From the NCBI GenBank assembly GCA_964633445.1, contig CAZWFW010000001.1, positions 6,339 through 70,338 on the forward strand: a stretch of DNA of 64,000 nucleotides. Direction: 5' to 3'. The DNA is from Candidatus Undinarchaeota archaeon (lineage in GTDB: Archaea; Undinarchaeota; CAZWFW01). The notes beneath the pieces were generated by a model, which saw only the letters and a program-made list of their open reading frames with translations, ran no database searches and had not been told where the DNA came from. Positions 1 through 64,000 of the stretch are shown here, piece after piece. Numbering within the stretch: the first letter of the stretch is position 1; each line of letters starts with the position of its first letter. The position numbers were made by a program, and so were the translations under genes.

Positions 1-1083
1 TATCCACGTCTTAAATGGTAGCGTTAACTCCGTATAATAATTCGCTACAAAAACTTCTGCTGCTTTTGCAAAGCCTAAACCAACTGTAATACCAAGCAGA
101 CCTCCAGCACATCCTATAAATCCAGATTCTAGCAAAAATATAAGAAATATGTGAATCTTCTTAGCACCTATAGCCTTCAATATACCTATCTCTCGTGTTC
201 TTTCAGTTACTGCCATATACATGGTGTTCATAATCCCTGTTGCTCCCACGATTAATGATATCCCAGCAATTCCAACAACAACTGCCGTTATTATTGATAG
301 AATGCTTCCTATCCTTTCAGACAATTCCTCTGTTGTTAAAATCGTAAAATCCTCTCTTTTCCTATCCTTCTTCAAAACCTTTTCTATTTCTTTAGCAACG
401 TCCTCGGGATCTCCCTTAGCTTTAACTAATATTAAATTTGCCTCATCAGCTTTTAAAACTTCCTTCGCAGCATCATAAGGAATATAAATTGAATAATCAT
501 CAAATCTGCTACCTATTTTATTTAAAATCCCGATGACTTTAAAAGGAACACCATTAATAACTATTTTATCACCAACCTCAATTTCTTTGCCAAATTCATA
601 TTTAGCAACTCCATAACCAAGAACAGCCTCATAGCTCTTGCTTTTTCTCAGATATTTTCCTTCTTCCAGGCTATAACCCTGTATGGTTTCCATAATTTCC
701 TTCATTTTATCTACAGGCAAACCGTAAACAAAGGTTACATCAGAGGTATCTTTATAAACAACGGTTGCTGTTTTGAATATCAAAGGAGCTGCTACTTCAA
801 CACCTTTAACTTTCTCTATGTCCTCTATTTCTTTTTCTGAAAATCCTTTTCCAAAAAGCGCGGTTCCAAGCATGCTTTTCTGAGACTTTCCTGGCAGTAC
901 TGTTATTTTATCCTTCCCAAGTTTTTCAAACTCTTCGCTTACGTACTTCTTCATACCAACGCTTATTGAAATCAAAGCCACAATTGCCGAAATTCCGATA
1001 ATTACACCAAGAATTGTTAACCAACTTCTTAATTTTTGTCTTGTAAGGTTTCTTAGTGCTAGGATTGCTATATCCAAAAGCAT
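1..1083 (-). CDS. ABC transporter permease, FtsX/MacB-type (gene 3' end lies outside window)
   Basis: Not in the ORF track because it runs off the window. My translation from ATG 1083 gives MLLDIAILALRNLTRQKLRSWLTILGVIIG..., then a roughly 200-aa extracytoplasmic domain, then ...MAVTERTREIGILKAIGAKK... (FtsX-domain hallmark). TAATG stop/start overlap with the upstream gene. Confidence 0.85.
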   Translation of the reverse strand, partial: MLLDIAILALRNLTRQKLRSWLTILGVIIGISAIVALISISVGMKKYVSEEFEKLGKDKITVLPGKSQKSMLGTALFGKGFSEKEIEDIEKVKGVEVAAPLIFKTATVVYKDTSDVTFVYGLPVDKMKEIMETIQGYSLEEGKYLRKSKSYEAVLGYGVAKYEFGKEIEVGDKIVINGVPFKVIGILNKIGSRFDDYSIYIPYDAAKEVLKADEANLILVKAKGDPEDVAKEIEKVLKKDRKREDFTILTTEELSERIGSILSIITAVVVGIAGISLIVGATGIMNTMYMAVTERTREIGILKAIGAKKIHIFLIFLLESGFIGCAGGLLGITVGLGFAKAAEVFVANYYTELTLPFKTWI

Positions 1084-2546
1084 TATTTACTTTTTATAAC
1101 TCTCTTTCCGAATTTTATCAAAATAATTGCTGAGATCAAGATAATTCCTAAACCACTAAATTTAAGCAAAGGAATTTCTTCTTTTTCCTCCACAGAAAAG
1201 GAGATTTCCTTAGACATAACATTTTCTTTATTAAATGCATCCTTGTAATAAACCTTAACATATAACTTTATCCTTTTACCTAAAGGCTCTATATTCAATT
1301 CTGCTGTTTCGTAATCGTTCTTATCGACATCTCCTACGAAATCAACACCTTTATTTATAACACAACCTTCGCATCTCTCCAATTCAATTAAAACACCAGT
1401 AGCTGTTGCATCTCCTCTATTTATGATTGTTAATGTAACCTTCCCCTCCTCTGTGTCGAAACTATCCAAATTAATTTCTAGATGTGGAGTAGCTTCTATT
1501 TTAACAACACCTAGAAATGTTGAGTTAAAACTTCTTCCAGCATTATCAGCGAAGGTAATGTAAATTGGGAATGCATATTCCCCTGCATCTGCATTTTCAA
1601 AAGCTTTAACGGGGATTTCAATCTTCCTCTTTTCCCCTATCTCTAAGCTATTAACTTTCACAATCTTATCACCCATTATGAAGAACGGCAAGCCCCCTTC
1701 CTGAAGAGTTATAAAAATATTATCTATTTTTGTATTTCCTTTGTTCTCTACGTATATTGTCAAATTAGTTAGGTTGCCTGGTGCTAAAGTTATTTCTGTT
1801 GTTTTTACTGATATTGAGGGAACTCTTGCATTAACTTTTATTTGCAAGCTTTTGATATCAAAAAGTTGAGGATTGTCCCAAGTTTCATATTTAATGAGTA
1901 AAGGAATAGAAAATCTGCCAGGATAATCAGACTCAACTTTTATGCAAAATCTTTGACTTTTGTCAGGGGCAAGAGAAGCAAAAAAGAAGTTGTTATTGCC
2001 AATAACCTGAACGTAAGGTGTGGAGTTTACTACTATCTCAATATTTCTTAAATCTATTTTCCCAACATTTTCGAGATATGCACAAACCTCTTTCCTTTCA
2101 CCAGTAACTAGCTCTGTAGAACTTTGCTTAATCATAAGAATGGGTCTATAGTTAATTGTTAAAGGATAGTACCAAATATCTTCATGATGCCCAGTGGTGT
2201 CGCTGTATTCAATTTTAATCTTTAACGGATATATTCCAGCTTCGCAATCCTTTGCTTTTAAGTCTACAGGTATGCTTCTTATTTCGTTAGCGTACAAATC
2301 CCCTAGATTCATCCTTGCTTCATTTTCCCCATTTACATACCAGCATGTTCCCCTCAAAGTCAACTCTACATTTGAAGATAGCTGCGTGCTTTTTAGTGAA
2401 AGTATCAGAGTCGCTGTTGTATTCGGCTCTATGTAGCTAGGTATTGTGTATGAGGATTGCATGTCAATAAAAACTGTAGAATAAGCTTTAGGTAGTAAGC
2501 ATATTGCCAAGGTTAAACATAGTGCTAAGCCAACAAGCTTTTTCAT
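1083..2546 (-). CDS. Exported, C-terminally anchored protein with repeated beta-sandwich (CARDB/COG1361-like) modules
   Basis: 487-aa ORF with N-terminal signal peptide (MKKLVGLALCLTLAICLL) and C-terminal TM (GLGIILISAIILIKF). Repeated roughly 100-aa modules of the type ...GE..F.I.I.N.G. It sits between the ABC ATPase and permease genes. Confidence 0.6.
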   Translation of the reverse strand: MKKLVGLALCLTLAICLLPKAYSTVFIDMQSSYTIPSYIEPNTTATLILSLKSTQLSSNVELTLRGTCWYVNGENEARMNLGDLYANEIRSIPVDLKAKDCEAGIYPLKIKIEYSDTTGHHEDIWYYPLTINYRPILMIKQSSTELVTGERKEVCAYLENVGKIDLRNIEIVVNSTPYVQVIGNNNFFFASLAPDKSQRFCIKVESDYPGRFSIPLLIKYETWDNPQLFDIKSLQIKVNARVPSISVKTTEITLAPGNLTNLTIYVENKGNTKIDNIFITLQEGGLPFFIMGDKIVKVNSLEIGEKRKIEIPVKAFENADAGEYAFPIYITFADNAGRSFNSTFLGVVKIEATPHLEINLDSFDTEEGKVTLTIINRGDATATGVLIELERCEGCVINKGVDFVGDVDKNDYETAELNIEPLGKRIKLYVKVYYKDAFNKENVMSKEISFSVEEKEEIPLLKFSGLGIILISAIILIKFGKRVIKSK

Positions 2547-2604
2547 GGTACGAAAGAAATTTTCATGTTTTATAAATATAAATCTTTGCTTTACGCTTTA
2601 TCAA

Positions 2605-3324
2605 CTACTCACCTCTAATTATCTCCATAGCCTCATTAATGTTAACATTATCTTTTATTATTTTTCCGTCTCTCATAACCGCAATTCTGTCTGCGTAGTT
2701 GGCTATCTGAGGATCATGAGTCACAACTACTACTGTCTTTCCCTCCTTATTTAATCTTTTAAATAAATCCATAATAATTTTTCCGCTTTTTGTATCTAAA
2801 TTACCAGTAGGCTCGTCAGCAAGCACAACTTCAGGATCATTAGCCAATGCTCTTGCAATAGCAACTCTTTGCCTCTCACCCCCCGAGAGTTCCATAGGTT
2901 TGTGAGACTCTCTACCTTTTAACCCTACCTTCTCTAGCAATTCTCTTGCTTTCTTTATCCTCTCTTTCCTAGGGATATTTTTAAATATTGTTGGCAGTTC
3001 TACATTTTCCAGAGCTGAAAGAGTGGGAAGTAAATAAAAAAACTGAAATACAAAACCAATGAAATTTAATCTTATGTCCGCAAGCTCATTTTCATCCAAA
3101 CAATCAACTCTTCTATTTTTAATAAAGACCTTTCCTTCAGTCGGTTTATCCAAACAACCAGCTATATGAAGGAAAGTTGACTTCCCAGATCCACTAGGTC
3201 CCATTATCGCCAAAAATTCGCCCTTTTTAATTCTTATTGAAACACCTTTCAAGGCTTTAACTTTTATTTTACCTAAATCATATATTTTCCAAACGTTTTC
3301 CAATCTTATTACTGATGAACCCAT
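2605..3324 (-). CDS. ABC transporter ATP-binding protein (MacB/LolD-like)
   Basis: Walker [10 protein letters not shown], signature [15 protein letters not shown], Walker B VVLADEPT and H-loop VVVVTHD, all in canonical order. Confidence 0.95.
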
Positions 3325-4502
3325 CTTCTGAAAATGAAAAACTTTTTCTTCTTCTTTTTCACTTCCTTCCTTCTCTTTACTTTTTCAATAACTTTGCTAG
3401 CATCTTTGTATGTATTACCTACACCAACGGAATTACCAACCCCTATTAAAATTACGCTCCCCCCTTCACCAACCTCTCTAATTAATTCTAAAATCTTTTC
3501 TCTAGCGGGGTTTATAGATTTTACTATTTTCTTATTCATGGGCTCAATAGCTTCAAAAGCATCCATCTTTACTGCAATGGCATCCAACTCTATATTTCTC
3601 TTGCTTGCAATCTCCTCGATAAATGCCTTGTGATAAAAACCTAGACCACCTATAGCAACACCAACACCGCTAGCTACGCTACCAGTCTCTTCCCCCTCTA
3701 ATTTACTAGCAGCATCTACGGTTATTATTTTCTTAATATTTTTATCTTTCTTCAGAATATCTCTAACAGCATCAGCTATCTCCCCAAGTCTCCCTCCAGG
3801 CCCTTTAGCTCTTATAACATAAACCTTTCTTCCTTCAACCTCCTCTTCGGAGCAAACTATATCCTTTGCTATATCTCTAGCTTCCTTAGATATAAAAGTG
3901 GTAACAATTAGAGGGCCTATGCTATCCCCAATAGGTTCATTTTCAAGAAAAGCCTTTGTGCATTTCAGTTCGGATTTAGCAACTTTCATTATTAATGGCA
4001 TTATCATTTGTAGCTCGGCAAGAAAAAGGGGGTTGTTATGTTTCTTAAACATATATAGGTAGTGTTTAACAACCTTCTTTATGGAGTTTAAGCTCCAAAC
4101 AGCTTTTAAAGCCATGGATATATTCATGATGTCTTCCTCACTGGCCTTGGCATTTCTCAGCAATCTTCTCGTTCCGTCTAGAAAACGATCTTCTGATTGG
4201 TCCAGTATATATTTTAATTTTTTTAATATTCCTGAAGGATCAAGATCTACGGGCTCTATAACAAAGAAATTGAGATAATCATCAAGAAACTTCTTAATGC
4301 TTTTCCTGCTTATACCAAATTTCCTAACTCTTGAGGATATCAAATTTCTACCCTTATTTACCATACCTTCAAGTTCAAGTAAGCTGTTCTCAACTCTGAT
4401 TATCATCTGACGTATAAAAAGCCTTGGTAATACAAAAAGTAGCAACATGAAAAATACTAGTGATAATAACCAATCTTTCCAATCTGTTGGTATTAGCATC
4501 AT
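3309..4502 (-). CDS. Conserved archaeal membrane-anchored protein of unknown function (resembles the DUF1512 family, unverified)
   Basis: 397-aa ORF with one N-terminal TM, a Gly-rich core ([23 protein letters not shown]) and a Lys-rich tail. It overlaps the ABC ATPase start by 16 nt and the TrmJ-like stop by 4 nt. Confidence 0.55.
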
Positions 4503-5197
4503 TCTTCTTTAGCTTTTAATATTTTTAATAATTTTCTTAAAATTCCTAGCATAGTATTTACCTCCCTACCAGTAAGGTTTGCTCTGCCAATAATCCTCTT
4601 AAACATTATTATAGCTTTTCTTCTTTTCTCCTTACTACTAGGAAATTCTACTATTTCTAAAAGTTCTTCAATATATTTAAATAAAACCTCCTTTTCTCTT
4701 TGGGAGGCAAGCCTAAATTCCCTTATTTTCAAGCTGGATAGCTCATAGAGGAAAATAGCAACGGCATGCGACAAATTTAATGTTGGATAATCTCTTGATG
4801 TTGGAATCGTTACCAAAATATCACACAGTTTTATTTCCTCGTTTAGCAAACCAATATCTTCTCTTCCAAACACAATCGCCACTTCTCCTTTGAGCATTTC
4901 CTTTAAATCCTTCAGCTTAATATAACTTCTTAAAAAATTAGAATCGCTTTTTGGGATCTTCGCAGTAGTTCCAATAACGAAGTCAAATTCTTTTATTGCA
5001 TCCTCAAACTTTCTAAAAATTTTAACATTGTTTACCAGCTTATAAGCGTGCTTTGCAACTTTCTTTATTTTTTCATCCTCAAAACTAAATTGGGGGTTAA
5101 CGACTATTATTTTCTTAAAACCAAAATTCATCATAACCCTTAATATTGCTCCAAAATTCTCAGGGTTTTTTGGTTCAACAAGAATTACAGTTATCAT
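4499..5197 (-). CDS. SpoU/TrmH-family RNA 2'-O-methyltransferase (TrmJ-like)
   Basis: The family-typical N-terminus starts at M29 of the track ORF (MITVILVEPKNPENFGAILRVMMNFGF). Also has VFGREDIGL and NLSHAVAIFLYEL. ATG 5197 forms an ATGA overlap with the upstream stop, so I prefer it to 5281. Confidence 0.85.
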   Translation of the reverse strand: MITVILVEPKNPENFGAILRVMMNFGFKKIIVVNPQFSFEDEKIKKVAKHAYKLVNNVKIFRKFEDAIKEFDFVIGTTAKIPKSDSNFLRSYIKLKDLKEMLKGEVAIVFGREDIGLLNEEIKLCDILVTIPTSRDYPTLNLSHAVAIFLYELSSLKIREFRLASQREKEVLFKYIEELLEIVEFPSSKEKRRKAIIMFKRIIGRANLTGREVNTMLGILRKLLKILKAKEE

Positions 5198-5559
5198 GCT
5201 ATATGCGCTAAAAATAGGTATTTTACCGAAAGTATCAGTATTATGTAATATAAAAATACTGCAACAAAGCTCTTTAACCAACTATCCAAACCTGCAAGGA
5301 AATTCAGCATTACTATCATAAGAATGATGGAGATAAAGCTTCCAAAAACAATGCCAAATAATGGAAATGCTATGAATGATCCAAAAATTTCTACAAGAAT
5401 AAAGGTTACTATACTGCCCAAAAAACTCCCACCTAAAAGTTTCACTATTATTCCTAAAACTATTGCGCTTACGATTATCACAAGAAGTCCTATAATGCTA
5501 ATGTGAAGATTGGAAACTAAGATTTTTTCTATTAGTTGAATATAAGCAGATTCAAGCAT
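5194..5559 (-). CDS. Small polytopic membrane protein, unknown function
   Basis: 121-aa ORF, almost entirely hydrophobic (3-4 predicted helices). Its ATG lies 3 nt downstream of the tRNA-Ala 3' end and is coupled to the TrmJ-like gene. Confidence 0.55.
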   Translation of the reverse strand: MLESAYIQLIEKILVSNLHISIIGLLVIIVSAIVLGIIVKLLGGSFLGSIVTFILVEIFGSFIAFPLFGIVFGSFISIILMIVMLNFLAGLDSWLKSFVAVFLYYIILILSVKYLFLAHIA

Positions 5560-5562
5560 TTA

Positions 5563-5634
5563 TGGACCCGCGGGGATTTGAACCCCGGGCCTCCTGCTTG
5601 CGAAGCAGGCGCTCTACCCCTGAGCTACGGGCCC
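5563..5634 (-). tRNA. tRNA-Ala (anticodon CGC)
   Basis: Reverse complement is GGGCCCGTAGCTCAGGGGTAGAGCGCCTGCTTCGCAAGCAGGAGGCCCGGGGTTCAAATCCCCGCGGGTCCA. It folds as a cloverleaf with anticodon loop TTCGCAA, the G3:U70 Ala identity pair and T-loop TTCAAAT. No encoded CCA. Confidence 0.9.
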
Positions 5635-5767
5635 TAATGTTATGTTTTATTGTCTCTAGAATTTAAGTTTTAGGAAAGTATTTATCTAACAATCTAACAT
5701 AAAAACATTTTCCATGCTAAATCCTTTTAATAAGTTAATAAAAAATTTAAATGAAAAAAAAGAAGTA

Positions 5768-5923
5768 TTAAACGATTATACCCTCTCTGCGATTCTTTTT
5801 ATTGATCTCTCTGTTCATACGATGTAAACCTCTCCTTACTAGCCACCTTCTAAATTCTTCAAAAGCTTCCTTTTCATATTGCTCATCAATTTTTTCTAGA
5901 ACTTCCTCGATTTCCATAATCAT
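5768..5923 (-). CDS. Possible small charged protein (51 aa)
   Basis: Below the track threshold. My translation is MIMEIEEVLEKIDEQYEKEAFEEFRRWLVRRGLHRMNREINKKNRREGIIV*. GGTGAT lies 5 nt upstream of the ATG. Divergent from hypF. Confidence 0.35.
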   Translation of the reverse strand: MIMEIEEVLEKIDEQYEKEAFEEFRRWLVRRGLHRMNREINKKNRREGIIV

Positions 5924-5998
5924 TTTGATCACCCAAAAGATTAATTAGTTTTAATTAGTTAGCAGTATAGCGCTAGAGTATGTTGCCATTATTTCAAA

Positions 5999-8275
5999 AT
6001 GAAAAACCGCAAAAAAGCAGTCAAAATAATAATTAGGGGAGTTGTTCAAGGCATAGGTTTTAGACCCTTCATTTTCAGAATTGCCAACTCGCTTAATGTT
6101 AAAGGATATGTTAAAAATGTGAAGGGTGGTGTGGAAGTTTATGCTGAAGCCTCTCAAAAGATTTTAGATAGTTTTTTAAATGAAATAATGAGTAAAAAGC
6201 CACCTTTATGCAAAATTGATGAAATCGAAATTAAGAATGTGTCTCTCGCCAATTTCAAGTCTTTTACTATAGAAAAAAGTGGTTTTGAAGATGAACCAGA
6301 GATGGTAATCCCTCCTGATATTGCTATCTGCAATGAATGTGTTAAGGAGCTACGCGATAAAGAAAATAGAAGATTTGGATATTTTTTCATAACATGCACT
6401 TCTTGTGGGCCAAGGTATACCATAATTGAGGATTTGCCTTTCGATAGAAAGAATACCACATTAAAATGTTTTAAATTATGTAAGGAATGTCTTAGGGAAT
6501 ACCTAGATCCCAAGAATAGGAGGTTTCATGCCCAGACAATTGCTTGCGGTAAATGCGGACCAAAGCTGTTTTTGAAAAGTAGCGGTAAGGTTTTGCGTAA
6601 TAATGTTATTAAAAAAGTTGCAAAATTACTGAGTAATGAAGAAGTTGTTGCAATTAAGGGTTTAGGAGGGTATCATCTAGCTGTTAGGGCTGATAGCAAT
6701 TTTGCGGTGCTAAATTTAAGGAAATCACTGAGAAGATCGCAAAAGCCTTTTGCTGTAATGTGTAAGGATGTTAAAACTGCAAAAACGTTTGCAGTAATTA
6801 ACGAAAGTGAGAGAAGGTTGCTAGAATCTTGGCAGAGACCAATAGTTGTTTTGAGAAAAAGCAGTGATTATTGGTTAAGCAAATATGTAGCACCAGGACT
6901 TGATACAATAGGGGTTTTTCTGCCATATACAGCTTTACATTACCTCTTATTTGACCACATAGATTTTCCAATAATCCTAACATCTGCGAATTATCCTAAC
7001 GAGCCTATTGCTAAAGACGAAAATGAAGTAGAGACGTTTGGTTTTGTTGAGCATATTCTTTACTACAATAGAAGAATAGCTAACAGATGCGATGATTCAG
7101 TCGTTAGGATCGTTGCAAATGAAAAAGTCTTTTTGAGAAAAGCAAGAGGTTATGCACCCTGCACGATGAAGTTGATTGGTGTTGACAAGAAAATTCTAAG
7201 TTTGGGCGCGGAACTCAATGTAACCTTTTCAATTTATAAGTATGGCAAGTGTATAACCTCACCGCATATAGGAGACGTTGATAATGAAGCTTGCTTAACA
7301 CATTTGAAGCAAACTTTGTTTAAATTTCTTAGAATGTTAAAAGTCAAACCTGAGATAGTTGTCTGTGACTTACATCCAGGATATCTAACAAGCTCTTTGG
7401 CTGAGGATCTAGCAAGCAAATTTAAGGCAAAGTTAGTTAAAGTTCAGCATCACGAAGCGCATGCATTTTCATTAATGGCTGAAAAAGGGATTAATAATAT
7501 TGTTTGCATTGTTTGCGACGGTTTAGGCTATGGTAATGATGGCAATATATGGGGTGGTGAGGTCTTTGCAATTAAGGGTAAAGAAGTTATAAGAGCTGGT
7601 AGGCTCGAGTACCAACCAATGCCTGGTGGAGAGCTTACAATAAAGTATCCTTTAAGGATGGCTGCAGGAATACTATTCAAAATTTTTGGGGATGATGCTA
7701 AGAGAATCTTAGCTAAATATGAAAACAAATTCAGATATGGTAGAAAGGAAATCACCGCAATTTTAAATCAAGTTATAAATAAGATAAATACTCCTTATAC
7801 AAGTAGCACTGGTAGAATTCTTGATGCGATTTCTGCATTGCTGGGCGTGTGTTATGAAAGAACTTATGAGGGGGAACCAGCAATGAAACTTGAAGCCATT
7901 GCTAAAGGAAGAGATTTGGGTTTTAACTTTAACATTAAAAAAGAAGACAATGCCCATGTTTTAATAACATCTTCAATTATTGAGGAGGTTGCTAATACCA
8001 TCAATCAAAAAAATGCAAAGGATGTAGCATTATCAGCTCATCTAGCATTAGCTAGAGGTTTATTTGAAATTGCTAGGAGAGTATGCAAAAAATATGATAT
8101 TGATAAGATTGGTTTTACTGGAGGCGTCGCTTACAACACTATAATATCTAGCGAGCTCAAAAGACTTTGCAATGAAGAAAATTTTGAGCTTTACTTACAA
8201 ACAAAATATCCTTGTGGAGATGGGGGGATATCCTTAGGTCAAATTTATAGAACATTGTTCTTTAAGGAAATATAA
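5999..8275 (+). CDS. hypF: [NiFe]-hydrogenase maturation carbamoyltransferase HypF
   Basis: Acylphosphatase-like N-terminus (VKIIIRGVVQGIGFRPFI), two paired CxxC zinc-finger motifs (CNEC...CTSCGPRYT; CKEC...CGKCGPK), YrdC-like AIKGLGGYHLAV and a Kae1-like C-terminus. 758 aa is the typical length. Confidence 0.97.
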   Translation: MKNRKKAVKIIIRGVVQGIGFRPFIFRIANSLNVKGYVKNVKGGVEVYAEASQKILDSFLNEIMSKKPPLCKIDEIEIKNVSLANFKSFTIEKSGFEDEPEMVIPPDIAICNECVKELRDKENRRFGYFFITCTSCGPRYTIIEDLPFDRKNTTLKCFKLCKECLREYLDPKNRRFHAQTIACGKCGPKLFLKSSGKVLRNNVIKKVAKLLSNEEVVAIKGLGGYHLAVRADSNFAVLNLRKSLRRSQKPFAVMCKDVKTAKTFAVINESERRLLESWQRPIVVLRKSSDYWLSKYVAPGLDTIGVFLPYTALHYLLFDHIDFPIILTSANYPNEPIAKDENEVETFGFVEHILYYNRRIANRCDDSVVRIVANEKVFLRKARGYAPCTMKLIGVDKKILSLGAELNVTFSIYKYGKCITSPHIGDVDNEACLTHLKQTLFKFLRMLKVKPEIVVCDLHPGYLTSSLAEDLASKFKAKLVKVQHHEAHAFSLMAEKGINNIVCIVCDGLGYGNDGNIWGGEVFAIKGKEVIRAGRLEYQPMPGGELTIKYPLRMAAGILFKIFGDDAKRILAKYENKFRYGRKEITAILNQVINKINTPYTSSTGRILDAISALLGVCYERTYEGEPAMKLEAIAKGRDLGFNFNIKKEDNAHVLITSSIIEEVANTINQKNAKDVALSAHLALARGLFEIARRVCKKYDIDKIGFTGGVAYNTIISSELKRLCNEENFELYLQTKYPCGDGGISLGQIYRTLFFKEI

Positions 8276-8380
8276 TTCCTTTCACTCATCTTTGTGAATA
8301 AGCATATCTTCGATCGTTCTGTTCTTGATTCTTGAGAAATATTTCTTAGAATTGCTAACCCAAAATATAAAAACTTTTCC

Positions 8381-8561
8381 AAATTTTCTACTGTGTTGCA
8401 TGATTCATGCAAAACGGTAGCATAAGCCCTTAAAACTCTAAATAAGCATTATAATTGCTTCCTCAGAGCTCACATCAGAAAGAGCTCGCATACCTCAGAT
8501 TGCCAAAAGAAGGAAGAGATAACGGTTTTTTTAAATAATTGTGCAACACAGTACAAATTTT
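8381..8561. repeat. 181-bp non-coding element bounded by ~20-bp imperfect inverted repeats (MITE-like)
   Basis: aaattttctactgtgttgca (8381-8400) versus tgcaacacagtacaaatttt (8542-8561). The 12-nt core is a perfect inverted repeat and 18/20 match overall. An internal palindrome ttgcatgaTtcatgcaa is present. The core recurs at 63975-63987. Confidence 0.35.
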
Positions 8562-8650
8562 CAATCTGCGAAATAAGGATTATCAGCTAAAGATAGAAAA
8601 GAAACCGATAAAAACTATAATTTTTTAAAAATTTCAACAAAATATATACT

Positions 8651-9295
8651 ATGAAGAAAAACAAGTTTTCACCCTTCCTTTATTTCCTCCTCATTTCCGT
8701 ATCCATAATTCTTTCCTTCGATCTCTTTGCTACCGTTTATGTCAAGGAGGAGGTTTATTCGATTCCTTCGCCTCTTTTTGGGCTTGAATTAGACCCAAAT
8801 TGGAATGTTTCTAAGGAAAACGGTAAAATTATTTTTTCTGGAAGCGAAGTGGGGTTTGTAAGAATCTCGTTAGAAAGAGTGGGAGAGATAAAAATAAAGG
8901 AAGATCTGAAGAAACAAATTCTCCCAAGCGTAGTTGAGAAAATAGAAAAGGTCGAGTTTAGAATGAATATGGAAAAAGGTGGAGTGATCTTAAATTTAGA
9001 GGCTGTCGAGCACAAAGGTGGTTATAGAAGGTATCTAGTAAATTTCTACCAAAATGGAGTAGATATTACAAAGAGAGAGAGTGAAAACGTTTTACTCCAT
9101 GAAACCTTTCCTTTAAATTTGTCGTTCAACCGATGGTATAAAGTCGAAGCTTGGACCGAAAACAAAACGATTTACTTAAAAGTAGATAACTTTACTCAAG
9201 TAAGCTTTTATGATCCAAACCCTTATCGAATTAACAGTATAAGCTTTGAAACTTGGGAAGGCTCGAAGGCTAAAATATCAGAACATAAATATTGA
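8651..9295 (+). CDS. Secreted/anchored protein, possible jelly-roll (LamG-like) fold
   Basis: 214-aa ORF with an N-terminal signal-anchor (FLYFLLISVSIILSF). The C-terminal part WYKVEAWTENKTIYLKVDN resembles lectin-type jelly rolls. No firm family call. Confidence 0.5.
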   Translation: MKKNKFSPFLYFLLISVSIILSFDLFATVYVKEEVYSIPSPLFGLELDPNWNVSKENGKIIFSGSEVGFVRISLERVGEIKIKEDLKKQILPSVVEKIEKVEFRMNMEKGGVILNLEAVEHKGGYRRYLVNFYQNGVDITKRESENVLLHETFPLNLSFNRWYKVEAWTENKTIYLKVDNFTQVSFYDPNPYRINSISFETWEGSKAKISEHKY

Positions 9296-9323
9296 GGTGA
9301 AAAAGAAAGAATTTTTCAAGCTA

Positions 9324-10325
9324 ATGTATGAGGATCTCACCGTACTGGGAAGAATTTGTGGTTACTTATTCTTCTTTCTTGCAATCCTTTTCCTACTTCT
9401 CAAGGTAAATGCAAGGTATGCAACTTGGTTCTTTCTGGGATGCTCAGCTGCTTTCCTAGCGGAAAGACCAACCCTATGGTTTTCTCAGCAAGTGTTCGAC
9501 GAAGGTTTTCTCATAGGTTTTTCTCTCTATACTTTCCCCTTTCTAATAATTTCATCATACCTTCTTAGGAAGGGGTTCAGAGATTTCTACTCTTTACTGC
9601 TCGGTGGCCTAATAACCCACTTACTCATAGATTTTTCTCTGAATGTTGTAAGAATGAATATAGTTGGTCTTTCTTTGATGATTTTTGTCGGACCTCTGCT
9701 CTTAATCGATAAATATATTTCGAAGAAACCCATCATAACCTTTCAAAAAAGGATTTATGATATATTTACAAATAGGAGAAATTTTTATCTCTTACTCTTC
9801 TTTGTCTTCATAATTTACTTGGGATATTCGGAAATGGGTTTGGCTGTTTCCCCTCTACCCTTTTATCTTTCCGTCATAGCACTCTTTGCAGAGTTTACGC
9901 TCCTTTACCTCATGTTTTCCTTTCTTTCGGATTCTCCTATAACTTCGCTAAGCATAAGCGAGATATTGCCCAACAAAAGAGAATGGAAAATCTTAACAGC
10001 ATCTTTTTTGCCAATCTATTTTTTAATCTTGGGTTTTCTTGTTTGGAAAGTTAGCAAGCTTCTTCCTCTCTCTACCATCATAGTCTTGATGGGTATGAAT
10101 TTGTTAGCGGTTCCATTCTTGATAATTTTATTGAAAAGGTGTAAGAAGAAGCACATGGAAACTGTGAACATAGAACTTAAAAAGTATGTGAACAAGAAGC
10201 ATCTTCTTATTTTCCTTTGCTTAGCTTCTCTCCCTCTCTTTTTCCTAGCTCCGGTTTCCGCTACTCTCGGAGTATTAACAACGCTAATAGTGCTTTTCTT
10301 CGTATTGGCGGATATACTTAGATAA
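9324..10325 (+). CDS. Polytopic membrane protein, unknown function
   Basis: At least 8 hydrophobic segments. The track start (9246) is a TTG inside the upstream gene. The first ATG is 9324 and an in-frame GTG at 9297 is an alternative. Confidence 0.6.
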   Translation: MYEDLTVLGRICGYLFFFLAILFLLLKVNARYATWFFLGCSAAFLAERPTLWFSQQVFDEGFLIGFSLYTFPFLIISSYLLRKGFRDFYSLLLGGLITHLLIDFSLNVVRMNIVGLSLMIFVGPLLLIDKYISKKPIITFQKRIYDIFTNRRNFYLLLFFVFIIYLGYSEMGLAVSPLPFYLSVIALFAEFTLLYLMFSFLSDSPITSLSISEILPNKREWKILTASFLPIYFLILGFLVWKVSKLLPLSTIIVLMGMNLLAVPFLIILLKRCKKKHMETVNIELKKYVNKKHLLIFLCLASLPLFFLAPVSATLGVLTTLIVLFFVLADILR

Positions 10326-10424
10326 TTTCTTCGCTTCTTCAAGAAATGATTTGAAATTTAAATGTTATATAACTTTACGTGCTAATTTAATTACAATAGA
10401 AAATCATTAAATAAATTTTTGATA

Positions 10425-10991
10425 ATGGGTGGTTCTTTACCAAGAATAACAAAGGTTTTGGTATGCGTTATGATAACTGTTGGTGTTCTTATAGTATTAT
10501 TTCTGAATATAAACAAGAATATGAGTGGATTTGAATGTCCAAAATATACCCCACCATCTCCAGATTTTTGCAAAGATGGGATAATTATCACAGGATTAAA
10601 AGATTTTAGGGGTTGTAATCTTCCTCCATATTGCTTTAAGAGCGTATCTATGAAACCGCCTTTAAAGAAAATGAACAATAGTGCTATGATATCAAATCCA
10701 GCAGCTGTGTACTGCGAGGCGCTTGGTTATAAATTCAAGATACTGAATGAGGAAAAGGGGCAGAGAGGCTATTGTATATTTCCCGATAATAGTAATTGCA
10801 CCGCATGGTCTTTCTTTGCGGGAGAATGTGGAAAAGAGTGGAGCTATTGTGAAAGATACTTAGGAGGAAAAATTATAGGATATAAACCCTGTAGCGTATC
10901 TACCAAATGCGCTGTATGTAAAGTTAAATTAGATACTACAAGAGAATGTCTTGAATGGAATTTGGTGAGAGGGTTCTGTAGAAATGAATGA
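10425..10991 (+). CDS. Membrane-anchored Cys-rich protein with DUF333-like (putative hemolysin, COG3042-type) domain
   Basis: NPAAVYCEALGYKFKILNEEKGQRGYCIFPDNSNCTAWSFFAGECG matches the DUF333 pattern. N-terminal TM present. The track start 10419 is TTG and the first ATG is 10425. Confidence 0.65.
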   Translation: MGGSLPRITKVLVCVMITVGVLIVLFLNINKNMSGFECPKYTPPSPDFCKDGIIITGLKDFRGCNLPPYCFKSVSMKPPLKKMNNSAMISNPAAVYCEALGYKFKILNEEKGQRGYCIFPDNSNCTAWSFFAGECGKEWSYCERYLGGKIIGYKPCSVSTKCAVCKVKLDTTRECLEWNLVRGFCRNE

Positions 10992-10993
10992 GA

Positions 10994-11066
10994 AGCCCCG
11001 ACCGGGATTTGAACCCGGGACCTCCGCTTTACCAGAGCGGCGCTCTACCAGCTGAGCTACCGGGGC
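10994..11066 (-). tRNA. tRNA-Thr (anticodon GGU)
   Basis: Reverse complement is GCCCCGGTAGCTCAGCTGGTAGAGCGCCGCTCTGGTAAAGCGGAGGTCCCGGGTTCAAATCCCGGTCGGGGCT. Cloverleaf with anticodon loop CTGGTAA. Confidence 0.9.
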
Positions 11067-11140
11067 ATCATTTTTATTTTAAGCAAATTCATAAAATATA
11101 AAAGTGTTGCTAGAGCTCTTGGAAAATAAATCTGCAAGAT

Positions 11141-12013
11141 TTACAAATTTTCAGATTTCAAAATTTCCCTTAGATACTCTATATTTCCTTCAGCACTTTC
11201 TTTTGAATTCTCAGCCCCTGGCAAATAGCCTTCAACAGTTACGTAACCATTATAGCCAATTTCCTTAAGCAAGCTTAAAACCCTAGCAATATCTATATTA
11301 CCCTCATAAAGAGGTAAATGAGGTCTGGCGCCCTTTGGACCATAGTTGTTGCTAATGTGCACATGCCCTAAATAATCTTTACATTCCTTAACGAATCTAG
11401 CAATTTCTTCTATAGAAGAGCTACCATCTCTCTGCAAATTTACATGAGCTATATCTAAGGTCAACTTTAAACCTTTCTTATGGAATCCATCATTCTCCAA
11501 GAGTTTTTTAACGTCATCTCTCGTAACCACAAGCTCTGTTTCTCTTGGATATTTAGGTTCCATATTTTCAACTGTAATCTCAACATCAAGAATTTTTGCA
11601 AATCTTAAAATTTCATCGAGACCATCTACCATTAACCTCCAGACATCTTCTTTGCTTTGGGACGGTGTAACCTTCCTGCCAGGATGAATAACCACAACCC
11701 TAGCATTTAGTATCTTTGCTAATTTTATCGATGATTTTATGCAACGCAATGAATATCTTCTCACCATAGGATTTAAACTTGCAAAATTCAAATCCCATTT
11801 TGTTGCGTGAACGGTTATATCTAAACCCAAACTTTTAAGTTTCTCCTTCCATCTCTCCCAAAACTTTATTGGATATACTTGAAGCATCCAAGGATACTCG
11901 GCCCATATCTCAACAAAATCATACCCGCATCTAGCAACAAATTCCATAGTTTTGTTAAATCCCCACTCATGCAATAAATCCCAAAGTGCTCGTGTAGAAA
12001 TTCCAAATTTCAT
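11141..12013 (-). CDS. Sugar phosphate isomerase/epimerase (xylose-isomerase-like TIM barrel)
   Basis: 290 aa with the beta-strand-end pattern typical of the family (VEIW, ITVHA, VVVIHPG, ITVENM, LTLDIAHV, HVHISNN, VTVEGY). Confidence 0.8.
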   Translation of the reverse strand: MKFGISTRALWDLLHEWGFNKTMEFVARCGYDFVEIWAEYPWMLQVYPIKFWERWKEKLKSLGLDITVHATKWDLNFASLNPMVRRYSLRCIKSSIKLAKILNARVVVIHPGRKVTPSQSKEDVWRLMVDGLDEILRFAKILDVEITVENMEPKYPRETELVVTRDDVKKLLENDGFHKKGLKLTLDIAHVNLQRDGSSSIEEIARFVKECKDYLGHVHISNNYGPKGARPHLPLYEGNIDIARVLSLLKEIGYNGYVTVEGYLPGAENSKESAEGNIEYLREILKSENL

Positions 12014-12063
12014 AACAATAAAAATTATGTTCTTTTGCTATGATATTAATTTTCAGTTCTAAT

Positions 12064-15000
12064 TTATTTTATAATAAGAGTTATTGCCTCGCTCTGTCCT
12101 CTTATATCACTATACATACCATAAGCTACCGCTGGCTTGGCATAAACGACGCTTGGATATTCAGCAACTAATTCATATTCTATGCTTGCCTCACCCAAAT
12201 GATTAATAAACCACGAGATTTTGTTACCATTAATTTCATACCTCACAATATTCTCACTTAAGTCATCCTTTAGCGAAGTTTCTTTAACCCTGAATCCAGG
12301 AGGTATGTAATCTTCAAGAATAACATAGTAGATATCGTTGCCCCTAATGCTTATTTTAACATTCACAACATCCCCAACCCTTGCAACTGTTTTGTTATAA
12401 CTCTTTTCAACGATTATATCTTTTTCAGGTAAAATCTGCAGCGTTTCGGTTGTTTGCTTAACAATTATGGTATAATAAGGATTGCCAATACCCTCTTTTC
12501 TTATTTCAATAACATTTCTTCCTGTTTCTAAATATTTAGTCACATCAATGATGTAAAGTTCGTCCTTATTTTCCTCAGTTACTGTAAAGCTTTGAACCTC
12601 TTTACCATTAACAAAAATGCTTAGTTTATAGTCCGCTTTTTGTTCCTTAGTAATCTTACTATACTCATATATTGCTAGCAGCGCCTCAGCAGTATCTTTT
12701 GTTGTATACCAACCGTAATATCTCTTGTTCTCAATTAACCACTTAATCGCCTCTTGAACAATTCCGTAATACTTAACATTCTCCGTTGCTAATAACGCCC
12801 TTATAGCACATGCAGTTGTTTCAACATCACCTGCAAGTGCTTTACCATGCCAATGGTTATTAACTGCCATGTCATAAAGCTTTTCGGCTAAATGGCTGGT
12901 ATCTCTTCCTGCTTTTTCATAGGCTAGGATTATTAGGGAGAGTGTGTAAGCATCCTCAACATTCTCATGATCTTCCAAATATTCAAGTGCTTTCTGAATA
13001 TGATAATCATCTTTGCTAACACCACTTTCAAGCAAAGCTAAAGTTACGTAAGCTGTCATAGCAACATCATTACCCCTTAACCAATGACTACCATGCCATG
13101 CACCATTGTATTCTTGTCTCTGCATCAAAACCCTCTGAGCCCCATCAATTATGCTCCCATCAACATAGAAACCTACCTGTTTGGCTTTAGCTAGGCCAAA
13201 TAATACGTAAGCCGTCATGAACTCATTAGTAGCATCATTTTCCCACCACCCCCATCCCCCATCGCTATGTCTAAAGCTATAAATTCTTTGTAAACCTTTA
13301 GCTATCATATCATCAAGCTTTTTCTCAAATTCCTCATCAAGCATACCTTTTTCTTTTAGAAGCATTTTGATTATGATATCAGGATATAAGCTACTCATCG
13401 TTTGTTCAACACATCCGTAAGGATACCTTGCAAGTCTTTCTACCCCTACAATTGAAATGCTTAGTAAAGTAGGTTGGATGAGGATCTTAGCATTGGTAAA
13501 TTCTGGAATAGCATTTTCGTATATCTCAAACTCCTTTTTAACATAATTGCTTTCAAGCACACCTGAAAATGATAAGGTTATTGGCTCTATCTTTGGCGTA
13601 ATCAAAATTTGCTTTCTTACGCCATCTGAATACTCGCCTGAATAAGCAACTACAGTGACATTTGCTGAGCCATAACTTGTTAACTTAACATACCAACTTA
13701 CCTCCTTCGCTTCATTTGGTCTTAATCTAACTACTTTTGTTTCATTATCCAGTATGACAAATTTCTTGGATTGAATTAAGGTAACATAAGCATCTATGCT
13801 TTCATCCAAAAAGTTAAACACCCTAGCGCTTATGGTTACCTCATCCCCAACCGTCGCTTCACTAGGCACATGAACCTTTATAAAGAAGTCTTTCTTGGCA
13901 ATAACCTCAGCATCATTATTACTTCCAACATCACAATTCTTAGAGGCTGCTAAGGCAAGAACTTGCCACGTTGTTATACTATCAGGCAATTTGAATTTTA
14001 CCTCTGCGGTACCATCTTTTGCTATAATTTCTTTCCATAAAGCTGTGTCTGGGAAGTAGTATCTTATCTCTATTCCCTTAGGAATATACCCAACACCCCT
14101 TGCCTCTTCTTCTAGCGTTTTAGGTGCCCCAATACCCGCAGCCCATTCCTCATATGTGAGATACTGTGGTGCGGCCCTCATAACCATTCCTCCCATAAGG
14201 AACATGCCTATAAGCAAGAAAACTACAACAAAAATTGCTGAGAGAATCGCTACACAAACAAGCACTGGTTTTCTCATATCTTTTCTTATAGCAGCTAAAA
14301 TGGCCAAAGCTATTATGAAAATTGGTAAAATCCAGAAGGCAGATGCTCCTGAAATTACTAAAAGAAGTAGAGAAAATGGAACAGCTAATCCAGCCAAGTA
14401 GTATCTTGTAGGTCTCCTTTTTACTTTGAGAATTACCAAAGCACCAAGCAAGGACGCAGTTGAGATGGTTGCCCACGCATCTTCATCTACATATCCGATT
14501 CCGAGAACATCAATAATTACTGCAAGAATAAATGCAGCCCCTAAGATTAAAGTTGGTAGTATAGCATACAAATATCTTGCTCTTCCAGTTTTAGCTAAAT
14601 ATACTGATGCAAGCGCTAGTGTTAGCAAAACTATAACTATAGCTAGAAGAATAAGTTTTTCAGCAATTTCGTTAACTTTCCACCTATCCACCTCAATTGC
14701 TGTTAGCGATACTCTGATGCTTTGAGCAGGGTTAGCATAATAGTGCTCAAATGGCGAGAATTTGTTTTCTTTCAGTATTTGAACAGATTTATCTATTACT
14801 GCAAAACTAACTAATGCTGAAATTGGCTTATTATCTTTAGAAACTTTAAATTTTATAGTTGCTTCTTCTCTTGGCTCATAAATTTTCTTATCGGATATTA
14901 TTTCAACATCTAGTTTCTTATCTGGCAAAACGTATATTGAAATTTCGTCATATGGGCAGGGAACACCATAACTTCCTTTAACAAGTTTTGGCGAAACATA

Positions 15001-16701
15001 TTCATAAGCATAAGTTCTATAGTAAGGATAACTGTATTTTCTGCAATCTTTTAAGACATATGCTCTTATAATAGCGTTCTGATATGAGGGCTTAGCTTTG
15101 ATAGTTAATTCAGCTTTTGCATCATTATCAAGCCTTACAGCATAGAAATCTGATGCATAAGATCCTAGAACACTCACATAAACGATTTCGTTTCTGTACT
15201 TCTCCTTTGCCAGTATGCCAAGCTTTATATCCTCGTTTTCTCTATATTCTTTCTTATCAGAGAAAACAACTATGTTTTTTTGCTCAATTTCATTAACTTG
15301 TGGTCTGCAATAAATACCCCTTCTGGAGTAATACCAGCAAGGTTTATAATTTAGGAAAATCTCTTTTTCTGCTGAATAAACACCATCATCTATGCTGAGT
15401 GTTATTTTAACATATTCAACTCCGCTTGGGTACCTGAACTTTATTAAAAACCCAGCACCCCTGCTTGCACCTTCGTCTAGTACCTCCTCCTGCAACTCGT
15501 TATCAACAATTTTATATCCTATAAGCTTCCATGTAGTTCTCGCATTACTTGCCTCTGTGCTATCAGGATATGCTATTGAAACGTAAACTTCAACATTGTC
15601 CCCCTCTCTATAAACTTCCTTGTTTTTCTGAATTTCTACATTAAATGCAGATGTTACGATGGGTATTTTCTTTATAGCTGAGGTTTCTATACCTAAAACT
15701 TCGCTTTTTGCTTCTATTACAAGGGACTTTGGATATCTCCAATAATGGTGGTAGTAATAGGGAATCTCAAAGGGAAATCTAACTATGCAAATTCCTTGGG
15801 AATTTGTTATACAGCTATCCTGTTGAATAATATTCCTTTCACGCCACCCAGATACTTCCAAATAAACCTTGTAATCGATTTTCTGGTTAACAACTGGATC
15901 TCCGAAAATATAAGTCAATTTGAATTTTACCTCAAACTCCTTATCATCCCTTGTAATCCAGTTTTTGCTCAGAATATCTAATTTAGCCTCTGGTTTTTCG
16001 TATTTTCTTATCTCGACAACCAATTTTTCAGTAGTATTCCCATATAATGCTGTAAATGAATAGTTTCCAATCTCAGCTTCTTTATCTATAGGGAAGCTAA
16101 GGGAAAAATGACTAAAATCGTCTGTCTCAACATTTTTCTTAAAGATAATTCTATTAGACGGATTTCTTACTATTAAAGCAACGGTTTTATGAGTAATTGG
16201 TGCGTATGTTCCATTGATTTGCTGCCAAACAAAACCAGCAACCTTTATTTCCTGGCCTGGCTTATAAATTTTTCTATCTGAATATAAATATATCTTAGCT
16301 TTTCTTTTCTCGATCTTTATCATTCTAGAGATCTCTCTGCTCTTACCGTGGTGCCATGCTTTAACTTTAAGCTCATAATTCCCTTCTGGTAAGTCTGGCA
16401 AAGTTATTCTTGCCATACCTGCTTTATTTGCTATTACGGTTTCCTCAAAATCGCCAATCCCAAAAGTTATTTTTGCATAAGGTAGTGGTTTGTAATCGGG
16501 GGATAATGCCATAGCAAAACCGTTAAGCTCTTCACCAGCATATTGCGTATCAGATATTTCTAAAAGCAGATTTATTTTCGTGTATTTGTTGTATAAATAG
16601 AAAAGCTTAGATAACCATAGCGGTGATGAGAAAAGCAGAATGCTTAAAGCTATAAGAGATATTATCGCAAACTTCAATTTTCTAAAAGAAACTTTTTTCA
16701 T
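12064..16701 (-). CDS. Alpha-2-macroglobulin-like thioester protein with internal multi-TM block
   Basis: N-terminal signal-anchor. Several MG-type repeats (SDRKIYKPGQEIKV, SDKKEYRENEDIKL, SDKKIYEPREEATI). Hydrophobic block at about nt 14177-14660. Then YFPDTALW...LPDSITTWQVLALAAS, the thioester motif YPYGCVEQT (CVEQ = 13402-13413) and DGGWGWW in a TED-like region. Confidence 0.85.
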   Translation of the reverse strand: MKKVSFRKLKFAIISLIALSILLFSSPLWLSKLFYLYNKYTKINLLLEISDTQYAGEELNGFAMALSPDYKPLPYAKITFGIGDFEETVIANKAGMARITLPDLPEGNYELKVKAWHHGKSREISRMIKIEKRKAKIYLYSDRKIYKPGQEIKVAGFVWQQINGTYAPITHKTVALIVRNPSNRIIFKKNVETDDFSHFSLSFPIDKEAEIGNYSFTALYGNTTEKLVVEIRKYEKPEAKLDILSKNWITRDDKEFEVKFKLTYIFGDPVVNQKIDYKVYLEVSGWRERNIIQQDSCITNSQGICIVRFPFEIPYYYHHYWRYPKSLVIEAKSEVLGIETSAIKKIPIVTSAFNVEIQKNKEVYREGDNVEVYVSIAYPDSTEASNARTTWKLIGYKIVDNELQEEVLDEGASRGAGFLIKFRYPSGVEYVKITLSIDDGVYSAEKEIFLNYKPCWYYSRRGIYCRPQVNEIEQKNIVVFSDKKEYRENEDIKLGILAKEKYRNEIVYVSVLGSYASDFYAVRLDNDAKAELTIKAKPSYQNAIIRAYVLKDCRKYSYPYYRTYAYEYVSPKLVKGSYGVPCPYDEISIYVLPDKKLDVEIISDKKIYEPREEATIKFKVSKDNKPISALVSFAVIDKSVQILKENKFSPFEHYYANPAQSIRVSLTAIEVDRWKVNEIAEKLILLAIVIVLLTLALASVYLAKTGRARYLYAILPTLILGAAFILAVIIDVLGIGYVDEDAWATISTASLLGALVILKVKRRPTRYYLAGLAVPFSLLLLVISGASAFWILPIFIIALAILAAIRKDMRKPVLVCVAILSAIFVVVFLLIGMFLMGGMVMRAAPQYLTYEEWAAGIGAPKTLEEEARGVGYIPKGIEIRYYFPDTALWKEIIAKDGTAEVKFKLPDSITTWQVLALAASKNCDVGSNNDAEVIAKKDFFIKVHVPSEATVGDEVTISARVFNFLDESIDAYVTLIQSKKFVILDNETKVVRLRPNEAKEVSWYVKLTSYGSANVTVVAYSGEYSDGVRKQILITPKIEPITLSFSGVLESNYVKKEFEIYENAIPEFTNAKILIQPTLLSISIVGVERLARYPYGCVEQTMSSLYPDIIIKMLLKEKGMLDEEFEKKLDDMIAKGLQRIYSFRHSDGGWGWWENDATNEFMTAYVLFGLAKAKQVGFYVDGSIIDGAQRVLMQRQEYNGAWHGSHWLRGNDVAMTAYVTLALLESGVSKDDYHIQKALEYLEDHENVEDAYTLSLIILAYEKAGRDTSHLAEKLYDMAVNNHWHGKALAGDVETTACAIRALLATENVKYYGIVQEAIKWLIENKRYYGWYTTKDTAEALLAIYEYSKITKEQKADYKLSIFVNGKEVQSFTVTEENKDELYIIDVTKYLETGRNVIEIRKEGIGNPYYTIIVKQTTETLQILPEKDIIVEKSYNKTVARVGDVVNVKISIRGNDIYYVILEDYIPPGFRVKETSLKDDLSENIVRYEINGNKISWFINHLGEASIEYELVAEYPSVVYAKPAVAYGMYSDIRGQSEAITLIIK

Positions 16702-16707
16702 GAAAAT

Positions 16708-18504
16708 TCACCACATAACCTTCTTAATGGCATTCCTTTTCCATACTATGATTATAATGAAAAGAATTAGCAAAAATGTCCAGAGAATCTTAGACTCAAG
16801 CTTCATGCCAACAACCTCAACATAAACTTCCTCATTCGGTTTCAAATTTCTAAATTTCCCTTCCAAATACTTATTCATTCTTGGAATCTCTATTTCTATT
16901 GGTACACCTCTCTTTGTTACAACAACCTCCTCAACTTGCTTCTCAACACCTATCTCCCTTAAAACTTGAGCTTGCTGAGCAAAAAATCCTTTACCACCCA
17001 GCGTTATTTGTCTATATGGTCTTGTGGGAATAAATTCAACAATCTTCAACTCCATTTCAGGTTTCGAGCTCATTTTCAATTTTTTGAAATCTGTTGGCAG
17101 ACCTAGCTTAATCGCCCCTTCAAGAATTGGTGCTGAAATCTTGGGCAAATACGCTAAGTAAGTTAATAGAACATTTCCTTTTTGAACATTATCTTGTGTG
17201 TAGATTACTATTAATTCGAAATCTCTATAGTCATTACCAACTTTTTCTGAAAGAGGCAGAGGAATTTTTATTTTTTCTTGCTCCTTATAGGCGAAAGCAT
17301 TTTCACCGTCTATCAAAGCTCCCCAGAACGTTGCATTATCTGGCAAAGTCAACTCCAATGTTTTACCAGGCTCCGTATTTACAATGCGATACGTTGCTTT
17401 AACAAGTGCAAAATCCTTTGTAGGTAATATATCGTACGTTGCTTGCTTAATAATAGTAGCTAAAACACCTACTTCCTCAACTTTTTCTTTGGATATAAGC
17501 AGAGAAAATTTTTGGCCTTCATACGTTGCCACCAAAACGTAATCTGCAGCATATTTTCTTCCAAAATCCAGCAAATCCTGCCTTTCATACGGGGATATCT
17601 CCCTTACATTAGTTGCAGATGTAACGTTAATCTCAAATCCCTTTGCATATACTGCCAATGCACAAGCATACGCATCTGTAGCTCCTTTTTCTAAAAATAT
17701 CGTTGGCTGTGTAATATTGAGAGTTAGAACTTCAAATTTAAGCGTTAATAGAAGACTGTTTGTAGATCTAGGCAAGACTGCTGAGAGAGTATTATTTTCA
17801 ATCTCAGCAAAATCTAAAAGATGATAGTCGCTTCCAGCATAAGTGGCTATCGCATCCTCCAATCTATAGTTTGATGGGAAACTTAATTTTATGTAATTAA
17901 AGCTACCCGCGGATGTTGGGTGATATATAAATATTGCTTTGTCCTTATCTGCTAGGGTTATTATAGCATATGCCCTCTCTATTTCCTGCGGTAAAGTTAT
18001 CTCCTGCCATTCAGATTTAACATTTAGAGAATTTGCATTTGTAACCAGCCAAACAATCTTGTTTTCAACCCATTCATAGGGTTCAGGAGTGGGGTGAACC
18101 TTTAATTTTCTATAAAATTCATTATCGAACTCATATTCCATCTCCAAAATTTTTGCGGGGCTTGGCAAAGAAATTGAAGATTCCGCCTTATTCTTACAAA
18201 TCTTAATCCCATCAGCTAAGATTATATGTTTACCAGAAGTTAAATTAATTTTAAGCAAGTTGTAAGCATATTGCTCCTCAGAAACTGGGTTATTATCTAC
18301 ATAAACATCTTCAACAGCAAAATCCCCTAATGGCAGAGTGATTGTTGTATTCCTGAATGCTGAAATTTCTATTCTTAGCGAGACATCGCACTTATTCTCA
18401 GAAATCTTGTAAGCAAGTTCGTATTTATTTATGGTGTAATCCTGAGCATGTGCGTAATTCAAGCTTGTCAAGACCAGTAAAAGTAATATAAACAGACCCC
18501 TCAT
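16708..18504 (-). CDS. Exported protein with C-terminal TM anchor, unknown function
   Basis: 598 aa with signal peptide MRGLFILLLLVLTSLNYAHA|Q and C-terminal TM ILWTFLLILFIIIIVW followed by KRNAIKK. 6-nt gap to the A2M-like gene and ATGA overlap with the upstream gene. Confidence 0.7.
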   Translation of the reverse strand: MRGLFILLLLVLTSLNYAHAQDYTINKYELAYKISENKCDVSLRIEISAFRNTTITLPLGDFAVEDVYVDNNPVSEEQYAYNLLKINLTSGKHIILADGIKICKNKAESSISLPSPAKILEMEYEFDNEFYRKLKVHPTPEPYEWVENKIVWLVTNANSLNVKSEWQEITLPQEIERAYAIITLADKDKAIFIYHPTSAGSFNYIKLSFPSNYRLEDAIATYAGSDYHLLDFAEIENNTLSAVLPRSTNSLLLTLKFEVLTLNITQPTIFLEKGATDAYACALAVYAKGFEINVTSATNVREISPYERQDLLDFGRKYAADYVLVATYEGQKFSLLISKEKVEEVGVLATIIKQATYDILPTKDFALVKATYRIVNTEPGKTLELTLPDNATFWGALIDGENAFAYKEQEKIKIPLPLSEKVGNDYRDFELIVIYTQDNVQKGNVLLTYLAYLPKISAPILEGAIKLGLPTDFKKLKMSSKPEMELKIVEFIPTRPYRQITLGGKGFFAQQAQVLREIGVEKQVEEVVVTKRGVPIEIEIPRMNKYLEGKFRNLKPNEEVYVEVVGMKLESKILWTFLLILFIIIIVWKRNAIKKVMW

Positions 18505-19130
18505 CTTACAACGCTTGCTTTTTCTACAAATCCATAGCTTGCCTCAGCTAGGATTCCCGCTCTTACTTTTGGGGTCGGATGGAAAAGTAGATCCACAAAT
18601 TGAACTAGTGTAAAGATAAGAATACATAAAGTTACTATAATTAAAATAACTGTCTCCCAATCTTTTCTCTTTTCATGCTTAAAATATAAGTAAAGATATC
18701 TTATACTTGCAGCACCTCCTAACCATATTGAGATTATATGTAACACTACTGGCGAATGATCTGTTAAACTATAAAGAATGTTTAACGGTAGGATGGCAAG
18801 CATGACTAAAGTTGCTACCAAAAAAGTTACAAGGTTTCTTGAAAATGCATTAATAACAGTGTCTCTTGAGCCAAAAATCCATGTAAGCATATAAAGAGGA
18901 ATTGTTGCAAAAAGAATTGTTAAAATTTCTGTTACAGGAAATTTCCACGCAAATGCTAAAGATGTTTGGAAAATTTTATCTAATAAGTATCCGTAGATTG
19001 CCCCATAGATTGAGGAAAATATAATAAGCGCCAAGGAAAAATATAAGACGGTTATTTTTTCCTTGTTTAGCATATCAAAACTCTTCTCAGGCTTTTTTAG
19101 GAGAGATATTACTGCTGTTATAGCACCCAT
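18501..19130 (-). CDS. Polytopic membrane protein (about 5 TM; Yip1-like impression, unverified)
   Basis: 209 aa with a short soluble N-terminus followed by 5 hydrophobic helices. First gene of the three-gene unit ending in the A2M-like gene. Confidence 0.6.
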   Translation of the reverse strand: MGAITAVISLLKKPEKSFDMLNKEKITVLYFSLALIIFSSIYGAIYGYLLDKIFQTSLAFAWKFPVTEILTILFATIPLYMLTWIFGSRDTVINAFSRNLVTFLVATLVMLAILPLNILYSLTDHSPVVLHIISIWLGGAASIRYLYLYFKHEKRKDWETVILIIVTLCILIFTLVQFVDLLFHPTPKVRAGILAEASYGFVEKASVVR

Positions 19131-19295
19131 ACCAAATAGTATAGGTTACTGCTAAACTTTATAAAATTAACTTTTGCGTTGTATCTTGGTTTCTGTAGCT
19201 ATTGTTTGGTGATTTTGTTCATGATAAAATGCGGAAATTGCGATCATATAGTAACTTTCAAAGCAAAAAGGGTGTAAAATTGAGATAGGGGAGTA

Positions 19296-20252
19296 TCAAC
19301 CAAGACTTGCTAGAAACTTTATTCTCTTAAGAGTATTCGGATGTGTGCTAAGCAACTCCATAATTCTTTCGGCAAATCCTACTCTTATTTTCTTACTCCT
19401 TAAAGCTGCAAGCTCGTCTTCTTCAATTTTTCCACTCATATCCATATCGATTTGCTTTAATTCAGTAATTTCGTTGTAAGCCCTTGAAACATCATTTAAA
19501 AAGAATGCCTTTAATCCCTCAACTCTCCTCAATTCGCTTTCATCACTTCTTGCGGAACCATAAACTATCTTGTAAAGCGCTGAAGCTAGAGCGCTTGGCT
19601 TATTACCAAGCTTAACACTCCCTAAATCAGCATAGTACTCTCTTATTCTTGAAGCATATAGAACGACAAGATTTGTTATTAGGTAAAATATAAATGCTGC
19701 TAACCCAATTATTATTGCTTGCGCTGGTCTTTCCTCAAATGCTGCAACATAAATACTGTTTCTTGCGATCATCCAGCAAATTAGTGGTATTGCGCTTAAC
19801 ATCGTAATTATTATGACATCCCTATTTTTCAAGTGCGAAATTTCGTGCCCTAAAACAGCTTTTAATTCCTCTCTATCAAGCAACTCTACTATTCCTCTTG
19901 TTACACAAACTCTACCATCTCCAACTCCTCTGCCAAATGCAAATGCGTTTGGTATGCTTAAGTTGCATATACCAACTTTAGGTTTTCTAATTTTTGCTTT
20001 TCTCGCGAGCTCTTCAACAATTTCATGCAACTCTGGGTATTCCTCTTTGCTAATATATCTTACACCCATGCTAAGCTCCACAATCTTAGGACCGATAAGA
20101 TATTGGATAAAGAGAAGAAAACATGCGAAAGATACTGCAAACGCAATGCTATAAAATCCAAAAATAACACTTACTATAGATGCTATAGCATAGAATAAAG
20201 CAAATGCTAGCATCAAAACAAAAAACATCTTTATTCTTAGGATAAATGTCAT
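19296..20252 (-). CDS. htpX: HtpX-like M48 zinc metalloprotease
   Basis: HEISHLKNRD (HExxH) sits between TM helices. N-terminal 2 TM plus a further TM pair, and C-terminal STHPNTLKRI, as in HtpX homologues. Confidence 0.9.
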   Translation of the reverse strand: MTFILRIKMFFVLMLAFALFYAIASIVSVIFGFYSIAFAVSFACFLLFIQYLIGPKIVELSMGVRYISKEEYPELHEIVEELARKAKIRKPKVGICNLSIPNAFAFGRGVGDGRVCVTRGIVELLDREELKAVLGHEISHLKNRDVIIITMLSAIPLICWMIARNSIYVAAFEERPAQAIIIGLAAFIFYLITNLVVLYASRIREYYADLGSVKLGNKPSALASALYKIVYGSARSDESELRRVEGLKAFFLNDVSRAYNEITELKQIDMDMSGKIEEDELAALRSKKIRVGFAERIMELLSTHPNTLKRIKFLASLG

Positions 20253-20490
20253 AATTTTTTAACTTAAAGTGAACTATTTAAAAATTTTTATCAATGTATG
20301 GCTGAAAGAGTTTAGCCTGCCAGATTTCTGAAAAAGTTAAAGAAAATTTGAGAAAAAGTATTTAGAAGATTGGATGATTGATGGTTTGTTGACCATGGAG
20401 TATGTAGAATACCTATGGCCCTTTAACAAGGAAAAATAACTATTTTAAAAACTTATTGCGAGTATCAGGTGTTAGTTTTTCAAACATAAT

Positions 20491-20506
20491 AAAGTTTAAA
20501 TATTTT
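20491..20506 (+). promoter_or_regulatory. Putative TATA/BRE promoter of rgy
   Basis: aaagTTTAAATAtttt lies about 25-33 nt upstream of ATG 20529, implying a very short or absent leader. Confidence 0.4.
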
Positions 20507-20528
20507 GAGGGGATTCCAACATACAGGT

Positions 20529-23500
20529 ATGAAAGCCATTTTCAAAGACTTTTGCCCAAACTGTAATGGGGAAATAGATGATGAGAGACTTTGGCATAAA
20601 GTTCCTTGCGAAAAGTGTTTACCCTTATCTTTGGACAAAGTTAAAAAACTAAGCGAAAATCTCAGCAATTTAGAATTTAAAGAGCTAATTTACGAGTTAC
20701 TAAATGAAAGAGGAACTCTAAAGAATTATTCAAAAATATATGAGCTGGAGAGAAGGGTTGAGGAAGTTAACAAGATTTTTGAGGCATGTATAGGCAGCGG
20801 TCTTTGGTCTGCCCAGAAAGTTTGGGTAAAGAGAATTTTAAACAAAGTAAGTTTTGCTTTGATAAGTCCTACAGGAATGGGAAAAACAACGTTTGGTATG
20901 GTAATGTCCCTTTATTTGGCAAAGCATGGTAAGAAATGTTACATAATTTTGCCAACGACGATCCTTGTTAAACAAATAAACGATAGACTTGAAGAGTTTA
21001 TGGAAAAAAGCGGGGTTAGAGTTAGAGTTTTAGCATATCATACCGAATTAAAAAAAGGCGAGAAAGAGGAGGTAAAGGAGAAGATAACTAAAGGAGAATT
21101 CGATATATTAGTAACATCAAGTCAATTCCTAGCAAGAAACTTTGAGATAATAAAAAAGCAGAGATTCTATTTCATATTTGTGGATGATGTTGACGCTTTT
21201 CTTAAAGCATCCAAAAACATTGACAGGGTTTTGTTTCTCATGGGATTTTCTGAAGATGCCATCAAAGCCGCTATGGAGATTATTAAAATTAAAAAACAGT
21301 TAGTTGTCAGGAGGGATAAAAATCTCGAAGATAAGCTAAAAACTCTTGAAAGAAGTTTGGAGGAGTTTAAGGATGTCGAAAGCATTCTTGTGGTTTCCTC
21401 AGCAACTGGTAAGGTTAAGGGCGATAAGGTAAAAGTTTTTAGAGAATTACTCAACTTTGAAGTTGGCACTGCAAGGGAAGGGGCTAGAAATATAGAGCAT
21501 ATTTGGCTTGAAGGCAAGCTAGAGGATATCTGTGAAATAATTAGGAAAATGGGTGGTGGTTGCTTAATATTTGTTCCTATAGATGCTGGTACAGAGCTTG
21601 CCAAGGAAATTGAGCAGTTTTTAATTTCGAAAGGAATTAACGCTAAAGCTGTTCATGCAAAAACTAAAAAGAGTGTTATTGATCGCTTTGCTAAAGGGGA
21701 AATTGATGCGTTGATAGGAGTAGCGAGTTATTATGGTGTTATTGTGAGAGGATTGGATATTCCCGAGAGGGTTAGGTATGCAATATTTTATGGAATTCCG
21801 AAATTCAAATTCTCCTTAGAGATAAAGGAGAGGAATCCGATTAGGGTTCTGTCCCTGCTATCTACCTTAAGGGAATTTTCAAGTAACAAAGAAAGAGTTG
21901 ATAGAATGATTATAAAATTAAGAAGGATACTGTCAAAGCTGTCACCAGAGGATTTGAGGAAAGTTGAGGAAAGCCAACAGTTAAATGATTTTTTGGTGTA
22001 TGTTAAGCAAGAATTTGAAAAAGCTGCTGAATTTTTGCAGAATATGCTCAAAAATAAGGAGGTTCTAGATAAAATAGGAAAAAGCCCGTATATTTCTCTA
22101 GTTAAAGAAAGTGAAGGATTATTCATAAAAATACCTGATGTAAGAACATACATACAGGCTACAGGTAGAACTTCAAGAATGTATGCTGGTGGTATTACCA
22201 AAGGAGCTTCCTTTGTCTTTATAGATGATGAAAAGGTGTTTAATGGTTTGAAAAGGCAGCTGATATTACTTGATGAGGAGTTCAAAAGTATTGGTGAAGT
22301 TGATCTTAAGAAGATTAAGGAGGAGATAGAAAGGGATAGGAAATTGCTTACTGAAATCAGGGAGGGTAAAGTTAAAGTTGAGGCAAAAGAACCCGTTAAA
22401 TCTTGTTTGTTTATTGTTGAATCCCCAAACAAAGCAAAAACAATTGCAAATTTCTTTGGTAGACCATCTAAGCGTAGAATTGGTGAATTGGTTGCTTATG
22501 AAACACATACTGGAGATTTCGCTTTAACAATAATTGCAACTGGTGGACATATTTTAGATTTAGCTCATGATGGTATATATGGGGTTAAGAGGGTTAATGG
22601 TAAATTTATTCCGATCTACACGACAATTAAAAAATGTAGGAAATGTAATGAGCAATTTGTTGAGGGTGATGTATGCCCGAATAAGAAATGCAATTCAAAG
22701 GACATATTTGATAGCAGGTATACAATTGAAGCATTAAGGCATCTTGCAGATGAAATAGGATATGTTATAGTCGGTACAGATGCTGATTCGGAAGGTGAGA
22801 AAATTGCTTGGGATGTAGCAACATTAATCGCACCTTTTGCAAAAGAAATAAAGAGAGCTGAGTTTCACGAGGTTACTAGGAGAGCTATTTTGAACGCTTT
22901 GGAAAATCCAAGAGAAATTGACGAATTTAGGGTTAACGCTCAAATTGTAAGGCGTATTGAGGATAGGTGGATTGGCTTCTACTTAAGCCAAGATTTATGG
23001 AGAATATTTGAAAAGGGTTGGCTTTCGGCTGGTAGGGTGCAAACGCCAGTACTTGGCTGGGTAATTGAGTTTGAGAAGCTTGCAAGAAAGAAGAAGTCAG
23101 TAGTTAGGATAGTACTTGAGAATGATGCTGTTGTGGATTTTGAGTTTAAAAACATTAGACAGGCTAAGAAATTTGCTGAAGATGTTGAGGAAGCGTATGT
23201 GGAAATACTTGAGGAGAAAGAGGAGAAAATAAAGCCGAATCCCCCATATACAACTGATACTTTACTAAGGGACGCTTCTCGCTTCTTCAGACTTGATGCT
23301 CCAAAGGTTATGCAAATTGCGCAGGATCTTTTCGAGGCTGGGTTATGCTTGACACCAGACACCTACGTAATTATGCATGATGGAAGTATTAAGAAGATAG
23401 GCGATATCTCCGAAAATGAAAATGTTTTGGGCTTGAACAATCTACATGAGATGCCTGCAAAGGTACTAAGGTTTTGGAAGATACCGTATAAAGGTGTGAT

Positions 23501-25598
23501 CAAAGAAATAGTGCTTGAGAATAATTATAGCATAAAGGCTACTCCAGATCACGGAATTTTTGTTTACAGAGATGGTAAATTTGGTTGGGTTTCAGCTAAG
23601 AATGTAAGGGTTGGAGATTATGTGGCAGTAGCTTTCAATGTCAACATTAAAAGAGAAAGCTTAGGTTTACTCGAATTATTGGCGAAGCTTGGAATATTGG
23701 ATATATGCGTCGAATTCAAGAAAGATTCAAAACTATTTGAAAAGCTTAAAAAGAGAGTTGATGGAAGTAAGGCAAGTGCAAAATATAAGTATATGGGAAG
23801 CAGGGCAATTCCTTTAAAGTATTTAGATAAATGGGGCATTGATCTAAAAGCCGTTGAAAGGGAAGCAACCACCATTTCCAAGCAGAGATCCTCAGCTGAA
23901 AAAATTCCAATTTTTAAATTAAATAGCGATTTTTGGTACTTCGTTGGACTGGTTATGGGTGGTGGAACAATCGAAGAAGAGAAAATTGTAATATCTCAAA
24001 AAGATGCTAAGGAAATCAAAAGGATACTTGAAAATGTGTTTCCATTTGCCAATGTGAGGATTGCTGGCACGCAAGTTTACCTTGCTAATTCGATTATAGC
24101 AGAGATTTTAAGAAAACTGGATGTAAGGGGCAAGTTAAATGGTTTAGTGTTTTCACTGCCAGAGGATTGCATAAATGCTATGATAGCTGGATATATTGAT
24201 GCTGATGATAGCATTTCGTTGAAGTTTGACAAGAAATGTTGTAAAAACAATCTTAGAATTGTTATAAGTAATAAAGAAAGGGAAAAAATTGAGAAAATTG
24301 GATATTACCTATGCTTGATTGGTATTTTGAACACATTGCATAAGGATGAAAAAACAGGTATTTGGAAACTAATTTTAGGCAATAAATCGCTTAAGACGTT
24401 TAAAAAGAAGATTGGTAAACATCTTAGAACTAGGAGAAAGATTTTTGAGAAAGCATACAAAGCATGCGCAAGTGAGCATCTAGAGTCAGATTTTGTTCCG
24501 TTTAGTAAATTTTTCAAGTTACTTAAATTTGGGAAAGGTGTTGAGGGTAGAATTCTCAAAGAACTTTGCACTGATGCTCGAAATTTGGATGACTGTGCAT
24601 GTATACAAAGAGAAAAGCTTAAGAAGGTAGTTAAATTGGCTGAAGACACTGATGTTAAGACATTTTTGCTTGAACTGTTAAATGCCAATGTTTCATGGGT
24701 TAGAGTGAAGGAGGTTAGGAATAGGCAATATAACGGATATGTTTACGATATAACAACTGCAACATCAAACTTCTTTGCTAATGCGATACTTAACCACAAC
24801 TGCACCTATCACCGTACAGATTCAACAAGAGTATCAAAGGAAGGTTTGAACGTTGCTAGGGAATTGGTTGAGGAAAGTTTTGGCAAGGAATATTTCAAAG
24901 CAAGAATTTGGTATATGGAAGGTGCCCATGAGTGCATAAGGCCCACAAAACCACTTACGAGAGAGTATCTCGAGGAGTTGATTAATACTGGCGCGCTAAC
25001 ATTGCCTAGACAATTAACCTTTTGGCATCTTGTAGTTTATGAGCTCATTGTGAATAGATTTATGGCAAGTCAGATGAGAGAGGCTAGAGTTGTTAAACAG
25101 AAAGTAAAAGTAAGTGTTAAAGATGTTGAAAAAGAAGTTGAAGGATACGCTAAGGTAGCTGATGAAAGTTTCCTAAAGATAACTAAGGTACCAATGATAC
25201 CCGAGTTTAGGAATGGTAGGGTAAAAGTTAAAGATGTAAAGGTAATGAGGGTACCATCATCCAAGTTGCTTACGCAAGCGGATCTCGTTGCTTTAATGAA
25301 GGAGAGGGGTATAGGTAGGCCATCAACCTATGCTACAATAATTGCTAAATTGTTCAAAAGGGGTTACCTTTACGAGCTTGGTAAGGAGAAGAGGATTAAT
25401 AAAATTGTGGCAAGGAAAATTGGCAAGGAAGTTTTTCAGTATTTGATTAGCAATTATCCTCATTTAATTAGCGAGGAGCGTACAAGGAAACTTGAGGAGG
25501 ATATGGATATGATAGAGGAGGGTAAGAAAGATTATCAGGAAGTTCTAAATGAAATTTACAAGGAAATCTTTGAGCCAGAAATACTCAAGCAATATTAA
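20529..25598 (+). CDS. rgy: Reverse gyrase (helicase-topoisomerase IA fusion), interrupted by an intein
   Basis: N-terminal Zn finger CPNCNG...CEKC, helicase Walker A SPTGMGKTT and FVDDVDA. Toprim/topo IA region with active-site CTYHRTDS restored after intein removal. The track start 20505 is TTG and the first ATG is 20529. The extein is 1204 aa from ATG 20529 (1212 from the track TTG start). Confidence 0.97.
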   Translation: MKAIFKDFCPNCNGEIDDERLWHKVPCEKCLPLSLDKVKKLSENLSNLEFKELIYELLNERGTLKNYSKIYELERRVEEVNKIFEACIGSGLWSAQKVWVKRILNKVSFALISPTGMGKTTFGMVMSLYLAKHGKKCYIILPTTILVKQINDRLEEFMEKSGVRVRVLAYHTELKKGEKEEVKEKITKGEFDILVTSSQFLARNFEIIKKQRFYFIFVDDVDAFLKASKNIDRVLFLMGFSEDAIKAAMEIIKIKKQLVVRRDKNLEDKLKTLERSLEEFKDVESILVVSSATGKVKGDKVKVFRELLNFEVGTAREGARNIEHIWLEGKLEDICEIIRKMGGGCLIFVPIDAGTELAKEIEQFLISKGINAKAVHAKTKKSVIDRFAKGEIDALIGVASYYGVIVRGLDIPERVRYAIFYGIPKFKFSLEIKERNPIRVLSLLSTLREFSSNKERVDRMIIKLRRILSKLSPEDLRKVEESQQLNDFLVYVKQEFEKAAEFLQNMLKNKEVLDKIGKSPYISLVKESEGLFIKIPDVRTYIQATGRTSRMYAGGITKGASFVFIDDEKVFNGLKRQLILLDEEFKSIGEVDLKKIKEEIERDRKLLTEIREGKVKVEAKEPVKSCLFIVESPNKAKTIANFFGRPSKRRIGELVAYETHTGDFALTIIATGGHILDLAHDGIYGVKRVNGKFIPIYTTIKKCRKCNEQFVEGDVCPNKKCNSKDIFDSRYTIEALRHLADEIGYVIVGTDADSEGEKIAWDVATLIAPFAKEIKRAEFHEVTRRAILNALENPREIDEFRVNAQIVRRIEDRWIGFYLSQDLWRIFEKGWLSAGRVQTPVLGWVIEFEKLARKKKSVVRIVLENDAVVDFEFKNIRQAKKFAEDVEEAYVEILEEKEEKIKPNPPYTTDTLLRDASRFFRLDAPKVMQIAQDLFEAGLCLTPDTYVIMHDGSIKKIGDISENENVLGLNNLHEMPAKVLRFWKIPYKGVIKEIVLENNYSIKATPDHGIFVYRDGKFGWVSAKNVRVGDYVAVAFNVNIKRESLGLLELLAKLGILDICVEFKKDSKLFEKLKKRVDGSKASAKYKYMGSRAIPLKYLDKWGIDLKAVEREATTISKQRSSAEKIPIFKLNSDFWYFVGLVMGGGTIEEEKIVISQKDAKEIKRILENVFPFANVRIAGTQVYLANSIIAEILRKLDVRGKLNGLVFSLPEDCINAMIAGYIDADDSISLKFDKKCCKNNLRIVISNKEREKIEKIGYYLCLIGILNTLHKDEKTGIWKLILGNKSLKTFKKKIGKHLRTRRKIFEKAYKACASEHLESDFVPFSKFFKLLKFGKGVEGRILKELCTDARNLDDCACIQREKLKKVVKLAEDTDVKTFLLELLNANVSWVRVKEVRNRQYNGYVYDITTATSNFFANAILNHNCTYHRTDSTRVSKEGLNVARELVEESFGKEYFKARIWYMEGAHECIRPTKPLTREYLEELINTGALTLPRQLTFWHLVVYELIVNRFMASQMREARVVKQKVKVSVKDVEKEVEGYAKVADESFLKITKVPMIPEFRNGRVKVKDVKVMRVPSSKLLTQADLVALMKERGIGRPSTYATIIAKLFKRGYLYELGKEKRINKIVARKIGKEVFQYLISNYPHLISEERTRKLEEDMDMIEEGKKDYQEVLNEIYKEIFEPEILKQY
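23346..24800 (+). mobile_element. Intein (485 aa) with LAGLIDADG homing-endonuclease domain in the rgy topoisomerase active site
   Basis: Starts ...EAGL|CLTPDTYV and ends ...AILNHN|CTYHRTDS. Block B TPDH is present. LAGLIDADG-like motifs are FVGLVMGGGT and MIAGYIDADD. Boundaries were placed by codon counting from 20505. Confidence 0.9.
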
Positions 25599-25636
25599 GT
25601 TTATGACATAATCACTAGAACGGATTTGAAGCTTAT

Positions 25637-25696
25637 CGTTAACATCGTTAAGAATGTTAAGTTTATTATCGTTAAGTAAAATTTAAGTAGTGTTAA
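25637..25696 (+). repeat. Left copy of 60-bp direct repeat (GTTAA pentamer array)
   Basis: cgttaacatcgttaagaatgttaagtttattatcgttaagtaaaatttaagtagtgttaa. 54/60 identical to 27003-27062. Five GTTAA units. It ends 16 nt before ATG 25713 and contains a TATA-like taaaatttaag. Confidence 0.85.
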
Positions 25697-25712
25697 GTTA
25701 ATTTGATTTTTT

Positions 25713-27002
25713 ATGAGGCTAGAGGAATTCTTTAAATTGATTGAAAATGGAGAAAGTGAGAGAATAGAGTTTAAGGAGAAAGTAACGAAAAATATTGCTG
25801 AGGAGATAGTTGCATTTGCAAACTCTTTGGGAGGTTACTTGTTAATAGGAGTGAAAGACGATAAAACACTTGTAGGTCTTAATACTAAAGAATTGCAAGA
25901 GGCCAAAAGATTCATATCTAATTGCCTAGCGAATATTGCTCCACCCATAACAGTAAAATTTCATGAAGTGAGAATAAATAGAAAGAGTTTTCTAATAGTG
26001 GAAGTTCCAAAATCAAAATATATTTGTTCCATTGGTGGTATAGCCTACATTAGAGTTGGCACATCCAAAAGACCTTTATCAATTCAAGAAACACTAACTT
26101 TAGGCGCAGAAATTCTACTTTTTCCCTTCGATAAAACACCAACAAAAATTCCTGCAAAATTAATCTGGGAAGATGCCTTGAAGAGGTACGAAAGAGGTTT
26201 GAAGGAGAGAAATATTAAGGTAAGCGATATCTACTATCATTTAAAAAAATTGGATGTAATTATATCAAAGAAAGGTAGAGATTTCTTGACATTTGGAGGT
26301 GCCTTAATTTTCCTTGAAAACCCCCAAGAATATTTTCCACAGAGTTACTTAAGGGTTTGCTTTGAAGAAGGTTACACAAGAATCTCAGGCCCTCTATGGA
26401 AAATTATTGACAAGTTTGTGGAAGCTTTCTTTAAGCAAGAGATCCTTAGATATGTGCTAAAAGGATTTAGGAGAATAGATTATGAAATGTTGCCAGCAAG
26501 GATTTTAAGAGAAGGTGTAACTAACGCTTTGATTCATAGAAATTATACAATATCCTCTGAAACTTTTGTTTCCTTAGAAAGCAACGCTATCAAAATAAAG
26601 AATCCTGGAGCCTTTCCTCCTGGAGTTACCCCTGAGGATCCTCATCCTGTGGCGAGAAATCCACTAATATATGAATTGATGTTTAATATGGGTTACATAG
26701 AGAAGCAAGGTGCTGGGGTAAAAATGATATTTGAAGAAGCGAGAAAAAATCCTTATTTGGATGTTGAATATAAGATTTCGCCAAACTTCACAACATTGCT
26801 ATTAAAATTTAAGGTTGAGCTAGATGAAGTCGATAAGAAAATACTAGACGCCTTAATTGGTCCAAAATCTTCAAGTGAGATTGCTAGAATTGTAGGATTA
26901 AGCAAACCAGCTGTAATTAATAGGCTAAACAGACTAATTGATGCCAAACTTGTTAAAAGGATTGGAAGTGGGGCAAAAACCAAATATAGGTTAACAAGTT
27001 AA
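25713..27002 (+). CDS. Schlafen/AlbA_2-type DNA-binding protein with HATPase_c_4-like and C-terminal wHTH domains (COG2865-type putative regulator)
   Basis: ESERIEFKEKV...IVAFANSLGGYLLIGVKDD (AlbA_2 signature), REGVTNALIHRNY (ATPase-like region), and a C-terminal wHTH (SSSEIARIVGLSKPAVINRLNRLIDAKLVKR). Confidence 0.8.
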   Translation: MRLEEFFKLIENGESERIEFKEKVTKNIAEEIVAFANSLGGYLLIGVKDDKTLVGLNTKELQEAKRFISNCLANIAPPITVKFHEVRINRKSFLIVEVPKSKYICSIGGIAYIRVGTSKRPLSIQETLTLGAEILLFPFDKTPTKIPAKLIWEDALKRYERGLKERNIKVSDIYYHLKKLDVIISKKGRDFLTFGGALIFLENPQEYFPQSYLRVCFEEGYTRISGPLWKIIDKFVEAFFKQEILRYVLKGFRRIDYEMLPARILREGVTNALIHRNYTISSETFVSLESNAIKIKNPGAFPPGVTPEDPHPVARNPLIYELMFNMGYIEKQGAGVKMIFEEARKNPYLDVEYKISPNFTTLLLKFKVELDEVDKKILDALIGPKSSSEIARIVGLSKPAVINRLNRLIDAKLVKRIGSGAKTKYRLTS

Positions 27003-27062
27003 CGTTAACATCGTTAAGAGTGTTAAATTTTCTAGCGTTAAGTAAAATTTGAGTAGTGTTAA
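27003..27062 (+). repeat. Right copy of 60-bp direct repeat (GTTAA pentamer array)
   Basis: cgttaacatcgttaagagtgttaaattttctagcgttaagtaaaatttgagtagtgttaa. It starts on the nucleotide after the stop codon of the 25713-27002 gene. Confidence 0.85.
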
Positions 27063-27090
27063 AAATAGTAAGCTTAAATGGAAGAATAGT

Positions 27091-27105
27091 TTTTATTTAA
27101 ATATT
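27091..27105 (+). promoter_or_regulatory. Putative TATA promoter of thiM (leaderless-type spacing)
   Basis: ttttaTTTAAATAtt. The octamer starts 23 nt upstream of ATG 27119. Confidence 0.4.
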
Positions 27106-27118
27106 GTTTTTTAAGTTA

Positions 27119-27931
27119 ATGAATGTAGAAATTTCGCTAGAAAAAGATTTAAGCCTAATAAGAAAAAATAAGCCGCTAATCCTCCACTTAGTTAATTATG
27201 TTGCTATGAACGATTGCGCAAATGTTACGCTTGCTTTGCATGCTTCTCCAATAATGACAAGCTATGAGGACGAAATTAAGGAAATTGTTAGCAAATCTGA
27301 TTCTCTTTATATAAACATTGGCACACCAACAAGAAGAATAATTGATGTTATTAAACAAGCATGCAAAGTCGCAAATGAAAATAAAAAGCCAATAATTCTT
27401 GACCCTGTTGGAGTTGGGGCTACTAAGGCAAGAACTAGTTTTGTTCATTATTTACTCAAGAATTATGAAATAGATGTTTTGAAAGGCAACTATGGCGAAA
27501 TTTGCTCAGTTGCTGGCTTAAATAATGCTATGAAGGGTGTCGACTCCTTAGAAATTAATGAAAAAATTGTTTTAAGAAGTTGCAAAGAAATTGCTAGGGA
27601 ATATAGTATTTGTGTTGTAGCTACTGGTGAAAAGGATTTTGTTGTTGATAAAAATGAAAATGCTTATGTAGTGTTAAATGGTCATGAGATGCTTAGCATG
27701 CTCACAGGTAGCGGATGCATGCTTGGTAGCGTAATTGCCTGCTTTTTAACAACACAAAAGCCATTAAATGCTTGCTTAGAGGGATTAGTAGTTTTTAATG
27801 TCAGCGCTGAAATTGCTGCGAAGCATGCTAATGGTTTGGGTAGTTTTAAAGTAAGATTGCTCGATGAAATATCAAATGTTGATACTGAGCAAATTAAGAA
27901 ACTTGCAAGGATTAAAGTTTGCCAGTTTTAA
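27119..27931 (+). CDS. thiM: Hydroxyethylthiazole kinase ThiM
   Basis: PLILHLVNYVAMNDCANVTLALHASPIM, DPVGVGAT and GSGCMLGSVIA match ThiM motifs. The track start 27104 is TTG and the first ATG is 27119. Confidence 0.9.
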   Translation: MNVEISLEKDLSLIRKNKPLILHLVNYVAMNDCANVTLALHASPIMTSYEDEIKEIVSKSDSLYINIGTPTRRIIDVIKQACKVANENKKPIILDPVGVGATKARTSFVHYLLKNYEIDVLKGNYGEICSVAGLNNAMKGVDSLEINEKIVLRSCKEIAREYSICVVATGEKDFVVDKNENAYVVLNGHEMLSMLTGSGCMLGSVIACFLTTQKPLNACLEGLVVFNVSAEIAAKHANGLGSFKVRLLDEISNVDTEQIKKLARIKVCQF

Positions 27932-29445
27932 GGATTTAGCAAGAATAGAATAATGTTGGCTAGTAAGGATGTGAAAATGGCAGTTAATATTAAAAATAGA
28001 CAAAGCATGCCAACAGCAACTAATGTTTTAGGAATTACTTGCTTTATATTGATCTTTTTCAAATATCTTAGCTTCAAATATCTCAGCAATATTGCTATTG
28101 TTGGGATAATGCATATAAGGAGGAGAAACTCTAAGGGGTGATATTCCAGTAAATCTAGTAGTAATGATAGAATAAAGCCAAAAATGTAAGGAATTGCTAC
28201 AAAAAATGCTACTTTTTTAATACCTCTGTTGAACTTCAAGAAGAATAGAAGTAATAAAACTGCTATAGTAACGCTTATAGGCACCAAATTATCTGAAATT
28301 GCGATTAAAATCGAAGCAGAATTTGAAGGGAGCAGATACAAATCATCCTTTATTTTATTAGAGTCTATTTCAAATTTCGTGTAAACGTTATCTCCTATTC
28401 TTCCATATTTCCCTTTGTAATTTCCTTTATAGGCCCCTTTCGCGTACACAGCAATTTTTATATCATGGTTAGCCATTAAGAGCAAAGGATAATAAGGCTT
28501 GTTATCCAGGGGTATAAACTCTATTTCTATATTAGCTCTTCTTTGACATTTAAAAAATAGGTCACGAGCAAGACCCCAACGCGCTTCACGGACTTTTTCA
28601 CATGTTATAGGGATTTTTGTGTAGTCTTCTATGTAACCAACAATAAAGTATGTTGTATCACTTTTAAGCTTTTCAAGCATCTCTTTTTCTTCTTGAGTCA
28701 AATTTCCAAATTTTGACAAATATGCAATGATGTTCTCGCTTGATGGTATTAGTTCAAGAGCTATGCCGTATTTTTTAATTGTTAGCAGCTTCTTAACTTG
28801 CACCTCTTCAGAAACACCAGCGGCACCTATATAAAAAGTAAATAAATCTAGCCAAGAAGTCAAGGGGCGAATTACTGTAGCTTCAGTAACATCGGAGGCA
28901 ACTTTTCTTAGGGATTCTTCTATAGGAATGAACTCTAGATTAATGTTGGTTTCCGTTATGTCGAGTTTAATTTGCTTAGGATATTTAGTTTCAATAGGGA
29001 TAACCCAAAAAATGTTTGTAAAGTTTTTCTTATCAATTTTTTCATAGAAGTTCTCTGGTGAAATGTCCCAGCAGTAGATGCAATTATAACAATAGACACA
29101 ATTTCTGGAAATCTTCCCATACTTCTCTATACAGTGCTCCAGTACAATCCAATGAAATTTTGGTTCTGGACAAGTTTCCTTATATAATATATGAGAACTA
29201 ATAGAAAGGTTTAAAGGAAAAATCTTCACGTTGCCAACGTATGTTTTTATAATCTCTTCTCTTCCAAAATCATTTATTATAGTCATTTTTTCTTTTTCAC
29301 CATCATACTCAACAATTCCAACCTGATCGTAGCCGTACAACGACTTTAGCAAAGCTGTTCTTTCTTCAAAAAAGTAAACAGTTCCATCGCAAAACACACT
29401 AGGTAAAGTTAAAAGAAATGCTATAGCAATAAGGAGAAACCTCAT
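27928..29445 (-). CDS. Membrane protein with Cys-rich extracytoplasmic domain and C-terminal multi-TM region, unknown function
   Basis: The signal-like N-terminus begins at M22 (MRFLLIAIAFLLTLPSVFC). Contains the cluster CVYCYNCIYCWD and about 4 C-terminal TM helices. The alternative start 29508 would overlap the upstream gene by 17 nt. Confidence 0.55.
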   Translation of the reverse strand: MRFLLIAIAFLLTLPSVFCDGTVYFFEERTALLKSLYGYDQVGIVEYDGEKEKMTIINDFGREEIIKTYVGNVKIFPLNLSISSHILYKETCPEPKFHWIVLEHCIEKYGKISRNCVYCYNCIYCWDISPENFYEKIDKKNFTNIFWVIPIETKYPKQIKLDITETNINLEFIPIEESLRKVASDVTEATVIRPLTSWLDLFTFYIGAAGVSEEVQVKKLLTIKKYGIALELIPSSENIIAYLSKFGNLTQEEKEMLEKLKSDTTYFIVGYIEDYTKIPITCEKVREARWGLARDLFFKCQRRANIEIEFIPLDNKPYYPLLLMANHDIKIAVYAKGAYKGNYKGKYGRIGDNVYTKFEIDSNKIKDDLYLLPSNSASILIAISDNLVPISVTIAVLLLLFFLKFNRGIKKVAFFVAIPYIFGFILSLLLDLLEYHPLEFLLLICIIPTIAILLRYLKLRYLKKINIKQVIPKTLVAVGMLCLFLILTAIFTSLLANIILFLLNP

Positions 29446-29491
29446 TAAGTTTTTATTTTGATGTCCCATTAATAAACTTAAGGAAAATCTT

Positions 29492-30010
29492 TTATTTGGA
29501 ATTCTCAAATTTCTTTATTTCTTCCTGCAGATGCAGGAGTAACCACGAAACCCTACCTTTTTCTACCAATTCTTTGATTAACCTTTCCACTTTGCTTAAA
29601 CTTGCTGTCTTCCCGCTCTTAACTTCAACAAATATTATTTCCTCAGGCTCTTCTTTATGCAAACCTTTAAACACGACAAAATCCACGGGAGTCCCTAAGA
29701 ATCTAACATCCTTTGGTTCAATTCCGTAATTTGAAAACAAAATTATTGGTGCTAGTTGCTCACCTACTCTTCCCAAAATAGTTGCTGCTGATCTTTTTAC
29801 AGCATCCTCCCTGATATCCTCCTCCGCTTTAAGCCTCCATTCCTCAAATAAAACTTTTGCTCTTTCATTAGCTTCTCGTTCAAGCTCTGAAACACGCCAG
29901 TTATCAAATAATTTCCTTGCTCTTTCCTCAATTTCGTCTTTGATTTTCAAGTAATTCCAGAATAATACTAACAAAGCAACAATTAATATTAATAGTATAA
30001 GTTCAAGCAT
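29492..30010 (-). CDS. Membrane-anchored protein with coiled coil and Holliday-junction-resolvase-like PD-(D/E)xK domain (COG4741-like, unverified)
   Basis: N-terminal TM (LELILLILIVALLVLFW), then charged repeats (WRVSELEREANERAKVLFEEWRLKAEEDIRED). C-terminal GTPVDFVVF...IIFVEVKSGKTASLS fits a D...E-x-K nuclease core. Confidence 0.5.
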   Translation of the reverse strand: MLELILLILIVALLVLFWNYLKIKDEIEERARKLFDNWRVSELEREANERAKVLFEEWRLKAEEDIREDAVKRSAATILGRVGEQLAPIILFSNYGIEPKDVRFLGTPVDFVVFKGLHKEEPEEIIFVEVKSGKTASLSKVERLIKELVEKGRVSWLLLHLQEEIKKFENSK

Positions 30011-30119
30011 TTTAATTTGTGTTTATTTAATCTTATTAAATAAATTTAGAGGCAAGCTACATCCTACTATCTTCCTTAGCTTAAAACGCATAAATATATT
30101 CAAATAATTTTATAATAAA

Positions 30120-31481
30120 ATGGTGGGTATACAAGAGATCCCAGAGGATGTTAGAGAATTGGAAAGAGTTGCTGCACATAGCCACATTAAGGGCTTGGGA
30201 TTAGAAGGCTTGAAGGCAAAATTTATTGCTGATGGATTTGTTGGGCAAGAAGAGGCAAGAGAAGCTGCAGGTATAATTGTTAGGCTTATAAAAGCTGGTA
30301 GATTTGGTGGAAGAGCGATATTGATCGCTGGACCACCTGGCACAGGTAAGACTGCAATTGCTGTGGGTATAGCAAGGGAGCTTGGTAAAGACGTTCCGTT
30401 TGTTCCTTTAACCGCAAGCGAAATATACTCTGCTGAAGTTAAGAAAACGGAATTTTTGACACAAACACTAAGAAAGGCTATTGGTGTTAGAATAAGGGAA
30501 TTAAGGAAAGTTTATGAGGGTGAAGTAGTTGAGCTTAATATTGAGCGCAAACCCCATCCCTATAATCCATATTTTCAGATTCCTGTAGCTGCAACAGTTA
30601 AGCTTGAGACTAAGGATGAATCAAAACGTTTGAGCGTTGATCAGAATTTCGCAATGCAATTGATGCAGCAGGGTGTTAATGAAGGGGATGTTATACAAAT
30701 AGATGTTGATGGCGGGCGATTAATAAGACTTGGACCAAGTGAGAGAATAGCTAATAAACTCAAGGATATAACTACTGAAAAGCCAGTTCCTCTGCCAGTA
30801 GGTAAAGTACTTAAAGAAAAGGAATTTGTTTATGTGCTTAGCTTACATCAGCTTGATATGATGCGTGCTAGAAGTGAGGTTGACATATTTGGCTTGCTTT
30901 TTGGTTCAACAAGAAAGGAGGTTGATTCCGAGGTAAGGAGAGAGGTAGATGAACTTGTAAAAGAGATGGTTGAAAAAGGTAAAGCTGAGCTTGTACCAGG
31001 GGTAATATTTATTGATGAATGCTCACTGCTTGATATTGAAACGTATGCATTTCTTAACAGAGCGTTGGAGCAAGAATTAAGTCCAATAATAATATTTGCT
31101 ACAAATAGAGGAACCGCAAGAATTAGGGGCACTGATCAGGTTTCCCCTCATGCAATGCCGCTTGATTTGCTTGATAGAGTTCTGATAATTACCACAAGAC
31201 CGTATAATGAGGAGGAGATAAGAGAGATAATAAAGATAAGAGCTAAGGCAGAAAAAATTGGAATTGATGAGCAGGCATTGGAATTATTAACGAAACTTGG
31301 AGTTGAGCGTTCCTTGCGTTATGCTTTGCAATTACTTGCGCCAGCTTATGAAGTTGCTAAGGAAGAAGGTAAGGAAAAAGTTTGTAAAGAACATGTTGAA
31401 GCTGTTGCTAAGCTATTTGTTGATGTTAAGAAATCATCTAAATACTTAAAGAAGATGGAGGAAAAATTGCTTAGTTACTAA
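30120..31481 (+). CDS. TIP49/RuvB-like (RuvBL1/2 homologue) AAA+ ATPase
   Basis: HSHIKGLGL, Walker A GPPGTGKTAIA, an inserted OB-like domain II (about aa 125-235) and Walker B VIFIDECSLLD. 453 aa, collinear with eukaryotic pontin/reptin. Confidence 0.92.
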   Translation: MVGIQEIPEDVRELERVAAHSHIKGLGLEGLKAKFIADGFVGQEEAREAAGIIVRLIKAGRFGGRAILIAGPPGTGKTAIAVGIARELGKDVPFVPLTASEIYSAEVKKTEFLTQTLRKAIGVRIRELRKVYEGEVVELNIERKPHPYNPYFQIPVAATVKLETKDESKRLSVDQNFAMQLMQQGVNEGDVIQIDVDGGRLIRLGPSERIANKLKDITTEKPVPLPVGKVLKEKEFVYVLSLHQLDMMRARSEVDIFGLLFGSTRKEVDSEVRREVDELVKEMVEKGKAELVPGVIFIDECSLLDIETYAFLNRALEQELSPIIIFATNRGTARIRGTDQVSPHAMPLDLLDRVLIITTRPYNEEEIREIIKIRAKAEKIGIDEQALELLTKLGVERSLRYALQLLAPAYEVAKEEGKEKVCKEHVEAVAKLFVDVKKSSKYLKKMEEKLLSY

Positions 31482-31636
31482 TTAAAGCAATACATAAACT
31501 TTTACAGATTTTTAATGACTATAGAAAACTGGAAAATTTGGAAAGTTCATTTTTGGAAATTTTCAAAGTAATGATATATATCAGCAACCTCTATAACGTT
31601 AGATGTTTTTATTTCTGGAAAATACGTGATGCATAC

Positions 31637-32572
31637 TCATTTTATTTTTATACTCCTTACAATGTCTTTTCCAAATGCTATATTAAGAATAAGGTTAAGA
31701 TAACATTCACCTTCACCAAATCCTATTAAAACTGGCTTTTTAACGCTTAATTTTTCTAAAAGTTTTGAAGGATGGATATTCTTCGATAAGGAAAGTACTA
31801 TGAAATCGTCATCCAGATTCAATTGCTTTACCACATTAATTGAGCCCCTGCTTGCTTCCGCAAGAGTTAAACTGAATTTCCTATTCTTTCCAACACAGCA
31901 CAACTCCACTCTTGCACCTCTGCATTTTCTCTTTGGAAGGGTTTCAAGAGTCCCCTCAATTTTTCCTTCTTCTATTTTACCGAAAAACCTTGCATTTCCC
32001 TTTTCATCATATATTTCAAGTGACACCTCCTTGTTTGGAAGATAACATACCTTTGGTATGAGTAAAAGATACGCTTTAGAGCCCTCTATTTCAAATTCTA
32101 GAGAAGGCAAGTGCATATAGCTTGTTAAGTCTTTTCTTACAAAAATCGTATTTTTCCTTAGAAACTCGGGATTAATCTTAACATCATCACCAAAGCCCTC
32201 CTGCATAGAATTAAAGTTACTGCTTATATTATACGTTACTACCCTGCCATAATACTCCCATTCTCCAACTATATCCAAGTAGCCTAATTTATATCTTGTC
32301 TTGCGTCTAAATTTAATTCTTTCCAAAGAACTGCTTTCAGCATCAAAAATTTCGCTAACAAAGCTTAAAATCTTTCTTTTCTTTTTTTGCTTAAAAAACA
32401 TAAGCAAGAAAAACGCAACATTTATAATCGCTAGTAGAAGAACAAGGTATTTTATTGAAGGAGCTTTCAGATAGAAAAGGAGGAAGATGAAGAACGCTAA
32501 TAGCGCAACGAAAGGTGCTACTGCTAAGGTGAATATCCTGCTACCATAATCTTTAACTATGTGAAATTTCAT
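31637..32572 (-). CDS. Hypothetical membrane-anchored protein
   Basis: 311 aa with two N-terminal TM helices followed by a soluble domain with no motif I recognise. Confidence 0.55.
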   Translation of the reverse strand: MKFHIVKDYGSRIFTLAVAPFVALLAFFIFLLFYLKAPSIKYLVLLLAIINVAFFLLMFFKQKKKRKILSFVSEIFDAESSSLERIKFRRKTRYKLGYLDIVGEWEYYGRVVTYNISSNFNSMQEGFGDDVKINPEFLRKNTIFVRKDLTSYMHLPSLEFEIEGSKAYLLLIPKVCYLPNKEVSLEIYDEKGNARFFGKIEEGKIEGTLETLPKRKCRGARVELCCVGKNRKFSLTLAEASRGSINVVKQLNLDDDFIVLSLSKNIHPSKLLEKLSVKKPVLIGFGEGECYLNLILNIAFGKDIVRSIKIK

Positions 32573-32597
32573 GATAATTTAGTACTAACAAAACAAT

Positions 32598-33089
32598 TCA
32601 AATAACTTTACCACCTTGATACCTACCATTGTATTTCTCAGCTTTTCCTTCAACTTTTTCAAAAACAATTTGAGCAATTTTGGCAAACCTTTTAACTCTA
32701 AATTCGTAATTTGAAAAATTCTTAATACCAAAAGTTAATGCGCCTTTATAACCAGGATCTACTAATGCTGTAAAAATATAAACTCCGCATCTAAAAAGCG
32801 TAGATCTTGGTAAAATTCTTGCAATTAAGTTACTTGGAATATTAACCTTTTCAACAGTTTTTACAAGATAATACTCATTTGGTTTAATTACATAAACATC
32901 CCCACAAATCTCTTCAACTTCTGGAAGCTTTCTTGAATTAATTCCAAGTCTAGCATCACTTTTTATCTTATACAGAACATCAAGTCTCAAATCATAGCCT
33001 GCTCCTTGCAAATTTTCTTTCTTAAAATTCTCTATTAAAGGAGGGTTTTCCGCAACTAACTTTTCAATTTCACTTTTTGCAAGTATCAT
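32598..33089 (-). CDS. dUTPase/dCTP deaminase-family protein (Dut-like)
   Basis: 163 aa. LQGAGYDLRL, LVDPGYKG and the overall size match archaeal trimeric dUTPase/Dcd-family proteins. Confidence 0.8.
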   Translation of the reverse strand: MILAKSEIEKLVAENPPLIENFKKENLQGAGYDLRLDVLYKIKSDARLGINSRKLPEVEEICGDVYVIKPNEYYLVKTVEKVNIPSNLIARILPRSTLFRCGVYIFTALVDPGYKGALTFGIKNFSNYEFRVKRFAKIAQIVFEKVEGKAEKYNGRYQGGKVI

Positions 33090-33110
33090 ATAGTTATTTT
33101 AGGTTTTTTG

Positions 33111-33368
33111 AAAAATTTATCTTCATGTTGTTTGCAAGACCCAATGCGTAAGCGTGGGGATACGCAATGGGAGGCGGGTGGGAAATATTTAAATACTTTG
33201 AAGTTGTATAAACAGTAATCTCGCAACAGCCGTTAAGGCCGGACAGCCCGTGAGGATAACGGGTAGTGGCCTCGTGAACAGGCCTGTGAGGATAAGGGTG
33301 GTAGAAATCCACCAAACTCCTCACGAAGCTCCTTTCGTAAGGGAGGGGCAGTTTACAGCCCTGTTTTT
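33111..33368 (-). ncRNA. G+C-rich structured island 1 (candidate ncRNA or cis-regulatory leader; strand tentative)
   Basis: 36/60 G+C in 33241-33300 versus 17/60 in 33421-33480. Hairpins at 33140-33171, 33268-33284 and 33286-33324. Shares blocks with islands 2 and 3. Oligo-T is present on either strand (33364-33368 on plus; 33111-33115 on minus). The track ORF 33094-33372 is probably spurious. Confidence 0.5.
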
Positions 33369-34004
33369 CCAATATTTCTTGAGAAGCTCTCCAGAAGCAT
33401 ATGCACTAAGAAGTGCGAAAAGTGAAAAATTAACTCTTCTTTCAAAGCTGCCAATTAATTTCACTTCTACAAATTCCTTTCTTTCAAAAGCTTTGACAAG
33501 AATTCTACAAACCTTTCTATTGTTTAAATAACCCTCCAAATAAATAAACTCGTTTTTTAAAATTTTTATAGTGTAGGATGTTTTTTTGATTTTACCCATT
33601 AAAAATCTAAATTCGCTATTCTTTATCAAAAGTTTTGCGAATTGTTTTCTTAGTGAAAGCAATATCGGATTTCCACTCCCACCAAATTCCAAAATAACGT
33701 CCTTTAAAGACTTTTTAGTAGTAAGAATTATTTTACCCTCCAGATATACAGGTATCGAAAAAAGTAGATAATAGGAGGTAGAAACAGCATCCAGCCAGAT
33801 CTCGTAATAACAATGTTTACAGAATAGAAAAAGTGAAAATGAAGATAGAAAATATCCAGGGGAATGAGGAATACCATTTTTAATGAAAGGGAATATTAGA
33901 GCATAGATACATGAATGCAACAAAAATAGATATGTTGCTAAAAATAGTTTAAGCAAACCAAAAATTATAAACAGAGAATCGAGAAGATAAATCAAACTTA
34001 CCAA
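33321..34004 (-). CDS. Hypothetical membrane protein (C-terminal ~16 codons overlap island 1)
   Basis: 227-aa ORF with a hydrophobic N-terminal half and no recognisable motif. It overlaps the 63-aa ORF 33949-34140 in another frame, so this could be two genes or one frameshifted gene. Confidence 0.4.
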   Translation of the reverse strand: MVSLIYLLDSLFIIFGLLKLFLATYLFLLHSCIYALIFPFIKNGIPHSPGYFLSSFSLFLFCKHCYYEIWLDAVSTSYYLLFSIPVYLEGKIILTTKKSLKDVILEFGGSGNPILLSLRKQFAKLLIKNSEFRFLMGKIKKTSYTIKILKNEFIYLEGYLNNRKVCRILVKAFERKEFVEVKLIGSFERRVNFSLFALLSAYASGELLKKYWKNRAVNCPSLTKGAS

Positions 34005-34140
34005 TAAAAGTGCAAAAGTAGCATAAAGGTATTTTTAAAATAATTTCTCTTAATTCAAAAATTAATAAATAAAATGTTAAATAGTAAAAGCTTAAGTATA
34101 TGCCCAATAGGAAAATCTTGTAAATTTTGCTGAAGTTCAT
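33949..34140 (-). CDS. Possible small membrane protein
   Basis: 63-aa hydrophobic ORF starting 11 nt after the recJ-like stop. Very AT-rich. Weak support. Confidence 0.25.
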   Translation of the reverse strand: MNFSKIYKIFLLGIYLSFYYLTFYLLIFELREIILKIPLCYFCTFIGKFDLSSRFSVYNFWFA

Positions 34141-34151
34141 AAATTTCCATA

Positions 34152-35576
34152 TTATTCTTGTTTTATTTTGCTAATATTAATTTGCCTCACCAACAACTTC
34201 TCAAATTTCTCAATAAATTCGCTTATTTTATCCTTAGGAACAAACGCTCCTGCTGCTGGTGCGTGTCCTCCACCACTACCTCCAACTTCGCTTGCAGCAA
34301 TCCTTATCGCCTTACCTAAATTCATATTTTTCATTGCAAGTAATTTTGAGCATCTTGCTGAAACTTTGTACCCCTTTTCAGTCTCAACGAATCCTACTAA
34401 TGGTTTATAGTGGTTAACAATATCAGAACCTAAAATTAATCCAACAACACTTCCAAGCAAAACTGCATCTACTTTATTTTTAGCATCGAAAAATTGCAAA
34501 TAGCCTTTTGGCGCGTAATCAATACCCTCCTCAATAATTACCTCACATGCCTTAGCTAAGTTGCGTCTATGCTTTTCAAGCAACCTCTGCAAAACCTTAT
34601 AATACAACCCACGTCTACCGGTGGCAACCTCTATGCCAATGATTTCTTTTTTATTTCGTCCAGCAGCATTTAAACAAGTAGCGAACTCTTCCACATCTTT
34701 TAATGGTGATTTGTCGCTTTCATCTTTAAGCGAATATACTTCACCGATTATAAGTTTTGGAACATAAATGGCAAGCTCCTTTGGTGCATATGCCATTGCT
34801 CTTGCTATCAAAGCATCCGCAATTTTTCTTTTTTCCTCTTCACTTAAATCAACAAGTCTTCGCCAGGAATTTTCTTTATTATCATTTTGTAATTTTATAC
34901 CTAATTTGTTAAGAAAATTTATACTGCCTGCCTCACTACCAGAGATACCTGGAATGTAAGGATCCGTAAGCAGCTCTAATGCCTTGAAAACTGGTCTTGT
35001 ATATCTTCCATAAAGCGCTAAGTCAACTTTAACTTCTATCTTATCAGCCTTTATGGCATCCTCCAGTATTTTCCTATTCATCCCTGTGAAACTGCCCCAG
35101 AAGTTTTGCATATCCCCAATTGCCCCTATAATAGCGAGATAACTTAAATCTACATTTCTTTCATTTAAATACTTAGCAAATAGATATGCTGAACCAGCTC
35201 CAGAAATTTCGCTGGATCCATCTATTCCAAAAAAGTAAGGATTGAAATGCACAAGTTCTTGCCAACTTTCACGTTCAGGTTGGTGATGATCAAGAATAAT
35301 GGTGTCATGCCCCTTAAATTTTTCCTTAAGTAAATTCGTTTGTCCAGAACCAAGATCCGTAAAGAATGTTAAGTCATCTGGAGCTAAATCCTCTATTGTT
35401 TCTGGGTCTATTTGCCTGATAGTAACAATATTCGCCTCAGCACCTTCCCTCTGCAAACATTTATAAAGAATAGCTGCTGCAGACAAACCATCAGCATCTA
35501 TATGCGATATAATAGTTATGGAATCATTTTTGTGCTTTCTGAACAAATCTATTGCCTTTTTTATTATTCTTATCAT
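34152..35576 (-). CDS. Archaeal RecJ/Cdc45-like DHH phosphoesterase (GAN-type)
   Basis: DHH motifs ISHIDADGLSAAA, FTDLG and ILDHHQP, plus DHHA1 GGSGGGHAPAAGA. 474 aa. Confidence 0.9.
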   Translation of the reverse strand: MIRIIKKAIDLFRKHKNDSITIISHIDADGLSAAAILYKCLQREGAEANIVTIRQIDPETIEDLAPDDLTFFTDLGSGQTNLLKEKFKGHDTIILDHHQPERESWQELVHFNPYFFGIDGSSEISGAGSAYLFAKYLNERNVDLSYLAIIGAIGDMQNFWGSFTGMNRKILEDAIKADKIEVKVDLALYGRYTRPVFKALELLTDPYIPGISGSEAGSINFLNKLGIKLQNDNKENSWRRLVDLSEEEKRKIADALIARAMAYAPKELAIYVPKLIIGEVYSLKDESDKSPLKDVEEFATCLNAAGRNKKEIIGIEVATGRRGLYYKVLQRLLEKHRRNLAKACEVIIEEGIDYAPKGYLQFFDAKNKVDAVLLGSVVGLILGSDIVNHYKPLVGFVETEKGYKVSARCSKLLAMKNMNLGKAIRIAASEVGGSGGGHAPAAGAFVPKDKISEFIEKFEKLLVRQINISKIKQE

Positions 35577-35625
35577 TTTACACTCAGATTAAAATATGAG
35601 ATTTAGCTATTTTTAAATTTAAACA

Positions 35626-36963
35626 ATGAAAGACGCGGGAATAAGCATAGAGGATATTGGCAAATTAAGGAGAACTCACTATACTATAGATGTTATAGAG
35701 GAGGAAGAAGGGAAAGAAGTTGTATTAATGGGATGGGTTCATGAAATAAGGGATTTGGGAGGTATAAAATTTCTTTTGCTTAGAGATAGAGAGGGTATAA
35801 TTCAAATAACTTTTCCAAAGAAGAAAGTGCCAGGGAATATCTTTAAAATTGCTTCAAAGTTAACAAAGGAGAGTATTATAGCTGTTAAAGGAAAAATTAT
35901 AAGAAATAAGCAAGCCCCCAATAGTGTTGAAATTTTACCGAGCGATTTAAAGGTTTTAAGTTTGGCTGATGCTTTATTACCTTTAGATGTAACTGAAAAG
36001 GTTAAGGCTGATTTGGATACGCGTTTAGATGCAAGAGTTTTGGATTTGAGGAAGCCAAAAATTCAGGCGATTTTTAAAATTAGAATGACAATTTTAAATG
36101 CATTCAGAGAGTATTTGAAAAATCAAGGATTTATTGAAGTTAACACGCCAACAATAGTGGCTGCCGCTACTGAAGGTGGTGCAGAGCTATTCCCTGTAGC
36201 ATATTTTGAAAGAGAGGCATTTCTAAGGCAATCACCTCAATTGTATAAACAAATGCTCATGGCCACAGGATTTGATAGGGTCTTTGAGATTTGCCCAGTT
36301 TTTAGAGCAGAAAAGCACAATACCGTTAGGCATCTAAACGAAATTACGCAAATGGATATTGAAATGGCTTTCGCAACACATGAAGATGCCATGCGGATGC
36401 TTGAGAATGTTGTTAGGTACATGATTGAAAAAGTTGCCAAGGAAAACAAAAGAGAATTAGAATTACTTAATAAAAAGATTGATGTGCCTGAAACACCATT
36501 TAAAAGGCTTACCTATGATGAAGTTCTTGAGATAGCAAAGAAGTATAACTTAGCGTTTGAATGGGGCGAAGATGTACCCACGCAAGTTATGAAATTGCTT
36601 GGCAAGCTATACAAAGATCCTATTTTTATTGTAGACTGGCCTACGGAAGCAAGAGCTTTTTATGCAATGCCGCATGAAGATGATGAGAAATATTGCTATG
36701 CATTCGATTTGGCTTATAGAGGTATTGAGATTTCCTCTGGCACATGCAGAATTCATCAGTACGATTTGCTTGTGAAGCAATTAAAGGCTAGAGGATTAAG
36801 CGTTGAGAGCTTTAAAGCTTATCTTGACGCTTTTAGATATGGAATGCCTCCGCATGCAGGTTGGTCTATTGGAGCCGAGCGTTTTTTAATGGCTTTGCTT
36901 GATTTGGATAATATAAGAGAAGCTACGCTATTTCCGAGGGATAGGAAAAGGTTATTGCCTTAA
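35626..36963 (+). CDS. aspS: Aspartyl-tRNA synthetase (archaeal type)
   Basis: N-terminal OB anticodon-binding domain. Class II motif 2 [21 protein letters not shown] and motif 3 [15 protein letters not shown]. Confidence 0.95.
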
Positions 36964-37084
36964 ATTTTGGTTATCTAGTTAAAACCTCTTAGCATCTTAA
37001 ACATAATTTTTGCATAAGTTACTAGTTTGCACGGATTATAATGTTGGAAATCCTAAATTATACTCAAAATTCGGAAAATAGAAA

Positions 37085-37384
37085 CTAGAACTCCTCAGCC
37101 TCTTCATACTTTCTAGGTACTCTTATTAAAACAACATCACCGAACGCCGAGACTTCTGAGAAAGGAACAAGCAAAACTTTGGCTTTCTCAGGATCTGTAC
37201 TTTCCTTCATTAATTCAAGAATTCTTTTATAAATTATACTATCAGACGAGAGCTGGATGACCAAACCATAAACGTGACTCCTCTCTATATCAAGCTGAAT
37301 ATCCTTAACTTTTCCTACATAATTAGCATTCATCGTGTAAACATCTCTACCTATAATCTCCGAAAGAGGAAGCTTCTCAACCAT
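37085..37384 (-). CDS. PRC-barrel domain protein
   Basis: 99 aa. IIGRDVYTMNANYVGKVKDIQLDI...GLVI is typical of archaeal PRC-barrel proteins. Confidence 0.7.
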   Translation of the reverse strand: MVEKLPLSEIIGRDVYTMNANYVGKVKDIQLDIERSHVYGLVIQLSSDSIIYKRILELMKESTDPEKAKVLLVPFSEVSAFGDVVLIRVPRKYEEAEEF

Positions 37385-37454
37385 ACTGGGTCACCTTAAA
37401 TAACTATTCTTTTATGTTTATAAATCTATTTCTTTTTTAAACTTTGCTATGATT

Positions 37455-38291
37455 TTAAAAATCAAAAAGGCTTTTCTGGGCACCTTGCATAATGAAATTT
37501 GCTAGCTTTATTTGCATATTATCCCTAGCTGCTATTGTTTTAACCTTTGCTTTTTCTTCAATGATTCTCGCTTCTTTTTCAGGATTTGCCTTCAGCATAG
37601 CTAATCCGAAATGCTGTATGATTGCTAATTTTGGTTTAATTTCACTTAGAATTTTTATAACATCCTCGGTACATAGATGAAACTTTATTCTTCTAGCATT
37701 TGGACGCATAACATTAATTATTAAAACATCTACGTCAGAAAATTGAGAGGCCAGACCAGGAAAATACTCAGTATCACTTGTATATCCTAAAGTTACGTCT
37801 TTGAAATAAATTTTAACGCCTATGGTTGTTGGATCCTCGTGCTTACATTTTGTTGCTTCAAACTTAATACCCATGATTTCTCTGAATTCTCCTTCATTCA
37901 GAATGAAAATGTTGCAAAGGCTTGCATGGTATTTTGTTATTACAGGAAATCTGTCATCAACTCCCTCAACAACGCTTTCGCTTGCCAAAACGTATCCTCT
38001 CTTCGTACTTGCCCCCTTAGCCATTGCCTCTATCAGAACATTAGCATCATTGCAGTGATCTGGATGGGCATGGGTAACTATAATAACATCAAGATTTCTA
38101 GGATTCAGGTTGTTATCGACAGACCTTACCAAAGCACCTGGCCCAGGATCGACATGAATGTTAAGGTTGCTGTGGATTCTGAATCCTGCAGTTGCTCGCA
38201 TTTGCGTAGTCATGCAATGTCTTCCTCCACCACTACCGAGGAAAAATATTTCAGTGGCAACTTGTTCATGCATTAAAGAAAAAAATAACAT
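37455..38291 (-). CDS. Metallo-beta-lactamase-fold hydrolase
   Basis: FLGSGGG and the HAHPDH metal-binding motif. M7 (38273) is an alternative start. Confidence 0.8.
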   Translation of the reverse strand: MLFFSLMHEQVATEIFFLGSGGGRHCMTTQMRATAGFRIHSNLNIHVDPGPGALVRSVDNNLNPRNLDVIIVTHAHPDHCNDANVLIEAMAKGASTKRGYVLASESVVEGVDDRFPVITKYHASLCNIFILNEGEFREIMGIKFEATKCKHEDPTTIGVKIYFKDVTLGYTSDTEYFPGLASQFSDVDVLIINVMRPNARRIKFHLCTEDVIKILSEIKPKLAIIQHFGLAMLKANPEKEARIIEEKAKVKTIAARDNMQIKLANFIMQGAQKSLFDF

Positions 38292-38308
38292 TGATTAGAT
38301 AAAACTTA

Positions 38309-39361
38309 ATGATAAACAAAAAAGTAAGATTGATAGAGTTTTCAAAATTTGACAAATGTACGACTGTTTATGAAACCTCTAGGCGAATTCCATTATTCAA
38401 GACATTAATTTCCAATAAATGCATAAATAATTGCTTATATTGCGCATTCAGAAGAGATAGAAGATGCGAGAGGATGGAGTTTAACAATGAGGAAATTGTG
38501 AAATTGACTTTTCTGTTAAAAAATAAGGGTTTAATAAGGGGCGTATTCTTTAGCTCAAGCGTTGATAGAGACCCTGATGCGACAACTCAGAAACTTGTTA
38601 GCATTTCTATGGAACTTAGAAAGAAAGGATTTAGTGATTACATACACCTTAGGCTGATGCCTGGTTGCAGCAAAGATCTGATAAAAACAGCTTTATGCCT
38701 AGCAGATAGAGTTGGCATAAATGTTGAGGCTCCAAAGGGCGTTTTCAGCGAAATTTGTCCAGATATAGACCTCAAATACGACATTATCAAAAGATTTCAA
38801 ATTATGTTTAAATTAAAGAAAAAGTTAGGTGTTAAGACCGACATTGACACTCAGTTTGTCGTTGGAGCAGGTAACGAGACTGATAAAGAAATTCTTCTAA
38901 CAACTTACAGACTTTATAGGAAGTTCAATCTTAAAATTATTTACTTCAGCCCATTCGAACCTGTGAGGGGGACTCCCCTGGAGAATAGGAAGGTCTGCGA
39001 AAAGAAAAGGATTTTAAGGTTGTATCAGGCAAGCTTCCTAATAAGAGATTATGGAATAAGAATTAGGAATTTGCTTGATATTCTGGAGAATGACATGCTA
39101 CCTGATGAAGATCCTAAGGTGCTGATTGCAAGGGGTATGGGCATCTTTCCTATAGACCTAAATAATGCAAGCATAAAGGAATTAATGTTTTTACCTGGAG
39201 TTGGAAAATTTACTGCGAGAGAAATAGTAAAATTGAGGGAGAAAAAGAGAATTGAAAAACCTGGAGATTTACTTAGCATCATGAGCGTTGAAAAAATAAG
39301 GAAAATTACACCCTTTGCAAAATTTAGATATGCTCAAAGAAAGCTAATAGAAGACTACTGA
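38309..39361 (+). CDS. Radical SAM protein with C-terminal helix-hairpin-helix (putative DNA modification/repair type)
   Basis: CINNCLYC (CxxxCxxC) cluster motif and C-terminal Hh[21 protein letters not shown]. Confidence 0.8.
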
Positions 39362-39669
39362 TATTCTCGCCAAGTATACTTACATTTTGTGCATCTGAAG
39401 AATCTTGTTTCAGGCTCATCCGCAGCTCTTGTTTGCTGTGTCCAGTAATATGCTTCGTTATGACCACATTTAGGACACTCAACTTTTGTTTTTGGTAGAA
39501 GCTCCACATCTTTAACAATTGCCAGTTCGTCTCTTTCTTCTTTCTTTATCTTTCCAGAGATGGTATACTCCTCTTTATCAAATTTACTTTCCTTATATCC
39601 GCATTTCCTGCAAACTAGTTCATCTCCCTTTGGGAACATCATGCTACCACACTTAGGACAAAACTTCAT
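39355..39669 (-). CDS. tfs: Transcription factor S (TFS/RpoM, TFIIS-like)
   Basis: N-terminal Zn ribbon CPKCGS...CRKCG and C-terminal ribbon CPKCGH...[19 protein letters not shown] with an acidic tip. 104 aa. Confidence 0.9.
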
Positions 39670-39710
39670 TGTTCCACAAAAAGGATAGTATTAGAGAAGT
39701 ATATTTAAAA

Positions 39711-40190
39711 TTATTTTCTAAGCAAGAAGGTGATTATTTCTGAAAAAATTACCTTAACCCAACCAATGTAGGGTATTCTAAAAACAACTCTACCCAAAAC
39801 CATGTTTGGGTTCACTGGTGGAGATATTCCTACATCCTGATCTGCAGCTGGATTATTATCTCCTCTAGTTATAAAATATCCCTCATTGGTAATATTAATA
39901 ACTCTGTGAACAATTCTCATGCCACTTGGTGCCTTATAAACAATTATATCACCAATTTTTATGTCCTGAGGGTCTACCCCTTTAACAATTAGCACATCAC
40001 CTTTATGAATAGCGGGATACATGCTATTAGACATAACAGCTACCAAAGGCGTCTCCGTTTTTAGAGCGTAACCTAAGGCATGATTGAAAGTGAAACTAAA
40101 AACTATGGCGAAAGCTATCCAGAATATCCAACTTTTCAACTCCTCTTTATCAATTTTTAATACAATTCTCAAGTCCAACACCCCTTGCAA
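39711..40190 (-). CDS. Signal peptidase I (archaeal Sec11/S26B type)
   Basis: SNSMYP (catalytic Ser), VHRV and RGDNN boxes, plus an N-terminal TM. The start is non-ATG (TTG 40190 or GTG 40181), so the 5' end is uncertain. Confidence 0.82.
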   Translation of the reverse strand: MQGVLDLRIVLKIDKEELKSWIFWIAFAIVFSFTFNHALGYALKTETPLVAVMSNSMYPAIHKGDVLIVKGVDPQDIKIGDIIVYKAPSGMRIVHRVINITNEGYFITRGDNNPAADQDVGISPPVNPNMVLGRVVFRIPYIGWVKVIFSEIITFLLRK

Positions 40191-40746
40191 TTATATGAGC
40201 AACTCTTATTGGCTCTGGTATAAGGCTTCTGGTTGCACTCAGCCTTGTTATGTTTATTGCATCCTCCAAATAAATTCCCTTTGTTTGGATATAAATATAT
40301 TTAGCAGGTCTTACGGCAACTTTATAAATTTCACCGGCCTTCTGAATCATACGCCACCTGATTTCTGCGTCCTTAAAATTATTGAACAAGGCCTTTCTAA
40401 TTTTTTTAAAGTTTGGTTTATCTCGCATAACGACTATAACGGGCAAATTCGTATTTTTATAAATTTCCTCGATATCCATAACATTAAAGCCAGCATATGT
40501 TATACCATCAAGCATAATAACTCTTAGCTGCTCCTTGTGATTGCTTTTGTTAATAACCTCGATAAGTTTTTGCGTAGCATCTAATCCATCAACAGTTATC
40601 TTTGTTGCTAACAACCCATCAAGCCACAAACCCCCTCTGAAAATGGTGCAAATAAGAAAAGTCTTCTCATGATTTTTATTAAAAGGCCCATCATCAACGC
40701 CCAAAATTCTAATTTCAGGCTTTGCCTCTATTCTTTTGTAGCTCAT
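40150..40746 (-). CDS. UPF0215/DUF99 protein (endonuclease V-like fold)
   Basis: IRILGVDDGPF...ICTIFRGG.WLDG pattern. The second ATG (40746) is preferred, and 40764 is the alternative. Confidence 0.72.
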   Translation of the reverse strand: MSYKRIEAKPEIRILGVDDGPFNKNHEKTFLICTIFRGGLWLDGLLATKITVDGLDATQKLIEVINKSNHKEQLRVIMLDGITYAGFNVMDIEEIYKNTNLPVIVVMRDKPNFKKIRKALFNNFKDAEIRWRMIQKAGEIYKVAVRPAKYIYIQTKGIYLEDAINITRLSATRSLIPEPIRVAHIIARGVGLENCIKN

Positions 40747-41005
40747 TATTAAATTCCTTTTCAAATTCCTTAATTTGTTTTCTTAAAGACTTTATAGTCC
40801 TTAGTAAAGCTTCCTTAGCATCCTCCTTACATACCAAGTAAAGCCGAGGATTTGAGAGATACGGGTGATCAATAACATAACTTGCCACTTTAACGTCTTT
40901 ATCCCTATGCAAAGCCTCTCTAAGCAAATTTGCAAGTGTATGTGTCTCCCCCTCAAGTTCAATCTCCAACTTATTCTTTTTTATCTCCAAAACCTTAACT
41001 TTCAT
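40715..41005 (-). CDS. rpoL: DNA-directed RNA polymerase subunit L (Rpo11)
   Basis: LEIELEGETHTLANLLREAL...VASYVIDHPYLSNPRLYL is the canonical RpoL core. Confidence 0.85.
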   Translation of the reverse strand: MKVKVLEIKKNKLEIELEGETHTLANLLREALHRDKDVKVASYVIDHPYLSNPRLYLVCKEDAKEALLRTIKSLRKQIKEFEKEFNNELQKNRGKA

Positions 41006-41023
41006 GATAATTGGAAATTCATA

Positions 41024-41776
41024 CTATGTAATATAAATTTTTATTCTCTCATATATACTTCTTAACTCCTCTATAGAAAGGGAATAAACTTTTCTATGTA
41101 GAATTTCATCATCAAAAGGTAAACGAACTCTATATGCAGCCTCAAAAGCATTTTTTAGTGTTTTTCTTCTGTAGCAGAAAACTTTGTCAACGAATCTGCC
41201 GAAATCATTGTCAAGAATTCTTTTAGATTTCGGTTCTATAAGAACTATAGCTGAAAATACTTTTGGAACGGGTCTAAAATTTCTTGGATGGATAAATCTC
41301 AATATTTTCCCTTCGGCAAGCATATTAAATTTGACTGAGAGTCTACCATAATTAGGCATACCTGGTTTAGCTATCATCTTCTCAGCAAATTCTTTTTGAA
41401 ACATTAAAACTCCTAGCTCAAAATCGTAGCTCAAAATTTTAAAAAGTAGTTTGGAGGATATTGAATAGGGAATGTTGGATACCACTTTATTAAATTTTGG
41501 GAAATTAACTTTAAGAGCATCTCCCAAAATTACCTCTAAATTCTTAGCATCTTTAAACCTATTTTTTAGATATTCTACCAATAACCTATCTTTTTCTATT
41601 ACAATAACTTTCCTAGCTTTCCTGATGAGATATTTTGTTAGTATTCCTCTCCCTGCCCCTATCTCAAAAACTGTGTCCTTCTTATTCACATTTGCATACT
41701 TAACTTGCTTTTTTGCAATATTTTCGTTAATCAAAAATACTTGTCCTAGCTTTTTAGCTCTATAATTCCTTGGCAT
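41024..41776 (-). CDS. ksgA: 16S rRNA dimethyladenosine transferase KsgA/Dim1
   Basis: LGQVFL, SAM motif EIGAGRGILT and NIPYSISS. Confidence 0.92.
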   Translation of the reverse strand: MPRNYRAKKLGQVFLINENIAKKQVKYANVNKKDTVFEIGAGRGILTKYLIRKARKVIVIEKDRLLVEYLKNRFKDAKNLEVILGDALKVNFPKFNKVVSNIPYSISSKLLFKILSYDFELGVLMFQKEFAEKMIAKPGMPNYGRLSVKFNMLAEGKILRFIHPRNFRPVPKVFSAIVLIEPKSKRILDNDFGRFVDKVFCYRRKTLKNAFEAAYRVRLPFDDEILHRKVYSLSIEELRSIYERIKIYIT

Positions 41777-42350
41777 CTAGCATGCCAGGTCTCTTCTTAA
41801 ATTTAGGCGTAAAAACGTAGTATCTTGTTTCACCCGTAAGCTCTTTAAGGATTCTTTCAATGATCATCTTCCTAGGATCAGGTACCAGCTTTAGTCTTCT
41901 CTTTATATCTTCGAAGCTTTCAAAAGGCTTTTTTTCTCTTTCCTCTATTATCTTCTTCATATGTTGCTTCCCTATACCAGGTAATAGTTCCAAAGCATGC
42001 AACCTTGGTGTTATTGGCCCTGCTTTATTGAAAAACTCTATAAACCTCTCCTCATTCTTCTTAACCAGCTCCTCAACAACATACTTTAACTCCCCCTCCG
42101 CAGCTGGTGTTAGCTCTTGTCTTGTTAATCTTCTCTTTATATGCTTAATTTTGTCTCTAATACCCTCCCCAATATATACTCTTTCGTGTAATTCTAAAGT
42201 TGTACCTTCTTTAGGGATTACCTCAAGTAAAACAAAATTTTGCTCCGTAATTACCTGAGCTATTGGTTTTTTTAGATGAGGTGGTCTAGTATCAGTAGGG
42301 TACCCTTCAGGTAAAAAATCTAAAACTATAGCATATTCGTCCTTTGGCAT
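41760..42350 (-). CDS. DUF655 protein (OB plus HhH, putative nucleic-acid binding)
   Basis: MPKDEYAIVLDFLPEGYP... and C-terminal LELLPGIGKQHMKKIIEERE (HhH). ATG 42350 is preceded by GGTGGGG. The track start is a GTG 9 nt upstream. Confidence 0.75.
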   Translation of the reverse strand: MPKDEYAIVLDFLPEGYPTDTRPPHLKKPIAQVITEQNFVLLEVIPKEGTTLELHERVYIGEGIRDKIKHIKRRLTRQELTPAAEGELKYVVEELVKKNEERFIEFFNKAGPITPRLHALELLPGIGKQHMKKIIEEREKKPFESFEDIKRRLKLVPDPRKMIIERILKELTGETRYYVFTPKFKKRPGMLDAKEL

Positions 42351-42368
42351 TATCCCCACCTAAAATTT

Positions 42369-42701
42369 TTAACTCGATTTTAGAACGCTATTAACAGCCT
42401 CAAGTATCTTATTTATATCTTCTTGCTTTAACTTGTATCTCTCTCTAGCGAAAATTATTCTGACATCATCAGCATCTTTCGGTAAGATATCAACAATCTT
42501 TGCTGCAACCTTCTCATCATATCCCAGTTCTAAAATTTTCTTCTTTAATTGTTTTGCTTTTGATAATTCTAGTTTAGCATATTTTTCTGCGTAATCCAAT
42601 GCTAGTTTTTGATAATCATTCAGATTTTCTAAGGAATTAAGCATATCTGCAACCTCTGCTAAACTTAACACCTTTTCTTTAACAACTTTTTTCCCAATCA
42701 T
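42369..42701 (-). CDS. rpoF: DNA-directed RNA polymerase subunit F (Rpo4)
   Basis: 110 aa in the conserved position after rpl21e. The pattern ...LSLAEVADML...YAEKY...KIVDILP... resembles Rpb4/RpoF. Confidence 0.78.
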   Translation of the reverse strand: MIGKKVVKEKVLSLAEVADMLNSLENLNDYQKLALDYAEKYAKLELSKAKQLKKKILELGYDEKVAAKIVDILPKDADDVRIIFARERYKLKQEDINKILEAVNSVLKSS

Positions 42702-42994
42702 CTAACCTTCACAAGCTTTAAATGTTCTGGTAATGCGATAATCTTTTTTATCGTATTCCCATCCTTCACCTCAATAACATACGCTCTTCCTCTTTTCTCT
42801 ACAACTTTACCTGTTCTTCCATAAAACCTTGGATGTGGCATTCCCTTGTGTATGCTAGGGTCAATTTTTATGGCTACATAATCTCCAACATTAAATTCTT
42901 GAAGGGCTTTTGTAACATAGATTTTCCCCTTCTCTCTAACCCCCTTGCGAAGCTTTTTTCGCGTTTTTCTTCTAAAACCTTTTGATCTTCTCAT
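42698..42994 (-). CDS. rpl21e: 50S ribosomal protein L21e
   Basis: MRRSKGFRRKTRKKL...FNVGDYVAIKIDPSIHKGMPHPRFYGRTGKVV is the canonical L21e sequence. Confidence 0.93.
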   Translation of the reverse strand: MRRSKGFRRKTRKKLRKGVREKGKIYVTKALQEFNVGDYVAIKIDPSIHKGMPHPRFYGRTGKVVEKRGRAYVIEVKDGNTIKKIIALPEHLKLVKVR

Positions 42995-43062
42995 TTTTTA
43001 AAATAATAGAAAAACTTATAAATATACATTACTTTCAGATAGTTTTTGAAACTTCTTAAAAA

Positions 43063-43452
43063 TCAGCCACTTCCCTCCTCTGGTAGTTCCTCAGCTGCCA
43101 AAACTTTTCTAATAACTTCTATAACTGCAGATGGTTCAAAGGGTTTAACAACGTAATCCTCCGCTCCTAAATCTAAAGCCTTCTTTATAATTGCATCCTG
43201 ACCAACTGCAGAAACCATAATAACTTTTATTTCTGGAAACTCTCCCTTTATTTCTTTAAGTGTTTCAATACCATCTTTTCCCTCCATTATAATATCAAGC
43301 ATAACTAGTTCTGGTTTTTCAATCTTGACTTTTGCAATAGCCTCATCACCAGATCCTGCTTCAATAATATCAGAGTAACCCTCCTTCTCAAGTATTCCTC
43401 TAAGGACTCTTCTCATAAACTTGGAGTCATCAACTATTAGTACTTTGACCAT
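43063..43452 (-). CDS. cheY: Chemotaxis response regulator CheY
   Basis: Single receiver domain with VLIVDDS, phospho-acceptor context VMLDIIM, SAVG and a conserved K (VVKPF). Confidence 0.9.
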   Translation of the reverse strand: MVKVLIVDDSKFMRRVLRGILEKEGYSDIIEAGSGDEAIAKVKIEKPELVMLDIIMEGKDGIETLKEIKGEFPEIKVIMVSAVGQDAIIKKALDLGAEDYVVKPFEPSAVIEVIRKVLAAEELPEEGSG

Positions 43453-43608
43453 TTTCCTAAGAGTTTTATTGTAAATAAATTATACTTAAATTGTTCTACA
43501 CCTTCGTATGAATCTTTTTTCTTCACATAGGCTGCAACATCTATTACAATGTATGCTTTAATCTACTATATATATGCTTTTCGGTTACTCTCTCTTGTGT
43601 GTGAAGTA

Positions 43609-44079
43609 TTATTGAGGTGTTGTTAAACTACTTAGTTTTTCGAGCTCCTTAGGCGAAAGAATTTTTTTTACATCAATTATAAGAATTATTTTCTTATCTA
43701 TGGTTATGACTCCTGTCAAATACTTCGCTGAAATTAAAGATGTTAAAACTTGAGGAACTGGTTTTATTTCCTTTTTCGGAACTCTGATTATCTCGGAAAC
43801 ACCGTCTACAATTATTCCAACAAAAGATTCTTTCTCTACCTCAACAATTATAATATTACTACCCTTTTTCTTACTTTCAACGTTAAATCTCTTCTTTAAA
43901 TCTATAACAGGAATTATGTCACCACGCAAATTAATTAACCCTTCAACAAATTCTGGAACATTTGGCACCTTTGTTACCTCTTCTCTCACAATTATTTCCT
44001 TAGCTTGAAGTATATCCATAGCGTATTCTTCATCCTCCAATTTAAAGACTATAAGTTGCGCTTCCTCGCTTCCAACCAT
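43609..44079 (-). CDS. cheW: Chemotaxis coupling protein CheW
   Basis: LIVFKLEDEEYAMDILQAKEI...VPNVPEFVEGLINLRGDIIPVIDLKKRF is the canonical CheW domain. Confidence 0.9.
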   Translation of the reverse strand: MVGSEEAQLIVFKLEDEEYAMDILQAKEIIVREEVTKVPNVPEFVEGLINLRGDIIPVIDLKKRFNVESKKKGSNIIIVEVEKESFVGIIVDGVSEIIRVPKKEIKPVPQVLTSLISAKYLTGVITIDKKIILIIDVKKILSPKELEKLSSLTTPQ

Positions 44080-44085
44080 TTTTAT

Positions 44086-45207
44086 TTATTTTTTAAATTT
44101 TCTAATCTCCTCTAATTTTTTGCTGAATTCCTTTAGAGAATTAGCAAATCCCTCAACACTTGCTGTAACTTCCTCAGCCCCAGCTGCGTTCTCTTCAGCT
44201 GCTGCAGCAATTTCTGTTATTGTTGTCGAAACTTGTTGTATATTTTTAGCTTGTTGTTGTTGGGATGCAGAAACTTGCTGCATTTGTGCAGCAATTCTCT
44301 GAATGGCTTCAGCAATAGTTCTAAATGCTAGTAAAGCATTAGCAGATGTTTTGACAGCCTTTGTAACACTACTTTTGGCTATTCCTGCAGATTCTACAGA
44401 TTTAGCGCTATAAGTTTGTATTTCTCCAAGTAAATCGGAAATTTTTGTTGCAGCAACTCTTGAATTTTCAGCCAACTTTCTAATCTCATCAGCAACTACT
44501 GCGAATCCTCTACCAGCTTCACCAGCTCTTGCAGCTTCTATAGCAGCATTTAATGCTAGTAAGTTAGTTTGTAATGATATATCTTTTATAGTTTCGACAA
44601 TTTTTCCAATTTCCTGACTTTTACCACCCAAATTTTTAATTATATCAGAAAGCTCCACAACAATTTTCTCGCTATTTTTAAGCTCCTCTATAGCTTTTTC
44701 AGCGCCTTCCTTACCCCTAGTAGCACTTTTACTTATATCAACTGCAAGTTTTTCTGCTTTCTGAATACTTGAGCTAATTTGTTGTGAAGCTGCTGAAAGC
44801 TCTATAATTGCTTTTCTAATGTCCTCAATTTGAATAGATTGATTTTGAGCATTTTTTGCCATTTGCTGAGTAACAGCATTAATTTCCTTGGAAACATCGA
44901 CAATATTTGAAAAAGACTTCATCATCTTTTCTATTTCGCTGGAAATACCTTCTTTTACTTTCACTTCAATAGAGTCTAAAACATCGTTTAAAGCTTGTGC
45001 AAAAACTTTGAAATTAGGATCGGGAATCTCATCTGGGTTTACTCTTGCCTTTATATTTCCCTCCTTGTATATTCTAAGCAAAACTTCACATATCTTACCA
45101 ATACTTTCACTAATTTCAGAGGCTACTCTTCCCACTTCCTCAGGTTTGTTAACATGTTCAAAAACTTTAGCTTTTAACTCGTTTATGTCCAAAAATTTCT
45201 CAGTCAT
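44086..45207 (-). CDS. Soluble methyl-accepting chemotaxis protein
   Basis: Highly conserved signalling hairpin [35 protein letters not shown] see no hydrophobic segment, so it is probably cytoplasmic. Confidence 0.92.
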
Positions 45208-45291
45208 TCTATTTTTTTGTTTCTTTTACATAATTTTTATCAAAGCTCAAAGGAATTACCATCTATAAGTAATTGTTATCATCTAAAAGTT

Positions 45292-45445
45292 AAAAATCTT
45301 ATTATCTTCATGTTACTTGCAAGATCCCAGTAGCCCACTCTTAACGAGAGTGGTATGCGGGGACTGTGAGCTGGAGGGTGTATGAGCTTAGAGCGTAAAG
45401 CTCTGGGTGAATGTCTAAACTTGCAAGCCATGAAAAGATTAAGGA
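45292..45445 (-). ncRNA. G+C-rich structured island 2 (candidate ncRNA or leader; strand tentative)
   Basis: Terminal inverted repeats at 45304-45324 and 45420-45439 around the palindrome cttgcaag. Hairpin 45335-45353. The 5' block is shared with island 1. On the minus strand it ends in T5 (45292-45296). The track ORF 45279-45473 is probably spurious. Confidence 0.45.
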
Positions 45446-45753
45446 TTGGATTGAAAGTGTGTACGGAAAACAATCAACTCCTCTTCTAATGAAGGATCTG
45501 AAGAAAAAATATGAAAAAATATATGAATAGGAAAGTTTTGGTGGGAAAGATACTTTTTCTAACCTTTAGGAATCTTTGGGAAATGTTAAGGCAAGTTTGA
45601 AAACAGATCAATTAGTTTTATGAATCTGCAAATCGAATGGATCTGGTGGTTTGGTTATGTGTGTTTATAATCAAAAATTATTGAAACGCAACGTATTCAA
45701 TTAGGAAAAATTACTTAATTATAAAAATAAAAATTAGAGAGCTAGAAGTAAAG

Positions 45754-46491
45754 TTATTGTCCGATACTCTTAAAAATTCTTAAAAACTCCATTGGAATCA
45801 CTATGGTGACATTCTTCTCCGCTGCAACCTCCGAAATTGTTTGTAAGTATCTTAAACTTGCAGCATCTACGCCAAGAATTTCAGCTGCTTGTTTTAATCT
45901 TTGCGCAGCTTGAACTTCAGCCTCAGCGGTTATTATTCTTGCCCTTCTATCTCTTTCAGCTTCTGCAGCTCTAGCCATTGCTCTATGCATCTCCTCAGGA
46001 ATCTGTACATCTTTTATCTCAACCGCTGAAACTTTTACACCCCAAGGATCTGTTGCCAAATCGATTTGCTCCTGCAATACCTGATTTATTTTCTCTCTTT
46101 CAGCAAGTACCTCATCAAGCTCTGCTTTACCAACAACCGCTCTTAACGTAGTTTGAGCAATCTGGCTTGTTGCATACATGTAATCTTCAACCTTACAAAC
46201 TGCTTTTTCTGCATCGAAGACTCTTGCGTATACTACTGCATTGACCTTTACTGGTACATTATCCTTCGTAATGATTTCCTGGGGAGGCACATCAATTACA
46301 AATGTCCTCAGACTTATGATGTTTATCTTATCTATTACTGGTATAACGAATATTAATCCTGGTCCCTTAACACCGTGCAACCTTCCTAGTCTAAAAACAA
46401 CTGCTCTTTCATACTCTTTTAGTATCCTAATGGCTCTGCTCACTATAAAAAGCAAGATTATTAATACTGCAATTAATGTTCCCCATCCCAT
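45754..46491 (-). CDS. Stomatin/SPFH-family membrane protein
   Basis: N-terminal TM plus the SPFH core [27 protein letters not shown] and a Glu/Ala-rich coiled coil. Zero-nt gap after the nfeD-like gene. Confidence 0.92.
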
Positions 46492-47751
46492 TCACATCTC
46501 CTCCACTATTAATATTAGCCCATCCTCCTTTATATCAACTATTCTAACCTTTCTCCCTTCCTCAGCCTTACCATCTTTATTTCTAAGCACAGCATTCCAA
46601 ATCTCACCTTCAACCAGAACTTTACCCTCTGGTTGTAATGTCTTAATTACTTTAGCTTCCTTACCAATCAATTCCTCCTTACCAACCTTAGGCTTACCTA
46701 TCTGGGCCCTTATACCTTTATAGATTGCAAAGATGAAAAAAGCTGCAAATGTACCAACAGTTGCAAGTATTACCTCTATGGGCAAACTCGGCATCAGAGG
46801 TTCTTTTAGAAGCATTAGAGAGCCTAGTATTATTGCTACTGAAGCACCTAATGTTAATAAGCCATGAGAAGGTACAAAGAGTTCTGCAGCGAGCATAGCT
46901 GTGCCAATCATTATAAGTAAAATCGCTGCTGCGCTAACTTCAAGAGTCCCAAAGGCGTATAAAGCCAAAATTAATAGCGTTATGCCCAGAACACCACCAA
47001 TTGTTATTCCTGGAATTAATAATTCAAAAATTAGGCCGTATAAACCAAGGATAAAAAGTAGATAGGCAACAGTTGGATCCGTAATTAACCTTAGGAAGTA
47101 TTCTCTTGACGTTTCTTTTATCTCGATTCTTCCTCTGGTATTTAAAGTAAAAGGCTTTCCTTTAACGGTAATGTTTTTTCCATCCAAATAATCAAGCAGG
47201 CTATCCTCGTTTTCAAAAATGCCATTTATAATGTGAGCTTTATATGCTTCATTAGCATCATATGCTTTGCTTTCATTTATCATAACCTCTATTGCGGTAG
47301 CATTTCTATTTCTTTCCTCTGCAAATGCTTTTAACCTTGCCATATATGCCCTAGTTATTTTCTCAAGCAAAACCTCATCTTCAGCACCAACGGGATGCGC
47401 TGCACCAATTGCCGAGTTATTAGCCATTGCCGCATAATGACTTGCAATAACAATAAATGCGCCTGCTGAAAATGCTTTCTTACCCGCAGGAACATATGTG
47501 ATTATAGGAATTCTCGATTCCTCAATTTTCTCGAGAATTCTGTCAGTGGCGTCTGCTGTTCCTCCTGGGGTATTAATAATTATCAATAAAGCAGCATCCT
47601 CAGAATTTGCTAAGTTTATACATCTTTCCAAATATTCAGCCACACCATGATCTATTACGCTATCAACCTCAGCAATGTAAACTTTAGCACAGGAAGTTTT
47701 GGAAATTAAAACTAGCATTAAGGTAAAAATGAGTACTTGCTTGATCGTCAT
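46492..47751 (-). CDS. NfeD-type membrane-bound ClpP-class serine protease (stomatin-operon partner)
   Basis: IINTPGGTADA...KKAFSAGAFIV (Ser nucleophile context), a central multi-TM region and a C-terminal OB domain (GKVLVEGEIWNAV). Confidence 0.9.
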   Translation of the reverse strand: MTIKQVLIFTLMLVLISKTSCAKVYIAEVDSVIDHGVAEYLERCINLANSEDAALLIIINTPGGTADATDRILEKIEESRIPIITYVPAGKKAFSAGAFIVIASHYAAMANNSAIGAAHPVGAEDEVLLEKITRAYMARLKAFAEERNRNATAIEVMINESKAYDANEAYKAHIINGIFENEDSLLDYLDGKNITVKGKPFTLNTRGRIEIKETSREYFLRLITDPTVAYLLFILGLYGLIFELLIPGITIGGVLGITLLILALYAFGTLEVSAAAILLIMIGTAMLAAELFVPSHGLLTLGASVAIILGSLMLLKEPLMPSLPIEVILATVGTFAAFFIFAIYKGIRAQIGKPKVGKEELIGKEAKVIKTLQPEGKVLVEGEIWNAVLRNKDGKAEEGRKVRIVDIKEDGLILIVEEM

Positions 47752-47797
47752 AAGATTATTTAAGTGAATGGATAATATAATTTTATACTCATAGATT

Positions 47798-47870
47798 GGG
47801 CCCGTGGTCTAGTGGTTAGGACGTCCCGCTGACGCCGGGAAGGTCGCAGGTTCGAATCCTGCCGGGCCCA
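47798..47870 (+). tRNA. tRNA-Val (anticodon GAC)
   Basis: GGGCCCGTGGTCTAGTGGTTAGGACGTCCCGCTGACGCCGGGAAGGTCGCAGGTTCGAATCCTGCCGGGCCCA. Cloverleaf with anticodon loop CTGACGC. Confidence 0.9.
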
Positions 47871-48090
47871 TTAAAGCCAAAAAAATCTTGAATCCTAGCT
47901 TTCTTATTTTTCTAGTTTTCCCAAGATATGCTTTCGAATTCCTTGAATCTTCTCTATCTCCTTGAGTTTAGCTATCTTCTCAAAATTTTCGAAAAATCCT
48001 ATCCTCAAACCGCTAGCTTTGATAGTATCTTTCAATTCTCATTCTTATTTTTAATAAGTTTTAATTTTTATTCTGAAGATTATAATTTTT

Positions 48091-48912
48091 ATGAAGCTGC
48101 AAGAAAGAATACTTGAGCAAATAAGACTCTATGGTCCGAGTACACCTGTAGATGTTGCTCAGAGAACAAAGGAAAACTCAATAATCATTACTGCAATATT
48201 AGAAGATTTGGTGAAGCAAGGTATGCTCTTAAAAGCCAAAAAGAAGTTTGGCTCGCTTGAGATATACTATCTACCTCATCAAAAAAGTACTTTGAGGAGG
48301 GTTTTAATGGAAAGGATATACAATGAGATTGAAAAATATCTTTTGCGGAAGATAGAGGCTAGGGGTTACATTCATGAAAGCGAATTAAGTGATGAGGAAA
48401 AGAAGGCGATTTATGGGCTTGCGGATTTTGTTGAAAAGGAAAACAAATTTTGGAAGTTGAAAGGATTTGTAATACCTAAGGAAGAGATACCTGAAATCAA
48501 AACTGAGGAAGAAGTAAAAGAAAAAGTTGAGCAAGTACAAATACAACCAATTAAGAAAGAAAAGGATAAACTTCCTAAAGATGTTAAGCAAATAAAGGCA
48601 AAGGTATTGGATTGGCTTAAGGATAAAGGTGTAGAGATATTAAAGGAGGAGGAAGTGAGAAAAAATGTCTACAAGCTAGTTGCAAAGGCTCCTACAGCTT
48701 TTGGTAAACAAAAATACTATGTGTTCATCAAGATAAAGAAGAAAGTTGCGTATCAAGACATGGCTGATATTTTGAATATTTGCATAACAGAGAAAGTGCC
48801 AATTGTTATTATAACAACTGGCGAATTTTCAAAATCAGCGAAGGAGTTCCATAAGAAGAATTTGGGTGAGATGGTTAAACTTGTAGAACTTAAGGAAATT
48901 GACATGTCCTAA
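48091..48912 (+). CDS. Hypothetical protein: N-terminal wHTH-like, Lys/Glu-rich linker, C-terminal Mrr-like (restriction-endonuclease-fold) region
   Basis: The C-terminus KYYVFIKIKKKVAYQDMADIL...PIVIITTGEFSKSAKEFHKK...VKLVEL follows the Mrr_cat pattern, but I cannot find the usual upstream acidic catalytic residues. Confidence 0.5.
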   Translation: MKLQERILEQIRLYGPSTPVDVAQRTKENSIIITAILEDLVKQGMLLKAKKKFGSLEIYYLPHQKSTLRRVLMERIYNEIEKYLLRKIEARGYIHESELSDEEKKAIYGLADFVEKENKFWKLKGFVIPKEEIPEIKTEEEVKEKVEQVQIQPIKKEKDKLPKDVKQIKAKVLDWLKDKGVEILKEEEVRKNVYKLVAKAPTAFGKQKYYVFIKIKKKVAYQDMADILNICITEKVPIVIITTGEFSKSAKEFHKKNLGEMVKLVELKEIDMS

Positions 48913-48924
48913 GGTTTTTAAGAT

Positions 48925-50145
48925 TCAGGTGAGAACGCCGTAACCGATTAATCTCCACCTACCTTTAACTTGCCTACTTATTGTTACCCTATCCCCCTCC
49001 TCAGCACAAATTGGTAGTCTAAATACCACCTCGACATATTCCTTTTTAACATTTTTAACTATACTCAGCGTTGTTCTCGTGCCGCAAGTTATCATTAATG
49101 GTTCGTTAACTTTCAAAGGTTCAACCTTAATCTCTTTATCCAACCCAACTACCCTCTCTAACAAATTATATTCGATTGTTGCTTGCATTAACACATCTGG
49201 CAGCTTGTCTGGTAAGCCAACAACATTACCAACTAAGGCATCGGCTTTGGTTAAGTTAGGGTCAAGATACGTGCCGATAGCTATTGAACCTCCAGCATGT
49301 ACCTCTTCGAGCTTTACATCACCAGCATATAAACTTGCTGTCTCTGTAAATAAACTTTGCCATCCCTTTCTCTCATCATATATTCCAGGCCTAATTTCTA
49401 TTTCCTGCCCAACCTTTAATTTTCCTTTAATTAAACTACCTCCGAGTACACCTCCTACAAGCTCCTCTGGAGGCATACCTGGCTTATTAACATCAAAACT
49501 TCTAGCAACATAAAATTTTGGGTTTGCATCCAGATCACGTTTTGGTGTTGGTATGAATTCCTCAATTGCTTGAATTAATGCATCTATGTTAACCTTATGC
49601 TGTGCCGAAACCGGTATTATGGGAGCATCTTCAATTTGCGTGTTTTCTAAAAATTTTTTTATTTCTTCATAATTCCTCAACGCTTTTTCCTTGTTAACAA
49701 GATCTATCTTATTCTGGACAACAACAACATTCTTGATTCCAGTTATCTTCAGAGCAATTAAATGTTCCTTTGTTTGAGGTTGAGGACAATGTTCGTTAGC
49801 TGCAATTATTAGCAAAGCGCCATCCATTATTGCAGCACCACTCAGCATTGTAGCCATTAGCGTTTCATGACCAGGCGCATCAACAAACGATACTCTTCTT
49901 AAAAACTCCGTTTTGCTTCCACAGTGTTCACATGTTTCCTTGGTAGTGTAAGCTTCGGGCTCCCCACATCTTGGACATTTATAAAAATTCGTATCTGCAT
50001 AACCTAATTTTATTGTTATTCCACGCCTTAGCTCCTCAGAATGTGTATCCGTCCACTTTCCTGTTAATGCTTCGGTAAGTGTTGTTTTACCATGATCTAT
50101 GTGACCTACTAACCCAATATTTACCTCTGGCTGCTTCTTAATCAT
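48925..50145 (-). CDS. eif2g: Translation initiation factor aIF2 gamma
   Basis: GTPase G1 GHIDHGKTTL, Zn ribbon CPRCGE...CEHCGS, DAPGHE and NKIDL. Confidence 0.96.
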   Translation of the reverse strand: MIKKQPEVNIGLVGHIDHGKTTLTEALTGKWTDTHSEELRRGITIKLGYADTNFYKCPRCGEPEAYTTKETCEHCGSKTEFLRRVSFVDAPGHETLMATMLSGAAIMDGALLIIAANEHCPQPQTKEHLIALKITGIKNVVVVQNKIDLVNKEKALRNYEEIKKFLENTQIEDAPIIPVSAQHKVNIDALIQAIEEFIPTPKRDLDANPKFYVARSFDVNKPGMPPEELVGGVLGGSLIKGKLKVGQEIEIRPGIYDERKGWQSLFTETASLYAGDVKLEEVHAGGSIAIGTYLDPNLTKADALVGNVVGLPDKLPDVLMQATIEYNLLERVVGLDKEIKVEPLKVNEPLMITCGTRTTLSIVKNVKKEYVEVVFRLPICAEEGDRVTISRQVKGRWRLIGYGVLT

Positions 50146-50528
50146 TTCTCTTTCTTGGGAATTAGCTCCTCAAGATTTCTCTTGCCTCTCTTAACAACAA
50201 CGGTATTTATTTGAACAATATCTTGAGATATTGTATTACCTCTTACTCTTTTTCTTCTCCTCATACCCCTCTCCTTAGGCCTATAACCTGGACCAGAAGT
50301 GAGCAAAACATATTTTACACCAGGCCCATTAATATCCTTACGCATCGGGAAACCATCTTTATCTGTTCCGCCAGTAATTTTTAGCTTATAACCAGCTAAG
50401 CCTAAAGGGGTAGCATCAAATTCTTGCCCTATTTTCATACCTATCAAAAATTTAGCTTTGTTCTCATCCACTTCAAGCTGATGTGCCTTACCGCTTTCGG
50501 GATCTGAGATAACTATTTTGAATACCAT
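50142..50528 (-). CDS. rps6e: 30S ribosomal protein S6e
   Basis: KIVISDPESGKAHQLEVDE...GYKLKITGGTDKDGFPMR is the canonical S6e sequence. ATGA overlap with aIF2-gamma. GGTGGTGAT lies upstream. Confidence 0.93.
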   Translation of the reverse strand: MVFKIVISDPESGKAHQLEVDENKAKFLIGMKIGQEFDATPLGLAGYKLKITGGTDKDGFPMRKDINGPGVKYVLLTSGPGYRPKERGMRRRKRVRGNTISQDIVQINTVVVKRGKRNLEELIPKKEK

Positions 50529-50881
50529 CCTATATCACCACCTAAATTTTATAGACATTATTAATGTGGTCACAATTTTAATAAAATTATTCAATTCCAA
50601 AAAACTGTCAACTTACCCTAGCATAGAACAAGTTATACAAAACACAAGCAAAAATTCGTAAATCGCTTCAAATCTTTCAAAAAGCAATTATAAATCTCCC
50701 TTAGTTATGTGTCTCATCAAGAAAAATTTTGCATGTTGCATTCCTCAAAAGAATTTCATAATTTAACTAAATTTTTCAAAAGCATGATAGCATGACCCTC
50801 TATTGCAAAGAATTAGCTTTCTTTAAGGGCAATGTTAAGTTGACAAGTTGAAATCTCAAAGGTCTGTCCAGCAGCAAAAAA

Positions 50882-52621
50882 CTATACTCTTTCAATTTTT
50901 ATCCTCTTTATCTCGTTAAGCAATTCTTTTTCCTCGTCGCTTAACATATTTAGCAGTTTTTCCTCAATGATACTGATATCCCTGTCCTCAAGAAAAACAT
51001 AAAGCATATCTCCCTCATTTGCTTGTCTGCCAATTGTTAAACCCTCTACTGCAATCGCAACGCGCTTGCCTTTCTTTGCCTCTTTAATATTTTCACCATG
51101 CTCCTGCATGCTTTTCAGTCTTCCTACAATTCTTCCATCTTTTCTCATTAAATAACAATTTGGTTTTAGAGTTCCGCAAATCACCTCTATACCGAAAATT
51201 GCTGGCTTACTTTGCCTAAATATATAACCTGGTAGGATCTTTATCTTTGCTGGTAGTGTAGCCTTCAGTTTTTCAATCTCCTCTTTTTTAGCCTTTTCAA
51301 TCCACTTCTCGTAATCCTCCTTAAGCTTGTAAATAACATTGCTCAGGAAAATCTTTATTTTATAATCTTCAGCAAGCTTTTTAGCGTCTTCATTGACATA
51401 TACATTAAATCCAAAGATAACAGCTTTCAACGGATCCTCAGCCCTAACACTCTTAACCTCCATGATGTCAGCTCTTGAAATATTACCGACATCTGCCTTC
51501 CTTATAGGAACTACGCCCTCAAGTAGCTTTGTTAACGCTTCTAACGAGCCTAGAGTATCGGCTTTAACGATTGCCCCTATATTCTGCTTGTTAAATATTA
51601 TTTTAGCTATTTCCTTTTGAACATCTTTACATGCTTTATCAATGTCTTTTGCGACAATTAAAGGTGAACCAGCTAGTGCTTCCTCAATATTTTTTGCGAG
51701 AATCCTTATACCTGCCGCAGCGTAAGCTTCGTCAATTTTCCTAAATTTTCTCTCACTTTCTCTTAATTCGCTTAAAGGCTTAGGTTTAAGGATCGCCCTT
51801 ATTTTCGTTATTATTGGCCCTTGCTTACCAGCCAGAACGATCGTATCCCCTTGCTTAATATGCCCATCGTAGAGAATAACGTCTAGTGCGATTCCAGCAA
51901 GCGTCTTTTTAACGTCGAGCACAACACCTTTACCAGGGCCCTTGACCTCGATTTTTAGCTTATCCTCAAGATATTTTTGTGCTAAGCCAGTTAAAATCAT
52001 TAGCAACTCAGCAATACCCTCACCAGTTTTTGCTGAGATCGGCACGATGCATATCTGCTTTGTAAAATCAGTAACTCTGTCGAAGCGATCCGCATTAAAG
52101 TTATACTTTGCAAGCTCCTCAACAATCTTGTAAATTCTCTCCTCAAGCTTTGCTACAGCATCGTCTCTTTGATTTCTCAGGTTTTGTGTAAATGGTTCAT
52201 GGCTACTTTGCCAACCATCTATTAAATCAATTTTGTTTGCGGCAACAATAAAGGGAACTTTGTATTTTCTCAAAATTTCTACGCATTCAATTGTTTGGGG
52301 CTGAAAGCCTTGCACTATGTCAATTACCAAAATAGCTAAATCAGAAATTGATCCTCCTCTGGCTCTCAAATTTGTGAATGCCTCGTGTCCTGGCGTATCT
52401 ATGAAGAGCAATCCAGGTATTGTTATTTTTATTTTCAAAGTCTCTAACAATCCCTTGCAAATTTTTTTAATAGCACTTATTGGTATTTCAGTAGCTCCTA
52501 TATGCTGTGTTATACCTCCTGCCTCTTTTGCCGCAATTGCAGTTCCTCTAATTTTATCGAGTAGTGCTGTTTTTCCGTGATCTACATGCCCAAGCACTGT
52601 AATTATTGGCTGACGAATCAT
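50882..52621 (-). CDS. infB: Translation initiation factor aIF5B (InfB)
   Basis: RQPIITVLGHVDHGKTALLDKIRGT, DTPGHEAF and NKIDL. 579 aa, and no intein-sized insertion. Confidence 0.95.
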   Translation of the reverse strand: MIRQPIITVLGHVDHGKTALLDKIRGTAIAAKEAGGITQHIGATEIPISAIKKICKGLLETLKIKITIPGLLFIDTPGHEAFTNLRARGGSISDLAILVIDIVQGFQPQTIECVEILRKYKVPFIVAANKIDLIDGWQSSHEPFTQNLRNQRDDAVAKLEERIYKIVEELAKYNFNADRFDRVTDFTKQICIVPISAKTGEGIAELLMILTGLAQKYLEDKLKIEVKGPGKGVVLDVKKTLAGIALDVILYDGHIKQGDTIVLAGKQGPIITKIRAILKPKPLSELRESERKFRKIDEAYAAAGIRILAKNIEEALAGSPLIVAKDIDKACKDVQKEIAKIIFNKQNIGAIVKADTLGSLEALTKLLEGVVPIRKADVGNISRADIMEVKSVRAEDPLKAVIFGFNVYVNEDAKKLAEDYKIKIFLSNVIYKLKEDYEKWIEKAKKEEIEKLKATLPAKIKILPGYIFRQSKPAIFGIEVICGTLKPNCYLMRKDGRIVGRLKSMQEHGENIKEAKKGKRVAIAVEGLTIGRQANEGDMLYVFLEDRDISIIEEKLLNMLSDEEKELLNEIKRIKIERV

Positions 52622-52690
52622 ATTAGATTAAACTTAGGGGTTTATTTATAAAAAACTTCAAACTAAATTTATCAGCAGGAGAATATTAGC

Positions 52691-55600
52691 CTAAAATAAT
52701 CTAAGTGCCCTGCACCTTGAGAAATAGGCGAGTGCCAGAATAACAGCTAAAATAATTGCATAAGTGTTTATACCACTTGCAATCTTAATCGTTACGGGAA
52801 TCCAAGGAGTCACTTGAACGTCCTCCACTATATCAACACTTATTGATTTTTCAGGATAATCACATATATCGCCATAAGGGCCTTTTTCACAAACTTTAAT
52901 TCCAATAGTGTCAGTACCAGCCTGTGCACCCAATAGAGTAATAGTAACTTTAATTTCGCTAAAACCTTTTACATTCTGTATGCAGAACTCAGAAATACCA
53001 CACTTAAAGATGCCTGATCCTGTATCAGGATCAGCTCCTGAAACATCCTCTATTTTAACATTACCTTTGTTTATGTCTATGGTTATCGTAATATTTCTTT
53101 CCTCCTTTAATCTTTTACCTATTTTTAGCAGAATTTCTCTATCTTGACCCAAAGGGATTTCTACTTTAGTCTGGGAAATAGCAGCAGATATGCAAGCGCC
53201 ACATCCACTATTTATTCCGCAATCTACATCCTCCTCATTGCAAATGTTATCATCCTTAATATTATTCTCGCAATGATTATCGTACCAAGTTCCATTTAAG
53301 CAAACCCCTCCTTCATATATATGGCACCAGTTATCTGTTGGCTTGTCGCAGCATTTGTTAAAGTTAATATCCGTGTTATATGGAGAGTCATCATCCCAGT
53401 GATGTCCAAAGGCTTCGCAGATTGCCGAGTCCAGCTCTTTCTCATATTCGCTTCCCCAATATATCTTTCCAGCTGACGAATTATATCTCGATCCAGTTAG
53501 GTTAACGCATGCATATTTGGTGCCATTATATACAGTAACAATTTCATTCAAATCTTTTTCTTTAACAAAATTACTCTCATCAGAGCTCACGTCAAAGTAA
53601 CACTTGTATACATAAGATTGAGTACCTTCGTCAGAATCTGAACCATAACCAGATGTTATCGTATCGTTACCTGGGCAGAGGTAGCAGTTGTAGCAAAGAG
53701 ATGGCGTATCTGTTGCATTTACTCTCCAAATCTCGTTTAGTTTACATGATTTGTAAACAGTTATGGAATGCTTACTTTCCTCCTCACCAAAAGTACCATC
53801 CGTGCTTAATATGCTTAACCTTGTTTTAAGTTCAGATTGATTAACAATACCATCACCATTTTCGTCTGCTGTAAATGGTAGGTCTTCAACTTCACCAACA
53901 CCACAGTGAGCTACCTCATAAAACCCTCCTCTACTTCTTTTTATGCATTTATCGAAATTATAAAGGCATTCTGCTAAAGTTAGTGGTTCCAGATCTTGAA
54001 AGCTTGCATATGCCCACGCTTGACTGCAGTTATAAGAAATTTGCTCGGTTATGTTAAGTGATACTGTGAGGTCATCCAACCATGATAAAGCAAGATCCAA
54101 CTTTATGTCTGCAATCTGGTTAATCTTAATAGTTAGATCTCCAACAAGATCGTTTTCCCAGCCTATTGTGAGATTTAATGTGATGTTGGCCAAATCCTTA
54201 TTTACAGGAGAAACTTCTATAGAGTTAACACTCTCGGATGCTACACTTGGCACATATCCCTCGCAAAGGGAATATTTTTTCTCAATTTCATCTTTTAACT
54301 TGCTTTTAATTTGGGAATCAGTTACAACGCCTTTATTTTTAATATCATTGTAAACAGTGTTGTAGTTTGTGTAGTCCTCAGCATAATTCTCAAATTCAGT
54401 GGAATTCATACCGAATATTTCAGTAGTATTTATATCTGAAAGATTCATCATTATATTAAAGGTTTCAGTTGGTAGTGGTGAAGGAAGACTTGCAGAAACG
54501 CTTTCTATACCTCCATCTACGCCGCATTTACTCTTTATTAATGCTTCAAAAGATTTCCAATTTGAATTTATATCATTAGCTAGCTCAGTAGCATTGCAAT
54601 AACCCCAGTCAGTTGCTATGAACCCACAAATTTTTGTTACTTCGTAATACGTGTCTGGTGTAACAGCTATGTTAGCTGGTGGTTTTTCAACATAGAATAT
54701 TGGGTTATACGAGGGGCAAACACTTGGACTTATATAACCAAGGGAGGTTAGTTTGTTAATCAGTTTTTGCTTTAGAACAGTTTTATCTATATAACCAGAA
54801 GAATTTAGTTCATCAAAAGTCTCATTATAATTTACAGGATTTTCGGCATAAGTCTTGAACTCGGAGGCACTTAAGCCAAATAGTTTTGTTACGTTAACAT
54901 CATCTAAAGTTAATAGAACATTAAAAGATGTATATCCTGCAGGAACATTTGCTTGGACATCCTTAATATTTTCCTCCTTAACACCACACTCGGTAGCAAT
55001 GGCACTTTTAAAACTCTGCCAATTACCATTTATATCATTAGCTAAACTATAAGCATCACAATAACCACTCCAACTGCTACTTGTTGCTATAGAAACGCAT
55101 GAGGAGTATTGAGTTACAGTTAATTCACATTCTGTAATATTTGGAGGCACTTCATGCTGTCCTAGGACAAATGATTCGGAAAAATAAATATCTCCAACTC
55201 TTTTTGGACCCTCTGTCTCGGTAGGAACATAAATACCTTTGGCTGTAAGATTTACCCAACCAGGAATTCCCCCACTTCTACCAATCTCAACAGTCTTGTT
55301 AATAGCTTCTATGAGCGCTCTTCTCCATGCCCAACTTTTATACCCTTTACCTATCAATTTTAGCGTATAATTTTTCCTAAAAACTTGCTGTTCAGGAATT
55401 GTAAAATTTTCCAGAATTCCGGTATTACCTGCAGTAAGATTTAAGCTTTGATGAGCAACAAATATACCATATTCAGTGCTTAAAACATTACTGCCATCTA
55501 AAAGGCTTGCATTAACTCCTAACATTGGAATTCTGTCTACACAAGCTTCTATAAATGCTGAGAAAGTGACAGTGACATTCTCACCGGAACGCCATATATT

Positions 55601-57562
55601 GTTTGCATCTCTTATCCCAGGGTTGCTTAATCCAAGAGATAAACTATCAATTGATGTTAAATTTAAACCAATACGTGACAATTCTTTTTCTAAAACATTT
55701 TCTCGAAGCTCTCCAATAACTCTACACATTGGACAAATCCATCCTCCCGAAATTGTAAGTGTGGAACTGGACCCAGAAGTAAGTGAGCAACCCCCACTGA
55801 AAGGATTGCAACCTTCAGAAGGGATGGTATAGGATACTATGCATGGCTGCGTTACGGTTGTGCTACCTGCCTCATTTTTATATTCCCATTTACATTGGGG
55901 AGGATCACACCATGTTCCATATTGTACACATCTCCTACAACTTTCAGCAGCCTTTATTTCAGTTTTCTCAACTGGATGGGGGCAAAAACTTAAGGAAGCT
56001 GCACCAAAACTACAACTTGCATTTTTATATAAGCTTAATGGCTGGTATAGCGTTGTTGTTTCTCCTCCACTACAACATGGCCAAGGATTACTTGGAGAAT
56101 AAAGACATCTCGCACATTCCGAGGTACAACATCCTGCGTATGCAAATTTCGTATTAAGAAACAAAGTGAATAAGAGTAGAACGATTGGAAGGTATTCCTT
56201 CCTTCTAAAGAACTTGAAGAATAACATCGTTGCTAATATAATGGTTAGAGCTACTAAAATATATACTTTGTTCGACTTCTTAACTTCAACTTTTTCCCCA
56301 AAACCTGGAGTTTCCTCACCAGTTTCTTTTGCAGGCATGAAGCTTATGCAATCCATACAATTAAGTTTTTTCTCAAAATCATCGCAAATTCCATCATCAA
56401 AGCATTGATTGGCATTCAAATATTTGACTCTCCCATCCTCAGCAAGTATTATCTCAGGTTCTAAATCATAATACTCTATTTGCTCTTCATCAAAAACACG
56501 ACCATCTTTTCCTAATTTTACAACAACCTTATATTTCAACAAATCTTCTTTGGCTCTAAATTTGAACGTAAAACTTTCTGGTTTAAAAGTAAGGTCTATT
56601 GTCTTATTCTCACTAAACACCTCCTCATTATTCCTATAGATTTCAAGCAAAAGATATGCATTGCTGACAATTGATTTATCTGCAGGCCCTACAACCGTAA
56701 CGTTAATTTCAACTTCATCACCTTTTTTATAGACGTCCTTCTTATTTTCAATACTTAGTATTGTGCCACCTTCACCCATGATAACAGCTCTGCATTCGCT
56801 CGTAGCTAATAAATTGTTCTGCAAATCGTAAATCTCTATAACAACTCTATAAGTTCCTGGGATTGTTATGCTAATAGGAATCTCAATAACTTTTCTAGCA
56901 TTACCTTCTAGCTCTCCAATATCAACCTCCTTCTCAAAGATAACATTGCCAGAGTAAGTACCAATCGCTTTTACTAATCCCTTTACTTTTATGCTAAAAG
57001 GATTTTTATTTATTAAGGGAGCGATTAGACGAATTTCGGCTGATGGTGGTATTTCTCTCCCCCAATCTGAATAGGAATACCATACAATTCTCCTGACAAT
57101 TGTGTCTGAGCGTTGAATTTGAATAACTTTTAAATAAACAGTTTTCTCAAATGAAACCTTTGGTAAGGTTGCAATGTCGCTTAAGTTCACATCACTTGAT
57201 AACCATGTAAGAGGCTTTCCAAACTCGTATACTTTGCAATATACCTTATAATTATCTCTTGGAAGTTTCTCTGGTAGTGTTAAGCTAAAACTTAAATCTT
57301 TTACCTCTCTTGAATCTAGAAGCACTGTCTCAGTATTTCTTGCGAAGATGCTGGAATCAGATCCTGCAAGAATGACCTCAACGTTAAATTTCTTTACGAC
57401 GTATTCCGTATTAGCAACTCTTACAGAAACATCTAAAGCATTACCTACATTCTCAGCTTCACATTGAAGCAAAGTAACACAATTTGCCACATTTAATATA
57501 ACAAGCTGTGCTAGGCAAATAATAAAAAAAACCTTAAAATTTTTCAATCCTCGCCTAACCAT
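52691..57562 (-). CDS. Giant (1623 aa) Cys-rich surface protein with N-terminal signal, mid-protein TM pair and C-terminal anchor
   Basis: Signal-like N-terminus, CARDB-like repeats (aa about 30-400) and a [12 protein letters not shown] junction (nt about 56130-56290). The rest is a very Cys-rich remainder with a ~155-aa tandem duplication. C-terminal [16 protein letters not shown]. Confidence 0.75.
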
Positions 57563-57999
57563 TCCTCATCACATCTCCTATAATCATATATTTCATTATC
57601 ATTAAAATAAATTCTTATTTCTCTTTCAGCTGTTTTTCTTGAATCAGAAGCATGAACAATATTATTTGGCAAGCCTATTGCAAAATCTCCTCTTATACTA
57701 CCTGGTAAAGCTTCCCTAGGATTTGTTGCGCCTACAAGATTTCTAACAACTTTAATAGCCTCCTTACCCTCAACAACCATAACAACGCTGGGGGCTGAGG
57801 TTATATATTTTATTAAACCTTCATAAAATGGTTTGCCTTTATGCATCTCATATTGCTTCTCCGCAAGCCTTTTATTAATCCAAATCATCTTCATTGCAAC
57901 GATTTTAAGCCCTTTTTTCTCAATTCTTTTAACAACCTCTCCAACTAGCCCCCTAACAACACCATCTGGTTTTACTATAACAAGTGTTTTTTCGATCAT
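57544..57999 (-). CDS. ndk: Nucleoside diphosphate kinase
   Basis: [22 protein letters not shown] and the active-site context NIVHASDS. M16 of the track ORF (ATG 57999) matches the family N-terminus. Confidence 0.95.
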
Positions 58000-58049
58000 G
58001 CTATATTTTATGATAGTAAAGCAGAAATTTATATCATAAAGCATGATAC

Positions 58050-58676
58050 ATGAACATTGAGAAAATTATAGATGCTCTAAAGGAAGCAAGAATTTGTGAG
58101 AAGTTGCCTTCCGAGAGATACAAGGATCCGTTCAAAGTTTTGGTTTCTGCCTTTCTTAGCACGAGAACCAAAGATGAGGTTACTGAGCAAGCTACCAAAA
58201 AACTTTTCAAAGTTGTTAATAATCCTGAGGATTTGCTTAAGCTTGATGTTGAGCAAATCGAAAAGCTAATCTATCCCGTTGGGTTTTATAAGGTTAAGGC
58301 TAGAAGGCTGAAAGAACTTGCCGAACAAATTTGCAAAGAGTTCAATGGCAAGGTGCCAGATAATTTTAATGATCTAATAAAACTTAAAGGTGTTGGAAGG
58401 AAAGTAGCGAATGTTGTTTTAGCTTACGCTTTTAACAAAGATGTTATAGCTGTAGATACTCATGTGCATAGAGTCGCTAACAGGCTCGGTATTGTTAACG
58501 CAAAAACTCCAGAAGAAACTGAGAAAGCGTTAAAAAATGTAGTACCAAGAAGATTTTGGAAAGATATAAATCATCTGTTTGTTAACTTTGGAAAGAAAGT
58601 TTGCAAACCAGTTAAGCCGAATTGCAAAGCCTGTCCAATAAGGAAATTTTGCAACCTTTCACAGCATCCAAAATGA
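58050..58676 (+). CDS. nth: Endonuclease III (Nth) DNA glycosylase/AP lyase
   Basis: Hh[33 protein letters not shown] and the 4Fe-4S ligand pattern [17 protein letters not shown]. Confidence 0.93.
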
Positions 58677-58800
58677 GAATTTTTCAACATTCTCTACCAT
58701 TCTTTCTGAGTTTTTGCTGTAAGTGGTGGGAATGTAATCCACTTTACAGTGGTTACTCTGAAACACTTTAAAACTTTTATGTTAATTAAAATTTAAGTGG

Positions 58801-61278
58801 ATGCTAAAGATGATAAGTGCAAACGCCATTCCCAAAATATTTAAGGGAAAACTTGGTGTTGTTATAGTTGTGGTATTTTTAGTAATTTTAGTTGGTCTCT
58901 TAATTCACCATACAACTGTCTCGAATGTCTCTAACGCATCCTCAACTGAGGAGGTAGGTCAGGAAACGCCGTCTCCTGAATCATCTCCCGAAATAACTAA
59001 AGAAATTGAGGAGGAAATTAAGAAAGAGGAAGAACTTGAGGAGTCTGACAAAAGCCCTCCAGAGATTTTTGTGAAGTTATCTAAGGAAAAGGTTAAAAAA
59101 GGAGATACTGTTGACATTGAGGTTACAGCAAGAGACGAGTCTGGAGTTGCTAGTGTTGTTGCGGAGGTTGAAACTGAGGGAACCTTCAATTTACAACTTG
59201 CTGAGGGTAGTGAATATAGTGGTATATGGAGGGCCTCATTTGTCATTGTTTCCGATTTGGAGAAGGATAAGAAGTATAAGATAGTTATTAAAGCATTTGA
59301 TAGAAGAGGAAATTTGGCCGTAAAAACTTTGGAATACTACGATCCAGTTACCAAAATTGTGATACCTAGAGCTGATGATGATATGAACTATCAAACCCAG
59401 GACTCAGATTGTTCATCGAATCCTGAATATAAATATTATACTTGCAGCAATTGCGATGAAAATGATATTCCTGGTTGGTATATGCTTAGCTATGATGATT
59501 CCTCATGGCCAACGGGCTACGCACCTTTTGGTCAACCTGCTTGGGGAGAATGCACTCAAGCCTTAACTTCAGCTCCAGATGATTTGTTTGTAAGGAAGTG
59601 GTTCTTTATTCCTGGCACTCCTCAAGGCGCTACATTAAGATTGAGTTATGATGATGGGATTAAATGCTACATTAATGAGAATGTTGTAATTAATGTTATA
59701 AGCGAAGCTCATGGCCCTTCATATTGGAATAGGCAAGTTACTATATCTAGCTCTGTTTTGAAGTCTGGCCAAAATCTTTTAACTTGTTGGGTTGCTAATG
59801 GTGGTGAGAATAGTGGCAGTGGAGGAGGCTGGCTTGATTTAGAGCTAGAAGTTACTTATGAACCTATATATATAACGAATGTTACAGTTGAAACAGATAA
59901 ACAAGCCTACGATCCTGGTGATGACGTCAACATAACTGTTACAGTCTTCTCGGACTCCACAAGACTAAGCAACGTTCCCGTTACCATAAAGATCTATGAT
60001 CCAGACGAAAAAATTGTTTTAGATAAACAAGCGGTAACTGATAACAACGGTGAAGTGAAACTCACATATACTTTACCTGTCGATGCGAAGTGGGGTGTTT
60101 ACGTAATTAATGCTACTGCTGAAATGGAAAATACATTCAGCACAATTAAAAAATTTGGTGTTGGTCCAGCTGTTGATATATTTGACATAAAAACAACTCC
60201 TCAAAAGGTTAAGGCACCTGCTAATGTTACAATAACTGCAGACATTTCAAATATAGGTAGCATGAACCTTAGCAATTTGGTTGTTGAAACAAAGATTATT
60301 GGAGGGTCATGGTTTGATGCTTCGTGGAATTACAGAGTACCTATAACAATAACCGAGCAAAGTGGGAATGTTTTGACAGACTATCAAGTTCTGGTTACTT
60401 TAGATACCGCTTCTTTGATTTCAGCAGGGAAAATGCGAAGTGATTGCGGAGATATAAGGTTTGCTGACTCAAATGGAAATACATTAAGCTATTGGATAGA
60501 GTCTGGTTGTGGTTCAGCTAATACAAAAATCTGGATAAAAGTTCCAGAGATTATGGCTAATAAGAATACAACAATTTATGTTTACTATGGGAATCCTAAC
60601 GCAGAAAGTATGAGTAATGGAAATGATGTATTTTTAGACTATGAAGAAACACTTTACTGTCAAGGTTCAACTGCTTCAGGGGGATGTTATGTAACGTTCT
60701 CTCTTTCTAATGAAAAATTTGCTCCTTATCAATCTTCAGGCTATGGTGTATTAGATTGGAAAATGGCTGGAGACTTTAATTCCGGAGGAAGTTATTCATC
60801 CTCGGGCTGTAGCTGTGTCTCAGAAAGCTATGAAAGAGCAAGATTATGTGCAGATTCAACTACTTGTTCAGATACTCATCCAAATTGTCTTGGATGCTAC
60901 TCAACTGGATATCAAGATTGTACGCTGCGCTCTCCTTCTGGCTTCCCAAAGGATGTTAGCAGCTATATAATAGATAAAACTTCTGTGTCTTTTGCAACAG
61001 ACACTACGAATGAAGTAAACTATAATCCTGGCTGTGGTTATTATTACAAATTTGAGTTTCATTTGAAAGCTAAAACTCGCAAGTATGTCTCTCCAGAACC
61101 AACAACAAGTGTAGGTGATGAGGAAACTTTAAGCTCTGTAATACTGGCATCACTTTCAAAAACAATCTCAAGCTTAGCAGTAGGCCAAACAATAAATGAT
61201 TTCCAATTAGGTAAAGTAGATGTTGACTGCTGGGATGTAGGGAATTATAACATAGTCATAACCGTTAAGCAAGGATGA
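58801..61278 (+). CDS. Large secreted/anchored protein with CARDB/MG-like modules and a DUF2341-like domain
   Basis: N-terminal TM. Modules of the type TDKQAYDPGDDVNITVTV. WNYRVPITITE...LTDYQVLVTLD...CGDIRFADSNGNTLSYWIE...KIWIKVPEI...TIYVYYGNPNA matches the DUF2341 pattern. Confidence 0.72.
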   Translation: MLKMISANAIPKIFKGKLGVVIVVVFLVILVGLLIHHTTVSNVSNASSTEEVGQETPSPESSPEITKEIEEEIKKEEELEESDKSPPEIFVKLSKEKVKKGDTVDIEVTARDESGVASVVAEVETEGTFNLQLAEGSEYSGIWRASFVIVSDLEKDKKYKIVIKAFDRRGNLAVKTLEYYDPVTKIVIPRADDDMNYQTQDSDCSSNPEYKYYTCSNCDENDIPGWYMLSYDDSSWPTGYAPFGQPAWGECTQALTSAPDDLFVRKWFFIPGTPQGATLRLSYDDGIKCYINENVVINVISEAHGPSYWNRQVTISSSVLKSGQNLLTCWVANGGENSGSGGGWLDLELEVTYEPIYITNVTVETDKQAYDPGDDVNITVTVFSDSTRLSNVPVTIKIYDPDEKIVLDKQAVTDNNGEVKLTYTLPVDAKWGVYVINATAEMENTFSTIKKFGVGPAVDIFDIKTTPQKVKAPANVTITADISNIGSMNLSNLVVETKIIGGSWFDASWNYRVPITITEQSGNVLTDYQVLVTLDTASLISAGKMRSDCGDIRFADSNGNTLSYWIESGCGSANTKIWIKVPEIMANKNTTIYVYYGNPNAESMSNGNDVFLDYEETLYCQGSTASGGCYVTFSLSNEKFAPYQSSGYGVLDWKMAGDFNSGGSYSSSGCSCVSESYERARLCADSTTCSDTHPNCLGCYSTGYQDCTLRSPSGFPKDVSSYIIDKTSVSFATDTTNEVNYNPGCGYYYKFEFHLKAKTRKYVSPEPTTSVGDEETLSSVILASLSKTISSLAVGQTINDFQLGKVDVDCWDVGNYNIVITVKQG

Positions 61279-62309
61279 AGAATTTAAAGCTAATTATTAT
61301 AGCTTTACTATTTTTACTCTTTGCTGAAAATTCTTTTTCACAAACAATTTATGGAAAGGCTAAGTCAGAATTATGCATAATTTATTCTTGTATTCCTGAG
61401 AACTTCACTTATGCTCAAGCTCTGCAGGAAATGAGAATAATCTATTCATGTATACCTAAAAATTTCACTTATACAGAAACTTCTGGAAAATTTAGGGTAA
61501 TCTATTCATGTATACCTAAAAATTTCACTTATACACAAATTTCTGGAAAAATGAGGGTAATTTATTCTTGCATACCACCTAATTTTATTTATCAAAGTTA
61601 CGAATTCGAAGGTTTTGAAATAAATGAAACCTGCCCACCCCAGCCAGCTGATCTGAAAATTCTAGACTATGATATTATTCCATTGTCAAGCCCCTTGGAG
61701 TCATTACAGAAATTCAGGCTCGAGGTTCTTGTCACATCAAACACAACGTGCTATGCAACTCTACTATTTAAGGATTACTCCACGTCTTTTTATATTCGTG
61801 CAAATGAAACAAAGGAGCTAGCAATTTATTTCGATGAAAATGTAAGTACAGAAAGCTTAACAAGGAAAATAGAAATAAGCTATCCACTTGAAGTTAATGA
61901 AAGCGATAATAAAAAAACAATAGTTCTTTACGTTCAGAACCCACCTAACGTTTTGAAAGCAAACGAAACATATGATTTTTCAGCCTCTGAGGGTAAGATA
62001 ATCGCAAGTGTTGATCTGAAATCTAGTGATGTTTGGACATGGATTGAGATTGAAGAAAACGATGATGCGAGGGGAATGAGTATAAAAAAGATTGTTAGGC
62101 AGGATGGAAAAGTTATTGAGAGATGGTTTAGAATAGGAAACAAGGTATACATTTTTGACGATCCATCAACCTACATCGTATACTATGTGAAACCATATCT
62201 GCCTGTAGTTGCCTATGAAACTAGCTTATTCATAGCAGTTCTAATTTCACTGGCAATAGGGATAATTGTTAGTTTGAGAACGGTTAGACGAAGTAAGATA
62301 GGAAGTTAA
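61275..62309 (+). CDS. Secreted protein with four 20-aa IYSCIPxNFTY repeats and C-terminal TM anchor
   Basis: Signal peptide (IIIALLFLLFAENSFS|Q), repeats at aa 34-113 and C-terminal TM LFIAVLISLAIGIIVSL followed by RTVRRSK. ATGA overlap with the upstream gene. Confidence 0.7.
   Translation: MKNLKLIIIALLFLLFAENSFSQTIYGKAKSELCIIYSCIPENFTYAQALQEMRIIYSCIPKNFTYTETSGKFRVIYSCIPKNFTYTQISGKMRVIYSCIPPNFIYQSYEFEGFEINETCPPQPADLKILDYDIIPLSSPLESLQKFRLEVLVTSNTTCYATLLFKDYSTSFYIRANETKELAIYFDENVSTESLTRKIEISYPLEVNESDNKKTIVLYVQNPPNVLKANETYDFSASEGKIIASVDLKSSDVWTWIEIEENDDARGMSIKKIVRQDGKVIERWFRIGNKVYIFDDPSTYIVYYVKPYLPVVAYETSLFIAVLISLAIGIIVSLRTVRRSKIGS
61374..61613 (+). repeat. 4 x 60-nt in-frame tandem repeat
   Basis: Copies 2 and 3 are nearly identical (taatctattcatgtatacctaaaaatttcacttataca...). 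The peptide units are C/R-[IV]IYSCIP[EKP]NF[TI]Y plus a 7-aa spacer. Confidence 0.9.
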
Positions 62310-62317
62310 GTATTAAG

Positions 62318-62493
62318 GTCTGTGAACTACCCACCGTTTTTAATGGGTGGCTTCCCCCAGATAAACACCACCACGGCTGGGGTCGGGCTGTTCACGAGCC
62401 CCGATGCCACCCATCAAAGGTATTTAAATATTTCCCACCTCCTCCCTAATTCACCCACCGATTGAAATCAGGGGTACTCTTAGCGACATTTTT
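62318..62493 (+). ncRNA. G+C-rich structured island 3 (candidate ncRNA or leader of hypC; strand tentative)
   Basis: Hairpin gggct-gttcacg-agccc (62385-62401). Long-range stem 62343-62351/62406-62414. A 33-nt block (62414-62446) is shared with island 1 in inverted orientation. T5 at 62489-62493. Confidence 0.45.
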
Positions 62494-62570
62494 ATGGAAA
62501 TATTTATACTCTGCAAGACATTATTTTAACCTCTCAAATTTAGAAATACAGGGAAGTCAATGAAAAATTT

Positions 62571-62777
62571 ATGTGCTTAGGTGTGCCTGGTAAAGTGATT
62601 AAAATAATTGGCGATGAGGGTATAGTGGATTTTGGAGGTGTTAAAAGGAGAGTTGTGTTGGCTTTGCTGAAGGATTTAAAGGAAGGAGACTATGTTGTTG
62701 TTCATGCTGGTTTTGCGATTGAGAAAATTAATATGCAAGAGGTTAGAAAGCTAAAAGAAATACTTGAAAAATTTTGA
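62571..62777 (+). CDS. hypC: [NiFe]-hydrogenase maturation chaperone HypC/HupF
   Basis: MCLGVPGKVIKI... has the essential N-terminal Cys2 and OB-fold pattern. 68 aa. Confidence 0.92.
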   Translation: MCLGVPGKVIKIIGDEGIVDFGGVKRRVVLALLKDLKEGDYVVVHAGFAIEKINMQEVRKLKEILEKF

Positions 62778-62785
62778 AAGCAAAT

Positions 62786-63700
62786 ATGGTGAAGTATTAT
62801 CTATTTGCTGGCAAAGGCGGTGTTGGTAAAACTACAATGGCTTCCTCCTTAGCCTTATTGCTTTCAGAAAATTCAAAAGTTTTGCTGATATCTACAGATC
62901 CAGCGCATTCGCTTTCAGACATTTTTGAAACAGAAATTGGTGGTAAGGAAACAGAAGTAGACGAAAATTTGTTTGCCATAGAAATCTCTCCAGAGGATGC
63001 TTACAGAGAATATAAGCGCATAGTATCCTCTGCAAATTTAAATTTGCCTATGGATCTAAATTTTGATTTAACGCTAGAGGATTTTGAAGCACCTGGTGTT
63101 GATGAGGCTACAGCTTTTATGAAGTTTGTTGATTTAATAAATAATGCTAATTATGATTACATTGTTTTCGATACTGCTCCTACTGGACATACTCTAAGAT
63201 TTCTATCACTGCCTGACATATTGGACAGCTGGCTCGGAAAAATGATTAAATTGAGACTAAAGCTGGAAAGCATATTTGCTACATTCAAAGCATTGATACC
63301 TTTCATGAAAAAGGAGGATGAAAAAGATAAATCCTTAGAATTGTTGGATGAGCTAAGAAAAAAAGTTGAAAACTGTAAAGAGGTGCTAAGGGATGATAAA
63401 AAAACTAAGGTGAATATAGTTATGATTCCAGAGGATTTATCTATTTTTGAATCTGAAAGGGCAATAAAACAACTAGCAAAATATGGAATAAAAGTCAGCA
63501 GCATTATTGTCAACAAAGTTCAACCTCAATGCTCGTGCAATTTTTGTCAAGCAAGGATAAATATGCAAAAGGAGAAAATGAGAGTTATAAGATCGAAATT
63601 TTCAAATATGAAGATCATTGAAGTGCCTTTCTTTGAAAGGGAAGTTAAAGGCAGAGAAATGCTTTGGAAAGTTGCGAACTATTTACAAGAACTGTGCTGA
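62786..63700 (+). CDS. ArsA/Get3-family ATPase
   Basis: Deviant Walker A GKGGVGKTT, STDPAHSLSD, the ArsA/Get3 signature DTAPTGHTLRFL and the Cys cluster CSCNFC. The track start 62774 is TTG and the first ATG is 62786. Confidence 0.9.
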   Translation: MVKYYLFAGKGGVGKTTMASSLALLLSENSKVLLISTDPAHSLSDIFETEIGGKETEVDENLFAIEISPEDAYREYKRIVSSANLNLPMDLNFDLTLEDFEAPGVDEATAFMKFVDLINNANYDYIVFDTAPTGHTLRFLSLPDILDSWLGKMIKLRLKLESIFATFKALIPFMKKEDEKDKSLELLDELRKKVENCKEVLRDDKKTKVNIVMIPEDLSIFESERAIKQLAKYGIKVSSIIVNKVQPQCSCNFCQARINMQKEKMRVIRSKFSNMKIIEVPFFEREVKGREMLWKVANYLQELC

Positions 63701-63712
63701 TTATATCATAAT

Positions 63713-63895
63713 TCATCGGGACTTTGTGAAAATCCTTATCCTCTGTAAGATTAGCCAAATCCCCCAAAGCTTTCCTGTTATATTTTTCTTTTTCCTTTTT
63801 CCTGTATTCTTTAAAATTCTTATAATTTCTTCAGCAGATTTTCTTCTTTTTATTAATGGACCTTCCTCCGAAGGTATAACTATAAACTTCTCCAC
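63713..63895 (-). CDS. Short basic ORF; the open frame extends to 63988 without any ATG/GTG/TTG (possibly 5'-truncated gene)
   Basis: The GTG start at 63895 gives 60 aa. Upstream, the in-frame sequence reads ...YRLVIYVGTANSIPKILREAYGIKR and looks protein-like, but no start codon follows the in-frame TAA at 63989-63991. Confidence 0.3.
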   Translation of the reverse strand: MEKFIVIPSEEGPLIKRRKSAEEIIRILKNTGKRKKKNITGKLWGIWLILQRIRIFTKSR

Positions 63896-64000
63896 CCTCT
63901 TTATACCGTACGCTTCTCTAAGTATTTTGGGAATACTATTTGCCGTTCCAACATATATAACTAATCTATAGGTGTACTGTGTTGCATTTTAATAATTTTT

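Follow-up and report, generated by a model that had tools for sequence, protein, structure and literature searches.

Palindrome-associated transposable elements (PATEs) are gene-less elements of the IS200/IS605 type. Those of the archaeon Haloquadratum carry subterminal palindromes at both ends, lack genes, terminal inverted repeats and target duplications, and arise by deletion of the core of IS605-type elements (PMC3119063); it has been pointed out that PATEs 'often encode omegaRNAs', which are then necessarily used in trans by TnpB (Meers et al., 10.1101/2023.03.14.532601). In the ISDra2 omegaRNA (reRNA), whose structure has been solved, nucleotides -6 to -2 pair with -102 to -106 (PMC10097598), and the sotRNAs, sense-overlapping transcripts of archaea, are reported to be non-coding RNAs from the 3' end of IS1341-type tnpB genes (PMC4615843). 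The two loci analyzed here, islands 1 and 3 of a 64-kb stretch of DNA (the window) from an uncultured thermophilic archaeon, add a new example to an established kind, as omegaRNA-carrying PATEs have already been described. Both are almost certainly derived from TnpB elements, and very probably they are tnpB-less, non-autonomous IS200/IS605 elements (of the tnpB-only, IS1341 type), PATE-like in character, that have kept a promoter and an omegaRNA scaffold.

Island 1 spans 236 bp (33121-33356, sense on the plus strand) and island 3 spans 172 bp (62322-62493, sense on the minus strand). The PATE-like assignment follows from what each has retained, namely a left end, a predicted promoter, an omegaRNA scaffold and a right end in the absence of tnpB; no protein gene lies inside either element, only C-terminal tnpB remnants. 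Like PATEs, the islands are gene-less and have subterminal palindromes at both ends, and repeat analysis of either element reported no terminal inverted repeats. With the borders as predicted, target duplication is not seen in the flanks. They differ from the described PATEs in coming from a thermophilic archaeon with a 35% GC genome, against which both islands stand out as GC-rich, in having a sharply conserved BRE/TATA block fused to the scaffold, and in descending from two TnpB lineages whose proteins are just 23.5% identical to each other. Judged by homology, the host lies nearest to Hadarchaeota/MSBL1, although at a mere ~50% identity. In one metagenome annotation a 92-aa 'gene' is called across island 1.

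The origin of the islands is seen in full-length relatives from Ca. Alkanophaga MAGs and from metagenomes, in which the two halves of an island flank a tnpB gene of ~1.2 kb. In one locus of Ca. Alkanophaga liquidiphilum (L007), positions 4323-4412 correspond to window positions 33116-33219 and 5569-5683 to 33248-33359, and in a second locus assigned to the same organism (L011) 4391-4481 correspond to 62508-62417 and 5645-5741 to 62415-62320, these four matches having 78-88% identity. The halves are collinear with, and 77-88% identical to, the tnpB-flanking sequences of L007, L011 and a third locus, L052, which is the closer full-length relative of island 1 (79-81% identity at both ends, with tnpB between them). 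The ORFs that separate the halves contain the Pfam domains Cas12f1-like_TNB and OrfB_IS605, and where these relatives have ~1.2 kb with tnpB the gap is 64 bp in island 1 (aligned to L052) and 0 in island 3. Both islands display collinear homology to full-length tnpB elements, the loss of tnpB and the corresponding end architecture, together with the covariation in stems and pseudoknot described below.

What is left of the gene differs between the two. In island 1, a C-terminal remnant of ~38 codons (33238-33348, plus strand) in which the stop codon TAG has mutated to CAG matches residues 382-419 of the L007 TnpB (tblastn, 63% identity, E 4e-7), and its translation, ...GSGLVNRPVRIRVVEIHQTPHEAPFVREG, agrees with the C-termini of TnpB proteins. 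Homologues of the L007 TnpB with 60-87% identity occur in Thermococcus, Geoglobus and Alkanophaga and include the Thermococcus sibiricus protein named ISTsi2 orfB; island 1 belongs to this lineage by its coding remnant as well as by its RNA, but the window copy differs from the others in consisting of the C-terminal codons alone, with a mutated stop. In island 3 the last ~20-25 codons remain (62341-62413, minus strand), with weak tblastn matches to residues 384-408 of the L011 TnpB (65% over 20 aa, E 0.004; 48% over 25 aa, E 3.4). Searches of the 64-kb window and of the low-GC contigs carrying the promoter block revealed no tnpB. A TnpB from the same metagenome (P0035; Ga0190367) was considered as a partner for the islands and set aside because its left end differs and its contig has 29% GC.

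The element borders can be placed by comparison. Homology of island 1 to L007, L034 and L052 begins directly after TTAT (33117-33120, plus strand), a candidate TAM just outside the left end, and GC-rich sequence likewise begins exactly at 33121; in island 3 the candidate TAM is CCAT (62494-62497, minus strand), outside the left end in the same position as in its relatives. Across 16 copies with predicted borders the four bases before the left end are TTAT, TTAC, CCAT or CTAT. The left end of island 1 (33121-33168, plus strand), 81% identical to that of L052 and alignable with L007 and L034, contains a subterminal palindrome at 33140-33159 or 33140-33171, with an inverted repeat (33140-33150/33161-33171) whose 3' half recurs in direct orientation (85%) in the right-end hairpin at 33336-33348. 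The left end of island 3 (62447-62493, minus strand; AAAAAUGUCGCUAAGAG...) is 83% identical to that of L011, was aligned with L009, L017, L038 and L045, has its subterminal palindrome at 62454-62474 and is likewise a direct repeat (81%) of the right-end hairpin region, at 62329-62344. At the other border, homology of island 1 with L007 and L052 stops 0-2 nt past the TEM-like right-end terminus, and that of island 3 with L011 stops at the putative guide. The predicted empty sites would read, on the sense strand, ...GAAAAATTTAT/AGCCCTGTTTTTCC... and ...AAATATTTCCAT/AGACCTTAATAC..., and different genomes do not share the insertion sites. A homologue of ORF 33321-34004 that might reveal whether the insertion replaced its C-terminus was sought among 5.8 billion proteins, and none was found.

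By analogy with TnpB omegaRNAs, the sequence immediately beyond each right end would serve as the guide. For island 1 this is AGCCCUGUUUUUCCAAUAUU (33357-33376, plus strand), antisense to the 3' end of ORF 33321-34004, whose other matches in the window at ≤3 mismatches are at chance level only, and which contains a run of five Ts beginning 8 nt in that may terminate archaeal transcription. For island 3 it is AGACCUUAAUACUUAACUUC (62302-62321, minus strand), unique in the window and antisense to the stop-codon region of ORF 61275-62309. The antisense placement, and the fact that a promoter is joined straight to a minimal scaffold, could be taken to mean that these are domesticated guide RNA genes with which the host directs TnpB, or a nuclease-dead TnpB-like repressor, at the neighboring genes in the manner of TldR, and RNA-guided repressors that derive from TnpB have been described. 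We regard this as extremely unlikely: a guide made of right-end flanking DNA is what any IS200/IS605 insertion would have, full transposon ends and the target motif are retained, there is no TnpB-like gene nearby, and the insertion sites vary from genome to genome.

The feature that originally drew attention to the two loci in the sequence-only reading is a near-identical 33-nt block at 33169-33201 and 62414-62446, which was correctly read and located on the minus and plus strands, respectively. The two copies differ by two offsetting 1-nt indels and substitutions, and share an exact 20-mer, GTATTTAAATATTTCCCACC, that occurs twice in the window (33177-33196, minus; 62420-62439, plus). The suspicion that the block might be a generic promoter present without the accompanying hairpin is answered by the finding that this 20-nt core, with ≤3 mismatches allowed, occurs in the window only at the two elements, and dinucleotide shuffles gave 0 matches. 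In archaeal promoters the TATA box precedes the start site by ~22-27 nt, and a purine-rich BRE lies directly upstream of the box. Read in the sense of the elements, the block fits this consensus: in island 1 (plus strand) a G-tract, GGGAGGCGGGTGGG (33169-33182), and a BRE-like GGGAAA (33180-33185) precede a TATA box, TTTAAATA (33188-33195), and in island 3 (minus strand) GGGAGGAGGUGGG and a BRE precede the TATA box at 62421-62428. The octamer TTTAAATA of the block had also been noted upstream of the rgy and thiM start codons; with 19 occurrences in the window against 17 expected it is not special, and is therefore a generic archaeal TATA box.

From this fit and from the full-length relatives we infer that the block is the tnpB-side BRE/TATA promoter, pointing away from the dcd and hypC genes. 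In every full-length relative the block lies before tnpB, on the strand opposite to that of a dcd/hypC promoter, at the spacing expected of a leaderless message, the distance to the tnpB ATG being 20 nt in L011, 25 in L007, 25 in L052 (with a variant block) and 33 in L038. The opposite orientation had been proposed: a promoter plus transcribed leader controlling the genes on the other side, with a T5 run as a possible attenuator. Several of the observations behind it hold: the positions given for the oligo-T runs and for the genes beyond them (a dCTP deaminase/dUTPase-like gene at 32598-33089 and HypC at 62571-62777) are correct, and the two elements are indeed oriented alike with respect to the gene that follows. 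Moreover, TATTTAAATA, the TATA core, reads the same on both strands, which makes some firing in that direction possible, and CAAAG(G) occupies the BRE position there. Promoter-like the block may be, but because it is predicted to point away from dcd and hypC, the leader and attenuator part of the proposal fails, and we consider a promoter for these genes very improbable. The better BRE match, GGGAAA, faces the tnpB side; the supposed leader is the transposon left end, which differs between the islands beyond the block; the T-runs are the other strand of the A-rich bases with which the left end begins, abutting the TTAT or CCAT candidate TAM; hypC has a TATTTATA box of its own (62503-62510), nearer to its ATG at ~60 nt; and elsewhere the element adjoins unrelated genes, such as, in L007, another ORF of 180 aa. 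The GC-rich stretch that had been placed upstream of the block is, judged by the full-length relatives, on its transcribed side.

On that side lies the predicted omegaRNA scaffold. For island 1 it would extend from 33217 to 33356 (plus strand), with a start site ~22 nt (±3) past the TATA box and a 3' end at the right-end border; for island 3 a minimal scaffold at 62322-62399 (minus strand) is predicted, with its start at or just inside the first hairpin. The sequences homologous to the scaffold in L007, L011 and L052 comprise the last ~80-110 nt of tnpB and ~10-20 nt beyond, and to this combination of tnpB 3' end and right end the scaffold of island 1 is 79% (L052) and 77% (L007) identical, and that of island 3 88% (L011, 5645-5741). 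A covariance model finds just two sites in the window, island 1 (33261-33358, 67 bits, E 1.6e-14) and island 3 (62320-62408, 56 bits, E 1.1e-11). No Rfam family was matched at gathering thresholds in the whole window, and the islands searched at E up to 10 gave nothing better than E ~3. The window contains three tRNAs (ARAGORN, Rfam), all ordinary and away from the islands. Readings of the 5-bp/7-nt hairpin as a tRNA fragment, a split tRNA half, a T-arm or an anticodon arm were rejected, as its loop misfits either consensus, and the idea of a C/D-box or H/ACA sRNA, for which proper box motifs were absent by eye, was abandoned after the link to tnpB was found.

The first stem-loop is the hairpin noticed earlier on the strand opposite to the scaffold, where it indeed consists of a 5-bp stem with a GUUCACG loop and a swapped third pair. 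In the sense orientation it is GGCCU-CGUGAAC-AGGCC in island 1 (33268-33284, plus strand) and GGGCU-CGUGAAC-AGCCC in island 3 (62385-62401, minus strand, where it also forms an inverted repeat with 62322-62332), and its loop supplies the pseudoknot with its 5' strand. The third pair is C-G in one island and G-C in the other, and this swap belongs to real covariation across 20 distinct homologous copies, in which 4 of the 5 pairs of the stem covary; the 11-nt core CTGTTCACGAG by itself is weakly significant, as 8 of 100 shuffles had ≥2 matches at ≤1 mismatch. A central stem-loop follows in island 1 (33286-33324, plus strand; GUGAGGA...UCCUCAC with an inner GGUGG/CCACC), an inverted repeat that is present in both the MFE and centroid folds and conserved in L007 and L052; its counterpart in island 3 (62355-62382, minus strand; CCCCAG...CUGGGG) is present in the fold and conserved in L011. 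The terminal, or right-end, hairpin is CUCCUUUCGUAAGGGAG in island 1 (33329-33345, plus strand), homologous to the left-end palindrome, and CCACC-CAUUAAAAAC-GGUGG in island 3 (62331-62350, minus strand), weaker than the 8-bp version in L011; across copies, 4 of its 6 pairs have changed on both sides.

The loop sequence CGUGAAC is predicted to pair with the 3' terminus of the RNA to form a pseudoknot, the partner being GUUUAC in island 1 (33351-33356, plus strand; the right-end terminus, which contains the TEM-like TTAC and would pair with GUGAAC) and GUUCAC at the right-end border in island 3 (62322-62327, minus strand). This helix, although left out of the covariance model behind the alignment, is 97% paired across copies, with two covarying positions (GC/CG/GU and AU/GC/CG). 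A pseudoknot so placed characterizes TnpB and Cas12 guide RNAs. The likeness to the ISDra2 omegaRNA extends further: in both, the scaffold overlaps the tnpB 3' end and the right end, the guide comes from flanking DNA, and several stems are combined with a pseudoknot that joins a 5'-proximal loop to nucleotides just before the guide. In the islands, however, the pseudoknot has 6 bp (GUGANC/GNUCAC) and its 5' strand sits in a 7-8-nt hairpin loop, and the RNA is predicted to be made from its own promoter, whereas a TnpB omegaRNA is processed from the tnpB mRNA. With the sotRNAs the islands share an RNA from the 3' end of an archaeal tnpB; the haloarchaeal sotRNAs are reported from inside intact tnpB genes (PMC4615843), whereas the islands lack the gene and have the tnpB promoter beside the RNA. 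The suggestion of a paralogous RNA family was right in kind, since both islands encode homologous structured RNA scaffolds, but these lie on the opposite strand, belong to the TnpB omegaRNA class and not to a free-standing family of cellular RNAs, and stem from two different TnpB lineages.

Over the 20 distinct copies, 94.6% of the cells at paired positions can pair, compared to 80.9% after shuffling (none of 500 shuffles reached the observed value) and 38-58% when the partners are slid, and 10 of the 17 pairs in the scaffold alignment have changed on both sides. This is no proof of selection after the loss of tnpB because the covariation may have been inherited from different full-length parents. 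The asymmetry of G.U pairs offers modest evidence for the strand, with 94.6% paired in the sense direction and 90.7% in the antisense direction. Folding energy is indecisive as a criterion for the strand: island 1 folds at -58.3 kcal/mol in the sense direction (z -4.2, against -3.0 antisense), while for island 3 z is -0.3 sense and -1.3 antisense. Also in island 3, 62403-62418 can pair with 62339-62354, yet that segment lies outside the predicted transcript.

These features allow a mechanism to be outlined. The tnpB mRNA that the block would drive in full elements is expected to have no leader or almost none; in the islands the block would now transcribe the scaffold directly, and with it, as guide, ~16-20 nt of the DNA next to the right end. 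This RNA could be taken up by a TnpB encoded at another locus, which would then cut the site in its 'empty' copies and so favor retention of the element, and TnpA, the Y1 transposase, might mobilize the islands in trans through their end palindromes. That both islands may still be expressed and used in this way, rather than being decaying relics, is a tentative reading of their sequences to which we give somewhat less than an even chance. The contrary view, that they are inert products of internal deletion, neither transcribed into a usable guide nor mobile, and persist only because the deletions are recent, has in our judgment a chance only slightly short of even.

The imperfections of the islands bear on the choice. 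Island 3 has a weak right-end hairpin and an awkward predicted start site, and in island 1 the left-end palindrome has a mismatch, the pseudoknot includes a G.U pair and the T5 run lies in the would-be guide; all of these are compatible with decay. The absence of tnpB from the window and the presence there of a single copy per subfamily point the same way, as do related tnpB-less copies (L039, L009:7561, L043:5264 and L027:8649) in which the promoter is degenerate or the pseudoknot loop broken. Against inertness, both islands have kept an intact promoter core that is identical between them and recurs unchanged in at least six other tnpB-less loci of different organisms. Block conservation in the collected set is partly built in since the loci were retrieved with a 19-mer of the block, and in copies found by structure alone the block is degenerate. 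The pseudoknot and all three helices remain pairable in both islands. In addition, three independent assemblies break within island 1 at 33290-33299, as expected of a repeat or a strain-variable site.

The wider distribution of such loci also speaks to past mobility. At least six distinct further tnpB-less loci have the same layout (L009, L045, L017, L027, L030 and L034), and among the block-carrying loci eight are tnpB-less and three contain tnpB; another metagenome contig (L025) has a copy identical to the scaffold of island 3. The 19-mer also matched sequences of AT-rich bacteria and the promoter of a Methanomethylicota gene (L013, L028 and L042); these were discarded as chance matches unrelated to the element. 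In L009 one deletion architecture is found twice on one contig at different sites (~2012 and ~7561), which suggests past mobility: the same tnpB-less architecture at different insertion sites implies transposition after tnpB was lost, a further point against inert relics. It is tempting to speculate that the tnpB-less elements form a 'guide-only' class of parasites of thermophilic archaea that exploit foreign TnpB and TnpA and have spread between distant lineages, although we think this rather unlikely. Such a class could be defined by a strong, near-invariant promoter fused to a minimal omegaRNA, and the lineages in question would be a Hadarchaeota-like host of 35% GC and Ca. Alkanophaga, of ~51% GC.

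For annotation, recognizing the islands as tnpB-less elements explains two GC-rich islands of an AT-rich thermophile that would otherwise be mistaken for novel sRNAs, leaders of dcd and hypC or short ORFs. For thermophilic TnpB systems they also provide natural minimal scaffolds, ~80 and 140 nt long, whose pseudoknot is backed by covariation, and transposon biology gains archaeal mini-elements that join a promoter to an omegaRNA without a nuclease gene. One and the same promoter block goes with two TnpB lineages that are far apart and is found in two distant groups of archaea, a distribution that suggests module exchange and horizontal transfer in hydrothermal communities.

Both 33-nt strings and both hairpins quoted in the sequence-only reading are present at the positions it gave. 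The two loci, islands 1 and 3, stand out by their 63–67% G+C (33121-33325 and 62322-62431); no other long non-tRNA stretch of the 35% G+C window has that composition. The block core GTATTTAAATATTTCCCACC has just two exact copies in the window, 33177-33196(-) and 62420-62439(+), and at ≤3 mismatches had matches in 0 of 100 dinucleotide shuffles. Within the window the hairpin core CTGTTCACGAG is also confined to islands 1 and 3, is weakly significant by itself (two hits at ≤1 mismatch in 8 of 100 shuffles), and TTTAAATA alone is about as frequent as chance predicts (19 observed vs 17 expected). No Rfam family matched either island.

Scanning a 19-mer of the block against one genome per prokaryotic species returned two loci each in Ca. 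Alkanophaga liquidiphilum (L007 and L011) and Ca. A. volatiphilum (L009 and L017). In A. liquidiphilum, blastn finds each island as two separated halves at 77–88% identity: island 1 in L007 (4323-4412 matching window 33116-33219, and 5569-5683 matching 33248-33359) and island 3 in L011 (4391-4481 matching 62508-62417, and 5645-5741 matching 62415-62320). An ORF of 408–419 aa fills the ~1.2 kb that separates the halves, and its Pfam domains, Cas12f1-like_TNB and OrfB_IS605, identify it as TnpB. Island 1 has a closer full-length relative in L052, whose tnpB (1501-2778) lies between both matching ends (window 33108-33198 with 1386-1478 at 81%; 33263-33356 with 2687-2783 at 79%). The 64-kb window holds no intact tnpB, only C-terminal remnants: 33238-33348(+) in island 1 is 63% identical to the final 38 residues of the L007 TnpB, its translation ending ...GSGLVNRPVRIRVVEIHQTPHEAPFVREG with the TAG stop now CAG, and island 3 has a weaker remnant at 62413-62341(-). 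That the islands derive from TnpB transposons is almost certain: from the tnpB-flanking homology and the survival of C-terminal remnants only, they are IS200/IS605-type elements (tnpB-only, IS1341-like) that lack their gene.

Sense is thus the strand of tnpB, plus for island 1 and minus for island 3, opposite to the orientation first proposed. Read on these strands, the target motif outside the element (TTAT 33117-33120 in island 1; CCAT 62494-62497 in island 3) is followed by the left end (33121-33168; 62447-62493) with its palindrome (33140-33159; 62454-62474), the 33-nt block (33169-33201; 62414-62446) with its TATA box (33188-33195; 62421-62428), a predicted start site (~33217; ~62399), the pseudoknot hairpin (33268-33284; 62385-62401), a central stem (33286-33324; 62355-62382), the right-end hairpin (33329-33345; 62331-62350), the 3' strand of the pseudoknot (GUUUAC 33351-33356; GUUCAC 62322-62327) and the flank that would serve as guide (from 33357; from 62321 downward). 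The palindromes of the left and right ends are mutual direct repeats (85% and 81%), no terminal inverted repeats were found, the flanks show no target duplication, and the layout of the ends is that of the IS200/IS605 architecture. Each of the 16 copies inspected has TTAT, TTAC, CCAT or CTAT as the four bases preceding the left end, and right ends terminate in TCAC, TTAC or TGAC, making these border motifs candidate TAM and TEM, respectively. The oligo-T runs once placed between the islands and their neighboring genes correspond, on the opposite strand, to the A-rich bases with which the left end begins, abutting the target motif.

In sense order the island 1 block runs from a G-tract, GGGAGGCGGGTGGG, through a BRE-like GGGAAA to the TATA box. 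The distance from the end of the TATA box to the tnpB ATG is 20 nt in L011, 25 nt in L007, 25 nt in L052 (which has a variant block) and 33 nt in L038, the spacing expected of leaderless or near-leaderless archaeal mRNAs, and the purine-rich GGGAAA is on the side expected of a BRE directing transcription toward tnpB. The predicted promoter therefore points away from both dcd and hypC, although weak divergent transcription is possible because TATTTAAATA is palindromic. The near-invariance of the block in the collected loci is partly by construction, since they were fetched with that 19-mer; copies recovered by structure alone have degenerate versions. The 19-mer GGTGGGAAATATTTAAATA also precedes, by ~37 nt, the ATG of an ordinary protein gene in Methanomethylicota contigs (L013 1998-2016, L028 and L042), with no transposon features around it, and the block core may be a near-optimal, strong generic archaeal BRE/TATA sequence.

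When 12 scaffolds were aligned and folded with RNAalifold, the hairpin of the sequence-only reading and a terminal hairpin were recovered, both with compensatory changes. In the window, a covariance model made from this set has two hits and no others, 33261-33358(+) with 67 bits and 62320-62408(-) with 56 bits; it also recovers many additional copies in Alkanophaga-type loci. Pairs were counted in 20 distinct sequences for two helices and a pseudoknot first spotted by eye, the latter joining a GUGANC loop to GNUCAC at the 3' end of the scaffold. Paired cells reach 94.6%, vs 80.9% in shuffles (0 of 500 attained the observed value) and 38–58% in a control with partners slid by 1–3 columns; 10 of 17 pairs vary on both sides. 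The helix of the pseudoknot is 97% paired (GC 13, CG 3, GU 2 at one position; AU 7, GC 4, CG 2 at another), and because it is absent from the model, these counts do not depend on how the alignment was made. Across the 20 sequences, covariation shows that the scaffold helices and the pseudoknot are conserved, and the C-G to G-C swap is therefore one genuine case of it. As in the omegaRNA of ISDra2, where nt -6 to -2 pair with -102 to -106 (PMC10097598), a 5'-proximal scaffold loop pairs with the nucleotides that directly precede the guide. One scaffold subfamily in Alkanophaga-type loci has GUCAAC/GUUGAC in place of GUGAAC/GUUCAC. Wobble evidence for the strand is modest (20 G.U vs 8 A.C cells; 94.6% vs 90.7% paired), thermodynamic z-scores do not decide between strands, and the orientation rests mainly on tnpB. 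The earlier interpretation is partly supported: there is an RNA family and a predicted promoter, on the other strand and borne by a transposon, but regulation of dcd and hypC is very unlikely.

In the pathway we envisage, the block would transcribe the scaffold with flanking DNA as guide, TnpB made elsewhere would use that RNA to cut vacated sites, and TnpA would mobilize the element. We lean slightly against the islands having such a function today. Against it count the lack of an intact tnpB in the window, an island 3 start site predicted to clip the first hairpin and a right-end hairpin weaker than that of L011, and, in island 1, a T5 run 8 nt into the guide, a mismatch in the left-end palindrome and a G.U pair in the pseudoknot. 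On the island 3 sense strand, 62403-62418 and 62339-62354 are 88% complementary over 16 nt (UUUGAUGGGUGGCAUC with GAAGCCACCCAUUAAA), a pairing that competes with the right-end hairpin and has a shorter version in L011; it may be a relic of a longer scaffold from full-length tnpB mRNA, since the predicted start site leaves its 5' arm outside the transcript.

Block-carrying loci comprise three with tnpB (L007=L021, L011 and L038) and eight distinct ones without (the window's two, L009 with variants L039 and L043, L045, L017=L044, L027, L030=L032 and L034). One and the same tnpB-less architecture is found twice on a single contig, at different sites (L009 ~2012 and ~7561), and at a third site in L045, which implies spread after tnpB loss. 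In L034 (~6391-6720), a 37% GC metagenome contig, a tnpB-less element sits between two ~50-nt near-identical flanks (gggagaaatgataggggagaaacgggatagaaaagaaaaagtggta[a/t]tattt), so that the insertion falls between or within tandem duplicates of host sequence. Alkanophaga-type genomes seem densely populated with such elements, and their loci have several extra omegaRNA-like scaffolds per 8–14 kb (for example L009 5621-5712, L043 7055-7147 and L021 51-143). The host of the window is other than Alkanophaga: its RecJ/GAN protein shares no more than ~50% identity with named homologues (Hadarchaeota, MSBL1), and its G+C is 35% vs ~51% for Alkanophaga loci. No nucleotide similarity to those loci was found outside these elements, which suggests their horizontal transfer. 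Three independent metagenome assemblies (an ENA k141 contig, Logan SRR7051321 and SRR7051322) stop within 10 bp of each other at 33290-33299 in island 1, just 3' of the pseudoknot hairpin (+), suggesting further near-identical copies or strain variation.

Upstream of island 1, a mechanical ORF of 227 aa, 33321-34004(-), lacks any homologue among 5.8 billion proteins. The antisense of the transposon right end supplies the final ~12 codons (VNCPSLTKGAS*) of this ORF, and with the element removed in silico it would end ...RAINFSKNLK*; either the C-terminus of a real orphan gene was rewritten by the insertion or there is no gene. One metagenome annotation places a 113-aa gene there and a 92-aa 'gene' across island 1. 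Unrelated to the TnpB-derived elements is a 165-bp MITE at 8389-8553 (terminal inverted repeats ACTGTGTTGCA...TGCAACACAGT), of which a 94.5% identical copy lies in metagenome contig L001 (1867-2030) at the equivalent of window 34049-34057; the flanking alignments overlap by 9 bp, as from a 9-bp target duplication, and the window has no copy there, so the insertion is polymorphic between strains. At 30120-31481(+) a TIP49/RuvB-like AAA+ protein (Pfam TIP49, TIP49_C) adjoins a Holliday-junction endonuclease-like gene.

The islands are new members of an already-known kind, the palindrome-associated transposable elements (PATEs), described in the archaeon Haloquadratum as products of core deletion in IS605-type transposons (PMC3119063). 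According to Meers et al. (10.1101/2023.03.14.532601), PATEs often encode omegaRNAs, which TnpB has to use in trans. Modestly new are the archaeal thermophile setting, a sharply conserved promoter block common to elements of two TnpB lineages with only 23.5% identity, and the direct fusion of that promoter to the scaffold.

Follow-up and report, generated by a model that had tools for sequence, protein, structure and literature searches.

We propose, at a probability of about 40%, that island 2, one of three G+C-rich islands in the window (the whole stretch of 64,000 nucleotides that was analysed), is an orphan structured small RNA (sRNA) of ~90-230 nt, which is encoded on the plus strand, driven by a portable promoter/operator cassette, and divergent from the MCP-cheW-cheY operon. 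Island 2 is a structured non-coding island with fold potential, and the 23-nt block at its left end is conserved and portable.

The window has a G+C content of 35.3%, carries archaeal genes (GAN/RecJ with a DHH-CID domain, L21e, RpoF, aIF2-gamma), and encodes tRNAs with 67-69% G+C. Its aIF2-gamma shares 91% identity with a protein of one sister MAG and at most 65% with anything else. The archaeal genes, G+C-rich tRNAs, and aIF2-gamma identities together point to a (hyper)thermophilic archaeon, and the latter also to a sparsely sampled lineage. Six non-coding stretches of the window reach at least 55% G+C over 60 nt, i.e., three tRNAs and islands 1, 2, and 3. The G+C enrichment of island 2 that was reported in a preliminary description of this DNA is evident, with local values of up to 0.58 (60 nt) as compared to a window mean of 0.353; the GC skew is +0.23 to +0.50 (plus strand counted as G-rich). 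All sequence strings quoted in that description were found where it had placed them. The island is hosted by a 546-nt spacer between the following genes.

44086-45207, minus strand: MCP gene, start at 45207, followed by cheW and cheY
Other flank of the 546-nt spacer, minus strand: Band7/NfeD pair

The distance from the edge of the block to the MCP start (45207, minus strand) is 97 nt, in agreement with the earlier estimate of about 100 nt. No homologue of the MCP exceeds 48% identity.

Copies of the block were located at six loci, namely islands 1 and 2 of the window (I1, I2), L023/L037, L028a, L028b, and L003 (identical to L031).

45302..45324, plus strand: conserved 23-nt block TTATCTTCATGTTACTTGCAAGA of island 2, holding the TATA-like TTATCTT and the palindromes CATG and CTTGCAAG; putative promoter/operator cassette
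45304-45329: atcttcatgttacttgcaagatccca, island 2 string quoted in the preliminary description
33116..33139, plus strand: second window copy of the block (island 1), TTTATCTTCATGTTGTTTGCAAGA
33119-33143: atcttcatgttgtttgcaagaccca, island 1 string quoted in the preliminary description
L023 and L037, two strain variants from metagenome Ga0190286: block copies
L028a (exact) and L028b (degenerate), one Ga0190367 contig: two block copies
L003 (same locus as L031), Archaeoglobus sp. JdFR-27: block copy

The block has the consensus TTATCTTCATGTT[A/G][C/T]TTGCAAGA. Its alignment comprises ~23 near-invariant positions, TT(T/A)ATCTTCATGTT(R)(Y)TTGCAAGA, and only two positions vary across the six loci; conservation ends sharply at both edges and the flanking sequence is unrelated on both sides. 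With up to three mismatches, ATCTTCATGTTRYTTGCAAGA matched the window twice (at 33119 and 45304) versus 0.05 matches expected, and none of 100 shuffles reached two matches. The end block said to be common to islands 1 and 2 is thus shared beyond chance, and it recurs with sharp boundaries in other archaeal contigs from hydrothermal vents. A scan of a genome-contig collection returned one match and a metagenome scan 45, with L023, L028, L031, and L037 as the only real ones; these metagenome counts are lower bounds, and a JGI contig that demonstrably carries the block was missed. In a viral collection, the single match was a chance match in coding sequence. A search of 426 kb of sequence with an nhmmer profile of the block revealed no additional copies, and a single copy was found in the JdFR-27 MAG.

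The contig L028 shares no gene with the window, and its assembly derives from the samples that also contained the window organism. Its tetranucleotide frequencies correlate with those of the window at r=0.981, as compared to 0.989 between the window halves and 0.969 for the 86%-identical sister contig. Based on this correlation and the common samples, L028 probably represents the same or a very close genome. Taken as such, window and L028 hold at least four block copies in ~86 kb, which gives the copy number raised in the preliminary description a local value, the counts from public collections being lower bounds only. 5S rRNA, tRNA, and HgcC lie in the neighbourhood of the block on L028.

Beyond the block, island 2 consists of the following parts.

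45289..45297, plus strand: A/T-rich GTTAAAAAT just 5' of the block, on the plus strand a putative alternative TATA/BRE
45290-45294, minus-strand reading of GTTAAAAAT: oligo-T, the terminator of the preliminary description
45325..45364, plus strand: hairpin domain 1, in which UCCC...GGGGA closes the inner perfect stem CCACUCU/AGAGUGG (45335-45353)
45365..45380, plus strand: purine-rich linker CUGUGAGCUGGAGGGU, which separates hairpins 1 and 2
45381..45413, plus strand: hairpin domain 2, with a 9-bp stem CUUAGAGC.../...GCUCUGGG, loop GUAAA (45386-45408), and a flanking GA/GA internal loop
45420-45439: cttgcaagccatgaaaagat, right-end string quoted in the preliminary description
45420..45447, plus strand: imperfect inverted block copy (CTTGCAAG-C-CATG-AA-AAGAT-TAAGGATT), described earlier as the right terminus; of marginal significance

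The hairpin previously noted as ccactct/taacg/agagtgg is present at 45335-45353. Folding of positions 45285-45460 was compared with that of shuffled sequences and gave z-scores of -4.7 (minus strand) and -3.8 (plus strand); trimmed candidate RNAs of island 2 gave -3.1 and -2.7. Rfam searches of the whole window at gathering thresholds and of three short slices and the whole of L028 at E<=10 yielded no match for islands 1, 2, and 3, the 156-nt slice of island 2 matched no family at E<=10, and scans of island 2 for tRNA and tmRNA were negative.

It had been suggested that island 2 is either a small structured RNA with pairing 5' and 3' ends or a MITE-like insertion with terminal inverted repeats. 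Both the pairing ends and the repeats depend on the inverted copy of the block, which is not distinguishable from chance. Local alignment of the block to the remaining intergenic sequence, taken as its reverse complement, scored 22 (p=0.062, dinucleotide shuffles), the duplex energy of block and inverted copy had p=0.065, and inverted matches of equal or better quality occur elsewhere in the window by chance. The proposed terminal inverted repeat is therefore not upheld. That island 2 is what remains of a MITE-like or different mobile element, whose terminal inverted repeats would be built around CTTGCAAG, has in our view a very low probability. Such an origin would be in line with several observations: the two ends of island 2 carry an imperfect inverted repeat, the block has multiple copies at unrelated loci in several genomes, island 2 coincides with a synteny breakpoint relative to the closest relative, and two Logan assemblies break inside it. 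However, apart from the inverted repeat being at chance level, the sequences that flank the arms under either definition (..GTTAAAA|ATCTTATT.. and ..TAAGGAT|TGGATTG..) contain no direct repeat that could represent a target-site duplication, no transposase is encoded near island 2, and the viral collection held no real match. Island 2 resembles the other loci over the 23-28-nt block only; these copies are all one-ended and share no interior, and a second copy of the island-2 core was not found in 426 kb of sequence searched. Archaeal MITEs, such as the Sulfolobus SM1-SM4 elements, are likewise short and non-coding, have inverted sequence at both ends, and are partly multi-copy, but they differ from island 2 in target-site duplications, a conserved interior, two-ended copies, and inverted repeats above chance. 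The Logan breaks are assembly artefacts, as an ENA contig and a JGI contig cross island 2 unbroken and are identical to the window.

At the synteny breakpoint, the closest relative has a 95% identical Band7 and 86% identity at the DNA level, and differs in the genes that follow Band7, where both island 2 and the whole che cluster are absent. Its missing island 2 is, judged by the concomitant absence of the che cluster, a rearrangement and not an empty site. Presence or absence in the orthologous region, considered earlier as a sign of mobility, is thus informative only in part: the one close relative lacks the island together with its gene neighbourhood, and the other assemblies are identical. 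Searches with Band7, MCP, and eIF2-gamma homologues revealed only this one close relative and did not yield an orthologous island-2 core. Identity to the other assemblies is 99.98%, and variants retrieved via cheW and the L028 neighbour gene are 99.8-100% identical. Covariation is consequently not available for island 2. Two further kinds of mobile element were rejected. Integration between attL and attR sites, as could be imagined from two direct block copies 12 kb apart, conflicts with an interval that consists of the housekeeping genes GAN/RecJ, L21e, and RpoF. An IS200/605 PATE or omega-RNA was dismissed because tnpB is missing and the two hairpins are dissimilar.

Several indicators suggest that the RNA strand of island 2 is more likely the plus (G-rich) strand than the minus strand, i.e., the fold energies, the positive GC skew given above, the asymmetry of G·U and C·A pairs, the plus-only similarity to HgcC (see below), and the gaps in T-runs and TATA boxes in a minus-strand reading. 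All block-adjacent cores fold better on the plus strand (e.g., -9.8 versus -2.0 kcal/mol for L028b, and -20.5 versus -17.6 kcal/mol for hairpin domain 1 of island 2), with the caveat that G-rich strands always fold better and this asymmetry is therefore biased. On the plus strand, the stem of hairpin domain 1 is lengthened by G-C, U·G, and A-U pairs, and hairpin 2 forms nine pairs (three of them G·U) as compared to five on the minus strand. L023 and L028b have U·G pairs where the minus strand would hold C·A; in L028a, one pair favours the minus strand.

The preliminary description had read both window loci on the minus strand, with a conserved 3' tail ending in oligo-U. In its most complete form, this alternative would make islands 1 and 2 minus-strand sRNAs, in which the conserved 3' tail UCUUGCAAGUAACAUGAAGAUAA acts as a target-pairing seed and is followed by an oligo-U terminator, and the block before DUF2226 in JdFR-27 would be a target site. 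The seed would then coincide with the best conserved part of the element, and the block is perfectly complementary to positions -26 to -3 of the DUF2226 ORF in L003. On the minus strand, T5-T7 come after the block in both window copies and in L023/L037, and in island 2 the T5 is immediately adjacent to it; on the plus strand, the first ~205 nt past the proposed start are free of T-runs. Furthermore, island 1 has a textbook BRE/TATA consensus, AAAGTATTTAAATA, with correct spacing for a minus-strand RNA of 57 nt that would end in the block, and 30 nt of this promoter region are common to island 3, in which a short RNA with TATA and U5 is conserved in three copies. Yet the T-run is absent in L028a, L028b, and L003, and L023 has no TATA box for an RNA of this kind. 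The cores show their homology to the HgcC 3' hairpin on the opposite strand, in I2, L023, and L028b the G·U/C·A asymmetry points to the plus strand, and with a single block copy found in the JdFR-27 MAG there is no sRNA in that genome to pair with the putative target. We thus abandon the conserved oligo-U tail and regard minus-strand sRNAs as unlikely; it is more likely that the block is a 5' promoter/operator cassette than a 3' tail.

A plus-strand RNA could also be drawn differently, starting near 45292 from TCTATAAG (45262-45269) and extending for ~155 nt, with the block as a 5' arm that pairs with 45420-45447 around the hairpins. The closing stem might then serve in processing or protection, and its bulge-4 bp-bulge arrangement around CAUG is loosely BHB-like. 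The plus strand of 45285-45460 indeed has an MFE of -55.4 kcal/mol (z -3.8) and an interrupted outer stem of 23 bp with one G·U, in I2, L028a, and L003 a TATA-like octamer precedes the block by 36-40 nt, and the 5' half of the island-1 block can form 11 bp, including two G·U, with CGUGAGGAUAA at 33250, which none of 200 shuffles equalled. On the other hand, the pairing of the arms is not significant by energy or alignment, L023, L028a, L028b, and L003 have no partner arm, the bulges are not those of a canonical 3-4-3 BHB, and no terminator follows the right arm. We consider such a closed stem improbable. From the original description of a small structured RNA, we thus retain the RNA class as the best explanation; the minus strand, the role as 3' tail, and the end-to-end pairing are not supported.

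At every locus, the block is located directly 5' of, and on the same strand as, a different downstream unit, and these units are mutually unrelated: a hairpin like that at the 3' end of HgcC, the two-hairpin core of island 2, and a DUF2226 ORF. In JdFR-27 (L003), the ATG of this ORF is 2 nt past the AAGA of the block. The first type of unit is exemplified by island 1.

33140..33182, plus strand: island-1 core, which adjoins the block and forms the hairpin GCGUA...UACGC or CCCAAUGC-GUAA-GCGUGGGG, plus a G-tract

The island-1 core is kept in L023 and L028a and is like the 3' hairpin of an HgcC-like RNA. HgcC itself (RF00062) was matched at positions 370-490 of L028 with 48.9 bits (E 9e-9), just below the gathering score of 50, next to 5S rRNA and an intron-containing tRNA. 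When compared with the 3' hairpin and tail of this L028 HgcC, the cores of I1, L023, and L028a were similar on the plus strand only, and their scores were reached by 0/500, 0/500, and 3/500 shuffles, respectively (p<=0.006 for island-1-type cores). In contrast, the island-2 core has no similarity to the L028 HgcC (p=0.76). We also rejected island 2 as an HgcC in its own right, as RF00062 was not listed for 45295-45450 and 45150-45800 at E<=10. The block is absent upstream of the L028 HgcC, and the promoters of 5S rRNA, tRNA, and HgcC in the same or close genome are likewise without it.

A short, sharply bounded module that always lies 5' of interchangeable units is most simply read as a transcription-initiation cassette. 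In the window and in L003, the intergenic regions that hold the block are divergent (dcd, MCP, and TBP face away from it), so that a rightward promoter is to be expected. The block precedes the MCP start by 97 nt and the dcd start by 30 nt, and these positions would also suit a regulatory region that operates at the DNA level and lacks a functional RNA, where block, inverted copy, and palindromes represent putative transcription factor sites for MCP-cheW-cheY and, at island 1, for dcd. Inverted symmetry (TCTT-N12-AAGA) and the palindromes CATG and CTTGCAAG inside the block agree with this proposal, and the inverted copy retains a length of 24 nt despite indels. Nevertheless, G+C enrichment and stable hairpins in a thermophile with 35% G+C are the signature of a structural RNA rather than of an operator, the cores adjacent to the block are conserved and HgcC-like, and no minus-strand gene lies downstream in L023/L037 and L028a. 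The chance that island 2 acts solely as DNA appears small to us.

In the sRNA model that we prefer, island 2 would be an independent, lineage-specific sRNA gene on the plus strand, divergent from MCP-cheW-cheY. The block would act as initiation cassette, composed of the TATA-like TT(T/A)ATCTT and a fixed spacer of ~22 nt, with initiation predicted at a Py-Pu step 4-7 nt past AAGA, at ~45329/45330. The RNA would open with two G+C-rich hairpins (45325-45364 and 45381-45413), folded at high temperature, and might end at a processing site or at the first T-runs at 45535-45558, which would give a length of ~90-230 nt. The end of TT(T/A)ATCTT is ~22 nt upstream of the Py-Pu step in I1, L023, L028a, and I2, although the TATA element is weak and the starts are predicted; TTTATCTT is a poorer TATA box than those of the neighbouring genes. 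In L003, the geometry is tight, with the expected start 1-4 nt past the A of the ATG. Judged from sequence, the promoter reading appears to be the only one for which each copy offers all of the elements needed.

A spacer with so little variation is not usual among archaeal promoters and calls for the added assumption that a regulator binds it. As core-promoter function does not explain the near-invariance, the spacer, with its palindromes CATG and CTTGCAAG, may double as operator of a sequence-specific regulator. For stable RNA genes of Methanococcus, Wich et al. (1986) and Thomm and Wich (1988) reportedly described promoters in which box A (TTTATATA) is accompanied by box B, a conserved initiator. 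The block is alike in having a TATA-like octamer at a fixed ~22 nt before a Py-Pu start and a conserved element near the start that is common to several stable RNA genes. It differs in that its whole 15-nt spacer is almost invariant, unlike in ordinary archaeal promoters, in that 5S rRNA, tRNA, and HgcC are without it, and in that it also precedes a protein gene. As this cassette also precedes further small RNAs and, in another archaeon, a protein gene, these units may be co-regulated.

If this is true, an unannotated small RNA without an Rfam family would be added to a barely sampled lineage of thermophilic archaea. A compact, near-invariant 23-nt cassette would moreover head unrelated transcription units in at least three vent archaea and could be used as a handle for finding co-regulated sRNAs and the binding factor. 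It is tempting to go further and propose that the block, as operator/promoter cassette or as RNA seed, defines a multi-copy family of sRNA genes with interchangeable structured cores, i.e., a hidden sRNA regulon of a deep-branching, uncultured euryarchaeal lineage of hydrothermal vents, with one member back-to-back with a chemotaxis operon and the cassette recruited to DUF2226 in a different archaeon. This wider proposal is tentative and, on balance, doubtful. In addition, one suspected mobile element can be struck off the list.

The biology would not be new in kind, as G+C-rich sRNA genes of A+T-rich hyperthermophiles are an already known class. Hgc RNAs, attributed to Klein, Misulovin, and Eddy (2002), are reportedly such G+C-rich small RNA genes. 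Like these, island 2 is an intergenic G+C-rich island with stable hairpins in an A+T-rich thermophilic archaeon. It further resembles HgcC (RF00062) in its size class of ~100-130 nt and in the order of 5' hairpin, linker, and 3' hairpin with a GUAA-type loop; island-1-type cores match the HgcC 3' hairpin, and an HgcC match is present on L028, probably the same or a close genome. Unlike HgcC, however, island 2 scores nothing at E<=10 and has a core without similarity, and the L028 HgcC has no block. The island-2 RNA may have a trans-acting role, its function being deduced from its class. The sRk RNAs of Pyrococcus abyssi (Thermococcales) originate from conserved or repetitive intergenic loci, some of them overlap promoters of neighbouring genes, several are of unknown function, and the repeated ones are related to IS200/605-IS607 OrfB elements (PMC3124441). 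Island 2 and its relatives are comparable as candidate small RNAs of conserved or repetitive intergenic loci, but they belong to a different, uncultured lineage, and no OrfB-type ORF or similarity was found here. A literature search for the motif and HgcC gave nothing relevant beyond this study.

Further known classes were considered for island 2. An archaeal C/D-box or H/ACA guide sRNA was rejected because no such Rfam family was matched at E<=10, except for a truncated snoU85 fragment of 5.9 bits; inspection by eye showed neither a RUGAUGA/CUGA pair nor, in the plus-strand core, an ACA behind a pocketed hairpin. As a riboswitch or 5' leader of the MCP gene, the element would have to be read on the strand of that gene, upstream of which it lies, and the strand indicators favour the opposite strand. 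The sole aptamer match in island 2, to the c-di-AMP family, is on the plus strand and amounts to 13.1 bits (gathering score 38). A coding function of island 2 was likewise rejected: among 1.84 billion representatives, the 64-aa minus-strand ORF that runs across it had one match, a tandem-repeat artefact, and no genuine homologue. The block as mini-ORF or C-terminal remnant (MLLAR...) was also set aside, a long ORF being present only at L028a and belonging to no Pfam family. Read in frame, the block encodes (F/I)IFML(L/F)AR, and in four of five loci a stop appears within the next 1-3 codons.

The closest relative, GCA_054010715.1, was compared over 3681-9684 of its contig L004 with window 45754 downwards; it carries a Band7 gene that is 95% identical to that of the window and is followed directly by genes of 631 aa and 1413 aa, which stand in place of both island 2, the G+C-rich non-coding stretch studied here, and the adjacent MCP-cheW-cheY cluster. 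Island 2 is thus located at a synteny breakpoint. For the MCP of the window, the protein database held no homologue above 48% identity.

The Logan assemblies of SRR7051321 and SRR7051322 are both interrupted within hairpin 2, the second hairpin domain of island 2, with an overlap of 26 nt.

Window 45382-45407: Logan break site, where L001/L002 end and L053 starts

As the ENA and JGI assemblies are continuous across this site and identical to the window, the breaks are probably artefacts, caused by assembly or coverage at the G+C-rich hairpin.

An A-rich stretch lies 3' of island 2 (45489-45530 and 45503-45522, plus strand), and the earliest plus-strand T-runs downstream of the island are at 45535-45538 and 45554-45558. 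The A-rich stretch contains:

Plus strand: tandem GAAAAAATAT, two copies
Plus strand: ORF of 13 codons (MKDLKKKYEKIYE)

Judged by counts over window 1-64000, the palindrome at the centre of the block, the conserved 23-nt cassette of islands 1 and 2, is over-represented across this genome generally: TTGCAA occurs 61 times where base composition predicts about 22, and CTTGCAAG five times where 0.7 are expected.

In Archaeoglobus sp. JdFR-27 (MTMO01000013.1; locus L003, 1270-1297), the ATG of a 108-aa DUF2226 ORF follows 2 nt past the block, which itself reads in frame as the mini-ORF MLLARE, with a UGA stop that overlaps the DUF2226 AUG (AUGA). Here, the block could serve as a leaderless promoter, as a uORF or as a target site for an sRNA. 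On the metagenome contig L028 (Ga0190367; 12847-13479, minus strand), which probably derives from the same genome as the window or a very close one, and on L061 (3290-3916), the reading frame of a predicted membrane protein of 208-210 aa, for which no Pfam family was found, continues across both the block and the hairpin next to it; the block element encodes the C-terminus of this protein, ...AFIFMLLARPTRKLRYARRGG.

The right part of island 1 (33186-33370, plus strand) looks like an RNA in its own right, G+C-rich and about 150 nt long, and matched no Rfam family. This candidate RNA is flanked by:

Plus strand, about 22 nt upstream: palindromic BRE/TATA GGGAAATATTTAAATAC
Plus strand, 3' of the candidate RNA: CCCUGUUUUU

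Two YGUGAGGAUAA loops of the candidate RNA, at 33250 and 33286, are complementary to the block's 5' half when G·U pairs are included, and none of 200 shuffles gave equal pairing.

Island 1 shares 20 identical nt, in inverted orientation and as part of a similar stretch of about 30 nt (GGGAGGNGGTGGGAAATATTTAAATAC), with island 3, the third of the G+C-rich islands, which lies upstream of hypC (62318-62500) and likewise matched no Rfam family. Two homologues of island 3 are present on L028 (14330-14060 and 900-640, minus strand), with identities of 98% over 55 nt and 89% over 57 nt. Inside island 3, one strand of the short unit AUUCACCCACCGAUUGAAAUCAGGGGUACUCUUAGCGACAUUUUU has a conserved TATA and U5, but G·U pairing is better on the opposite strand.

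A stable-RNA gene cluster on L028 comprises an HgcC-family match with adjoining 5S rRNA and intron-containing tRNA, the degenerate block copy L028b and an island-3-type copy.

L028 370-490, plus strand: HgcC-family RNA match, 48.9 bits, just under the gathering score of 50
L028 1641-1728 and 1735-1855, minus strand: further coordinates of the cluster
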